DNA of 64,000 nt from Rhizodiscina lignyota (taxonomy: Eukaryota), in the NCBI GenBank assembly GCA_010015805.1, contig ML978121.1, positions 3,162,001 through 3,226,000 on the forward strand, in the 5' to 3' direction. Positions 1 through 64,000 of the stretch are shown piece by piece (position 1 is the stretch's first letter; each line of letters begins with the position of its first letter). The notes below the pieces were generated by a model. That model saw nothing but the letters and a program-made list of their open reading frames with translations, ran no database searches and was not told the origin of the DNA. A program made the position numbers and the translations under genes.

Positions 1-2170
1 CACCAAAGATATTCGGAAAAAGCTTTTTAAGATGGTAAATCTGAGTTCTTTTCACTTGATGGAATAATGAAAAACAGCTTGAGATATGTAGAGATGAGCA
101 AGTCAAGTCTCGCGTTGATGCCTGAGTCTTCCGACGTCGGAGGCTGCTCGAGAATATAGGTTAGCAACGCCGAGAGTGATTCGCTGTCCATACATGCAGA
201 TAGAACCGGAGATCTAAATTATCATAAACATTTTGGAGACGCCAAACCGAATGTGTTTTGCCCCCTGGGGGACTGTAGTCTGGGCCAGTCCAACCAGTCC
301 AGAGTATTGAGGTTCTCCTGAGGAATTCTGTTCGCGTGCTAACGGCAGGAAGCGGTAGCTCAATGATTAATGACATTGAAAATGGAAGTCCAAGGCCGAG
401 TATGTCCTCCAGAGAATAGCATCCTGTATGACCCGGAAGAATGCGCTGCCGCAGTACACTGATGATTAGGCCCAAGCGACAGCCCCGCCCCTGCTCTCTC
501 TCTCATCGTGTGGAGTATAATATAAAGTGCCACTATCGTTCAATTCGAAGTGCTCGCAGCTCCTTTGCGATGTGTGCGGCCCTGCCAAATCCTGGCACTT
601 GCTTTTGGTTGAGTGGATGAATATCAATAGTTACATCGTAAAGATGTCTGAGTATTCCATGTATACCTTCTTGATCTCACAATACATTAGTTAACTCCCG
701 GGCGGCCTGTCACAGTCAGTTGATATGACTACTACACGGAAAGGCAGTGTCTTGTAAATTCGGCTTCTAAGGGAGGATGGATTTAGAAGTTACATGTCGT
801 CGAGCTAAAGAAGTTTAAGAGACACCTGTTCTGATGAGCTCATATTACTCGGCACAATTTCCTGAAATCGCTCTGAAGGTTTCCTTGCAAGATAGAAGAG
901 ATTCTCATGAAGGAACGGTACAAACCAGAAGACTGTTCAAAATTTGAGATATGAATGCTAATGCCAATGATATGGAATGCGTAGAGCATTACGGAGACCC
1001 CGTTCCTTGATTCGTTGAAGATGGTAGATCGCGCAAAGTTTATCGTTGGATCTTAAATCCATGATCGTCTTAGCGTCTAGTCAAGGGACTTAGCGTAGAG
1101 GCGACTATCCTGGCCTCTCATTTGTTGTCTCGTGAATGAATCTTGAGGCGAAGTCTTTGTAAGATGGAAGTAATATCAGAACTGTGTAAAGGACGAAATC
1201 CGAATCGTCACATCGAAAGCAACATTTCTAAGGCCCCCTGCCCCTGACTTGGCGAAAATGCTTGGCGAGGCTTACCAATTTGGACGCTAAACCGAAAAAA
1301 GAAGAGACTCGTAGACTTGTCGAACCGCGCAAATCTTCCTATCTCGACCTTTTCTCATCTCGGGAGATTCTTCATCCTTTTTCGTTTCCCGGCGAATCCT
1401 GCAAAAGCCCTGCAGATGACAGGCAAAATATATCCAGATATCCTTCCCGCAGGGGACTAATTCCTTTCACAGAGCGAAATGCATTGCTCAATCTAAAGGG
1501 GACAGTCTCTCGTCGTGGGAAGTTGTCGAACTTACATATATCCTCCCCTAAAACCAGAGCAATAGATCCTGCAGATTCGGACCTTTATGCCCCCTTGCAG
1601 TACTGGAGCTTAAGACAATCTTCGCGGCAGACCGATATATCCGAAGAGTTTCGTTCGTTACTAGTCAGCCCCAAAGCATGCGGGCTAGCACGTACCGATA
1701 TGCAGTTCTAGTTCATCGATCATTAGGAGACGATTTTGCTAGATATTTGAGCTTTATTTAAACTTCTTCCTTTCCACTATTCTCGCACTAGTCGTTTGCT
1801 GAGGTCAGCGATTAAATCTCGTATGGCTCCGCAATGCAGCTGTCTCTGCTCCAACTATCAGCCTCGTGATGACTACGCTGTACACTGGGTCGCATTATGA
1901 TATCTACCTAGGACTGGGGCTACCGCAAAGCGTATCATTATGATCTATTACCCTCGAGGGTTATGATGACCGGAACCTGGTACGCCCACTAGACAGCTGC
2001 AGGCGTCCGGAAATACTGTTTGTGGCAATTTGTACGAAGGTGAGTGGAATTTCAGGCCGCCAACCTCTAAATCACACCGACTCTGACAATCACAGATTTC
2101 TTCGATCGTGATAGTTTCCTGCAACAATTCCATCAACGACTCCTACCATCAATTGTGCAGTTATTGCAAA

Positions 2171-3076
2171 ATGTCCACGCAAGACATCACCTGTTCTCGG
2201 ATGCTTCTTGTACCCGAGCTGCTCGAAATGGTTCTAGTGCATATGCCGCCAACGGACTTGTATCGATATCGCCGTGTTTGCAGGACATGGCAGAACCTGA
2301 TGCAGACTTCGCCTAAGCTGCGACGTGCCATGTATCTGAACGAAAGAGTTGAGTTCGACGCGAAAGTCACCGAGAGTATGTCTCTTCCACATGACCTGAA
2401 TGTTGATTTTGAGGAATCTCAGATATGACCTTCAATCCTCTGTTCACGACGGATCTCTATGGCGGGGAGATTTGCAATGAATGGGCTGGGCAATCACCTT
2501 GCGCTAGAATCTACCTTTCGAAGGAGCAATTGGTAGATCTGATCGAGACACCTGGCAGCCGTTCTCTGGCTCCGAAATTACCGCCAATAGACGACATGCT
2601 TCTAACAAATCCTCCGGTCCGCTGGTCATACGTCACTGATATCTGGATCATGTATCACGGCGAGAACCTCACTTGTCACTATGGCTGCATTCGGCCGGGA
2701 GAGGATGCCCAATCAAATGAAGAGTACGTCGCGAGAGAGTTCCGCTCACGCGTTCTTCCTTGGGACTGGGGTCAGAAATCCTCGAGATGTATGGGCTATC
2801 AGAGTTCTCACAGACGCTTTAGGTACATGCGAAGAAGAATTCAAAATATGGCTTAGCCAGCGCTCGGCCCGTTATCGCGGCCTCGTCGAATACGTTGACG
2901 GAGACAGTGCCCTCACCATCAAACCCTTATTAGAGTATTTGAAGGACTCGTCCAATGAAGGGGCTCGCTCTTGGGAGGTGCTCTTGAGCCTGGGGCCTTT
3001 TTTGACGCCGCTGATTCCGAAGACGCACGCCTATCGAACGGCCTTGAATAATGGAATATGTCCCAGGTCCGTATAG
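2171..3076 (+). CDS. F-box domain protein (3 exons)
   Basis: N-terminal LLVPELLEMVLVHMPPTDLYRYRRVCRTWQNLMQTSPKLRRAMYL is an F-box. Introns 2376-2422 (GTATGT..CAG) and 2724-2775 (GTACGT..GCTCAC..CAG) join ORFs 2108, 2425 and 2681 in frame. Confidence 0.85.
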
Positions 3077-4251
3077 TTTTATCTTCCTTCACCAAGTCTT
3101 GATATAAGTGGACCCCAGAAGCAATCAAATTGAACTTCAACTTCGGCATCGCGCCTCGTGAGCTCAGTAAGCCAGTCTCGGTAATGCTTAATTAGTTACG
3201 TGGATCCGCGCTATAGAATCGCACGCGAGAATTTGACTTGGTCTACATCATCTGCCAGAGAATTACTGCAGGACATATCTACGAAGTCTGAGACGCGCTG
3301 AGGAAGAGGTTTGATGAAACGGGAGTGCTGCTATCTGCCACTCGCCGTAACATATATATCGGTGCTCCGGTTATTTCGCGACAATTTCTATCAGACACAC
3401 AACATAGAATCTGCGTCATCCAGTCATCCGCTTTGTTTCCCACCGAAGCCTTGCACTGTTACCCAAACACCCGAGTCTGATACGCCCAGTCGCACAGCAA
3501 AAGCAGGCGCAGCCTACAATACTCCGGCAAGAGCGATTGCATAGACTTTTCACCAAAGCTCAACCTCCGCGACAAACGTCTTTAATCATGTCGGGAGTCT
3601 GCTCTTCGCCACTTCGACTTAGCATCCGCCACGCCATTGATCATCACCGGACTCTCACTCTCACACGCACGACACACAAGCAAGTATGCATCCGACTTTA
3701 TCTTGACCGTCACTGCCATTCTGCCTACATGCAAATTGCTTGCAGCATGCTCTACTTAAGCTCGTCGCAAGCCCGCACTACTTGCCATCCCAAAACACTA
3801 TGTACAACCCCTCGTGCCTTCTGCGTCTATACAAATACCCAAGATGGGCATGACAAAAGAAACTCCTCCGCAGTTCTTGCACCCTCATGTAGAACGCACG
3901 CAAAAAGCCCCCGGAAATGCTATCAGCAGCACAAAGAGTCATCAGAAACGAAGCGAAAAGAAGCCCTATGCTAGAGACGACCACCCAGGCCATGAAGCAC
4001 AATTGATCAGAATGAAAAAGTATGAAAAACAGCAGGCAAAATGCCATTTAATCCAGCAAGCTCCATTTTCGTCCATGGCCGGAACACCACGTTTTGTGTC
4101 ATGAGCATTATCCCGGCATGCATGTCTGTCTTTCGTGACTCCTCGCCCGTTCGTCCATCCATGCCAAAACACCGTCCATCAAGCGCCATCGCATACCCAA
4201 AGCTTCTTTAAACCACAGAAAAAAAGCTACTCTCGTCATCACAACCTCACC

Positions 4252-7200
4252 TCACAATCTCAAACCCTGTCCCTTAATTCCCTTACTACCCCTCTTCCTC
4301 TCAAGCCACCCCTCCAGCAACCCATCCAACTCCTTCTCCATGCTCTTCAACTGCTCCCTCTCCTTAGAGAACATACTCTTCACCTCCTCATCCTCTGGGC
4401 CGAGTCTCACCATCCCACTCGTATCGTTAACAACAAGCAACAGATTCTTCACATGGCTCGTATCGTCCATGTACGCCCTCAGTGCGGCGTCGCTCCACGC
4501 CGGCAGACTGCTTCCCGTCGACGGGGTGCGGGATGGCTGCTGCACAGGCTGCGTCGGCGGCGTCTTGGGTGTAGTAGCTGTCGGGGTAGCGGACGAGCCG
4601 GACGATGTTGTTGGCGAGGAGAGCGGTGGGGGACTTTGCTGCTGCTGTGCCTGGACAAAATTGGTGTTGAGCGCGGGAGCAGACATCTGCTGTCGAAGCG
4701 CAGATGTCGGCGTGATACTTCTGCCGCCAGGGCCATGGCTTGTACCGGGACGCGGAGCGTATTGTAGCTGCGGACTTGTGGGCTTCGACATGTCCTGGAA
4801 CACACCAGGTATTGGCGCTGCGCGCGTTGGCGGTGGGGGAACGATCTGAGGCTCTGCCGATGCCGAACGCGGATACGGCTGCTGTCGTAAACTTGGCGGT
4901 TTCGCGATGTGTAGAGGTGCCGGGGCAGCCGAGCTGTTGGGACTGAAGGGACGCATAGTCTCCTCACTGCGGATGTTCGGCCCCTGTTGCGGCGCTTGTG
5001 ATAGCTGTTGCTGGGGTTGCGCCATTTGTCTCGCCTCCGCGCCAACGTCTTCAAAGTCATTATCAGACGCAGGGCTCGGGCCATGATCCTCAGCGCTGGA
5101 GTTGTCGCGGACCAAGTCAGGAGTCTGGTTCGAATCCAACGTGTCAAGGCTATTCGTTGCACCAACCGGGGACACCTGGACCGGCGACTCTGAGAGTCTC
5201 TCCGTCGGCTCTTGGAGCTGTGCTTGATTCTGGCCTTGAACTTGGCCTTGTGTGCTACTTGCGCGAATTTCGGTGGCGTTTATATCTGCGAATGGATCTC
5301 CAGGCCGCTCAACCTCGTCAGGCGAAGAGTCGAAATCGTCCAATTCTACACGCTGTTTGGCTTTCTTGACCTTCTCTCTTCTTGGAGCGCCTTCGCTCTC
5401 AGGGCTAGGCCGCAGCATGTTTGTGAGGTTCGAGAGTTTACCTCTCTCATGCGCATCCTGCGTCTTAATACGCAGGGATTGCGGCTTCTCGGGCTGCATA
5501 TCTTCGTCGGACTGCACCATGCGCATCGTCGGTTGAGGCGCTGCGGCATTGGCCGTAGTAGATTCTGCAGGAGCGGGCTCAGGCTGCGGAGATGGCTGTT
5601 TCTCAGGGCTCGGTTGGTCACTCGCTCGCTGCTGTGCTTGCGCTTGTGCTGATGCACTGTCCGCTTTCGGATTTGCCTTCTGCAGTTTACCTCTGCTTCC
5701 AGTCCTCTGCGGTTGTAGTGCATTGGTAGGGAACGATCCGGTGGTTGGTGACATGGGCGAACTATCCTCCGACAGCTTCGGCGAGAATTCGCCAGACATT
5801 TTCTCTGTATCCACGTCGCTATCACCTCTCACTCTCTTATCTTTCTTCTTAAACAGGCCACTGAACATACCCTTCTTCTCCTTTCGTTTCCTGTCATCCT
5901 TGGGGCTCTCTGACTTGAGCAGGTTCTTGTCGATGCTGTCGAAACTGCTTCCGCGCTCTCGGCCTTCTGAGGTCCGTAAGGTAGTCGCTGATGAAGAATC
6001 GTCGCGAAGGATATTAGGGGTTAGAGTGATCTTACGTGTCTCCACCGTCTCATCTCGGAAGAAGGAATCAGTGTTCCTAACAGTGCCATTGCGTGATTTG
6101 CCAGGACCGACTGATGCTGTTAGCTTGTATCTCTTTCTGAAATTTGAAAGATAGAAACTCACATTGCTTATCAATAAGGGAGTCCTCACTCGGCCTTGGC
6201 TGATCTGCGCCACCTCTTCTCGACTCGACTTCATCCGTTCTTCCACCGAAGTCGCTTTCGCTGTTCAGGTCCTCTTTACTTGCATTACTTGCGCTCTCAG
6301 CTAAAGTGGCATCGTCCTCGGCATTTTCAATGACAGCCGATTGCTCCTGGACCTGTACTTCACCTCCGTGCATTATTCCGTTCTCTTCCATGTCGTCCTC
6401 GTCGGAAGAGTACTCGTAGTCAGACGCATCGCGATACGTAGGCTGAGGATTAAACTGGACTGTTCGTGCATTACGTCGCCTCATTGCCTTCTTGAGTGGA
6501 TTTTTGGACTTCTCGGCCGTATCTCCAAGCATCGTCGCAGAGAGCTAAAGATTCCAATCAACTTTGATAGCTACAATTTTCAAAAAGGCACCTACGTCGA
6601 TGTTTCTGTGCTTATTAAGTCGCGCTAATCTCTCGGTCGGCGTTTCGATGTGTTCGGCCGGCAAGTAACCTTTATAATGTGAGTAATACTGTAACTTCGT
6701 AGAGTAGAAGAAGGCATACCAATGCTACTATCCTTCACGATCCTCACCAACCACCAATAGCTATTACTGTCATCCAGGAGCACCATCGTATCGCCCTTCG
6801 TAGCATTGGCCTGCCCTTCGACGGTCGCGACGAACGTATGCAGGGCATACACAAACTCAAAGTCGATGTCTTCTGTTTCTCGTAAGCACTCTCCACCCCA
6901 ACCGGAGTCGATAAATCGGCCAGATTCTCCGGATTGTTGTTTGTTGAGAGAAGAAAGTTTAGGAAAGCCATCAGTGTCATCATCTTTGTAATCAGCCGAA
7001 TTGAAGCTCGAGCTTTCGCTTGTCGTTTCCCATCCATCGTCGTCGTCGGCGGGGAAGTCGTGTGTGAGCGCATGCGGCGTGTACATGGGGTTGTTCTCAG
7101 GACTGTCCGGTTCGATTACGTCTGCTGATAGAAGCGGGTCGTCTGCAGGCAGGAGAAGCCTGCCCAGTGCCTCCTCATTCAAGCTTGACACGGAAGTGTC

Positions 7201-8162
7201 GCGCTCCAGTGTCTGAGGCACGGATAATCGATCGCTGGGGAGAGGCGAAAGCTGATCTCTCGATTCGTCTTCATAACCTTCATCGTCGTAAACCTGGACC
7301 CAAAGATTGTTGTGTTCCATATACTCACCATAGCGATGATGACCTTCTGGCGTAGTGAACTGAAATTCGGGCTGAAGAATCAAGGGATAGTGGGCAGGAG
7401 GGGTTGTGAAAGGGGAAGAACCGCCCGAATCAGCCGTCTCCAAACTGACATTCCGCTGAGGCGGACAGCCCAGAGGGAGGTGCTGGGGCGTTGAAAGAAA
7501 TGGCGACGACTCCATGCCAGAAGTTGGCGAAGGAGTGAAACCACGCCGTTGAGTTTGAACTGGAGTTGAACTCCGCGGAGAAGAAAGACCAGGCAGTTCG
7601 TGCAGTTGGTGCTGATACTGCCTGGAGCTGGATCTTGTCGGATATGAAGAATACCCACCATCGTCAATTGAAGGTGAACTCGAAATCTTGTCCATCATGT
7701 CGTCGTCCATGTCATCACTGCTTTCCGCATCGGCCATTTCCTGATCCTCCCCTTGCCCAGCTTGGCCACCATTTTGCTGTACGGCCTGCTCGTCGCGCTG
7801 CTGATAAGACTCGTCACCGCTCGCTGTCTCTTGCACTTCGTCTTCGTCTTCTGAAGGGGGTTCTTCGCGAGCGCTATCGTTCCACGCCTGGCGCAATTGC
7901 TCCTCCTCGGACGCGCGCTCTTCCTGTACGTGATGTAGCTCTGCTGCCTGGTGAGGTGCGGCAGGACCGATTCCGAGAGGGGATGGATGCGTTGGCTGGC
8001 GGCTGTGGTCTTGCGCGGTTGGAGAAGATGTAGCTTGGAGATCGAGGGTATCTGTTGTTCGAGAAGGAAACATAAAAGTCAGCCAACCGCGCGAGTGAAG
8101 CGTGACGGTGACGCTGAGAAAAAGCAGTGCTTACCCGCCCGAATAATCTGCGGCCTCGTCAT
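4252..8162 (-). CDS. tea4: SH3-domain cell-polarity scaffold, Tea4/Bud14/TeaC family
   Basis: Start MTRPQIIRA|DTLDLQ across a GTAAGC intron. SH3 motif FEFVYALHTFVATVEGQANATKGDTMVLLDDSNSYWWLVR, then ETPTERLARLNKHRNID, RTVQF (RVxF-like PP1 docking) and a C-terminal WSDAALRAYMDD..LLLVVND region. Confidence 0.88.
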
Positions 8163-9413
8163 GGTGGTTGACGTCTGAAACAATCATGCGTCGAGCGCGA
8201 GAGGCCGCCAAGTAGGCGGTAATTGTGATATTCGTTCGGCTAAGTGCGCCGTTTGACACGGGAGTGGTCGCGTGCGAGTTTCCGACGTCTGGGATCGGCG
8301 GGAGAAGACGAATGACGGATGTTTGGAGGATGGGTCGGCTGAGAATGGCAAAGGAAACGCTGGTCTGAGGTCGCCGTCTCAAGTGGATGCGCGATTTGCT
8401 GGTATGGCACAAGCGGACACATGCATCGCCGGAACGCAGCTGCGCAGGAAGGAGTGACTCGTCGAAAGAGCGACAACGGGTCGATAGAGCGGCGGCGGAG
8501 AATTATCGACCCGCTACAAAGGGCTGAGAGCGCGAAGAGGAGTGATTCGGACGATTTTGGGGAGGTCGGCGGTGGATAGAGGTTCTTGGTAAGAAACAGG
8601 AGGTAGTGAGGCACTGGCGTCTCCAAAAATCTCAGGGATCGGCGGGCATTCGTGGCGCACCTCAAGCGCGCTAAGTACCACTCAGCCTTGCCTGCAATTG
8701 ACAGCGTCACATGCGCGGGATCGGTGGGATTTTCACTGGACAAGTACTGTATATATTGAGCAGAGCGCAATTGCGCAGTGCACAGCAGCGTGACAGGCGG
8801 ACGTTGTCGTTGTATTAAGGTTTGTATTTTCTTCACTCGTGGCAGGCGCGTCGACCTGTCCTTCCGCTTGTGGGCTCTGTTCCTGGCAGGTGCAGGCATC
8901 CCCAATCGGGACTGGGCGACCCCACGGCCCTCATTCGCTGGCCCGCAGGCCCGCTTTATTTTTCTCAAAGAGAAATCTAATCTCCCATCCAAGCTTCACT
9001 CAAGCCGTTCGGCCTTAACTACGTAGCTAGTATTTATAGCTGACTGCCCGACCTTCATTTCCACATTGATCCTCTCGAAAACGGCGTCATCGTTCTTCGT
9101 CGACGGTCCGAACGACTCATGAACGAGCGACGCGCCTGCACGTAGCAAGGGGATGGCACTCCCTCCCTGTCACACCTTCTGTACCAGGCCCGTTTATCAT
9201 GCGGAGAAGCGCTCCATCAAAACAACGAATAGAACGCACACGATCGCGGATGGATCGATACACATCAAACACATCTCGAGTGAAACTGATATGTTCATTA
9301 GTCCTAAATACACTTTCCTGTGGGCCAGAGCCATGCTCGGACCCCTGTCCATCGCACTCATGTACAAATCATGTCTCGTTGAAGGTCATTATATGCCGTC
9401 ATCCTGCTTCGAA

Positions 9414-10852
9414 TCACTTGGTGAGTACTTTCGCATCTGTTTTACTAGTTTCGGTACTCGCAGCAGCGGCAGGAGCGGTTACAGCAGGCGCCAGACCTGC
9501 ACCAACTCTGAGACTCCCTTCCTTGCGCTTTGCAAGCAGACTCTTAAACGCCCCTAGCCACCTGGCCAGCGAGTCTTCATCCATCGTGCAGAAGCGGTAT
9601 GTCCGCTCCTCTGTAATTAGTTGGAAACAATTCTGCTTGGATTTGGAGATGGGATCAATGTCCACTGCGTCCAACAGCGTTGAGAAGGGGATGATCAGTG
9701 TTGCAGAGTATTCCTTTATGGCATTAACACTTCAGCAATGGCGGTGCGCACATATTCAACTCACCTCCTCGTTCTTGTAAATGGCAAACTGTCTAGGGCG
9801 CAAGACGCACCAGACAGTCCGCCATTGTCTTACTCCTCCCTTGGACTTGAGCAACTCTAGCCAGCCATGATACACAATGCGCTCTTCCACCGGGCTGCTG
9901 TCTCCCGCGCCAGTCGTGTTGCTGGCATTCCGCTTATTCGTTGGTCGTGGTGAGGCGCCGTAGACCTTGTTCTCGTCGGCAACTTTGGTGAGCTCTTTTG
10001 ACAAAGACGTCACTGATCCGAGGCCACCAGGGTCCGAAAAATCTGAGTATGATCCCTGCTCGTTCCCAGAGTAATTCACAACTGTATGTGATGGCCTTCT
10101 CGCGCTGTGCATATTGCTCGGTCCAGTTGCAGCTCTGTGTGGTCTGGTCTTGGTAGCAGTAGCCTCGCGGTCCTCTGAGCTTGATCCTGCCACTCCTGCA
10201 TTCCTGTCTATAACACCAAATGGTTCTCCGAGCTCCTTTGTCGCCGATGGGCTCATCAAGATCATCTCCTCATCTTCCTCGTCTATCCTTGCTTCTCTTC
10301 GGATCAACTCCACCCATTCCTGCGCCTCCTTTTCTGATGAAGCTGATAAGTGGAAGTTTCGTGAAGGCGAGAATAGGCCAAATACATAGCGTGCTTTGTG
10401 CTTGGGGTCTTTTTGGCGCGCAACAGCTGTGAGGTCGGAGAGGATGACTTGATGCCGTAGTTTCGTTTCTGCAGTGTCATGGTAAATGGATAGGAGATTT
10501 GGACGAAGGACGAGTTGAATGGGTTTCCAATGCTAAATAAGTTTTAGTTATGCTCTCATGAAGCGGTGAAGACTAGAGGCGCGATTACCTTTGTCTTTCG
10601 TGTCCGTTTCAGAACCTGTCCTGACTTGATAACGCGGTCGAATTCAAAGCTTCCATTCTGGTTGACTGGAGAGAACATGTCCAAGCTTAGCTGGCATTTA
10701 CGGACCGGTGGAGTCTTTGGTGGCATTTCGATCTTCATGTTCTGAGCAAGAGCTGTTCTGCCGTCAGACTTGGGGTTCTCCGTTGACGCTTGCCCTTGCG
10801 CCGGGGGCGGCCGTTCTGTCGTTGCAGGAAGGCCCATTGCGACTGAATGCAT
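9414..10852 (-). CDS. Tandem PH-domain protein, Opy1-like
   Basis: PH1 FDRVIKSGQVLKRTRKTK..LVLRPNLLSIY..WVELIRREA and PH2 YHGWLELLKSKGGVRQWRTVWCVLRPRQFAIYKNEE..RTYRFC..WLGAFKSLL. Two introns. Start codon uncertain (ATG 10852 or 10837). Confidence 0.82.
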
Positions 10853-10878
10853 AGGCCGAGAGGTGTCCAAAACCGTCA

Positions 10879-10913
10879 AGTACAGCTCCGAACAGAGAGC
10901 TGTACTATAACAT
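10879..10913 (-). promoter_or_regulatory. Met-Leu-stop uORF plus perfect 10-bp hairpin upstream of the PH gene
   Basis: AGTACAGCTC(10879-88)-8 nt loop-GAGCTGTACT(10897-906). Minus-strand ATG TTA TAG at 10913-10905. Confidence 0.35.
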
Positions 10914-11556
10914 CGTCGCGAGAGGTTGGTGTGCGGTTGGAAAAGCTATGACCTGTATCAGAGGCGAGTCGAGCTCGAGTCAGTGGTTTTGACACCGCGC
11001 ATAAAGCGCGCTAGGAACGAAGGTGAGATATAGGGGAAATTGCATAGAGCAGTCAATTGAGAAGTCTGTGCACAGCCTCGATGGAGTGAGAGTTTTTCAG
11101 GCGGCAGAGGCAATGGAAGCGGGTGTGGTAGTCGGAATGCCGTGGGCAAAGAAGTAAAAGGGAGAAGACGCAGATTAGAGCGGGTTGGGAGCGATCGACG
11201 CATTCGCTACTGGAATCCGGGGTGGGAAAGCTCTGACGTCGGGCCCATTGCAGGGGCCATTAGCGAGGGCAAGCACTCAGCACGATTGCGGAAAAGCACC
11301 GAGATCGCCTCGCATTCCACGGCACATGCCAGTGTGGAACCTCACACAAAGGCACCGACACAGCCACAACCCCTCAATCACTGCCTATGTCGCCTTTGAA
11401 GAGGCGTACGCAATGGCTTCCTGAGGCTCTGCCGAACATGAGACGCATGATCCACAACGTGGCAGCCAGAAAACCTGCTGCCCCCGGCTAGTCTCACACC
11501 AATAGGCCCGTTGATACTCCAACGCACTAGTAGAATTTCACACCACCATCTTTCGA

Positions 11557-11570
11557 ACGCGTAAACGCGT
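11557..11570. promoter_or_regulatory. Tandem MCB (ACGCGT) elements
   Basis: ACGCGT at 11557-62 and 11565-70, ~50 bp upstream of the RIA1 ATG in a divergent intergenic region. Confidence 0.3.
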
Positions 11571-11615
11571 GGCGCGACACCTTACCGTTGCCTTCCGGCA
11601 GAAATAATAATCAAG

Positions 11616-14600
11616 ATGCCAGTAGTAACCCCACAGAAGCTTGTTGCTCTCCAGCAAGCCTCGGAGAACGTCCGCAATGTAAGAAGCACAGCCACGAATT
11701 CTCCACTCGCCCATATCGTATCATATCGTATCACAACTTCCCCAATCGGACAATGTGCGCTGACCTTTTGAGTAGATCTGCATCCTCGCACACGTCGTAA
11801 GCTTCCTCTTGCCTGAAGTCGCCTCGCATCTCGAAACTAATGCCCGCTGGCACCATAGGACCATGGCAAGACCTCGCTCACAGACGCTCTCCTCGCCACA
11901 AATGGCATTATCTCGCCCAAGCTCGCCGGAAAGATCCGCTACCTCGACTCCCGTCCAGATGAGCAGCTGCGAGGCATCACGATGGAATCTTCCGCAATAT
12001 CGCTGTACTTCTCCCTCCTTCGACGACAAAGCCCGAGCGCAGACCCCGCACTGGCCGAATACCTGATCAATTTGATTGACTCACCCGGCCACATCGACTT
12101 CTCGTCAGAAGTTAGCACGGCCAGCAGACTGTGCGATGGCGCTGTCGTGCTAGTCGATGCAGTAGAGGGTGTATGCAGCCAGACAGTCACGGTGCTAAGG
12201 CAGACATGGACTGAGAAGCTAAAGCCGCTGCTGGTGATTAACAAAATGGATAGATTGGTCACGGAGTTGCGCATGTCGAGCGCGGAGGCGTATACACACT
12301 TAAGCCAGCTGCTGGAGCAGGTTAATGCTGTAATGGGCAGTTTCTATCAAGGCGAGCGGATGGAAGACGATCTGAAGTGGCGAGAGCGCATCGAAGAGCG
12401 AGTCAAAGAAAAACAGCAAGATAGAGAGAATGACCGCGACAGAGACTCTAAAGTTGCCGACGCAGAGAGCGTGAATACCGAGACGACAGAAGGCTATGAA
12501 GAGAAGGACGACGAAGACCTCTACTTCGCACCGGAGAATAATAACGTAATATTCAGCAGTGCAATCGACGGCTGGGCCTTTACAATAAAACAATTCGCAG
12601 GCCTATACGAGAAAAAGCTAGGCATTAAGCGTACAGTATTAGAGAAGGTGCTGTGGGGCGACTTCTATCTTGACCCAAAGACCAAGCGCGTCCTAAGCTC
12701 AAAACATCTTAAAGGACGCAATCTGAAACCAATGTTCGTGCAATTGGTCCTGGACAATATATGGGCGGTATACGAAGCCACGACAGGTGGGCCGAACGGG
12801 AAGGGGTGCGTGGATTTCCTTTCCTCTCTTCATTATACCACCCCTTTTCATGCCTGGCAGAAGTTGTGTACATACTGCACTTCAAATACAAATACTTATG
12901 ATACTTCTTTTCCTATAGTGATCCCGCCATGGTCGAGAAAATCACAAAATCTCTCTTTATTACTCTCCCCACACACGTCCTCCGCTCCCGCGACCCACGC
13001 GCTCTCCTGACCGCCCTCTTCGGCGCCTGGCTCCCCCTCCCCACCGCGATCCTCGTCTCCGTAATCGAGCATCTGCCCTCCCCGCCGTCTGCACAGGCTG
13101 CACGAATGGACGACATCGTCGAAGCGTCTCCCGGCGGCAGCGCCGTCGACCCGAAGATCAAATCCGCCATGACAGAATTTAAAAGCAGCAAAGCCGATCC
13201 CGTTGTCGCGTTTGTGTCGAAGATGGTGAGTGTCAAGGAGAGCGAGCTGCCGCACAACAAGCGACAGGCAGGCGGCAGCATGACGGCGGACGAGGCGCGC
13301 GAGCTGGCGCGCAAGAAGAGAGCGGAGTTTGCGAGGGCGCAGCAGGATGCGGATGGGTTGAGTGGTGCGCTGGCCCAGGCGAGTCTGGACGAGGAGGTTG
13401 AGCGAGAAGAACCACAGGAGAAGGATGATCCGGAGCATCTCATTGGGTTTTCGAGGCTTTATAGCGGGACGCTGAGCGTGGGTGATGAGGTATATGTCTT
13501 GCCCCCGAAGTGGAATCCTGCCTATCCGGATATGTCGCCGACGCCGAAGAAGGTGACTGTGACGGCGCTATACCTGCTTATGGGCCGAAGCCTCGAGGCG
13601 TTGCAGTCCGTCCCTGCAGGTGTCGTCTTCGGCATTGCGGGCCTTGAAGGCGCGATTCTCAAGTCTGGCACACTGTGCAGCCAACTTGATGGATCTGTGA
13701 ATCTAGCTGGCATGAACATGGGTGGAGCCCCTATCGTCAGAGTTGCTTTGGAGCCTGCTTGGCCCGGAGATCTGGATAAAATGATCAGAGGCTTGAAGAT
13801 GCTGGTCCAGTCGGATCCGTGCGCGGAGTACGAAGTCCTTGAGAACGGCGAGCATGTCATTCTGACAGCTGGCGAACTGCACTTGGAGAGGTGCCTAAAA
13901 GATCTGAGAGAGAGGTTCGCCAAGTGTGAGATACAAGCTGGAGAGCCAATAGTGCCATATCGCGAAACCATTGTGAACGCGCCGGCGAGCGTGGACGTCG
14001 GATTGGATGGAGAACTACGCACGAGAGACAAAGACTTGCCGAGAGGGACTGTTGTCGGCGCCACGACGAGCAAGCAAGTGACCGTACGACTGAGAGTAAG
14101 ACCTCTACCGGCAGCAGTAACGGAGTTCCTGGAGCGGAACCCTGGCGTCATAAGACGACTGTACGCGGAGAGGAGAGCAAAGGAAGGGCATTTTGAAGAA
14201 AATGGCCAGTCATCGAACGGGGTTAGCGAAGAGCAAGCCACAGTTGAGGACGAAGAGGTGATTGAACCTGACAGCAGGATGACACTACAAGACTTCAACA
14301 CAAAGCTTCGGGAGGCCTTTGCGGAGGCAAAGGGTGAAAGAGAGGTCTGGAAGGACTGCATTGAGAGCATCGCGGCGTTTGGACCAAGAAGAGCTGGGCC
14401 GAATATCTTGGTTGATAAGACAACTAGTGGCGCATTTGAACGAGTGTGAGTATACCCTGGTATGCCTTGGAGACAATGTGAATGTGTACTAACAGTCTGC
14501 CAGGCTGCAAGAAGGCGATGGGGAGGCCGAAGAGCGCAGATCTACGGACGAGGCACTTTCGGCCCGAGCTTTCTCAGACAAGATCTACTACGCTTTTCAG

Positions 14601-15415
14601 CTGGCAACCGCACAAGGTCCTCTGTGTCATGAGCCAATGCAAGGCGTTGGGGTATTCTTGGAGGAGGTAACGGTATCGCTTCCATCAGGCGAGAGCGTAT
14701 CAGCTCGAGACAATGTAGGCCGTCTCACTGGAGAGGTTATCAAAACCGTCCGCGATTCAATTCGTCAAGGTAAGTTACGTCATGCTATACTTTCAATATT
14801 TCTGAATTGTAGGGGGTGAAGCGACTCATTGTTTGACCATATGAGTCATAATAGCTATCTGTAATGTCTTTGCGTGTTTAATATCGGCTAATCTGAGCAA
14901 TGGAAATAGGAATGCTCGAATGGAGCCCGCGCATCATGCTTGCGATGTACAGCTGCGAAATTCAAGCCTCAACCGAAGTCCTCGGCCGTGTGTACGGCGT
15001 CATCACCCGTCGACGTGGACGCATTCTCTCCGAATCCATGAAGGAAGGCACGCCCTTCTTTACAATCATTGCTCTGCTTCCCATTGCAGAGTCATTCGGA
15101 TTTAGCGATGAGATGCGAAAGCGCACTTCTGGCGCTGCCTCGCCGCAGCTCATTTTCTCTGGTTTTGAAGCTCTTGACGAAGATCCATTCTGGGTACCAA
15201 CCACTGAGGAGGAGGTAGAGGATCTCGGCATCCAGTAAGCTGTCCTGGGATGTAAAGAAGAATCTGGAACGATGCTAATATACTCTGCTAAATATAGGGC
15301 GGACAGAGAAAACGTGGCGAGAAAGTATATGGATTCTGTTCGGAGACGGAAAGGGTTGGTGGTTACCGGCCGGAAGTTGGTCGACGCTGAGAAGCAGAAG
15401 ACTTTGAAGAGATAA
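11616..15415 (+). CDS. RIA1: Ribosome-maturation GTPase Ria1/Efl1 (EF-2-like)
   Basis: [27 protein letters not shown] (G1), [17 protein letters not shown] (G3), INKMD (G4), [38 protein letters not shown], ending AEKQKTLKR*. Five canonical introns, including those flanking a 21-nt micro-exon. Confidence 0.97.
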
Positions 15416-15466
15416 ATCCTTCTTAGATAGCCGAAGATATGAAAATCAATCTTCTCGATATAGAAA

Positions 15467-16882
15467 TCAGGTTCTTGCAAGATCCATAAATGTCATCGAA
15501 TTCCAGTCATGGGCTTCCTCCCCAATTTTGTGGCAGGCGAAGAAAAATGTGCTTGACGCATGGCTTGTCATATCAACGCAATATCCCGGTCTCCTGAAAC
15601 TTTCGTCCAGTTCCTTCGCTTTATCTGTCGCGGGCCGGTCTGAGTTTTTGAATGACATTTGGATGCAGCGTAAATGCGGAAGCTCTGTATGCCATTCTTG
15701 CCCGAATCGACAAAACCAACCTATCGTCGACTTCTGGCAATAGGAAAGATGAAGTTTCTGGAGGGTTCTAGGTAATATATGCGCCAGGGGTTTCTCTGAA
15801 GCGCGTGCAGGGGCCTTAGCCTTCAGGTTTCGGAGAACGAAAAGATTCTTCAAGATTCCCGGTCCGATCCTATAATAAGGACTGTCCCCGTCCGGCCAAC
15901 CCGATAAGGCTAAATGTGTGAGTGATGACGCCTGGTACTTGATAATTGCAGACATCACAGATGGCATCTCCTTCATCGATGGGAGGCGATACTCTAGAAT
16001 TTCGAGAGCTCGAAAGGGCGACATCAGGGAGTCGAACGTAGAGTCTGACACTCTTGCAGAGTTCATTGTGAGGTGTCTCAAGCCCGACGGTCTTTCAACC
16101 CTCTCCCATTCCTCGTTGTCATCTTGCAATGTCCAGAATCCAGTGTCGAGATGCTCGAGTTGTGGAAGTAAGAACAAAAAACGGAATCTTTCTAGCGGAA
16201 GTACTCCACTGGCATTACTCAAACACCCATTTCCAGTTGAAAAGCTTCTCAACTTGGAAAAGCTGCGCACTATCTCGGGAAGGTGGGTTGTCCAGTTTAG
16301 CGGTCGCTCTGATGCACCTGGAATTCTCCACAGATTCAGCTGCTCCAAATTTTTGAGCTTGGATATGAGAAGGATGATTTCCGCGTCTTCACAGCCCTGA
16401 CGCAATGAGTGGCAAAAAGCATCCTGACGGACCGAGTTTACGTCAATTTGTGGACGAATAATATTTTCTTCTTGAGAAGCCAGGACAAAAGTTCGCCAAT
16501 CCGAGGATGATAACACTTCTGGCACATAGGCACGCCCATAGAATTTGATGGTGACTCGCGCGTAGGGATCTTGCGACCTCGCCTCTTCTAATTGCTCTGT
16601 CGTGAGCCACGGTCGTACCTCAACAGACTTCACCTTTGCTGCGAGATCGGGTCGCTGGATGATTGTACGGAGAAACGGCCGGATCGCTCGTGGAGGCTTG
16701 TCAGACACATTCTTGTAAATACGATAGAGCTGATCGTTGGCGACTTTGTTCCATTGTCGAGACACGAGCGTCAGAGGATGAAGCCGCATGGAATGCTGGT
16801 CATTATTGTTGTCGTCGTCGTCGGAGCCGTCCAGTAATTCAATGATCAAGTGTATGATTTCTGAGGGAAGATGAGGCGTCAT
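15467..16882 (-). CDS. F-box / leucine-rich-repeat-like protein
   Basis: Intronless 471 aa. HLPSEIIHLIIELL..LTLVSRQWNKVANDQLY F-box, FLRTIIQRPDLAAKVKSV, then LxxLxL repeats (LKNLEQLNL, LPQLEHLDT, LRHLTM, LTHLAL, LQKLHL). Confidence 0.85.
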   Translation of the reverse strand: MTPHLPSEIIHLIIELLDGSDDDDNNNDQHSMRLHPLTLVSRQWNKVANDQLYRIYKNVSDKPPRAIRPFLRTIIQRPDLAAKVKSVEVRPWLTTEQLEEARSQDPYARVTIKFYGRAYVPEVLSSSDWRTFVLASQEENIIRPQIDVNSVRQDAFCHSLRQGCEDAEIILLISKLKNLEQLNLWRIPGASERPLNWTTHLPEIVRSFSKLRSFSTGNGCLSNASGVLPLERFRFLFLLPQLEHLDTGFWTLQDDNEEWERVERPSGLRHLTMNSARVSDSTFDSLMSPFRALEILEYRLPSMKEMPSVMSAIIKYQASSLTHLALSGWPDGDSPYYRIGPGILKNLFVLRNLKAKAPARASEKPLAHILPRTLQKLHLSYCQKSTIGWFCRFGQEWHTELPHLRCIQMSFKNSDRPATDKAKELDESFRRPGYCVDMTSHASSTFFFACHKIGEEAHDWNSMTFMDLART

Positions 16883-17913
16883 TGTTGAAGTCTCGAATCA
16901 GCATAATCAAGAAACGCGAAGGGTCGGAACGAAGGGAAGTTATCAATTTTTGAAGCGAGGTACGATGATAGAGCAGACGTGTGGCAGTGCGTGAATCCGG
17001 TATGGAGTAGGGTGGATTGAAGCAGCCTGGCAGGTGGTCCTCTTGCTCTACGAATCGGAAATTTGAAGAACCCGACTTGCCGAGGCTGACAAGACTTCAA
17101 GATCTGCATCGCCGTTCCTCGACGTCTTATATCTCACCATACAATTCAGTCTTCTTGCTCCTTTCTTCTTTTCTTCCTAACAGCTCCTTTAGAACGTATG
17201 ACTCTGTAAATGACGCTGTGAGATAGTTGCCTTTTTTGAAAGAATTGTCGCCCGGCTCCCCATTCTCACCACTCTTCCTTCGCGAGTCCGCGCGCGCACA
17301 TGGGGTTGCGCAAAATTCCATATATCTACAAGCATAACTAAGTACGATATGGGAGCCTCATAAGAGCGCTTTCTTTCTTCTCATTTGCTTACGTATCTCA
17401 TTGATTCTATAATTCGACGGGATTTCCTTGCTTCCGAACCATCGGCACACCTATTGTGCTCGTAAATGGCTTGTAGAGCACATAGCCTTCTCTTTCCCTT
17501 TTAGCCTCGATAATGCGTCTGTCCTCTAACATGGTCGGAGTTTGATGTGCGGAGTTACCGGAGTTTTATGCATTCTTTATGATGTTCAATGTGGAATCGT
17601 TCCCACTATTCATCCTCCTTTAATGACCTTCGCAGACTTTCCTGAAGTATTGAAGGCACTCGCACTTCTGCCTAATGCAAACCTAGCGCAGCCTCAGTTA
17701 CGAGGAAACGTGCCGGTTTTTGTCCGTGTTGTTTGCTGTAGACATCGGTTAAGGACGAATGGACGGTCTTCCGGACTTAGCACGGAGAAGAACAACCGCA
17801 TGTACGAGTCGTTTGCAGTGTCCCTTAGACAACGTTGAATCGTTCGCAGCCTTTGATATTATTTAATTACGACCAGTTCCTACATTCAGCAAGGTGTAAA
17901 GACTTTTGCTATC

Positions 17914-19034
17914 ATGGAATTTGGATTTCACACTACTGCCGAGGAGGCTGCGACAGCGCTCTCTTCTCACATCCGTGGACGGACAGGTGGGAGGTCAAAA
18001 TAAGTTGTACATGAACGTTACAAGTTAACCACGGCTTGCAGTACTCGTTACAGGACCCTCTCTCGGCGGCATTGGTTTCGAGACAGCCCGCTCGATCGCA
18101 TTGCAGAACCCGAAAGTGGTAATACTTGCTGGTCGCTCTATATCAAAGCTGGAAGATGCCGAACGCGAGATTAAGAAGTCGGCTCCAAATACACCAACGC
18201 GCTTGCTAGAACTCGATCTAAGTTCGCTTTCGAAAGTACGACAGGCTGCCGAAGAGTTCAACAATTGTACTGATATTCCGAAACTCGATGTGCTCATCGC
18301 GAATGCTGCTGTCATGGCGTGCCCATTTAAAATGACAGAGGACGGAGAGCTGCAGTTCGCCACGAACCACCTTGGTCATTTCCTATTCACCCAACTTGTC
18401 ATGCACAAGATTATTGCTGCAGGACCAGGCTCTAGAATTGTCAACGTCAGCTCTACTGGCCACAGGTTCAGTGATATTCGCTGGGATGATATAAACTTCG
18501 AGGTATGTGGATTTGCTTCTATTTATTAAGAAACATTACGCTAATCTTCCAACGTATATAGAACGGCAAGGCATACGATCCATGGATGGCGTATGGCCAA
18601 TCGAAGACAGCAAACATGCTCTATGCCATTTCGCTCGCCGAGAAGCTAAAGCCGAAGGGCATCCAGGCATTCAGTGTCCACCCCGGCGGCATCAACACAA
18701 ATTTGGGCCGCCACATCCCCCGGGATACAATGATCGAAATGGGATATTACGACAAAGATGGCAACCCCGTGAACTCTGCGGCAATAACATGGAAGAGTAT
18801 CGGAGAGGGCGCGTCAACAACAATAGTCGCAGCTTTTGATCCTAGGATTGCTGGTCAGGTTAATCGGAAGATATAAATAACAAACGCTAATTCTTGCGAA
18901 CAGACCGCAGCGGAGCATATCTTGCCGATTGCAAGATCGCAGAACCCCTCAATCCGTACGCAAAAGACCCAGTTGGTGCGGAACGTTTGTGGAAGTTGAG
19001 TGAGAAGCTGGTCGGACAGGAATTTGACGTGTAA
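17914..19034 (+). CDS. Short-chain dehydrogenase/reductase (retinol-DH/WWOX-like subfamily)
   Basis: LVTGPSLGGIG Rossmann motif, LDVLIANAA, QFATNHLGHF, NVSS, catalytic YGQSK, VHPGGINTNL, ERLWKLSEKLVG. Three introns. Confidence 0.93.
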
Positions 19035-19222
19035 GGACCTCTGCATAAAGCGTGGCTGCTAGGAGAAAGTGCTGCTGCTATGTACGTAATCTGAATTTAC
19101 AATCATCAGTCTTTCCGCTTGTCGCCGACTTCACAATTATTAAACGTGTATTTTGACATCACACGACACGACCAGATTTTGAATTGCGTCCCAGCTAGTG
19201 TTGTTTGAAATAGCCATATATC

Positions 19223-19820
19223 TCAATAGAATGGAAAGGGTGCCAGGTTCACGTTCCCTCCATAATTCCCAACAGGCTCTTGCGGAATGGGACCAGGGCT
19301 GGAAGTCAGACACATGAAGGAGGCGATCTTGTTGTCCATGGAAAACCAGTCCATCCTGTTCCAGCCGGGATAATGACAGGTTCTGTAATCCCCTGGCGGG
19401 GATGGTTGTCCGGTGGCGTTGCAATTTTGATTTCCAAACGCCGTGCACCACAAGCCTTTATTCGGCCTGAAAGAGCTGATATTCTGCAAGAATGGTGCGT
19501 TCCAAATATAATAGCAGACTTTCTCGTAAACATAGTTGTGTGAGCATGTACCCTTGAAATCGGGCTCGGTGCAGATACGTACCTAACAGTCAAATTCAGT
19601 CAGCAGCGTCTTGCTTTGGTATGGAGAGATAGTGGCTTACGCTGTGGAGACTACGCTTACTTGATCCAGCGGCTGCTTGGGCACGAACCACTGCCCCGGT
19701 TGACGACGAATGCCTCATACCAATTGCTTCGGTGTGTTCATGTGGATGTGCAGATGTGAGTCCATTCAGGCTAGCGAGAGCCAAAAGGGAGAAGATATAT
19801 GTAGGTAGTGCAAGGAACAT
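19223..19820 (-). CDS. Small secreted Cys-containing protein, beta/gamma-crystallin-like (179 aa)
   Basis: Signal peptide MFLALPTYIFSLLALASLNGLTSA, propeptide ending SSKR. Intron 19640-19583 (GTAAGC..TAG) joins to VRICTEPDFKGTC..QNISSFRP..CHYPGW..DNKIASFMC. Confidence 0.8.
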
Positions 19821-20833
19821 GATAGGCTATTTAGTAGCAATTGTCGTACTGATATGTGAATGATGGGGGTTAGAGAAAGGGAGAATGTAGAATTATAAAG
19901 AGTTGGACATAAAAACGCGTCGTGCAACAGTGGCCGTGTTGGATGGTTGACGGTTTCTTTGTTGGCAGCAAGAGAGAAGGGGATTCGATCGAATTCTAGG
20001 CGCATAGCATTGTTTAGAACTCCGCGCGTCCTTTGTTTCGCCGACATAGTGTTTCTTTAACTGCGATATTGTGTCCATTGTCGTTTTTGCCAATTGAAAG
20101 GGACTGCTCTTCATGCTGGATTGTCCTCCACTGATATTAGATGGAGAATTCGAGATTCAGCACAGCCAGTCGTCATCTGCCGGCGAGAAGAGTTGTTTTG
20201 TTCATTATGATAGCAATAAGCATTATCAGGGTATCTAAAAATCAAAACGTCGTTCGTTACAATAGCCAAATCTCTATGCGCTTCTTTCTTGTCAAATGTT
20301 TCAAGCGACTACTCACTGCAGTGCATCTGCTCTTTCGAATATCCCTCTGATTTGGATGAGAATTTGCCGAGAAAATGAGCCGTACAGCTCTAGGCTCCTG
20401 ACGAGTCTGCAGAGAGTCTTCTAGCATTGCGAAGGTTCGTATCTCGCGAAAGATGCTCTCTCATCAGCAATTGATACACTCCATCTTCTCCGATATCAAA
20501 CAGCATCGATTAGTGCACATTAGGTAGTGAAGCATCCCCAGAATAGCCCCGGGTTGAACATTCGTCAATAGGCACTGCATTGGTCGATCCTCAGCACCCT
20601 GCCTTCGCAGCGGGTGAAGAGGATATAGGAGGAACGGAAATGGGAATGGGAGCAACGCGATCACTCTGCACCATCGATCGGCATTTTCTCGGGTGGTCGA
20701 GTATCGGGGTGAGGCGAGATGGGAGTGTGATAAATGTCTCCCTCCATTTCGTAAGCCGGACTCTCGGGCGATGGAAGCTCAGCCGCTGCTTTGTTCTGCG
20801 AAGTATTTCATCAGCTCCAATTCTCAAAATTCT

Positions 20834-22440
20834 TCATCCAGCTCTCACCTCTTCCATTTCTTGCACAGCTGTCGAGTTATCAAGCTCATTCGGCATTGTC
20901 GTGGGCAGCTCATTGTACTCCGTGCCGTCCAGCTCTGCCGAAGGTCCCGTTTTCTTCATCATTCCAGACACCTGCGTATCTTCTAACTCGGGCTTGTCTT
21001 TGTAGGCCGATTGTCGATTGTTTCGCTTGTGCCTTCGGAACAAGAAGAATGCAAGCGCAAGGATGAGCGCTAGACCGACTACGCCACCCACGACACCTCC
21101 TGCGATTGCACCGGTATGACTGCTATGGTGGCTGCTGCCACTGGAAGTTTGGGGGCCGGTTGTATGATTTGATGGTGAGTTCTTCTGTGGTTCGCAAACT
21201 GGGTACAACTGCGAGCCCTCGCCCTCATTAAATGATAGCACTCTCCGGGCCGTATAAAGAGAGGTCTCCGTTCGAGACCAATCGAATACGATGTAATTCA
21301 TGCTCAGGTAAGGTCGGCCCCAGAGCATCGGCTGTCCCGGTGTTGTAATGTTCGAGATCAGTGCAGTATAAATGTCCGGATTCTCTCCGATTGTGCCGCT
21401 ATCAGATAACGTCGGCAAGGGTATGAAGAACTCCTCGGTTGGTATCACAGTTGTGTAGTTATTCGCCAGGGTGACGGTTATATTTCCTTCTGGACGTGAC
21501 GGATACACCAAGCGTCCAAGAGTCTCATTGTAGATCCCTCCCGTAGCCTTTGCCAAGTTGTCGTAGGATTGGTCCACTAATTGTAGCGTTGGGGCGTACA
21601 TTTCGAATGCTATCGTAAATGGATCCGTATAGCCTTCCATGAGATTGACGGTTCCGTTTGGTCCGTTATAAGACAATCGCGTCACGTTCGTACATTCTGG
21701 ACACCCTGGGGGGTTTTTCAATGTCACGGCCAACTCGTTCTGGTTTGCCCGACTCGCATCATAGCCACCCAGTACCAGTGAAGCGTTTGCAGGCGGTGAG
21801 CCTCTACTACCCTGTAGTTTGATTCAGAACATTGGAACCGCTCTGGACGTACTATCTGCTCACTATCGAAATGGTGTAGACTTACAGGCCAATACCCTAC
21901 AACGCGGGAAAGGATTTGACCACTTTCCTTGAGTGCGTTCAGTATGACAGAGGTGGAACTCAAGGGAATAGTGTTTATCACTTTGCGTCGTCAGTAGCAT
22001 ATACCTCTCCTTTGAATGAATCACTTACAAATACCCTCTAAGGTTTTGCCGGTGTACATTGGGGCACCTTCAAGGGTTAGATTATTCCCGACTCGAAGCG
22101 TGTCGTGGAAGAAATTAAATTGGGAGGGATCATAATATCGGTCCGTTCCATTCCAATCTGCCAATGAAGTGGGTTTGTAAGTGGAGGATTTATTCCAATT
22201 GTAGTGGCCGAGCGCAGCAAGATCCAAAGGTTGCAGTGGCGAGGGGCCCTCGTATTTGATGGTATTGGTATCGTTGTACACGAAAAAGTCATCTTGAGTA
22301 TTTGCTGGATACACAACGACTTGCTGGCCTGGAGTTCCGACGTTGACGCGAATCGCTTTGGACACAAGAGCGGAAGCCTCGGCCCAAGAGTCAAACATGT
22401 CAATGTTCAGAGGTATCGAATCATCCGTACACTGTGCCAT
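20834..22440 (-). CDS. Single-pass membrane aspartic-protease-fold (A1-like) protein, probably inactive
   Basis: VNVGTPGQQ, YNWNKSSTY, DTLRVG, SLVLGGYD, MLWGRPYLSMNYIVFDW are pepsin-fold landmarks. TM GAIAGGVVGGVVGLALILALAFFLF followed by RRHKR. At least two introns. 5' end uncertain (may extend to an ATG at 22692). Confidence 0.82.
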
Positions 22441-23892
22441 CTCGGCCGAAGGAGGGATCGGGAGACAATGGAAAGCGCCTTCGTGTCGCAACTGTGCGAA
22501 GCAAAGAAGCCAAGCGAGAACGATCTGGGAAGATTCCAAGTGGAACTTAGGCTCATGATATAGCGTCTTAGTGAAGCCGGGGGAGAACCCGCTAGTCCTC
22601 TGGTTTGTGTAGGGTTTCCGGAGTAATGATACGAGACTGTCGTGCGCATTATCGCTGATCACCAAATTCTAAAGCTTGGTGCATCTCACCATCCAGGCTC
22701 TTCGGCTAGCTAGGAACGCCATGCAGTTACACTACTAAGGATACCGAGTCAGTGTCCTACTTTGATCGCAGAGGCACGACAATACTGGCCAAAGCGATTT
22801 CTTAACGATCTGGCTCTGTATACAAGCCAGTTATCGCAGTACCTGTCGCGACACAACTTCTCCAACATCGTGAATATCCGTATGGGTCCCATAAGGAGTT
22901 CCTGGCCCCCTGGTGCGCGTGTGGAGCAAACGGCTCCGTGCTGAGTGAGACGCAAGGATTACTTATCCAGGCTTAATTGTGACTTCAAGAGGCGTTTCCC
23001 TGTTCATATTGCCGAGAGTGCATGAAGGTCAGGGTCGCGTGCAATTTTTCTGGCGCAAATTCCCTTAAACGGATAAGGCTACAAGCCCAGAAGATATATC
23101 ATATCGTCGAGCTTCGGGCCCCTGCGGCCGCATCCCAGCCACTTGGCACCGTCCCGCATCCTGAAAGCTTATGAATGATAGCTGTGCAGTTTGTTATGCA
23201 AGGTGGAAACTTCCGGGAATAATAAGCAGCCTTAAACATATGCACATAAGCAGCCACACATTCTGGAGGAACGATTGGCTCTTTAAAGTTTCTCGACGGG
23301 AGCATACTGTCGTTCTACTCGCCACATTAAACATCCCAGTCATTTGATATCGCCAGGTACATATGTACTCGGTCCTGTCCATACTGGTTCCATGCTACAA
23401 ATATACACATTCAACGTTGTCGGGCGGTCCTTCATAACTGTCTTGAGTGATATTTTGCGCGACCATAGTAAGAGTGCTTACGTCCACTATTCTTCTATAC
23501 AACGCGGCCGCTCTAGTCTTCGTAAGTGCCGAGAGGTTCAGCCCTGTTGCTTTCGTCAGAATGAGATTTGAACATACTCCGCAGAATTTCCTGTCAACGC
23601 AGGATGAAGCCAATTCAGCATTCGTTTCTATTGCGGCCTGTAAAAAGTCCAATGTAATCGTGATGAATGTTCCAGCTTGAATTGAGATTTTGCAACGTGC
23701 AGCATAGACCTCGCCGTATCTATTCCCAATGACTGGTTTCCTTTCGTAGAGGATTTGGAGGACTGAGGACTGAGGACTGAACGCATTGTAGGACTACCTG
23801 CAGGACGGTTTGCACCTAGGAGGGGTGGTTTGATGGCCAGTTAATTTCATCTGTACACTTCCGGTCTCATTTTCACCGTTACTGCTGCAGCC

Positions 23893-24834
23893 ATGCCACG
23901 AAAAGAGCAGACGGAGTGGCATCGGATACTTTCAGAAGGAAGACATCTTTTGCCAAATGACTGGGACTTTGATCACACGGAACAGTATGCATTTTGCGGT
24001 ATGAAAAAAGCTTTCTTGCAACCAAGTACAGGAATTTCAGATCTTACGAGGACACTGACTTTCGGCACAGTGAATATCGACAAGCTATGGCCGCACTACG
24101 CCTTGGATGATTTATACCTCCTGATTCCCAGCGATCGATCTGAGAAGGACGAATCAGAAATGGCGGACTACGAATACACGCCCATTTCACCGGATTTGGG
24201 AGAGTCAGATGAAGGGGAGAATGGAGGATTCGCTCCTGTACCAAGCACGGAAGAACATGCGGAAGGAGACAAGTCGGACCACAGCGAGGACGACAGGGCC
24301 AGCTTGGACACCGAATATGGACGCTCACGGCGTAAAGTTGTTTTGCTTGCACGTCGAGGGACCGAGAGGAACCCGGGGAGGCCACGTCGTCTACTGGAAA
24401 CACGTTGGTGTCCCACCGTGCATAAGGCGTTGATCCAGTTTGTTGATGAAGTCGCACGACGGACGCTGCGGCTGATGGACGATGCAGACTCTGAGAACGA
24501 CGACCACGACAATGGTTATAATAGTGGCCGCCGCAGAGGAGGCAGGAGAGACCAAAGAGTTGATAGTCCTAAACGCAAGCGGAGTGAGGACCATGACAGC
24601 AACGATGGCGGAGACGATGATGACAACAGTGCACATACAAGAAAAAGAGAAAACAGAGCTGCTGTCAGTAGAAATGGGAGAACAGCGAAGCACGCAGTAG
24701 TGAACGAAAAGGGTCAGCGAACGCAGGAGGCACATGGCCAGGCACAAGAGGCACCTGTGATGAAAAGGGACGAAGAATCACCACGGCAGCCGAGCATCCA
24801 TGGAAATGTGATGACAGCCACTCAAAGGTGGTAG
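23893..24834 (+). CDS. Hypothetical protein with acidic/charged low-complexity regions (313 aa)
   Basis: Long ATG-initiated ORF with GCCATG context. No recognised domain. Confidence 0.6.
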   Translation: MPRKEQTEWHRILSEGRHLLPNDWDFDHTEQYAFCGMKKAFLQPSTGISDLTRTLTFGTVNIDKLWPHYALDDLYLLIPSDRSEKDESEMADYEYTPISPDLGESDEGENGGFAPVPSTEEHAEGDKSDHSEDDRASLDTEYGRSRRKVVLLARRGTERNPGRPRRLLETRWCPTVHKALIQFVDEVARRTLRLMDDADSENDDHDNGYNSGRRRGGRRDQRVDSPKRKRSEDHDSNDGGDDDDNSAHTRKRENRAAVSRNGRTAKHAVVNEKGQRTQEAHGQAQEAPVMKRDEESPRQPSIHGNVMTATQRW

Positions 24835-25241
24835 AGTTGGTCTGGTACAGAAGGTGTGAGGCTTCTCTATCATTGTACAAAGCGCATCGTGGGGGTGGCA
24901 ATCAGGGGGTGAACGACAGGATGTGCTTGCAGGTGATTTAGCATGTGCGGAAAGAGATATGGTAGGGATTAATGAAAGTAGATGGAGACTTCTAAATATG
25001 GGACTTGTATTTCTCAGCGTTCATTCGCCTTCCGCAGCAGAGATTGGTGGTGAAGTTGCAGCGTGTCCTTTCGATTATTCAACAGCAACTCTCAACGCTA
25101 GCGCGGGAGCCCCTGCTATTAAAACTAAAGCTGTTCACTTCTGCAACAGCATCTTGCATCTTCAACCACCAACACCACACATTGTCTCATCCTGCTTCTC
25201 ACTTATCGCTGCAATAGGAGAGGCGCTTACATTATTCCACA

Positions 25242-26476
25242 ATGGCTAGATTAAGCTATCTTCTCGTCTCCGCGCTCTCAGTGCTCGGCGCCGCAGCTGC
25301 ATCTGCAGTTAAGGACCTCGACGGCTCGAACTTCGATTCCATAGTCCTCAACTCGGGCAAGCCTGCTCTTGTCGAATTCTTTGCACCATGGTAAGGAATC
25401 TTCATTTCCTTGTACGTTAGCAATGTACTGATAAATACATTTTAGGTGCGGCCATTGCAAGAACCTCGCTCCGGTCTATGACGAGCTCGCCAGCACCTTC
25501 GCCTTTGCTGAGAACAAGGTCACCGTCGCCAAGGTCGATGCGGACAACCACAAGGATCTGGGCAAGAGGTTTGGCGTCCAAGGTTTCCCGACGCTGAAAT
25601 GGTTCGATGGCAAGAGTGACAAGCCAGAGGACTACAGCTCGGGAAGGGATCTCGAGAGTCTCCAATCCTTCATTACGGATAAGACTGGCATCAAGCCCAA
25701 AGGTGCCAAGAAGGCACCAAGCAAGGTTGAGATGCTCAGTGATTCCAAGTTCAAGCAGCAGGTTGGCAGTGACAAAAACGTCCTCGTTGCTTTCACTGCA
25801 CCGTGGTGTGGCCGTACGTCGTGTTCATTTCAGCTTCACGGTGTGGAAAGCTAACTGTATTGCTGCAGACTGCAAGAACCTCGCACCTACCTGGGAAACC
25901 CTCGCCGAAGACTTCGCCTCTGAGCCATCCGTCGTCATCGCTAAGGTTGACGCTGAATCTCCAGACGCTAAGCAGACTGCTCAAGATCAAGGTGTTTCAA
26001 GCTACCCCACAATCAAATACTTCCCGGCTGGCTCCACCGAGGCTGAGAAGTACGAGGGCGGCCGCACGGAGAAGGACTTCATTGCCTTCATCAACGAAAA
26101 GGCTGGCACTCACCGCGCTGTTGGTGGTGGGCTCGACGCTACTGGTGGTACCATCGCTGCTATGGATACTGTGGTTGACAAGATCCTGGCTAGCGGCGAG
26201 GACTTTGCTTCTGGTGTCGAGGATGTCAAGAAGGCTGCAAAGAGCGCGAGCGCCGATGCGAGCAACAAATTTGCGGACTACTATGTCAAGGTCACCGAGA
26301 AGATGGGTACAAACAAGGGGTATGTTGAAAAGGAGCTGAAGAGGCTCCAGGGCCTGTTGGCCAAGGGTGGCCTGGCACCGGAGAAGCAGGACGATCTGAC
26401 GAGCAGGAGCAACATTCTGAGGAAGTTTATTGCCGCTAAGGACGAGGCTGCCGATGCCGTCAAGGAGGAGCTCTAA
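25242..26476 (+). CDS. tigA: Protein disulfide isomerase, TigA/ERp38 type (two thioredoxin domains plus ERp29-like C-terminus)
   Basis: Signal peptide, two WCGHCK motifs each split by an intron, GFPTLKWF/SYPTIKYF, helical YVEKELKRLQGLL..RSNILRKF and C-terminal KEEL. Confidence 0.95.
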
Positions 26477-28378
26477 ACACAACAATGAATTACACGGGGA
26501 TGGGATTTAGGGAATCGTCGGACTCTTTGTTTTTCATTCATGCTGATTTGGATTTCGGCGTTTAGGGAGCAGCCGGAAAAGAGAGATAGGATCGACCAGG
26601 CGATTGACATGTTGCGCAAACCTCAGAACCACCGATTTCTTCGCAAACCAACTACTGTAGACTTTGGATATACTCCAAAGAAATATGCGCCCAGAGGAAG
26701 CCCAAGAAGAATATGAGAAGGTGGTTCGTCGTGCTAGAATGGCGGACTTCTTGGATCCGCTGCGTCATGTTGTACCTAGCTGGCAAGACTTTCTGGGGCT
26801 GTTTTTCACAAGCAGTATTCCTGAACGTCACCGTTGGTTTACTGGATATGGATGGCGTTGTGGCCTTTGAAAGGTTGGCAACGACTGAGCGGGCCAGCAT
26901 GTTGCTTGGAAGACACTACAGGTTCCTGCCACGTTCTGTACTGTAGTCTCATGCATAGCGAAAATACATTTCGCCGTTTTGCTTAACTAGTTTCCAATCT
27001 TCCCCTACAGTCTTAATCTCTGCCCCCAAATTGCGTGATCCAAATTGGCGCGCCGACCCTAGTGGGAAGGCGCCGAGCGTGGGAGGTGCGTAGATGCCAG
27101 ACCGCCCGCAGGTAGAAGATAATTCTCGAAATATGAATTCTAGGTTTATATAATGAACAAGATTTGAGGCACCGATATTGCAGGCTTCCACATAGGGTAT
27201 TCCAACTGGTCAACTGGCAGAGGCACTGGTCACTATGCCAGAGCTCTGAAATGAATTCAACCTAACTTGAAATGGTAAGTCCTGTAAGTCGAGAGATAAG
27301 TATGTCACAAATCTGGATAGCCTTCCTTTTCTGTTTCTTTTGTTCTTCTTTTTGTCTCTTTCTTGTCGACCATGGGCCATTACCTGTCACACAGGCGTCA
27401 CATTTTTGGGCTAAATCAAGCTTTAAATCTCTGTGAGAAATGAATCTCATCGCATATGAAAATCTAGAACATGAATCGGAATCCTTGGAAACTCGCGAGC
27501 CAAGAGGTCACGCAGAGTCGCCGAGAAATATGTATACACAACGCCCCAGCGCCCAGCTTTGCAGATGACAAGCAATCTCAAACAGTTCATTTCCCTTGCT
27601 CCCCACTACTCCGTTCGTTGCCTCCTTGGATTCTGGCTTCCAGGTTGTCAAGTCTGCGAGACATGTCGTCCACTGGAGAGTGTCAGTAATGTGTCAAAGA
27701 GCCGCTCGAAAATGAAAGGAGGAAATTGCTCAAAACCCAGATCAAACGTAAGATGGAATTGTAAGGTTGTCATTGGGACTATTCCGGATGTTACATACTC
27801 TTCGTTAAAAGCTCCGATGATATTGATGAGAACTTGGACGAGAGCTGAGTCAGGAGGTCGTCGACAACTTGGCTGAGCTCTTGAGTTGAACTATCGGACT
27901 GTAGCATGTTAGAACGCATTCGTCCAACTCTACCATGTCTCAGGGTAGAACATAGGCTTGCGGGTAAACATAGAGCAAGTAATCAGCCGTAATATGGAGA
28001 TATACATACCAGCCCCTGGTCGTCTAATCGCGTTGACGCTGCAGAATCGGTGCGGTCGGCCATTGTTTGTGTTTGGAAATGAATTTTGTTGAACGTTCGC
28101 TCAGGATAAGCGCTGACGTGATGGAGAAGTCTGTGGGTACATATCTCCTTCTTGTTCCACTCCTACTTGAAGTGGTTGACGATGTCTTAGTTGGACGCGC
28201 TAGTCGCGCTTACGGTAGGATAAGCGCGGGCGGTGAGCCGAAGCGCCAAGATTCTTGCGATTTTGCCATAACTTTTCTGCGGACACTTCGACCTGCTGCT
28301 TTTCACAACTCTGTCATGATTTGCGCAAATCAACTTTGCAATTGAGACGAATAATTTCGACCCGCGTTGATCGATAAT

Positions 28379-29738
28379 ATGGCAAAGAGCGGTAAATTGC
28401 GACCTGCGCTCGATCGATTGCAAGGACGAAATTTCAAGCTCGAGAAGCAGCGAAAGTTGGAGAAAGCCGCAGGGAAGAGGAAGAAAGGGAAGGCGCAGGA
28501 AGTAACCGAAGATGATGAAGCCGAGGGAGCACTAGAGACAGAGATGCTGGAGAATGTTGAAGATGAAGAGCAAGTAGAAGTGGGTGCGGAATGGGAGACT
28601 GAGGACGAAGGAGACGAGGAAGAAGAGAGACTAGGAGTACGTTTGGTCTCTTAGCGTTAATCTTTGGAATCAATGTGCGAAAGACTGACATCGGGTCTAG
28701 TTTGATTTATCAAGGCTAGAAGACAGTGATTCGGACGCATCAGAAGACGACATCGTAGAAGCGAGACCGAACGGCAAACCCGTCAATGGCGCAGCGCCCG
28801 AAGAGGATGGCGAAGATGATAACGAGGATGCAGATGAAGAAGAAGATATTCCTTTATCCGACCTCTCCTCTGTCGCTTCGGAAGAGAAGGGCGACCTCAT
28901 CCCACATCAACGCCTAACCATCAACAATACTACCGCCCTTCTTTCCGCATTGAAACGCATTGCTCTCCCAACATCTTCCCTTCCCTTCTCAGAACACCAG
29001 TCAATCACAACCACCGAACCTGTGTCAATACCGGATATCGAAGATGACCTCAATCGTGAATTGGCTTTCTACCAACAATCGCTCAATGCGGTTAAGGATG
29101 CGCGAACATTACTGAAGAAGGAAGGTGTGCCGTTCAGTCGGCCGACAGACTATTTTGCAGAGATGGTCAAGAGCGATGAACACATGGGCAGGGTCAAGAA
29201 GAAGTTAGTGGATGCGGCGGCAAGCAAGAAGGCGGCTGCGGAGGCTAGAAAGCAAAGAGATTTGAAGAAATTCGGCAAGGCAGTTCAAGTGGAGAAGCAG
29301 AGGGAAAGGGATAGGGCGAAGCGGGAAACTATGGAGAAGATCAGTTCTCTTAAGCGGAGTACGTGCATCTGGAATCTATGGTTGTGTTGGATCTATGCTA
29401 ACGACTATTCTGCAGAACGCTCAGGCGCAGACCTCACTAACACGAATGAGGAAGACATATTCGATGTCGCGCTCGAAGATGCTGCAACGGCGGAGAAGGC
29501 CGACAAAGCTGCGCGAAGGCAGAAGAGGGATGCCGGTGGCAAGCCGAACCCGAAGAGACAGAAACGCGACGAAAAGTATGGCTTTGGAGGCAAGAAGCGG
29601 CACAAGAAGAGTGGAGATGCAATCAGCAGTGCCGATATGAGAGACTTTTCGACGAAGAAGATGAAGGCGCCATTTGGCGGTGGAGCAAAGGCGGGAGCAA
29701 AGCGGCCAGGAAAAAGTAAGAGGGCGAAGATGAGGTGA
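28379..29738 (+). CDS. EBP2: rRNA-processing protein Ebp2
   Basis: DDLNRELAFYQQSL..PFSRPTDYFAEMVKSDEHM, RKQRDLKKFGKAVQ, KYGFGGKKR, KRPGKSKR. Acidic N-terminus and two introns. Confidence 0.96.
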
Positions 29739-30141
29739 AAATGTGTAGCACCTGTGCCTTCGTCTTTGAAAATTATTCCTTGATAGCGCTCAGTATGAAC
29801 GGATCATGAAAATTTGAGTCCCCCGGCCATCGCCGTCGTGCGCCTGAAAGTCAACATGTGCACTATAGTTCGCTGTATATAATGACGGCGAGGCATATTA
29901 AAGGAGCGGCCACAACACCCTTCAAAGTTCAGCTCCCCAAGGATCCCCTGGGCTGGCTAGTCGCGCTTCGTTGGCGAGCGCCGAGGGAACAACAAACCAG
30001 AGCTTACCGGCCACCAAATACTCATCCCAACGCTGCCCTCGGTCGCTCTCCCAGTGCGCTATCCAGGCTGAACATTGCCGTCGCAAAGAACGTGTCGACA
30101 CTTGACTTCGATTCATACCCACCTGAAGAGGCATTCACACC

Positions 30142-31081
30142 ATGTCGGACGTGAAGTTCCAACAAACCACCACGAGGACCTCTGATATCCGCGGCGGCGA
30201 CTTTCGTGGCCCTGATGCTCAAGATGGCGGCAAGCACCATCATGAGGGTCTTGCCCATGAAGTGGGCGCAGCATTGACGCGTGGAGCTGGCCCGCAAGGC
30301 TATCTTGCTGTATGTATGCCCATCCACGACAATTGAGATGGCGTCGTAACTTGCTAACCTGTGCCGCGTGCTCCCAGGCCTACCTCAAGCAGCTCCAGGA
30401 GAACCCTCTGCGCACCAAAATGCTCACATCCGGCGCTCTGTCGGCACTTCAAGAGTTCCTCGCGTCATGGCTGGCGCATGATAAGAACAGGGATGGACAC
30501 TACTTCACTTCTCGCGTGCCGAAGATGGCCATCTACGGCGCGTTCATCAGCGCGCCTATGGGCCATGTCATGATTGGCATCCTACAGAAGCTGTTTGCTG
30601 GACGTACCAGTTTGAAGGCCAAGATCCTTCAGATTCTCGTCAGCAACCTCATCGTAAGTCGCATCCGTTGGCTTGACTATTTTATGAAATGTATAGTGCA
30701 GTCTAACATATAGAGCAGGTAGCGCCAATCCAGAACACAGTCTACTTGGCATCAATGGCTGTAATCGCCGGAGCCCGAACTTTCCACCAGATTCGCGCAA
30801 CCGTAAAGGCTGGCTTCATGCCCGTCATGAAGGTCAGCTGGATCACCTCTCCCATCTGCCTGGCGTTTGCGCAGAAGTTCCTCCCCCAGGAGACGTGGGT
30901 CCCGTTCTTCAACATTGTTGCATTCTGCATCGGTACCTACATCAACACACATACCAAGAAGAAGAGGCTTGCAGCCCTAAGGAGGAAGCACTACGGAGAC
31001 GGACGATCCACAAGTGAGCGCTTAGATCGCCCCGACCGTCCAGACCGTCCAGACTATCCTGAGAGCCGTCCTGGCTATTAG
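30142..31081 (+). CDS. Mpv17/PMP22 (PXMP2) family membrane protein
   Basis: YLKQLQENPLRTKMLTSG..QEFLA, YGAFISAPMGH, QILVSNLI, SWITSP..FAQKFLP..WVPFFN. Two introns. Confidence 0.92.
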
Positions 31082-32135
31082 TTTAGCCTATGCGGTACGA
31101 GGACGGCTAGATTCGCATATGGATATGGCCTTGGAGGCAGAGCATAATCTGCAGCATCTTAGGAGCAACTGCTGAGGCCTTATGTCACAAGTTATAATGA
31201 GTGCAAATGGGATAGCGTGATTGCTAAGCCTAAGAGCTCACAGAAAACTTTGCAAGAAGCAGTATCGATGAGGTTGCCACTTTTGACTTTTGCGATAGGA
31301 TTTGCCAACCGTCTCTTTTGTCAATAATGCTGTACATACGATATCCTTTAGTCGGCCTGGAATGGGAAGTGGAGTCCAAGCATTGCAGAAAACTTGCGTA
31401 TCTATCGCAAATTCCGGCCTGTCGTTTCACACATAAGGTTCTGGATTGGTCATCTTTGATCTAATGAGTTTGCAGCCCAATTGCCGCATTGCTTTCGTCT
31501 TCTGCCCCCAAGGTCTATACGAGCATCCATGAATATTCTGGGAGATCTGAAACTCTCCCAAAGTATACACCTTATGACGGAACTACTGACGTGACCATAG
31601 CTGCTCTTGTTCCTGGATCCAAACTCCCTCGATCCGACAATTACAGCGACCCAAAGGCGATACAAGATGCAGTTACGCCACACTACTGTCATGACTTGCA
31701 TTAGCCGATAAGGTATCTTCTATCATGCTACCAACAAAGGAAAGCCTGAGGTCGGAGCTGCTCAGAGGACGACAAACAATCTTGTATCACCTTTTGATCT
31801 CAAACGCCACCAAGAGTCGCACAACAACACGAAAACCTGGCTTGGACAGAAACCACAAACACCATCGTGACTTTGGCGCTCATGATCATATGACGACTCC
31901 CCAAAGTCACTGCAGTCCAATTTGCCACGTCGAGGCGGCAACCTGCAGCCCAAAGATTTCTTGTAGAGCTGCATTTACAGAAGTTTATAAACTTGCGCGA
32001 TGGTTTCCCTCTCGCTGTTCCCGACCATTCTCTTCTCATTACTTGCGACTGACAGTCACTCTTAATACCATCTTTTGCATAGTCTTTTTCTTGATGAATA
32101 ATTTGGCCGTTCAACTTCGTAATCTCCCAGGAGCA

Positions 32136-34160
32136 ATGGCTCGCTTTGCAGTGGGAGATCGTCCTGTGCATATGTACTACAACCGATGGGAATCTCCTCC
32201 ACCTTCTCCGCCGCCCTTCCAATATCATATGTCGCCTCACGTTCATCACCATGGATGCATGCACTCTGGCCCTTCAGTCAAAACGCGGCGCGATCTTCTT
32301 GATGGCAGCATTGAAGGCGCGACAGCCTTTCTTGTCGATCAAATTCTCCAACGCAAGAAAGACATCACGACTCTTATTCAAACGCTGCGAAATAGGCCAC
32401 GCATAAACAGTGACTTCCTCTTCGGCAAAGCCTTTCATTATTTCCGGAAACACGTCTTTGAGAGCCCCTGGGATGTTGAGATGCGAGCAAATTGGAAGTA
32501 CAGCGATTCGCAAGATACCGGCGAGACCTTGGAAATTTCGGATGATCGTGGTTTCCTCGGAGCTCTCACTGTGCTGAACGGCACCGTCCTTTGTAATGCG
32601 TCGACCGATGACAGGCTCGCGATATTGCTCCATCACATGATTCACGGGTTCCTGCTGTGCCATACTCATCCCGGAAAAGCCTCTGATGGTGAAGACCGAT
32701 ATGCGCACGGCAACGCTTTTGGCAGCATCTTGTACGCCCTGAAGGATGTTTCTGCTGGAGACAAGAACGACAAGAACCAACCTCTCCCACTCTCATTCGG
32801 TCACGATCTTCAGAACAGAGCTTCACTCAATGTGCCATACTGGGATCGATTTAATGGGACATCTCCATACCCAGGGGTGCCATACGGCCACAACCAGATG
32901 AACTGCACCGGATGTGGGTCTGACGTGCAGCCCATCTCGAAAGACGACTGTCAGAAATGGTACAATGAGAAATGCCAACCGCTTCTCGACGAAGTCTACA
33001 TCTACAAGATGAATCCTGACAGCGAGCTCCAACAGCTCGAGCGCCGCCACCTAGCCCACCACGACAACGACTATTTCGAATTCGTCTGGGATAAGAAACA
33101 TATCTACATTCCCCGGAGCGCAGTCGCCCAGTACAGCTCCACTCTGGGCAGTCAGTTCAATGACAAGCGCGTCGTCAAGCTGCCAGGTTGGGTCAAGAAA
33201 GACGTTTTCAAGGCGCTGTTCAGTTTCCTTACCGATGGCACCTACAGTCCAGAACTGAAGAAGGCGCAGGAGAAAGACAGCAACGCCAGCCAATTCTCCG
33301 CGCCACTGATGCGAGAGTTCAAGAAGGACTTCCCGGCCTACATGGTGATTGACATCAAGATGTACAAGCTCGGTAGAGCGCTCAAATTCGACGAGCTCTG
33401 CCAGTCGGCACTCAAGCGCCTCGAATCGCTGCATTTCACTCACGAGAATGTCGTCAGCGCCTTGGAGGAGATATACTTGCCATCTCCTTCCAAGGAAAAA
33501 GACGATTCAAAGTCAAAGTCCAAGAAGTCCAAGGAAGGCAGCAAGGATGGTTCATCCTCGTCATCCACGCCCGACGAGGAGCTTCGCGCATTCGCCCGCG
33601 CCTTCTTCAAGCGCAACTCTCCACACGCCAGCCTCATGCTCAATGAAGAGCCGCACGAGTCCTCCAACATCCACCGCCTGATGCAGGGCAAGGACTACGA
33701 GTTCAGGCCGCAGTTCCTGCGGCTGCTCGAGAAGCAGATCCCCGCTCTAGAGGAGGACATCCGCCGCGCGAAGACGGAGTTCATCTTGGGCGACAACACT
33801 CCAAGCCTTCCTTCTTCTAGCACTCGTGCCAATACCAGCACAAACAATGGCATTGTCGGCGGCTGGGGCCCCAATGTCAATGCGGAGAAGCAGATACACG
33901 ATCACATGCCCCTCAGCGACTGGCTGACGAAAGATCAGTTGCTGGCACAGGCGATGCACAGCATGAACATCGCGACTTACCCAAGAGGCTTTATGCCAGT
34001 ACAGAGCCCGCCTGCCTCCCCGCCTGCCTTCTCGGCCATGGGAAGGGATATGAATGGGATACCTATGGTTGCCAACACACGGATGATGTGGTCAAACTAC
34101 CAGGGGAAATGGGTGCCAGTGCCAATGCACAACTTGCAAGGAATGGGATTGGATTGGTGA
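32136..34160 (+). CDS. SprT-like (degenerate HEXXH) plus BTB/POZ-like fusion protein
   Basis: ILLHHMIHGFL..HGNAF, CTGC, then BTB-like FKALFSFLTDGTY..IKMYKLGRALKFDELCQSALKRL..LEEIY. The ORF is open from 31725; ATG 32136 looks the likelier start. Confidence 0.72.
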   Translation: MARFAVGDRPVHMYYNRWESPPPSPPPFQYHMSPHVHHHGCMHSGPSVKTRRDLLDGSIEGATAFLVDQILQRKKDITTLIQTLRNRPRINSDFLFGKAFHYFRKHVFESPWDVEMRANWKYSDSQDTGETLEISDDRGFLGALTVLNGTVLCNASTDDRLAILLHHMIHGFLLCHTHPGKASDGEDRYAHGNAFGSILYALKDVSAGDKNDKNQPLPLSFGHDLQNRASLNVPYWDRFNGTSPYPGVPYGHNQMNCTGCGSDVQPISKDDCQKWYNEKCQPLLDEVYIYKMNPDSELQQLERRHLAHHDNDYFEFVWDKKHIYIPRSAVAQYSSTLGSQFNDKRVVKLPGWVKKDVFKALFSFLTDGTYSPELKKAQEKDSNASQFSAPLMREFKKDFPAYMVIDIKMYKLGRALKFDELCQSALKRLESLHFTHENVVSALEEIYLPSPSKEKDDSKSKSKKSKEGSKDGSSSSSTPDEELRAFARAFFKRNSPHASLMLNEEPHESSNIHRLMQGKDYEFRPQFLRLLEKQIPALEEDIRRAKTEFILGDNTPSLPSSSTRANTSTNNGIVGGWGPNVNAEKQIHDHMPLSDWLTKDQLLAQAMHSMNIATYPRGFMPVQSPPASPPAFSAMGRDMNGIPMVANTRMMWSNYQGKWVPVPMHNLQGMGLDW

Positions 34161-34705
34161 ATACATTTTGATTTATGGGCAACTATTAGGGGGTTTGTGA
34201 AGGACGCTAAGTTTCAACATTCTTATGAACGACACGGCAATTTTCAACATGATTTAGTTTTTCGTTCCACATACTGGCGCGGTGATAACGGAATATTCTT
34301 GCGTGGAAAGTAATCTCACATATGGCCACTTCTGTTCTGAGCCGTGAGCTACGCAGGGGTGTAATACATAAGGGACTGTAGTTCCTAGAATCAGGCTCAA
34401 GAGCTTACAGGGATCTATCGCCTCGTGTTCTCACCGGTCCTGCTTCTGGGACCCCTAGATTAGAAGGAGCGTAGTCAATAGCAGGACAAATTCAGCTCAA
34501 TGACGCCTCGCTATTCTCGCATCCATTTTAATCTCTCGATACGCCCTCCCAGTTGACTAAGGAAAATTACGCCCGGCTCAATGTTAGTTCAACATCGCCT
34601 TAACCTCACTCATTCTAGCACAGCTACCGATCGTTCGGCGCAGTCGTGCTCGGTTCCATTTCGAGGACCTCTATGGATTGAAGTATTGAACTTTACTGAG
34701 TGTGA

Positions 34706-35754
34706 TTAAGAACCACCACCCGCTGCATCAGCCGCGTTACAACTAACCACAAATCCGGCGGCTATGATTCCTCCAACTTCCGGGATCGCACCCACCACAG
34801 CTGATATGGCGCCCGCCAAATCACCATCACACGTAAAACTGGACGGAGGCGGGACCGTGGTGCATTGAGTCGTGACAGTGACTTGTATGTTCGCCAATTG
34901 GTCATTGTTCGGGGCAGTGACGTCCACCGCGAGGAAAGAGACTAGCGATGGCAGTACGTTCATGGTCCCTTGCATCAAGCTCTTCATGTAGTCTCTTTCG
35001 TTGCCGTTACCAAATTGCCCCGACAACGCGATCGTGGTCGTGCAGTCTTCCGAGCTACACGCAGCTTTTGCGGCGGGAATATCACCGAGCCCTTCGTTAC
35101 ACGCCGGGTTGGTGGGTCCGAAGGTTTGTTTGAGGACGAGCGTGTTGGTGGGATCGCAGGTAGTGCCGCTACTGCATGCCTGGCCAACCGCATTGTTGAG
35201 CTCGTTCTGCAGAGTGTCCCCGCTGCCAAGTCCGACAACCTGGACTGGGTTGCGGCCGATTGAGACCGTGGCATTTCCTTCGGCAAATGGATTGTCGAGC
35301 AATGCGTGGTTAAAGCATGAGGCGGCCTGGCCGATTATGTTGGTGCAGCCTACCTCAGTGAAGGATGCGAGTAAGCTTGATAGAGGGCATTGAGGGTCAT
35401 TAAAGACCTGTGAAGAAGTTAGAACGTGTATGTATTCAAACAAGAATGGTCATCTGAAGCATTGTATCATTAGGACGACCTTCGGTCTAATCCAAAGAAC
35501 GGAGGATAAGGACATCTTACATTACACTGGAAGCCTGGATCAGCTTTGAGGATGTTGATGGAACTAAAGTCGCCCTGGGCGACGCAATTACTGTTGTCGA
35601 GTGGATTTCCTGGGTTGTCCTGGATGTTACCACCGACAAGAGTCCCTCCGTCTCCACCACAATCCGGGTCGGTAAACAAGTTAAGAGAGATCTCGCCGGA
35701 TACAAGGGCTAATTGCTCAAGGCCAAGGAGAAAAGGAACTGCCCAGCTGTTCAT
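34706..35754 (-). CDS. Secreted cysteine-rich protein (311 aa) with hydrophobic C-terminal segment
   Basis: Signal-like MNSWAVPFLLGLEQLALVSG. Intron 35520-35408 (GTAAGA..CTAAC..CAG) joins ORFs 35470 and 34706 in phase 0. Many Cys residues. Confidence 0.8.
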
Positions 35755-36173
35755 GTTTGCTCTAGATCCCTTGAGTACTTGGAATGTGATCTCTGGATTT
35801 GAGGGCCGATGCTGCCTTCTAGAAGGGACTTCGACGAGTGTCTTATTTATACGATCCACGGGTCGGGAAGCGGAGCCCCTTTTCAATCTCGTAAACTGAG
35901 GAGCAGTCGACTAGCTGGCCGTCTGCCTCGACATCGCTTTCCCCGCCTAGAGCGGCATCGTAACACTACTTACATTAGCTGTAAAGAGCTATCGTTCGTT
36001 TGGAATGCTTATTTCCACGACCATCCTAGTATTCTTGGATGTACTGAGGCAGCATTTAACTAAAATCGTTAATGTTCAAGAGGGCATAACGCTAGCTTCA
36101 ATTATGTGGCTAGATAAGAGTTCTAACCACCTTGACCTTCCGTCGGGCAGCTGGGAGGCGTCCATGCGAGTGA

Positions 36174-36540
36174 GGGCCTGTTTGGTTCCCAGGAAATTGT
36201 CAGATTGGGAGATCAAAAGTTACACGAGGTGCCCGCGAGGTTCTACCGGATCTGTGATCTGATTTCCGTTCACCACCCCCCAACATGATGTAGAGGAAAT
36301 CAAGAAAAATCAGCTTTCTAGCTAATAGGGTATTTTACGGGACTATATCGGTTAAACTTAATCTCTTAATACAGAGCTAAAAGAGGAGCTGAGCGCAGCT
36401 AAGTATCCTATAGCTGAGAGCGATATTTTCGCTTTTAGTATAAAGAACAGGAATCTAACAGAATCTAACAAAATCTGAGCGATTATTAAGTCATCACGAT
36501 CCCAATCTACAGTCTGATTTTCTGGGGACCAAACAGGCCC
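36174..36540. mobile_element. Non-autonomous MITE, PIF/Harbinger (Tourist-like), 367 bp
   Basis: TIRs GGGCCTGTTTGGTTCCCAGGAAAT and reverse complement GGGCCTGTTTGGTCCCCAGAAAAT (22/24). 3-bp TGA duplication at 36171-73 and 36541-43. TA-rich non-coding interior. Confidence 0.85.
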
Positions 36541-36793
36541 TGAGACGAAGCAGACCGCTACCATTTCCCCTTTCTGGCCTGGTCGGCATTATCAGATTTA
36601 GGTAGAGAAATATTTCGCGCCTTGTATGCTGAATAGGGGAGGAGCAAGAGGTTGGTATAACATCTAGTGATTCCTCGATGGTTGATTTTCTGATGTCAGT
36701 CGAAATACTGCCCAAGTCAACGTGTCGCGACGCTCAACACATCTCGTCGAATTCCGCACTGTTTGCCACTGCTCAGATTATACCATCCGAAAG

Positions 36794-37733
36794 ATGGATC
36801 CTCGCCCGTCCTCCAGCTTCGAGCCATACAGACACTCGCAAGAGCCTGATGATTCAGAGAAGCCTCTGGTGCCGGAATCGGACAGGCAAATACCGGCTCG
36901 TCAACAGCAGCCTCGCGTCCTGAACAATCGAGCTGCACCCAATTCTGTCCGGGTCGCTCTGCGTGTCCTCGCCCTTAGCGTCGCTATCACTATATTAGCT
37001 ATGCAGGCTCACTCGACGTACATCTGGCTGAAAACGCGTCGGAATACATGGATGAACCCCACGACACGTTTCAAAACCAGGCTATGGGCGGTTCTTGACC
37101 CCTGGCCAACTTGGACAATGCTTGGAGTCAGCCTACTTGCAGTTTTGGTCCATTTGGTCTCCTTTATGACTCTATGTGCTTATGTGCGTTGTAGGAGAGC
37201 TCTACCCTCCTAATTTTCTCTAGTTTGGCCTTATGAGACTGAGCTAATCGTTATATTCCTATATCTAGGGCCAAGGCATGCGTGAAAGTACATGGCACAC
37301 CTGGAGCGCATACCTGAGCTCCTTCCTGCTTGTAGCTGCCTGGATTGCAGCACTTGTTTACTTCAAGGTCGTGGACTCTCAGGGCGACAAGAAGAATAAT
37401 TGGGATCTCTGGTCATGGGCCTGCCACCGCAAGTCACTGCATAGCACAATACCCTGGTCGGCTCTGTGTATTGAAAATGTGAGTCAAATATAAGCAGGCT
37501 TTGTGCGACTGGGAAGTCTTCTTCTACCATTAACCCCCAACCTTCTTGATTAAAGAGTATGACTACTGACTCCTTTTGGCTGAATTCAGACCTACACTTT
37601 CTATGCTTCCGTCGCCGTGGTGATACTGGAGATCTTCGGTCTACTTGTTTTCATATTCTCACAGCGAGGTCACAAAACGAACACAGTATACCGGAAGATT
37701 CAATCCGTCAGGAAAGGATACCGTCTCTTCTAG
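36794..37733 (+). CDS. Four-TM integral membrane protein (MARVEL-like)
   Basis: Introns 37184-37268 and 37479-37589 join in frame. Four hydrophobic segments and a WDLWSWAC..WSALC loop. Confidence 0.8.
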
Positions 37734-38230
37734 CCAACACCCATCTCGGCAAATGTTGAGCCAGTCAACTCTCGTCTTCGTCACACGAGGAAAGTCGTCT
37801 AATGAAGGAAATGGCATCGGTCGTCTAATGAAGAGCTGGACAATATGAAGTGACGGAGATTGAAAGGCGTACAGGAGAGGTGGGTGAGCAGTAGACGGAC
37901 AGTAGCTGCTATCGGAGAGTACATTCTACAGAACCATGGCAAGGCGCTGCCTATGCCTAGCGCTGTCGGTAGTTGTTCTTATGACATGAAGGACCAACGC
38001 TGTCAGCATCCATCACCGTGAGGTATCTAATACTTTTCCACGACAATGTATCAACCGTGGTGAGGAGACGTAAGTTCAACCCAACCAAACCTTAAAAACC
38101 TACTCAAACCCTGCTGTAAGACCGCCTTGGCCCTGAGACAGCAGATCATACCATCCTAATCGCTTCATCACGGCAAGCAGGCTCCCATCAATCCTTCGTA
38201 ATGCTCATTCAAATGGATCTCCTCTTTAAT

Positions 38231-39175
38231 CTAGGAGCCCTTAAACATCCTTACAGCCTCCATTACATATTTTTTTCTCAGCATAATTTTGTTATAAGAG
38301 GGAACGGAACTGTCATTAACGCATATATACCTGATATCCCTATACTTCCTAATTTTAGCGGATATCCTTGTCTTTTGGGCTGAGTAGCCTAGCCGTTGAG
38401 GCATTACTAGAACATTCGTCCAGGCTCTGAACGCTGTCATAGGGAATTGTAGTCTCGATGCTAGAGGTAGCAAGCCGGAGAACACGATTGCATCCAGCCC
38501 TTGGGCCTCAAGTTAGCTGACGTGACGGAGATTGAGGATATTATGCCAGAGCTCTCGAAAAAGGAGAGACGCTTCACCATGATCCGAGTTCTCATAAGAC
38601 AACCTCTTCATTGCAACGGAACTCGATTGCCACTTAAGGGTTAACCTCGAGGGCTGACCATTCTCTAGATCCGGCAGCACCCCAAAACTCGAGTTGCTCG
38701 CGATATCAGAGCTACCAATTGCCGTATTGGGGCAATGCCCATTTACTTGGACTAGCGACCACTGCATCACTATTCGAGGGCTGTTACGCCACCTCCTAGG
38801 TTTAATTACCAGTATTGACTAGCGTCGGACGCTGCTACGCTGCAGCTAAGGAAGGTCCGGCGCCGGCCACGAGACGTTGTGCGTAGACCATGTCGAGTTT
38901 GTGGCATTCCACGCCCACGCTATCATCCATATCTCGGTCGTGACACGATGAGATACTCTCGCACAGCGGTTATAAGTTCCCTCTAATAGGTCAAGGGCGA
39001 GAATCGCTTCCTCTTCCCAGTCCAGACGGGTCCACTCAAGAAAATCATCTAAAGGAGTACGGCCGTGAGAATCGATCGTAGTCACTAGTGTCCCTCGTCT
39101 CTGGAGCTCGTTTACTATCTGCGGGAAGCTAAATCGACAGGCGACGTGGAGGGGCAGTAGTCTGCTTAAGGATGT
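38231..39175 (-). pseudogene. Decayed ankyrin-repeat gene relic (RIP-like)
   Basis: LPLHVACRFSFPQIVNELQRRGTLVTTIDSHGRTPLD is an ankyrin repeat. ORFs 38846-39085, 38513-38770 and 38231-38485 share one frame and end in TAG/TAA stops. TpA-rich. Confidence 0.7.
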
Positions 39176-39467
39176 ATACTATTGGATTGATGTGATTGTC
39201 ACAACGTTCTAGATAGGCTACATCTCTATGTCCCTAAGCTAGAGCCCTATAAAGCGCAGGCCACTAGCCTAGCTAGGTGTAAGGAGAGATTAAAATCGAT
39301 GCGAAAATAGCGTTGGTTGTTGATTGCTATTTGCCTGCATAGCGTGCGTAGCATACTTATTAGGGGTAAGGTTGGGCATGTCTACGTCTATGTTTTCAAT
39401 GTACTTGTACAATACTTTAATTTGAATACTGTAGCTGCTTCTCTGGCGCGTCACCTCTATCATGATC

Positions 39468-42400
39468 TTAACTTAGCAGCTCCTTGATATCCTCGAGACG
39501 CTGTAGCTTCTTCTCCACGTCACTCATCATTCCAAGCGAGCTCGCTCTGCGTCAAGTAGTCGTCAGCAAATGCACCAGATCACAAATTTTGCACAAGAAC
39601 GATTACTGTGGGGTGGTGAAACTCACATGAACTTCTTCCTGTCTTGAATCTTCAACATCTTTTCCTCGATGCTGCCACTGACAATAAACCTGACAACTTT
39701 GACTTCGCTTTCCTGTCCCATCCTATGAACTCGATCAATAGCCTGCGCTTCAACCGCGAAGCTCCACCACGGATCCATCATGAACACCCTCTTTGCGCAC
39801 GTCAAGTTGAGTCCAACACCTCCCGCGCGCAGACTCAGAAGCAGCACGACGCCTTTCTTCCGATTGGTGAACTCGGACAAGACGGCAGCGCGCTGCTTCT
39901 GCTGCATGGTGCCGTCGAAGCGCAGGAATCGGACGCGATCACGCGTGAGAGCCGGCTCGATGAGATCCAAGAAGGAAGTGAATTGAGAGAAGATGACAGA
40001 TTTGGCTCCAGGATCTTCTCGGCGGAGGCGCTTAAGATGCGTGACCAACCCGTCAATCTTCGCAGATTGGTTGCAACTAATCCGGCGGAGCGAGATGGAA
40101 GGCGACTGCGTTCCCGATGAGGCGTCTGACCGGAAGATAGTTGGAGAATCAGGCTCATTGATGTGGTCGTGGCGAATGACTTCAAATACATCGCGCGAGT
40201 TGATCGGCTCCCGACAGTTGAAGCAGCGGGGGACCTCACCCTTGCCCCTCTGGTGTTCGATGTAGTCAAGCAGGCACTGCTTGCAAGCACTGTGCCAGCA
40301 TCCTGTAACAGCTTGCTCATTCATCGGCTCTTCGGAGCAGATTGGGCATTCATCATTTTTCTCGCTCTGAATCTGCGTGAGGACGTGGGCGCCGAAGTTG
40401 TTTGCATCTTCCTCATCTGCTGTGAAACGTGCAATGAGAGTTTGTAAATCCATATCATCAGCAAGGCCGTTGGCGGCGTCAGCGGCTTCAGCAGCTTCCT
40501 CTTCGTCTGCAACTATGTTTTTGTTCCGTGTAAGGACTGGATGGCAGCAGGATTGACGTAACCGCAGAATCTGTGCGAATATTGTGGTATAAGATCTCAT
40601 GACAGTACCAGCTTCAACGTTTGCGTTAAAGGTACGTTTTGCGCGAGTGAAGATATGGTCGTAAACATCCCGCTCGGCAGACGAGAGCTCTAAACGATCG
40701 ATTTCAATAATTCGTGGAGGAAGCGGCACGAGCGCTTCTCCATCTGGTGTTTTCATATCCTTTGTACGTCGAAGTACTAGAGGTTCCAGAACTGTTTGGA
40801 CCACGTCCAATGCGCGGATGAAATCTTTCGATTCGAAAGGTACAGTAATAAATGTCTTCCAGAAGGAGAAGTTACTCCATGGCTCGACTCGCAGAAAATG
40901 GACCAAACTGAACAGATCCTCGAGACGGTTGACAATCGGGGTTCCGGTCAAGACCCAACGATGGGTGGCGTTGATCTCGTAGCAAGCCTTCGCTGTTTTT
41001 GATTGTCTATTTTTGATGAAGTGCGCCTCGTCCAGGATGACTCTGAAATAATCCAGAGAGAACAGACCACCATGAGTTGCGCGATTTCCCCCATTTGCAG
41101 CAACTTGGTTGAACTCGGAGAGCACAACGCCATAGCTGGTGATTAGGACATTTGGTGCATTAGCCGCGTTCGCTTCACAACAAAGTTGCTGCAAATCGAC
41201 TTTCTTGTCAGTTCCATAGTACACCATGACCTTAAGAGTGCCGGATTTCGAAGCCTTCTCCGCTTCACTCTGCCATTGGGCGAGCAATGACATTGGTGCA
41301 ACGACTAAAGTCGTACGAGGCGCAGGCTCCACGGATGAAGAATTCCTTGGTAGCCTAGGCAAGTCGAGAACCGATGCTCCATTGAGCGGATCTGAGCTCT
41401 CTGATTCTAATCCATGGGAGTGTATCAGACTGAGCATCTCGATTGTTTTACCCAAGCCCATCTCGTCCGCGAGTATACCACCCAGACAATTCTGTTCCTG
41501 GACTGGGAATGACAAGGACAATTCGCCAGAATAAGGATTGACGTAGAACGTTGGTTGATCTGTGACTTCTGGCAGATCATTGTCGTCAACATCTTTCGTT
41601 GGCCAGATATACTCTTCCCACAGAGGATGCATGGACATTTGCTTGTGCTCAGCCTTCTCGTCTTTCTCCTTGCCCATCATCCAGTATAATGCCTGCTTCT
41701 GATACTTGCGCAACTCCATTGCAAAGGTCTCAGGAGGCTCCGCTTCCGGTGTATCAAAGTCGAAAGATTGCGCTTTTTTATAAAGCGTGTCCAGCTGGTC
41801 TTGTTCGAGCTCCTCGCCTTCTTCCGCGTCATCTGAAGGTGGAGTGGAACTGCCATCTCCAGACTGCGGCTTCGTCCCCTGAGTTGCTCCCTGCTTCTCA
41901 TACTGTTCAGCAACTTCAGCAGCTTGGAGTAATCCTTGACGCTTGTGCTTTTCAGTAGTCGAGTTCACTTTGCTAGGATGCAAATTGATCTCATCGAACA
42001 GCTTTACTAGCGCGACTTGTCGGAGTCGAAGGTTTCGTTCATCTTGCGTTTCCTTAGTTTCGAATATGCCAGCCTGCCTATTGCTTTCCGATGGCTTGAT
42101 GAAGCCGCCAGAATCAAAAGCAACCTTCAGCATGAAACATCGCAACTGTAGATAGATCGTGTCATTCGTTCGCACTCTATCAGGAGCAAAGACGCAGGTT
42201 CCTTCAAATTTGCAGATCTGCTGATCGAGGAGGGTTGAGACCCAAGCAGCAGCCTCATTCTCAAGCCTGCCAACTTCTTCGCCTCTGGGGTTTGTGAACC
42301 GGACCACCACATCCTGTCGCTTGCTGGAGACCGACACTATCTTCCCACCACGACCACGTTTCGTGGTTGGCTGGGTCTTGGTACGCTCTATCCCCACGCG

Positions 42401-43011
42401 CTCGGCGTGTTTGAGAAGATCTGATCCACTCCTGGTTGCCCAACCCGTGACGCCAAATGCGCCTATGTATCGCTCCTCGGGCATGTCAGACTGTCCAGAA
42501 GGGCGACGCTGTGGTCTGCTAATACTTGGAGGAGATTGTCGTGCCGAAGGCGAAAAGCTGTCTCCTGCCAAAGAAGTCGATGGAACCTGGACTGCAGGGC
42601 TTGGAGGTTCATGGGCTTTCCAAGATCCATCAAGATACAGATTTATAGCTATGAGGGTCAGCTGAACTGCAAATGATTCAGGCCTCTATCAAGCATACCG
42701 CGTTGTAAGTCATTGCCACTTTGCTCCCGCAAAATTTGCAAAGACGACGGCGGCAATTGCTCTCCAATAATGCTCGAGAAGAGCTCCAAGTCGAAGCCAT
42801 TATGATCTATACTATTCGTCGCCTGTGCTGATGCTTGGCCATCATCAACTTGCTCAAAATGTTCCCGCTGGGACTCGTAATCGGCGTCCGGCAACGCGTC
42901 GAGCTCGTCTGGAAGTGAGGATTCATGGTGTAAAGTTTCGTCGTCTACAGGATCGTCGACGAAGAATCTTCGCTTTTTCGGCGGTGGTTCCTGGAAGTCT
43001 GCATAGCTCAT
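39468..43011 (-). CDS. RAD5: DNA repair helicase / ubiquitin ligase Rad5
   Basis: HIRAN (RYIGAFGVTGWATRSG..VVRFTN..EVGRL), SNF2 GGILADEMGLGKT, ILDEAH, RING CPIC..CWHSACKQC..CFNC, SLRAGGVGLNLT, QAIDRVHRMGQ, ending RLEDIKELLS*. Two introns. Confidence 0.98.
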
Positions 43012-43084
43012 TTTCAGAGACAGCAGGCTGTACAAAATGCGTTGCGAATGAGAGGTGCTGAGGCAGAGGCGGTACTCGGATATG

Positions 43085-43105
43085 ACGCGACTTGAACGCG
43101 CAAAA
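43085..43105. promoter_or_regulatory. MCB-like CGCG elements upstream of RAD5
   Basis: ACGCGA and ACGCGCAAAA 75-95 bp upstream of the RAD5 ATG. Confidence 0.3.
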
Positions 43106-43392
43106 AGTGTGGGTCCCTTTTTATCTCAAAATAGCAATGGTCACGTGTCAACGTGATTATCTTACCCCCATTGACCTGGGCTCTCAATATTTCAAGAGAT
43201 AAAAAGTATTCGCATAAACTGAAGATTAATTCATAGCAAGAAAGGCCCTTAATTGCAGATAAAACAGGTGGGTATCTCGGAATCCCAAGGAACCTCCCCA
43301 CCAAATACTCCAAATCATCCGTGATGGAAAGTAGTGCATCGGCCATTACTGTTTAGGCCATGTAGCAGAGCGGAATTGCGCTTGAATCCCCA

Positions 43393-45446
43393 CTAGTCCC
43401 TGTCCCGACGTCTACTTCTACTCCTGCTACGGCTCCTTTCGCGACGGCGCTCTCGTTCTCGCTCCCGTTCTTTGTCTCTATCACCTCCCCGTTCACGTTC
43501 ACGATCTCGGTCCCTATCGCGATCTCTTGAGCGATCACGAGTGGAGCCGCCTGGCACATATCGATCAATCTCGGTGTATCGATGTCTCTCTTCTCTGTCC
43601 CGTCCATCTCGATCCCGTCCATATGAATCTCGTCGATTATCCCTCTCGTCCCTATCCCTATCCCTGTCCCTATCCCTATCTCTGTCTCTGTCTCGGTCTC
43701 GATCCCCACGATCCCCACGATCCCCACGATCACGATCGTCTCTCTTGTTGCGAACGCTAGATGAAGGAACATAGCGGTCAATGTCTGGTGGGCTGCGTGA
43801 GCGAGAACGCCGTCGTCGAGGAGGCGACAAGCTGCGATCACGAAAAGATCGTCTTGGAAGAGATCTACTTCTCGATCTATCGCGTCTATAACGAGGCGCA
43901 CTTCTACTTCGCTCACGTGAGCGCTCGCGAGCACTGCGACGAAGCTCTCGACTATCACGGTACGATCGGCTTTCCCGCGAGCGGCTTCTCTCCTTGTATG
44001 AGCCTCTATCAGATTCTCGGATTTCCTCATGCCGGCCGGATACGCGTCGAGAAGGTTCATGACTTCTCTCCTTGAGTTTCTCGTGCGGCGAGCGGTCTCT
44101 CTTCTCCTCTTGACGACTTGGTGGACGGGCACTTGCGGACATGCCATCTTTCATGCGCTTCTCGTTTGTCTCTATGGAACGTACGACTGGGGACTTCGTA
44201 GCGACTTCGCGCGGCTCTTGTTTCAGAATTTCATCTTTGACAGCAGGTACCAGCTCTGGTGTCTCAAGTACCGGTTTTGTAGAGCTTGCAGGCTTCACCG
44301 AAGTGATTTTGCCAACTTCGGTTTTGCTTTCAGATGTATCCGACTTAACGGGGGATTTTTCAAGCTTGGCCAGTCGAGCAGCAGCTGGATCACGAGGAAC
44401 GATGGACTTCGGCACTAGCATCTTCCGCGCAGGCGGTTCAAGATCCTCAGAGCGTTCAAGTTCCGGACGTTGGCGAGACTTTGCTGCTTTTTGTCCTTCT
44501 TTGAGAAGTTCCATCAGAGCTACCTCCTCGAGATCCTTCTCCTGCTCTGGAGGGATAGACTTGGCGCCTTGATCTATGCTCTGCCTGCGTCGTTCTCTTC
44601 CCCGAGTTCGCTCTCGTTCGTATTCCTCTCTCTCACGCTCTTCGCGACGGCGTCGCTCTCGCCTCTCCTCCCTCTCGCGCTCATACTGTTCTTGTTCTCG
44701 TTCATATTCCTCCTGTCGCTTGCGCTCTCGCTCTTTCTCGCGCTCTCTCTCCGCTTCCCTCTCAGCTCTGCGTCTGTCTTCTCGTTCTTTTCTCTCCTTT
44801 TCGCGAGCTTCCTCCTCCTCTCGGCGTTTCCGGCGCTCGTCCTCCACTTTCTTGCGCTCCTCACGATCCCTTCTCCTCTCTTTCTCCTTCTCTTCTTCGA
44901 GTGCTTCCACCCGCTCGTTTCGTCGAGCTTCCGCTTCTTGCGCCCACTCTTCCTCGGTCTTGCTACCTATTCGCTGCTCATTTGCTGCAGTTTCTTCGCC
45001 AACGTCCTGCCTTCGAATTGCGCGCAGTTGTTGTTCAGCATCGACGAGCAGCTCCTGCACGAATTGGTTGACTTTGTCTTCAACAACACGGTAGATGTCG
45101 CTGCGCTCTGCGCTACCTTCGATTAGAGGGGCGGCAATGCGACGGTCTTTGGCAAGGAGGGAAGGGTCGCGGTCAGTTTCGCTTTCTACGATGCCTTCGA
45201 GCGAGGCAAGTAGCGCTGTTTTTGCGTCCTAGAAGATAGCAATGTTAAATAGTGTTAAAATTAATGTCTTTTCACTGTACTTACGCCATGTTCGAACTTC
45301 AAGTAGGCTGCTTTCCTCAAACCATCAAAGTGACCTCGTTTCTTGAGTCGTTCCATCAGCCCTTCGACGGCTGCACGCTTCGTAGGCGAGAGTGGCAAGT
45401 CGGAGAGCTTTAGCGGCTTTCTGCTCTCAGCCATCGAAGCCATCAT
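43393..45446 (-). CDS. BOD1/Shg1-domain (COMPASS-associated) protein with RS/RD-rich C-terminus
   Basis: LMERLKKRGHFDGLRK..IVESETDRDPSLLAKDRRIAAPLIEGSAERSDIY, followed by a coiled coil and an RS/RD-rich tail with two IDRYVP motifs. One intron. Confidence 0.82.
43645..43735 (-). repeat. Coding microsatellites encoding (GDR)n and (DR)n
   Basis: Plus strand shows CCCTAT/CCCTGT, CTCTGT/CTCGGT and GATCCCCAC units in tandem. Confidence 0.8.
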
Positions 45447-47863
45447 GTGTGAAGTTTTCTGGAGAAGATTGTCGAAAGTACAGAGAAACGGCTTGATGGA
45501 TGCCGACTTTACGATAGGGGCCCGACAGGGCACTAGGAACGGCGAATCGATGCTGGCTCTACCGCGCGCACGAAAATGCGGCACTGATCAGGAGAGTCAT
45601 AGCATCATTGTTGTGCGGTGGAGAGAAGAAGGAAGGGTTGCGCAACTGGAAGGACGCGCCGCAAACCTCCCAAGCTTCACGTGTCTTCGTCCTCTCCCGT
45701 CGGGCCCTGGGGTAACTGAATAGAGGAAAGTGCGGAATCTGGTCTTGGCATTTCGACTCAACGTCATCGCAAGACTGAAATCTAAATAAGCTATGGAAAG
45801 ATCAATGTTCAGTTAGTTACGTGCATAATGGCAGCTTTGAAGATTGTATAAAGACTCAAGACATGGTCTATGCCTCACGGAGTCTCACGAAGAGCACTCT
45901 AACCCCCAATCCTTCACAATACTATCCTCGCTGTCTACCCACCTATCTCTTCGATCGAGCAAATGCTGTGCTTGCGAAAGGCTGGCCCTCGACGCCGTTT
46001 TGGAAAATATGGGCCCAAGAGCGCCTCCACACCGCATAGCTAAGGACGGAGTGATGGAAATTGAGAACTGAAATATCCATCATTGAACGCTTTCGCCCAT
46101 CCAAGCACATTCTCCATACCCCGAAGTCAAATCAACAGTGGTAAAAGGTTGGTCGTAGCTTTCAAGATACCAATAGCTAAATCGATAGTCTCTACAACGA
46201 ACAAATCGTACAAGTTTTGCAAAGGTCTGTCATTATCACATACATCCGGAAGAGCATGAGACTAAGCTTTACGAGATAGCCTCGAAATGCGATAATTGCT
46301 CGCACCTCCGCGTTACATCTTGTCCTCCGCCCAGCTATTTTGTCGCCCTCGAGGCCAGTTGGATTGCAATGGACAATCTGGCTGTTCCTCTAGTCCTATC
46401 AGGATTAAGACACATGTAGGCGTGAGACTGATATAACGTAGCTCGTATTGGTACAATATACTTGATGTTGGAGACACGAGGGGGAGCATGTCCCTTTGGG
46501 CATCAGTATGCACATGAGACCATTGGATCATGCCCCCAACCGCCGGGATAAGCCACAATGGCCAACGGTCAGCTGTTTCAATTTCCATGCGTTGAATTAA
46601 TGCCACAAGCGGACCTTGGACCATTGACTCGCGCTGTTCCATGCCGATAGTTCATAGATGACATTGGCCGCATTACAGCGTTCGGTCTTTGACGGCTTGC
46701 GCGGGGATCATCAAACTACGTTCCGCTCTGTGAAGGCCAGCGCCTTTACATGTAATAGGCAAAGCTGCAGCGTGATTTATCCGAAAACGCGAATGCTGCA
46801 GAACTGAATGTGTGGACTGGCCGGAACGTGTCGTATCGAAAAGTAGGATCTATCTCCCATATTTGTCGGGTCTCATAAGGACGCCTTTTAGTATTTCACT
46901 TTCTAACCAAAGGTCTCACTCTTGACGAGCAAGTTCTGTTTGTGTGTGGAAGAGGCGCATCGATGAAAAAGATCGCGGGTAAGAGGAGTAGGTGGATCAA
47001 GTCTTGTTTCCTGTCGCGAGGATTGTCAGAAAGCCAGTCAAGATGGTCCAGGAGTTGGAAATGTTTTGTTTTCTTCAACCATTCTCCGACTATCATAATA
47101 TGTCAAGCGACGCTGCGATAGAAAAAGAGGTGATTGTTTAGTTTCGGATTCAAGGCTGCTACTCAGGAAGAGAACCTCAGAGGTAAGCCTGGGAGTGAAA
47201 AGCAGCTAAGAGTCTCTTGCTCCGTCTGGTGTTTTTGTTAAGCGTCACGGACAGAGTGACGCGCAAATGTTCTGCGATTGGACAAACAAGAGTAGCCCAG
47301 GAGGAGGATGAGACTGGCAGGCCATACGACAGCCTAGCAATGTTCTCAGTGGTCAACTGCTTGGTGTTAGTGACCTCAGGCATGGGCGAAAGAGGAATAG
47401 TCCCGTGTTGGTCTTGGCAAACGTTTTTCGACTATATTTCGCCGCGCCACGCGCATCTCACTTGTTTTCTTTCTCTCCACCGCAAACGCACACTTTCACC
47501 TGGCGACTCTTGACCCAGGCTGAAATTTCAATATATCGCGCGCAGTTCGGGTCTTGCTCACACGAACTGGTCTGATATCGAGGGCTCAAAACTCTCAAGT
47601 GCACTGTCTCTCCGGGCAGTTGTGTTGTCCCACTTCGGTGGGTATATCTTCGCGGTTTCGACCGCTGGAGGCTGGATTCGCTACGGCGGCCAGTCATCCG
47701 TCGCCCAAAAGGCGGCCTCTTTTTCTACACCCTCCTCCTCTACATCTCAACAAAACACTTCAATCAATCTTCGCTTCAATACATATCATCGCCTTCATTG
47801 AGGCCTTGACGACGATTCTTTCTGACTACTGTCACGATCATAGTCATCCACACCTCGATCGCG

Positions 47864-50800
47864 ATGGCTTCACGGCCTGTCGTGGATACAGGCATCGTCG
47901 AGGCTGCAGTCAACCATATCGCTCTTCCGCCTATCTTGCCTGGGAAAGAAGATGGAAGCCCCAACACGATCAAACGCCTGCTCGTCGACTATATGCTTGG
48001 TTCAACTGCTCAGCTTCAAGCGCTTCGGCCGAATCACTTGCGTAGCGTCTGGGAACAAATCCATGCCGTGGTCCAAGACGCCAAAGATGTCATTTCTAAC
48101 GGCCGACTGCAAAAGGACGCGCTCTTGAAGAAATTCCGCAGTCTAGATCATGGACGGTTTCTTATACTACATGTTACCGAGCAAAATGCAGGATTGCTGG
48201 TTTACCGAGACTTCGAGTTAGTGACCATCAGACCTGAGCTTTAACTTTGTCTAACATTCACGGTGCAGGAATCCGGACGAAGTCACCTTCGAAGGTTTCG
48301 AAGCGGCTGCACCTTGCGAGCCAGTTTTAGCGGCCGAAAATGCTCTGAAGTGGGATTTCCCGACTTACAGCGTCTCAATTCCAAGCAAAACATTCGACGA
48401 CGACGAGTTCCAAGATCAACTTGCGACATTTCTCGAACATGCGAGTCTAGAATCCATCAATAGATTTGCTGCGCATACCGGCAACTCAACAGCCTGGGTG
48501 TCGGAAATACGTGATACTACGGATCCTTCCCTTATCACAAACCTCTTGATGACCCTGCTCGAAGCCCTCGGTCATCAGAGAACATCCCCATTGTTGCGGA
48601 AGCGTGTTCGAGACGAAGTCTTCTGGAAGAAAGGCATGGGCAAGCCGTGGCGTCGAAGTCCTTACTGGCTAGTCTTGAAAGTTGGCATTCAAAGATTCTG
48701 TTACCAGAGATTCGGTGGTGGCCATGGTCATGCTTACTACAAGTTCCTTATCTGCGGTGCATTGGCCCATCTTCTTGCAAACGATGGTCGCCGTCTCAGA
48801 ACAGAGCTTCGGGCCTTGCTCAACGTTAAGCTTGCGCGGCGGCTTGCGAAAATCGAGGTGGACAAAGACAATGCTCCCCTCTGCTTCAAGCCTGTGTATG
48901 AATCGCTTTTCTCAGAGCTTGGAAATTTCTTCCAAGAGGTGCTGGGCCGAACACGCAACGATTTAGAGACGATCTGGTCGAGCATTCGGGGCATCGTTCG
49001 CCCTCCAAGTTACCTACCACGCCGTGCGGACACGAGAGACCTCACTTTGACGCTCCACAATAGTATGCCGTATATCCGGGCCATTTTCTCATGGGCTCCC
49101 GAATTTGATCAACTTCGGGTCCATCCCGTCAACTTAACGAAGGCGACGACAACTGCAGCTACAAAATTCGCACATCGTTACTTTGAGCTCACCGCACAAG
49201 AGATGGAAATAGAAGTCGACGTCATAGCGCCGATGGAGGTTACGGAGGAGAATTGTATTGCTCTTGCTGATCAAATTGAGCAATACCTGGACGATGTGGG
49301 CGAGGCGTACAATTACGATCCTTTGCAAAAGAGTGCGATGCTTCTCACTGTCATGCAACTGTGGGTCATCCTGGACCAAATCGCGACTGGATTGTATGAA
49401 CTGCTTCTTGAGTTCAACCCTGGTTGCGTCCCGTCACTCTTCGACGTTCTTCTGGCACCACATCGCCAGGATATGCATCGACTTCAAGCAATTCAGAACT
49501 ACATCAAAGAGCGCCTGAAACAATGCAAATATCCGAACGAAACTATCTTCGACAGCCTCTCTTTTGCAGAGCGCTATTTTGATTGCTCCCCTAGCGCACC
49601 CAAGCTTCAATCACTGTTCGCTGAAATCACTGCACTGGGCGATGCTGGACGAGTACGCAAAGAGCAAGAGTGGCGAGCCATGAATGACGAATACAACTCA
49701 ATTATGGCACAAAGTCAATTCGCAAGCTGCACCTGCTTACCACACTCTTATGGCTGTGTGAAATGTGGTCTCGAAGCCCAGGCTAGACGCATGAGGATCA
49801 ATGTCCATGAACATCCTCTACCCTCTCGCCCTACGGAGGCGAAAGCTGTGATTTTCGAAATGTGCGCCCCGGAGGCATTTCAAGCATACCGAAACACAAC
49901 TTGGCGGATCTTTGGCACACTCACGAGAGAACTACAATCTGTCACCGATCGTCAAGTCTATTTCCTTCGAGATTACTCTGCACTAAAAGATCTCAAAGAG
50001 TCTTCGATGGATGGCATCTGTCTTGCGTCCGTGAAAAAATCATGGATCGACTCTCACTACAGACAAGTCAACTTTCCCGTTCCATTGTCCGAAGTTTGCT
50101 TGCCAAACAGATTCGAGTTTGGTCTTTATGACTCGAAAACCAAAGTTTGGACAGCCAATTTTATTGACTTCGCTAAGCTCTCTCATCACGTTGCTGTCAA
50201 GCTGCCCGGAAAGTCTCCCTTCAGGGCCTTGTACACCTTGCCTCAGTTTGCGCCGGATTCAAATGGTCGAACGTCCAACGAAATCATTGCGAGCCAAACT
50301 GAGTGTCCAGCGACTATGAGCACGCATGAGTTTACCACATTTCAATCTCTGCAGAGTGGAAAATTTCGGCGCTGGGTCTATCTTCTCATCGAACTCGGCT
50401 GCCAAAACATAAATTTCAGTAACGAGGCCTGCGTATCGGTGACTAACATGCTTGTGGATCAGGCTGGCCCAGAATGGCATGACGACCTGCGCCGTAAGGT
50501 CCACCATGTTTTCAAAGACGCAAATTTCTGCAACCGGCTCTTGGAACAGCTCCGTCTCCGTCTTGAGAACATTTCATCCAACTGGCGAGAATACCAGCAA
50601 ATGGAACTTATCATTTCGATCCTGCTGAGAACGGTCCACCTTGGGCCTACCTCTGTAATGACAGACGCAATGCGTTTGTTGCTCAGCGTACGCAGCACCA
50701 CACTTGAATGGGCACGCCTTCTGCGGAAAGAAATCCAAATGTGTACGGATATGAAGTCTTCTCAATCATGCTCCTCCTATGGGTTCTGGGCAGCTTTACT

Positions 50801-53800
50801 CTGCAAGAGGACATTTTCGGTATACGTCGGTCACGAAATTATCGAACATGAGGAACTCTGCCAGTATTTCGAATGCTCAATCGCCCTTCAAGACAACCTC
50901 ACCGCAGATCCAGACAATCTGCCCTCTTTCTCTAAGCACGCACTCGTTCGAGACCTCAAAACGACCTTCCGGATGCGGAACCTGCTCAGACGATCTCTTG
51001 GAAATAGCCTCACCGCTCTTTCGGAAGCAGTTGATAGCATATGGCCCCGAGATCGTTCAAACGCAGAGCGCACCTATTCGAGCCTCAGTTTTCTGGATTC
51101 ACCACAGGAATGGTGGGTCCATGCCACGATCAAGGCGACTTCTCGGACACGCGCGCAATTGGTGCATTACCATTTGCTTCATGGAACACTTCTCATTGAC
51201 GGTATGCCGTTGGGAAAACTCCCGCCGGATATCCGCAATGCGCCAGTCGTGAAGCAGCTCTTCGGAGACCAGAATTTGATGATTTATCCCTCAAGCCTGC
51301 ATGGTATGAGCCACATGCTTGCCTTGGACAATCATGGACACCAGATACATCTGGGCTTCCGTAACGGAGATCTTGTTCTTAGGGCACAGCACTATGGGTC
51401 GCTTCTGGAATTCATTCAAGCAGACAAATTTGGCACGCCGACGGACTTTGATCTTCCGGAGAATTTGATTTCGAACTGCCATCACTGGCTAGACCTCCAC
51501 ACTGGCGTTATTGAAATTCGTCAAGGCCCCGAGCACTGGAAACCCAAGGCTGGAAATTGGAAGCTGGATGTTCACAAGCGTGTCGCACAACGCCGAGAAA
51601 GCATTCTCGTCGATCCACGAAGCAGGACATTCGATAGAGTCGCATCCGCGTTCAAACATTTCGAAGACCGCTATCAGCTCACTGTCTTCATGCCCAAATC
51701 GAGACTGTCTGTCGAACTACGACGTCTAGAATTGCAGTTCTTTGTCAACGAAAGAAATCTCTTAGAATGCCGTCAGTTGAGCGCAGAGATTGATGAAGAT
51801 CAAGACGCTGGTACATTCTATGGACTGATGTCCATGCTGGTCCTCAGAGAGGTAGTTCGCGGCCATGGGCAGAGCATCGTCAATAAAAATCGAAGAAGTA
51901 TCCTCACGCCGCTCGGTCCTCCGGACGGTTGCACTCGCCGAGGGGATCATGTTTCGGTTATTTTGTCAAATCGTGGGTCCTACGGGATCTACACAATCAA
52001 TCAATCTCTCGGACGTCTTGAGTGTGCACCGGAGCCGCGCTTATTATACCACAAGGCATATCTTCATGCCGTTACCTCCTTCATCTTGCCTGACCCCTTG
52101 ACTGGTTTCACTGGAAGCGAAATGGCCTTCCGGGACCTACAGAGCGGACAGTTCCAGCCATGGGCGCCCCTCTCTCCAACTTGCCTGACTATTTTGAACG
52201 AAATCAGAAGTCTGAGCCCGAAGCGCCAGTACTACCCACGCGATAGGCGCACAATGCAAGTTGTTGAATGGAATCAATATCTGAGCACTGCGGTGCAGCG
52301 TGACGAACTCAGCTTCCTGGTGCAAGACATCGTGAAGAAATCTGAGACTTTGTCCAGATTTCATCTAGGCCAAGTCGAATATTCCAACCCGAACTCACCT
52401 TCAGAAGCGCATCTAACTCGACGGGCTGGTTTTCGACGTCGACTTTTCGAGCGTATTGACTCTGCTTTTGACCCTGGATTTGGGAAACCCCCAGACATGG
52501 AATACGTTTCGAGGGGACGCCGCACAGCCACGCAGGCACGCAAAAATGTCTATGAAGTCGTGTCAATTCTGCGCAGCTGGCCCTCGGCCTTGCTAACTCC
52601 CACTGATTTCGCGGGTATCCTTCAGCGATATCCCACGATAGGTGGATTTGTCGCCCCATTTTCGCCAGTTTTGCTTTCGGACACTTTGGAAGCCCAACAT
52701 GGCATCCGTTTCGGAGAATTAGTCGAACTGTGCCGCAGCTGCGGCATCTCTGATGTCTACAGACTGATGTTTTTAACGGCACTGTTATCTTTCCGTAATG
52801 ACGTGGACATGGACGTTATGCGAACATTCATTGCCTTTGCGATCTTCCAAGACCTCAAGGATGTAATTCCCCCGCCGTGGTCTTCGTACACGCACTTCCG
52901 GGCAGACAGTGGCCCTTCCTTTGATTATCTTGTTCAGATGATGAAACCATCTGCAGCTCAGTATGCTGGCGATACCGGCGGTTTGGGCGAGTTTCTTGAC
53001 CAGAAGACGAAGAAGAGACTTCGGAAGGAGAGGGAACAACATGAGACTCTTGTGCAGCAAGAATGTGAAACGCTCGCCAAAGCTTTTCTCCAGCAATGGC
53101 CCAGCGCCGAAATCGACAGTTCGAGCGTTCCTCGGATGTCTACGCTTGATGTTTCTCGAATTAAAGACGTTGTTCAGCCCGAGTGGACCCGACTCTTCCA
53201 CAATCGACAGCTTTCGAATTATGTACAGCACATTCAGAAATCCCTGGACAAGTTTCGGACAGAGGAGCAACTGAGCTTCCCCATGTTCGAGACGACTGAC
53301 CCAGAGGTTTTCCCGAGTCATTTGGAAGGGCAAGACATCCCAAAGCTTTCAGTAGAGCTCGTTCGAAAGCCATTCTCATCTCCATCGAACGGTCATTCAC
53401 GCACAACGGCTTTGGCCATTCATAAGACTGGCATACCAAAAGAGAATGACCCACCTGTCTTGTCGTTCCCGGTCCAGATCAAGCCGAAGGCAAACGAAAT
53501 TCTCAATGGACCTTCTTTCCAGACCAGGCAGAATTGGGATGAGTTGAAGACGATTATTCTGAAGGTAATGAACTCACCTTCCAGCATCCGACAGCAGTAT
53601 GGGGAAGACCTTCTGCAAAGTCTCGAAGACCTCAAGGCTATACACATAGTACCGAAGGTCACTTCCCAGCAGACAGATCTAGACTTTCGCCAATTGCAGC
53701 AAAGACTCGTAAGCCGTTTCAGAGACATTAACATGGCATTCGAAGCCAACGACCCGAGAGCCAAATGGCTGAAGCCTGGTCTGCTCTGGCCACCGCTTAG

Positions 53801-56800
53801 TCTAATCTCTATCCTTGAAACTCTTCGAAGCACCTGGAAATGCTCCTTCGGCTCGAACATGAAAAATGCGGTGACTGATCTTGCTGTTACGGTTACTCAG
53901 CTGCAGCGAGCATTGCGACTGGAAGATGCGAACCTGAAGAAGAATCGCCAGAGAATTGAAGAAGAACAGAAAAACAAAGGCCATACAAATTGGAAACCTA
54001 TGGAGAAGCCTGACTGGGTTCTTTTAGAAATTGACGCTGATATGATGATACGCCCAGAGCAAGTTGAAGTGGCAATTGCCACAATCAGTCCTGAAAGCGG
54101 AGATGCCTCGCTTCTCCAAATGAACATGGGGCAAGGAAAGACTTCTGTCATTATGCCAATGGTTGCCGCTGTGCTTGCTGATTCAAAGCGTCTTCTGCGG
54201 CTTATAGTGCCAAAGGCACTACTTCAGCAAACGTCGCAGCTCCTTTCCGTCCGGCTTGGGTGTCTTCTTGGCCGTGAAATTCGACATGTCCCATTCTCTC
54301 GCAAGACTTCCAACGACAACAATACCATCAAATCATTCTTTGAGATCCATCGCGATATTCGCGCAAAGTCTGGAGCAATCATTGGTTTACCCGAGCATCT
54401 ACTGAGTTTTATGCTCAGCGGGCTTCAAAGACTGGCGGATGGCCGAGTTAACGAAGCGAGAACCTTAATTGGTGTCGAATCATGGATGAGACGATGGGCC
54501 CGAGACGTATTAGATGAATCCGACCATATACTCTCTGCTCGAACGCAGTTGATCTACCCTTCAGGCTCGCAAAAGACTCTCGATGGACACCCCCACCGCT
54601 GGGAGACGGTACAATCGTTGCTGGGACTCGTAGCAGGGCACTATTTCAACTTGAAAAAGGCATTTCCTTTCAGCATGGAGGTCATAGAGCGGCGGAACGC
54701 ATTCCCTATGGCTTACTTCCTGCGGCCCGATGCGGAGCAAGCTCTTCTCGGTCGCTTAATAAACGATGTACTCTCCGGCCAGGTTCCCACCATCCCAATC
54801 CAGCAATGTTCGAGGGAACAGAGATCCTCAATTCGCCGTATTATCTCGAACCCAGTCGTAGCTCCCGTCGACGCTGAGCGGGTTCGCAATCTGTTCCCAG
54901 ACAAGCCTTCTATCAAGCAATCTGTGTACTTGGTTCGTGGCCTGCTTATTCACCGCATTCTCTTGCTGGCATTGAAAAAGCGCTATAATGTCCAGTATGG
55001 CATTGACCCGCGCCGTGACCCTGTCGCCGTGCCCTTCCACGCTAAAGGAGTTCCCTCAGACCAGGCAGAGTGGGGCCATCCTGATGTCGGCATTCTCTTC
55101 ACCTGCCTTAGCTTCTACTATGGAGGGCTCAGTAGCAATCAGCTGCGCCAAAGCCTTACCCACATATTGCAGCTGGACGATCCCGCATCAGAGTACGACA
55201 TGTGGACGCAGAGCTCCCCACACCTTCCCGAGTCTCTTCGCGACTTTAATCTGCTAAATCTCGACGACGAGGCGCAACTTAAAGCTCTTTGGACTCATTT
55301 CCGCTACAATGTTCCAGCTATCAACTGTTTTTTGAACGAATATGTGTTTCCAGTCCACGCCAAACAATTCGCCGTCAAGATTCAAGCCTCAGGCTGGGAC
55401 ATCATTCTTCGGCCACTGGACAAACAGCAAAATGGCTCCTCAGGACCGCTAACCACTGGCTTCAGCGGAACGAATGACGCTCGTTTGCTACTACCAATGA
55501 CGGTCGCCCAGCGTGACCTGAAGGGCTTGTCACATACAAATGCTGAGGTTTTGTCGGTACGTACATGTATTTCTCTTAACTTATATAACAGTTCTTCTAA
55601 CAATTTTCTTTTCTTGCAGTATCTATTTGAGCCGAGGAATCGGGGATATATGCTTGCCTCCTCGCGCTTGGGAAAACGACTGAGCGAAATAGAGCTCCTC
55701 GCAGTTCTCAAAAACGAGAGAATCCGAGTCCTCATCGATGCGGGCGCTCAAATACTGGAGATGGACAACGTGACTCTCGTACGAAACTGGTTGAAGGTCG
55801 ACACTGAGCCACCGGCAGCCGTATACTTCAATTCGGAGAACAAGCTATATGTATACTATCGTGGCGGGAATATATGTCCACTTGCTGCAACACCATTCGC
55901 AGAGAATCTGAGCGATTGTCTCATCTATCTAGACGAATCGCATTGCCGAGGCACGGATTTGAGGCTTCCTGCGAATGCGAAAGGTGCTTTAACACTGGGG
56001 ATCGGACTGAGTAAGGATTCCGCCGTACAAGCCGCGATGCGCCTTCGACAACTTGGTACGACGCAATCTCTCTCCTTCCTGGTGCCCCCTGAAGTTCATC
56101 AGAGCATTCTGGACGTCTGCAAGAAGTCTCGCAGTGACTGGATCGACTCGGCTGACGTGGTGCATTGGTTGTTGGAGCAGTCATGCGTTGGAATTGAGTC
56201 ACTTCAACCTCTTTTCTTTGCGCAAGGCTCAGACTACTGTCAGCGCATGCAAGCGGCGAAGGACTTCGCCGCGTTCCTGGACGACGAGAGTGATCGTGAA
56301 GCTTATTTAGCTATCTTACGCCAACCAGAGCGCCAGACCATTCAGAAGCTTTATCAGCCGAAGACTACCAAAAAGGCCACAAAAGATCTTGCCATTACCG
56401 ACGCTGACCTTAAAAGTTTCATGGATGAACTGCACGTTCGACGCAAAGGGTTCCATGATTCTGGAAATACTGTCCAGAGTTCCGCATTGCAAGAAGTGGA
56501 ACAAGAACGCGAGGAGGAGCGTGAGACAGAGGCTGTCCGCGAAGTGCAGAGGCCGGTTCCTTTTGCTCCTCACGGTTTCGGTGGAGTGCACAAGGATATC
56601 TTAGAATTCTGCAAGACCGGCTATCTCGTTGCTAACTCACAATCCTATGACAGGTGTCTAGAAGCTCTCCGTCGAGGTACAGCTCTCGGTGTCAAGCATG
56701 GGATTAACATCGCTGCGGATAAGTCTAGGCTCTTTGTGTCTCGCGAATTCATGCAGACCGTCAAGATCCCCGGCGATCGCCTAAATGACGACTTTTTGCG

Positions 56801-57584
56801 CTCTACCCACTGGATTCTCTGGAGCGAAATTTCTCAGACTGCGTTGCTCCTGGTTCCGGAGGAAACGGAAGTTATCATGCGCCTGTTAAAGGAGTGGAAG
56901 AACCCGCAGACGCACCTCCTTGCCTATTCTGCGCCAACGACTAGGAAGACCATGCAGTTCAACAATCTGAACTACTATGCCACTCCTCCGCTGCCAGATG
57001 GCTGGAAAGCTCCTCTTTGGCTCAAGATTCAGGTTGGCTTGTTCGCGGGAGCTTCGTACTTCTCTTACGAAGAGTATGAAGCTCTACTGGAGATTTTGGG
57101 TCTGAACAAGGATACGCTACAGTCGTCGGATTCAGAGGAAGACGGTGACGCCGGTGCAACAAGGACAGACGGTGTCGTCGCAGCCAGCGACGCACAGCCA
57201 AAGTTGACCTTCACGGCAAAGCCAACTGTGTTTCTTGGAGAGTGGCTGGCCATACGTCGCAGGGGACAAGAAAGCAAGCAAACACCCATGGGATTCTTGG
57301 TGCAGCACAAGCCTCTTCACGAAGATCACCATTTCTTCGCACCACCAGGTGTGAGCACGACAACGAACGCGAGTAAGGTAAAGAAGTCGGCGGCTAAGGG
57401 CCCGAAGCTCGCTGTAGATGTTGCCGAAAACGAGGAGAGCGAGGATGACGATGTGTTCTATGACGCTGAGGCGTTTCCGGAGGATGATGATGTTGAGGAT
57501 GAGGATGAGAAGGCAGATCATTTCGACGAGGAGGCTCACAAGCTGTGGAGCAGTGATCTTCCGGATGAGGGTAAACAGAAATAA
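47864..57584 (+). CDS. Giant (~3200 aa) DUF6606/DUF3638/DUF3645-type P-loop protein
   Basis: NHIALPPILPGKED, LHVTEQNAGLL, RDTTDPSLIT, PWRRSPYWL, KPDWVLLEIDADMMIRPEQ, QMNMGQGKTSVIMP, DVLDESD, AVPFHAKGVPSDQAEWGHPDV, TGFSGTND. Intron 48217-48268 joins ORF 47864; a second in-frame intron lies at 55557-55619. Confidence 0.9.
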
Positions 57585-58697
57585 ATTGCATGTCTAGGCT
57601 AGCATGGTCGAGCTTATGCCTCGGAGTTAGTTCGAAACAGGAATATGTGTGTATTCTTCTCATTCCTTTTCACTTCACCATGGCAGATATGGTATTGAAA
57701 TAGATTCGTGACTGTGATGACGATAAATCCGCCTATTTCTTTCCATCCCACATGGCAGACCTTTCGCTGACGCACTTTATTACGCCTCGAGCGGCTGACT
57801 GAGAAGCTGCATTGCTGGAAGCTCTGAGTGACGGAGACGGCCAGTGAAAATTTCCGTTCCACAAAGTGCTATTCGACGGAAACAAGACTCTTAAAAGGAA
57901 TATTTACAGTTTCTTCAATTGACTTTACAGTGAAGACTCTTGAATTCAGAGATAGTGATTGAAGCCGTCACAGATACATAAGGGAACCAGGTACTACTAA
58001 GGCGACTTGGGGGACCAACTGTTGGCAGTCTCGCTCTAGACACCATGTACGGCTGGCTTCCTTTATGGTCAACCGTGGACCGGATTTATTCGAATACTTT
58101 TATCCCCAGGCTCATGTTCTACGTCGAACGTTTGATACTTTCATGCCGTGAGTGTTCGCGCCCAAGGATGCATAAGCTTCAACTTAAAGTTACGCCGCTC
58201 CCCTGTGTTCATCTACCTGTCCGGCAGTAATTATAATCTCCGTCAGCAATTTCTTATGTCCGAAGAACGGGGCTGAATTGAAATACAAGGGAATATCCAA
58301 AACTATGTGTAATTGGTGTTGTCGTCTCATGGAAAGATGGAGCTAATCCCAATTTGGCAAAGTGTTTGGCAACATACGAAAGTAAGTTAGTAGATAGGTC
58401 GCGCATGGTCGCGACATCAGCCATGAGCCCTCAACCAAAGTCTCCGATCACGAACTCAAGTAGGCAAGTGGTAAGAGCTCTTTCGATATTCCAGCTGAAA
58501 GATAGAAACGCCGACATCAGACCAACGCCAACGCAATGCTCAGGGCCCGACGCGTCGTGACGAACGTGCGGCAGAGTCATGAAATCGATAAAGGGGAGCG
58601 AATGTAAAGGCTGTGGGTTCAGAATTTCATTTTTACGCTTACCTCTTCGTCCTACTTTTTTCAGTTGCCTCCTTTGGGACTAAAGGTCTCATCTGTC

Positions 58698-60213
58698 ATG
58701 TATTTCTTCTGGATATCAGTCGCCTTTGGTTTGGCGACAGCGATGGGCAGAGATGGCGCGGCGTACGGCTCCATACTCGACCAAAGGAGCTACAAGGAAG
58801 AAGACATCATTCGTCGAGACGTGGCAGTCATTGGAGGCGGTGCGTCAGGAACTTACGGGGCCATCACACTGGGTGATATGGGCAAGAGTGTAGTGCTCGT
58901 GGAGCGAGAAAAGAGGCTTGGGGGCCACGAGAATACGTATACAGATCCTGTCACCGGCACTCACATCGACTATGGCGTGCAAACGTATGCCAACATCTCT
59001 GTTAGTCGGGACTTCTTCGCCAGGTTCAACATTCCCGTCACCAATTTCACTTTCCCGGCCGGAACCACAGTCTATGCAGACTTCAAGAGCGGACACGTGC
59101 TTCCGAGGTTTTCGCCAGGAATCAACTTCGCCCCGTACGTCCAGCAGCTTACAAAGTATCCCGATCTTGCGTGGAGTTGGAATATATCGACGCCTGTTCC
59201 GAAGGATCTCCTTCTTCCATTCGGGGACTTCGTGAAGAAATACCATTTGGAGGATCTCGCATTTTCCGTCTTCTCGAATCCGCAGGGCGCCGCCAATCCC
59301 CCATTTCTAGAGCAACTGACAGTAAATGTCCTCAAGATTACGGACGAGTCGTATCTTCAAGGACTTCAGGAAGGCGGCGGTACGTGGGCTGATGTCGACA
59401 GAGCGCTGGAACACCTTGAACATATGCTGATATTCCTTTTGCACCCAGATCTGGTGACCGCAAACCACGACAACGGTGCCTTGTACGCGGCAGCCCAAGA
59501 AGAACTCGGTTCGAACGCGCTTCTTTCTTCGACCGTCATCGCCGCCCATCGGCCATCAGATGATTCCTGTGTCAGTCTCGTCGTCAAAACGCCGCACGGC
59601 TGGAAACTCGTCGTCGCATCGCAATTGCTTGTTAGCATTCCTTTGACAATTCCTAACATGGCGCCTTTTGACCTCGATAACGATGAGCGGGCTCTATTCG
59701 AAAAGTTTCATTACAGCGGATACTACACTGGTATTTTCAAGAACACTGGCCTCTCTAAAGGCACTAGATATGTTAATATTGATCTCGACACTGAATACCA
59801 CATTCCCAACCTTCCTGGCGCATACGATATCACTCCAACTGCTGTCGAGGGTACGTACCTTATAACTCTGGAGTTTTGAACAAGTTACTTAACGAGAAAC
59901 AGGCATATTCTACTATTGGTTCGGGAGCCCCAAAGAGCTGTCCCAAAAGGAAATCGAGGCCGAGATGATTGCTACAGTTCGCCGACTTACCAATTCATCC
60001 GACGAGGTGCCCGAATTTGTCGCCTTTGCCTCTCATTCTCCCTTCAAACTTGAGGTATCCGCAGAGGACATCCAGGACCGTTTCTATGACAAGCTCTTTG
60101 CACTCCAGGGGAAGAGGAAGACCTGGTACACAGGGGCTGCGGTTGAAAGCCATAATTCTGGGGAGCTCTGGAACTTCACGAATGCTTTGCTTCACCGAAT
60201 GGTCGATGCTTGA
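58698..60213 (+). CDS. Secreted FAD-dependent oxidoreductase (flavin amine oxidase superfamily)
   Basis: Signal peptide, DVAVIGGGASG, VEREKRLGGH, IDYGV, LQGKRKTWYTGAAVESHNSGELW. Introns 59380-59448 and 59851-59902. Confidence 0.9.
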
Positions 60214-60709
60214 ATTGAACCCGAAGGCGGTCGCCAGATGTCAGCTAGATCAACCGTGAAGCATTTATCATCATATCTGGAATTCAAAAACGTATCATTA
60301 CTTTCTCAGATGCGCTCCGAGTGTGGAAATTGTCGCAGTTTGTTGTCGCGCGAAATTACCCGTTTTGTAACACACCAGCCACCACAGCCACCGTGTGCAA
60401 TTCGTATGATGCAATAATTTGTGAAGTAAATAGGGAACAACTAGCCACGGAGGAGCAATAAAGCGGATAAGGGACAATGACCTCATAGCAAACATGACTT
60501 TTTGAGCAAATAATAATTGAGGTGGCTCTCCAAACACAGCCACCGTCAGCTGCGCCCCGCCAACCAGGATTGAGTGAACTCTCGGCGCTCAGCTTGGGCA
60601 GCTTGCTTTCTCGAGCTTCAGAACCACCGCTCTTCCTTTCCCTCACTTCAACCTTCTGCATATTGCACCCAACCTTTAACTTCCTCTTCTACAGCTTGAA
60701 CATCTCGCC

Positions 60710-63032
60710 ATGGGTGTAAGTCTCGCTCAAGCGGCCTCTGAGTCTCAATTGCTCGCCATCAGCCGCATACCCCGCCAACGTCATAGTGCCCCTCACTGAC
60801 AGGATTTTGCAACAGCTTGCTAGCAAACTTGCTGCCTCTCAAGGAGGCGCCCCGTCGGCTCCATACGGAGGAGCCGCGCCTCAACAATACCCGCCTGGGC
60901 CTCCTCAGGGACAGAAGCCAGGCGCCGGTGGCTATGTGAGTGAATGTGCCTTGGATCGCTGCCTAGACACAGCTAACTTTCGTTCTCTAGCCCGGGCAGC
61001 CAGCGTACCAAGCCTACCCTGCGCAGGTAAGCACATCCCGCTTTCCCTTGAGCTACTAGTTTCCTGCCGCTTCGTCATCACCCCCAACCCCCGCCACACG
61101 CTTGAGCAAACATCCACGACGTTGTCTCCCTTCCACAAATCCGCTACATACAAACTACTCGTGCTTTTGGATCTCTGGCATACCGTTCACGATGTACGGC
61201 CGGACAAATCAGAACCCTCCCTATCCCGCAACCTCCTCACCGCATCCGCAGGCGCTCCAGCCTGGGCATTCGCAACAGCAATCGCAATATCCAGGACAAC
61301 CCTCTCCGCAGCCCTACGGCCAAGGCTATAACCAACCCTCATCTTCCCCTCAGCCCTACGGCCAGAACTACAATCGACCCGCTCCACCTCCTCCAGGATC
61401 TGCTTATCCAAATCAGCAATATGCACCACAGCAGCAGCAGCAATTTGGCTACCAAGCACCACAAAGCCAATACTCTCCTCAACCCCAAGGCTACGGTGGG
61501 CAGCCATCGTATCAGTCTCCGCCTCCACAATTCGGCTATGTTGGTGGCACACTGAGCACTTTTCACACAAAGGTGTTTTGAATATACGCTAACGTAGTTT
61601 GTGCAACAGGGACAAGGTGGCCCTCCGCAGGGTGCTCAAGGATACGCCCCACAGGGCGCTCCAGGCCAATACCCTCCCCAAGGGCAACCAACCGCCGGCG
61701 GCTATGGCAGTGCTCCCTCTGGTGGACCATCTCAACCACCTAGCGCGTACAAGAACCTTCTGCTTCAATTCATTCAGAGGGAAGGTCTAGGACACATTTA
61801 CCCACCAAATCATCCGCTCTTGGATCAGATCGCCAGTACTGCGGGCCCGAAGATTGACCAAATCTGCCAGAAGTGGCGCATGCCCAAGGAGGTTGGAAAT
61901 GATGTCTTGCAACTTGGATTGTACGACATCATTCTCTACATCGGTATGTCAGACCAACTCATTGTATTCTTGCTCTTTGTCGAGGGATGTGTCGGTGTGA
62001 CGGAACATATAACTTACAATGAGCAGATGACAGTGGCTCCATGCAGTTCGAGGAAGGCGGTGAGCGTATCCAGGACTTGCGCGTCACACTCGAACGTGTT
62101 GCCTACGCCGCGACTCTCTTCGATGAGGACGGCATCTCCGTTCGGTTCATGAACTCTCAGCCACCACAACAGCTCATTGACAACATCCGCAGCGAGCAAC
62201 AGATCGCGCAGTTGATGCAGAGCGTCCAGTTCAGAGGCTTGACACCTATGGGTACTGAACTTCGCCGTAAAATCGTCGATCCACTCGTGCTTTCCAAGGC
62301 AAGAGCCGGCCAATTGAGGAAGCCCGTCCTCGTAATCATGATCACGGACGGTCAGCCTGGTGGAGAGCCAAAGGACGCCGTCAATGAAACTGTCAAGTAT
62401 GCCAGCCGTGAAATGAGCCGCACCCAGTTTGGTCCGAAGGGTATCGCCTTCCAGTTCGCACAAGTTGGCAAGGACAAGGCCGCACAGGCATTCCTTAACA
62501 AGCTCGACGAAGATCCGGAGGTTGGAAACTTGATCGACTGTGTCTCGGGTCTGTCTCCCCTTGAAATTTTACATCCAGAAGCATTTAGATTTGGGCACAA
62601 TGTTCTGACTTTCTCATAGACTACGAGACCGAGCAAGAAGAGGCCTCACGATCGGCACAGCCTATCGATCTCACGCCCGAACTGTACCTCATGAAACTTC
62701 TCCTCGGCGCCGTTGATTCGACTTATGACTCAAAGGATGAGCGCAGAGCTCGTCATGCAGGTGCAGGTGGTGGCGGTGGCTACAGTGCACCCGGCGGATT
62801 TGGAGCTCCACCAGGGTACGGCGCCGCGCCCCAGACCGGACAACCAGGCTACGGAGCTCCTCCTCAGAGTCAGGGATATGGCCAACCAGGCTACGGAGCT
62901 CCTCCTCAGAGTCAAGGATATGGCCAACAAGGCTACCCGCCGCAAGGTGGCGCAGGGCGTGGTTTTCCGCCGCAACAAGGCTCCTACGCTCCTCAAGGCC
63001 AAGGCTATCCCGGTTCCGGCCGTGGCTACTGA
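60710..63032 (+). CDS. vWA-domain protein with G/P/Q/Y-rich low-complexity termini (RfeF-like)
   Basis: MG|LASKLAAS, DIILYI|DDSGSM (MIDAS DxSxS), GLTPMG, VIMITDGQP, FAQVGKD. Multiple introns. Confidence 0.87.
62841..62936 (+). repeat. 42-bp coding tandem repeat (QPGYGAPPQSQGYG x2 plus partial copy)
   Basis: Units 62841-82 and 62883-924 differ at one synonymous base. Confidence 0.9.
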
Positions 63033-63399
63033 GAACGTCTGTGCGGCGAGAGCAACAAATGCGGGGATTCGAGGAGATTGAATTTCACACTGGAAATGGC
63101 TTGGAAAGACAAAGTCTCACTGGGTCCTCGACATGGCTGCTACATGACAGAAAGTAGCTGGAGTAGGGTTAGTAGTGAGCTAGGGACACTCTTCTATCTG
63201 GGGCAATGATTTGCAAGACAATTCTTGCGAATCCGGAGTTTTGACTCAAAAAAGAACATGATTTTATGGCAACCTCGATAATTAAACACTTCGGGTAGTT
63301 CAATCAAAATGGTATCACTTAATGCTCTACATTCGCTGTTAATGTGATGACACTCGCTATCACGTCTTGCAACTATTTTTCCTCACCTACGAGTCAGCA

Positions 63400-64000
63400 T
63401 TAAGTCTCTTTATACGCATCCGCGGTTCTCGCTCTTGCTTCCTCTAGCAGATCGTCCAATTCTTCCTTCGGAATTCGAGGCACAAGCCTCACTTTAAAGT
63501 CCCGTGGAATGGCCACCAGTGCCGTCTTGAACTTGTTGTATTCCACATAGTCCGTGTTCGGCGGCTCCGTTTCGCTCGCCTCAATCCGGTACACCGTCAG
63601 TAGACGCACCAACGCCGTGTAGAGCAGGCGATGCGCGATGTAGATGCCCGAGCAGGCGCGCGAGCCAGCGCCAAAGGAGAAGTGCTGGATGCCAGTGGAC
63701 GGCGTTTCCGTGGGCGGGTCGAGAGAGTCGAACCAGCGCTCGGGGTTGAATGTGGATGCGGACGGGCCGAAGTGTGATACATCTTGTAAATGTCAGTGCC
63801 CTGAATTAGGCAGAGTTTGGAGGGGTTGGAGCCATACCATGGTTCGCAGCCTGAGCATTTATCAACACCATCGTCTTCGCCGGAATGATGGCGCCGTCCC
63901 ATTCGACATCCGTGACCGTCTTCCTCGGCAGGCTCATCGCCGATACAGTGTAGAACCTTGCGGCCTCCTTTACGATCGCATTCACATACGGGATCTTCTC
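63400..64000 (-). CDS. Cytochrome P450, 3' part (CYP504 phenylacetate-hydroxylase-like)
   Basis: KEAAR (ExxR), SLPRK, NAQAANH|D, FNPERW, heme motif FSFGAGSRACSG, ALVAIPRDFKVRL. Intron 63837-63783. Runs off the window edge. Confidence 0.9.

Follow-up and report, generated by a model that had tools for sequence, protein, structure and literature searches.

A giant DUF6606-DUF3638-DUF3645 protein of Rhizodiscina lignyota with a predicted SF2 ATPase motor resembling SecA in shape

As judged from sequence motifs and an AlphaFold model, DUF3638 and DUF3645 of a giant Rhizodiscina lignyota protein together form an SF2 ATPase motor, with two RecA-like domains and the full set of conserved motifs (Q-type Arg/Gln, I, Ia, II, III, V and VI). 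In searches with the modelled motor, the nearest relative of solved structure is SecA. On balance, we lean towards one explanation for the whole DUF6606-DUF3638-DUF3645 protein: an SF2 motor closest to SecA, whose inserted domain would act as a clamp that grips a polymer and remodels or threads it.

The gene and its product

Positions 47864-57584 (+ strand) of the window, i.e. of the whole stretch of 64,000 nucleotides that was analysed, hold one intact spliced gene, with its ATG at 47864 and a stop codon ending at 57584. The spliced reading matches a deposited R. lignyota hypothetical protein (P0002; 3,181 aa in the annotated model), so that the giant protein announced at this place by a preliminary description, made from the sequence alone, is indeed one gene with a product of roughly 3,200 residues. 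Its parts are as follows.

47864..48219, + strand: exon 1, residues 1-118 and two bases of codon 119; contains the start of DUF6606, the invariant His18 and the pair Q107-N108
48220..48271, + strand: intron 1, 52 nt, GTTAGT...CTAAC...CAG; P0002 joins across it and the DUF6606 profile continues across it
48272..55556, + strand: exon 2, from which the deposited model also excises 53472-53531
53472..53531, + strand: putative intron of the deposited model, 60 nt, in frame, with weak splice signals (GTCCAG...GCAG), in a poorly conserved stretch
55557..55619, + strand: in-frame intron, 63 nt, GTACGT...CTAAC...CAG, absent from P0002
55620..57584, + strand: exon 3, including the stop codon, from the sequence and the deposited model
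57339..57581, + strand: acidic C-terminal tail, 81 residues, pI 4.1, net charge -17

Two of these introns, 48220-48271 and 55557-55619, look clear from the sequence. Reading through the latter would add 21 residues, which have a counterpart in none of 33 aligned relatives; in the AlphaFold model described below, module residues 582-601, at this place, have a pLDDT below 50. The product, eukaryotic and about 3,200 residues long, is predicted to be soluble, lacking a signal peptide and a membrane segment: no stretch of the hydropathy profile qualifies as hydrophobic (best 19-residue Kyte-Doolittle mean 1.52), and the pI of the whole protein is 6.7.

Pfam assigns the protein the architecture DUF6606 - DUF3638 - DUF3645, all far above the cut-offs, in keeping with the earlier idea of a DUF-annotated family. 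DUF3638 (PF12340), N-terminal to DUF3645, scores 293 bits against a gathering score of 31; the other two domains are listed here.

47909..48776, + strand: DUF6606 domain (PF20255), P0002 residues 16-287, interrupted by intron 1; 256 bits (cut-off 27), E 5.1e-76
55005..55103, + strand: DUF3645 motif (PF12359), within the insertion described below; E 1.1e-14, 53.9 bits against 25

Members of the family typically have about 3,100-3,300 residues and carry the three Pfam domains in this arrangement. All three were present in 112 of the 120 relatives listed, among them proteins from Xylographa, Orbilia, Botrytis (BCIN_11g01980), Fusarium and Coccidioides, the remaining 8 being shorter models. Compared with the other Pezizomycotina proteins of this architecture, to which it is 41-58% identical, the R. 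lignyota member has the same motor motifs and nothing notably different. A full-length alignment of 34 sequences is collinear from end to end, with a mean column identity of 38% and invariant residues from residue 149 to residue 2963. Additional Pfam domains in 5 of the 120 relatives listed (DNA methylase, aspartyl protease, MFS, HET, NACHT-like plus TPR) were considered as informative fusions, and were judged to be probable merged gene models.

Phylogenetic distribution, which the preliminary description had proposed to look at, is wide: the motor region is matched by 5,132 cluster representatives (E <= 1e-3), and DUF3638 proteins of the giant viruses Fadolivirus, Harvfovirus, Hyperionvirus and Hokovirus are matched by fold. 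The latter have only the motor module in common with the fungal protein, at 13-17% identity and a TM score of about 0.5 (query-normalised). A pattern scan of IMG/VR with the fungal alignment gave 18 pattern matches, none of them confirmed. In the available text of the respective reports, members of the family appear as a lineage-specific gene in an Aspergillus oryzae strain (PMC6237848), as highly polymorphic in Plasmodiophora (bioRxiv 10.64898/2026.10.14.759018), and as a large gene family in microsporidia (PMC5423893). No functional study or experimental datum on any member was found in the searchable literature. The family is catalogued in Pfam yet unstudied, and the locus is a typical, already deposited orthologue.

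Motor motifs and predicted fold

The motor occupies residues 1944-2953 of the 3,181-residue P0002. Its motifs are listed below, from N- to C-terminus.

54051..54062, + strand: invariant Arg/Gln pair, R-P-E-Q (R2026 and Q2029 of P0002, the Gln at 54060-54062), from the 34-sequence alignment
54126..54143, + strand: Walker A / motif I, MGQGKT
54207..54230, + strand: motif Ia, VPKALLQQ
54510..54566, + strand: Walker B / motif II, LDESDHIL (54510-54533), running into the conserved ARTQLIYPSG of the outgoing stem strand (sequence, model and conservation)
55458..55472, + strand: motif III, GFSGT
55929..55961, + strand: motif V region, LDESHCRGTDL (RGTDL at 55947-55961)
56028..56051, + strand: motif VI, QAAMRLRQ

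The assignment of motifs I, Ia, III, V and VI relies on the sequence and on conservation in relatives, and the R2026/Q2029 pair lies 22 residues ahead of the P-loop, at the position of the Q-motif. All motifs were found where the preliminary description had placed them, except that GFSGT begins at 55458 and not at 55455; the insertion of about 310 residues reported ahead of it corresponds to 315 residues between Walker B and motif III.

Conservation was counted over 292 aligned rows, which come from 261 relatives with 29-58% identity. The Walker A Lys is kept in 243/250, D-E-x-D in 260/260, 259/260 and 260/260, F-S-G-T in at least 255/256, R-G-x-D in 244/244, 243/243 and 242/242, and Q..R.R in 242/243, 225/227 and 223/223. 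Conservation among homologues had been set beforehand as a test of the motor assignment; by this alignment the motifs are near-invariant, far beyond what chance would produce.

The ATPase module was modelled with the in-frame intron read through, and the elements referred to below are these.

53805..56897, + strand: ATPase module as modelled, 1,031 residues (AlphaFold, pLDDT 83.6, pTM 0.76)
54531..55451, + strand: insertion domain, 307 residues between motifs II and III, from the secondary structure of the model
56148..56264, + strand: 39-residue helix directly after RecA2, module residues 782-820 of the model, within the range aligned to the C-terminal helical part of SecA

Two RecA-like alpha/beta domains in tandem, whose absence was to count against the proposal, are predicted with good confidence. 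In the model, N-terminal helices are followed by RecA1, the insertion, RecA2, the long helix and further C-terminal elements. Two long antiparallel strands, module residues 248-258 and 520-529, carry the insertion out from RecA1; the rest of it is modelled as mainly helical, with a pLDDT near 90 except at residues 394-421. The DUF3645 motif is its best-conserved stretch, modelled in part at low confidence. RecA1 (pI 10.2) and the insertion (pI 9.1) are both basic.

Comparison with SecA

Three structure searches were carried out with the motor model, and in all of them SecA came first. Foldseek lists SecA chains only at ranks 1-13 (best E 5.2e-08), followed by MDA5 as the first other protein (7.6e-06). 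In a second look with VIA, SecA again takes ranks 1-13, at Z 16.9-16.2 and with 400-551 residues aligned; these alignments start at model residue 1 and reach 844-906. An independent VIA search of 48,161 chains placed SecA at ranks 1-3, with Z 16.2 for SecA, 16.1 for the isolated SecA motor (326 residues aligned, rmsd 4.0) and 15.8 for SecA2, followed by FANCM at 14.8. The SecA and SecA2 structures compared were PDB 1m6n, 1tf2, 2fsf, 3bxz, 3dl8, 6itc and 4uaq. The lead of SecA is small, 16.9 against 16.0 for eIF4A in the second look and 16.2 against 14.8 for FANCM in the independent search, and SF2 chains appear by the hundreds at Z >= 8. No characterised helicase family surpassed SecA in any of the three.

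In SecA, the PPXD is inserted between motifs II and III, and the scaffold helix comes right after the second RecA domain. The modelled protein likewise has a domain at that place, borne on a two-stranded stem, and the structural alignment takes in both its N-terminal helices and the helix that comes after RecA2; no wing domain or two-helix finger could be made out. Generic SF2 cores align over about 340 residues only, starting at model residue 56-83. In the second look, SecY-bound SecA chains gave 525-551 aligned residues, versus 346 for the motor-only chain; about 100 of the extra residues would lie inside the insertion, because the C-terminal helices cannot hold them. As the structure searches covered the module as a whole, any likeness of the insertion to the PPXD is indirect. 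A domain at this place is not unique to SecA, since in XPD/DinG-type helicases the Arch domain sits between motifs II and III. The insertion differs from the PPXD in being about twice as long, mainly helical, and the holder of the DUF3645 motif.

At the sequence level, four local signatures, around motifs I, II, III and V, are common to the E. coli SecA record and the R. lignyota protein, in the same order: M..G.GKT, DExDxIL..ART.LI..SG, G[MF][TS]GT.D and RGTD[IL]. Motifs Ia and Ib differ from those of SecA and, by our own reading against the familiar consensus sequences, seem closer to DEAD-box proteins. Comparison of the family with E. coli SecA gave a probability of 0.09 by hhalign, 1.8 bits by hmmsearch --max with the family HMM, and nothing by BLASTP (best E 5.9); in the hmmsearch test the controls, the E. 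coli ORF of L003 and the Rad5-like SNF2 protein of the window, also gave nothing. SecA_DEAD (PF07517) does not match the protein even at E <= 10, nor any of 28 relatives, and the Pfam families SecA_PP_bind and SecA_SW are absent from it. Searches of PDB sequences, whether with the protein alone or with profiles of the module and of the full length, returned chance matches only. Since the structure searches favour SecA and no sequence method does, the protein is best described as SecA-like in shape, and not as a member of the SecA family. The SecA-like ATPase of the preliminary description stands as far as the structure searches, the placement of the insertion and the local signatures go; it is weakened by the small Z margin and finds no link at the sequence level.

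The context of the motor also departs from that of SecA, as it is embedded in a soluble eukaryotic protein of 3,181 residues, with no SecY-type partner context, membrane segment or SecA-type C-terminal zinc tail. SecA-like work with SecY would not be expected of a protein encoded by a eukaryotic nuclear gene with spliceosomal introns that has, by hydropathy, neither membrane segment nor signal peptide.

A parallel for such a context is given by divergent SecA-type motors within giant bacterial proteins of Omnitrophota and Actinobacteriota, which, in the available text of West-Roberts et al. (bioRxiv 10.1101/2023.11.21.568195), are proposed to differ in role from canonical SecA. There too, a SecA-type motor is buried in a very large multidomain protein. 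According to the same text, those motors were found by the SecA_DEAD and preprotein-binding Pfam models, while the R. lignyota protein is invisible to SecA models; they also lie beside many transmembrane helices and have no scaffold and wing, whereas the protein described here is soluble and eukaryotic.

The N-terminal region

About 1,900 residues precede the motor, and the features discussed here are the following.

49236..51050, + strand: scaffold block II, P0002 residues 441-1045 (model pLDDT 91.1, pTM 0.88)
49728..49766, + strand: conserved Cys/His cluster (CTC..CVKC), C605-x4-H610-x3-C614-x2-C617, from the 34-sequence alignment
50304..50306, + strand: invariant Cys797, from the 34-sequence alignment
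50502..50504, + strand: invariant His863, from the 34-sequence alignment

Block II is modelled as mostly helical, with a small beta core and an alpha-solenoid as its C-terminal half. Foldseek found no match to it at E <= 0.001, and VIA only generic helical-repeat matches (best Z 9.9); the C-terminal half matches alpha-solenoid proteins only (importin, exportin and Ltn1-type repeats). A shape of this kind usually binds proteins. The CTC..CVKC cluster, already pointed out in the first reading, is part of a conserved C-x4-H-x3-C-x2-C set, with an invariant C614 and with conservation of at least 90% at C605, H610 and C617, and is putatively zinc-binding. For residues 120-440, the ESM Atlas gave low recognition, with matches to unnamed bacterial clusters only.

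Possible functions

The predicted motor very probably hydrolyses ATP. If so, closing of the two RecA domains on ATP could shift the inserted domain like a clamp, which would grip a polymer and remodel or thread it, and partners or substrates might be held by the helical scaffold of some 1,900 residues that includes the Cys/His cluster. As to the polymer, a polypeptide is tentatively and slightly favoured over nucleic acid, and a role in polypeptide translocation may be suggested by analogy with SecA.

A motor dependent on nucleic acid, e.g. an RNA or DNA surveillance or remodelling enzyme of the SF2 helicase/translocase type that uses the giant scaffold as a platform, seems on the unlikely side, with evidence pointing both ways. 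Apart from the DUFs, the only weak Pfam matches are to DEAD (14 of 28 relatives), ResIII (3 of 28) and UvrD-helicase (2 of 28); the best DEAD match among these relatives has E 4.4e-05, and all DEAD matches are under the gathering score. The DEAD-box helicases eIF4A (Z 16.0), DbpA and Dbp5 and the RIG-I-like helicases RIG-I (15.7), MDA5 and LGP2 share the two-RecA core at Z 15-16, within about 1-2 Z of SecA in the second look, as well as the conserved upstream Gln at the Q-motif position; motifs II and III follow each other in them with no inserted domain, and helices that would match those at the N- and C-terminal sides are absent. The basic character of RecA1 and the insertion would suit nucleic acid, and the variability or expansion of the family in the A. 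oryzae strain, Plasmodiophora and microsporidia, as far as the available reports describe it, would fit a role in conflict or surveillance. Against this, SecA, even as a motor alone, leads the structure searches, and SecA is not known to act on nucleic acid. Moreover, over the full 3,181 residues Pfam recognizes none of the known domains that bind nucleic acid, PADLOC matched no defence-helicase family (NCBIfam gave nothing useful), and the C-terminal tail is strongly acidic.

The name 'ubiquitinyl hydrolase 1', carried by the UniRef rows of many relatives and by two giant-virus relatives, suggests a deubiquitinase, or a cysteine protease of another kind, whose substrates the motor would feed in or position; so do the invariant Cys797 and His863, together with His714 and Asp739, which are at least 90% conserved. 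We consider this reading very unlikely. No DUB or peptidase family (USP, UCH, OTU, Josephin, MINDY, ZUFSP, JAMM) is found by Pfam at E <= 10, and the whole-length profile finds no PDB relative. The block that holds Cys797 and His863 has no protease-like match by Foldseek or VIA, in lists that helical repeats can fill; the same holds for His714-Asp739-Gln794-Cys797, tried as an Ulp1-type (clan CE) site, where helical repeats fill the lists. In papain-type sites the catalytic Cys begins a helix, whereas in the block II model Cys797 comes after the end of one. A cysteine protease in the DUF6606 head, with its nucleophile after the Q-N pair, was rejected: of 164 rows, 125 have Ala at that position, 26 have Cys and 9 have Ser, with Thr also occurring, and since the residue varies in close as well as distant members it is not a nucleophile. 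No support was thus found for the 'ubiquitinyl hydrolase 1' label in the R. lignyota member, in agreement with the preliminary description, which had seen no ubiquitin-hydrolase Cys/His box; the invariant Cys797 and His863 do exist, however. It is hardly credible that the motor survives only as a relic without catalysis, in a protein that serves as no more than a structural scaffold: literature searches found no activity for any family member, but the near-invariance of the catalytic residues in 261 relatives at 29-58% identity would not be expected without selection for nucleotide binding and hydrolysis.

Beyond the preferred reading of an SF2 motor with a clamp-like insertion, a bolder one, which we think rather improbable, would trace the family, in eukaryotes and giant viruses, to an ancient origin as a descendant of the SecA motor, or else as its analogue: a soluble ATP-driven polypeptide clamp, mounted on a 1,900-residue scaffold, that grips cytosolic proteins and threads or unfolds them. 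If true, this would add to the AAA+ unfoldases and the Hsp70/Hsp100 systems a protein-remodelling machine of a new and separate class. Conserved over its entire length throughout Pezizomycotina, a protein of this size (about 3,200 residues) is a large blind spot, and an active-looking motor with SecA as its nearest solved relative may turn three DUFs into a testable function.

Gene structure and neighbourhood

The gene is intact and consists mainly of an open frame of 3,028 codons (48498-57584, +), whose stop-to-stop reading opens at 48255. The limits given in the preliminary description, 47864 and 57584, are exactly those of the CDS, and all of its motif coordinates were correct except that of GFSGT, which starts at 55458. 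The elements of the gene model are the following.

47864 (+): ATG of the 5' exon, joined to the long open frame across a 52-nt intron
48220-48271 (+): intron 1, 52 nt, with the classic fungal signals GTTAGT, CTAAC and CAG
53472-53531 (+): putative extra intron of the deposited model, 60 nt, in frame, with weak signals (GTCCAG...GCAG)
55557-55619 (+): second intron, 63 nt, in frame, with GTACGT, CTAAC and CAG

The spliced product corresponds to P0002, the 3,181-aa 'hypothetical protein NA57DRAFT_30565' of Rhizodiscina lignyota, whose residue numbers are used below. The 21 residues obtained by reading through 55557-55619 are matched by nothing in 33 aligned relatives, and show a pLDDT below 50 in the AlphaFold2 model of the motor region. 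The stretch 53472-53531 falls within a gap-rich linker; because of its weak splice signals and the low conservation of this linker, it may be coding rather than intronic.

Upstream, at 39626-42685 (-), lies a gene for a Rad5-type protein with HIRAN, SNF2-related, RING and Helicase_C domains, a second SF2 ATPase of the window, unrelated to the giant protein. Other neighbours are:

43396-45228 (-): COMPASS Shg1-domain protein
58608-59876 (+): FAD/NAD-binding oxidoreductase
62023-62616 (+): ORF whose vWA-TerF-like match is weak (E 6e-06, under the gathering score)

Family membership and distribution

Three Pfam families were found in P0002, DUF6606 (residues 16-287, 256 bits), DUF3638 (2003-2224, 293 bits) and DUF3645 (2344-2376, 54 bits); no further family scored above threshold in a listing extended to E <= 10. 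Of 7,988 candidates scored in a word-indexed search, 1,156 were relatives at E <= 0.001. The 120 matches listed are all fungal where named, with 52-58% identity in the motor region, and 112 of them contain all three families, the remaining 8 being shorter models. Among these matches, at least two paralogues share a single locus-tag prefix in Orbilia javanica and in Geoglossum simile. Five longer relatives out of the 120 (P0009, P0011, P0042, P0099 and P0115) have Pfam domains beyond these three (DNA methylase, aspartyl protease, NACHT-like with TPR, MFS transporter, HET); the merging of neighbouring genes into one model is a more probable explanation than true fusion.

When the 1,031-residue motor region (window 53805-56897) was used for an exhaustive HMMER search, the cluster representatives found numbered 5,132 at E <= 1e-3 and 1,491 at E <= 1e-30. 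When models of viral proteins were searched by fold, nine giant-virus proteins took the top ranks (E 6.7e-27 to 3.0e-12): four are from Hokovirus and the others from Fadolivirus, Harvfovirus, Hyperionvirus, a Megaviridae sample and Yasminevirus. DUF3638 or 'ubiquitinyl hydrolase 1' is the name given to seven of the nine. Relatives are also encoded by two contigs titled 'MAG: Deltaproteobacteria bacterium isolate CPC1', at L004 6001-9194 (NYXK01000198.1) and L005 6001-9559 (NYXK01000134.1), with 52% and 47% identity, respectively, along the entire motor region. Each of the two genes is broken across several reading frames, as expected from spliceosomal introns; the most likely explanation is that contigs of fungal origin were wrongly binned into the MAG, and not that the family has bacterial members.

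The protein is an ordinary representative, present in the databases before, of a family that is catalogued but unstudied: no functional study of DUF6606-DUF3638-DUF3645 proteins was found in the main texts of the full-text literature. Seven papers do no more than list the domains; among them, the gene is described as lineage-specific in one strain of Aspergillus oryzae (PMC6237848) and as highly polymorphic in Plasmodiophora (bioRxiv 10.64898/2026.10.14.759018), and in microsporidia the genes form a large family (PMC5423893). SecA-type motors in giant bacterial membrane proteins (bioRxiv 10.1101/2023.11.21.568195) and bacterial toxins with SecA-like domains (PMC8195603, eLife) are mentioned in two further sources, neither of which deals with the eukaryotic family.

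Motor motifs and predicted fold

The ATPase motifs noticed earlier in the single sequence proved near-invariant among 261 relatives (292 aligned rows). The observation of a giant gene with an SF2-like motif set is confirmed.

Conservation of the motor motifs (rows with the residue / rows aligned)
Walker A Lys: 243/250
D-E-x-D: 260/260, 259/260, 260/260
F-S-G-T: at least 255/256
R-G-x-D: 244/244, 243/243, 242/242
Q..R.R: 242/243, 225/227, 223/223

An Arg/Gln pair, located 22 residues upstream of the P-loop at the position of the Q motif, is invariant in an alignment of 34 sequences. The SF2 ATPase site is complete and conserved. The motor region was modelled by AlphaFold2 from the 34-sequence alignment, with a pLDDT of 83.6 and a pTM of 0.76, and the tandem RecA-like fold, required by the preliminary description, is predicted as two alpha/beta domains.

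Elements of the AlphaFold2 model (numbering of the modelled region)
17-94: N-terminal helices
First alpha/beta domain, containing motifs I, Ia and II
248-258: long outgoing strand with the conserved ARTQLIYPSG, directly after Walker B
Between strands 248-258 and 520-529: insertion, mainly helical
520-529: long return strand
552-556: motif III
Second alpha/beta domain, containing motifs V and VI
782-820: 39-residue helix, followed by more helices and strands

The best-conserved part of the insertion is the DUF3645 motif, which is modelled partly at low confidence (394-421).

Comparison with SecA

When the model was compared to the PDB by Foldseek, ranks 1 to 13 were all occupied by SecA (best E 5.2e-08), and the next family to appear was MDA5 (E 7.6e-06). 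In a second look by VIA-align, over 973 chains, SecA scored Z 16.9-16.2 with 400-551 residues aligned, the model range running from residue 1 up to 844-906, and the best non-SecA row was eIF4A (Z 16.0, 344 residues aligned from residue 56), rows within 1 Z being counted as tied. A VIA search made independently, over 48,161 cluster representatives, gave the following ranking.

E. coli SecA: Z 16.2, 400 aligned
Isolated SecA motor: Z 16.1, 326 aligned (rmsd 4.0)
SecA2: Z 15.8, 455 aligned
FANCM: Z 14.8, 344 aligned
Dicer-2: Z 14.7, 322 aligned

By all three routes, and with the bare motor included, SecA is the nearest solved structure to the predicted model, by a modest margin.

SecA carries its preprotein cross-linking domain (PPXD) as an insertion between motifs II and III, held by a stem of two strands, and its NBD2 is followed by a long scaffold helix. 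In the VIA-align second look, 525-551 residues were aligned for SecY-bound SecA chains versus 346 for a motor-only chain, and at most about 100 model residues after RecA2 lie within the SecA-aligned range; roughly 100 aligned residues would therefore be located in the modelled insertion, opposite the PPXD. The position of the insertion alone is no proof of kinship, since XPD/DinG helicases also have one between motifs II and III.

P0002 and E. coli SecA, compared as two sequences, share the strings M..G.GKT, DExDxIL..ART.LI..SG, G[MF][TS]GT.D and RGTD[IL], in the same order, whereas motifs II and III are 315 residues apart in the fungal protein and 180 in SecA. The family alignment matched E. 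coli SecA with an hhalign probability of only 0.09, the family HMM gave 1.8 bits with all filters off, BLASTP produced no link (best E 5.9), and Pfam SecA_DEAD was found in none of 28 relatives; sub-threshold matches to Pfam DEAD were present in 14 of the 28, and to ResIII in 3. The SecA-like reading is partly supported: SecA came first in three structure searches, but a link at the sequence level is missing. On the predicted model, the likeness is reasonable for shape and unproven for descent.

Scaffold and the deubiquitinase label

Thirty-four full-length members could be aligned end to end, with a mean column identity of 38% and invariant residues scattered from position 149 to 2963; the scaffold of about 1,900 aa is therefore, in this alignment, constrained as much as the motor. 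Gap patterns suggest blocks at 1-400, 440-1040, 1080-1320 and 1340-1780, separated by a linker (1780-1860) from the motor and C-terminal region. The second block (P0002 441-1045) was modelled with a pLDDT of 91.1 and a pTM of 0.88, as long helices, a small beta core and a C-terminal alpha-solenoid. No Foldseek match was obtained for it at E <= 0.001 (best Ufd2, E 0.12), and a wide VIA search returned helical-repeat proteins only (best Z 9.9, residues 328-603, within the stated background for helical models).

The Cys cluster pointed out earlier is conserved as C605-x4-H610-x3-C614-x2-C617, and probably binds zinc. Cys797 and His863 are invariant in the 34-member alignment, and His714 and Asp739 nearly so (window 50055-50504), in an order that resembles that of a clan-CE protease. 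Neither Foldseek nor VIA returned a protease-like fold for this block, helical-repeat proteins being listed, and Cys797 is placed after a helix end in the model. In the DUF6606 head, His18 and the pair Q107-N108 are conserved. Of 164 rows, 125 have Ala directly after this pair, 26 have Cys and 9 Ser; the residue varies in close as well as distant members, which rules it out as a nucleophile.

The name 'ubiquitinyl hydrolase 1' is attached to many UniRef rows of the family and to two giant-virus entries. Since no deubiquitinase domain was detectable in P0002 by Pfam at E <= 10, by a whole-length profile against the PDB or by the fold searches with the second block, it looks like an unsupported automatic label. 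The whole protein has a pI of 6.7 and an acidic C-terminal tail (net charge -17); no hydrophobic segment was found along it.

Proposed function

The motor very probably hydrolyses ATP. As its substrate, a polypeptide is tentatively and only slightly favoured over nucleic acid, given the consistent top rank of SecA in the structure searches, the solenoid scaffold and the fact that no domain for nucleic-acid binding was found. A weak DEAD-type sequence signal, and the near-tie in Z between SecA and other SF2 proteins, speak against this preference. In the mechanism proposed, closure of the RecA domains would drive the inserted domain like a clamp towards RecA2 and the long helix, and the scaffold would present the substrate or partners.
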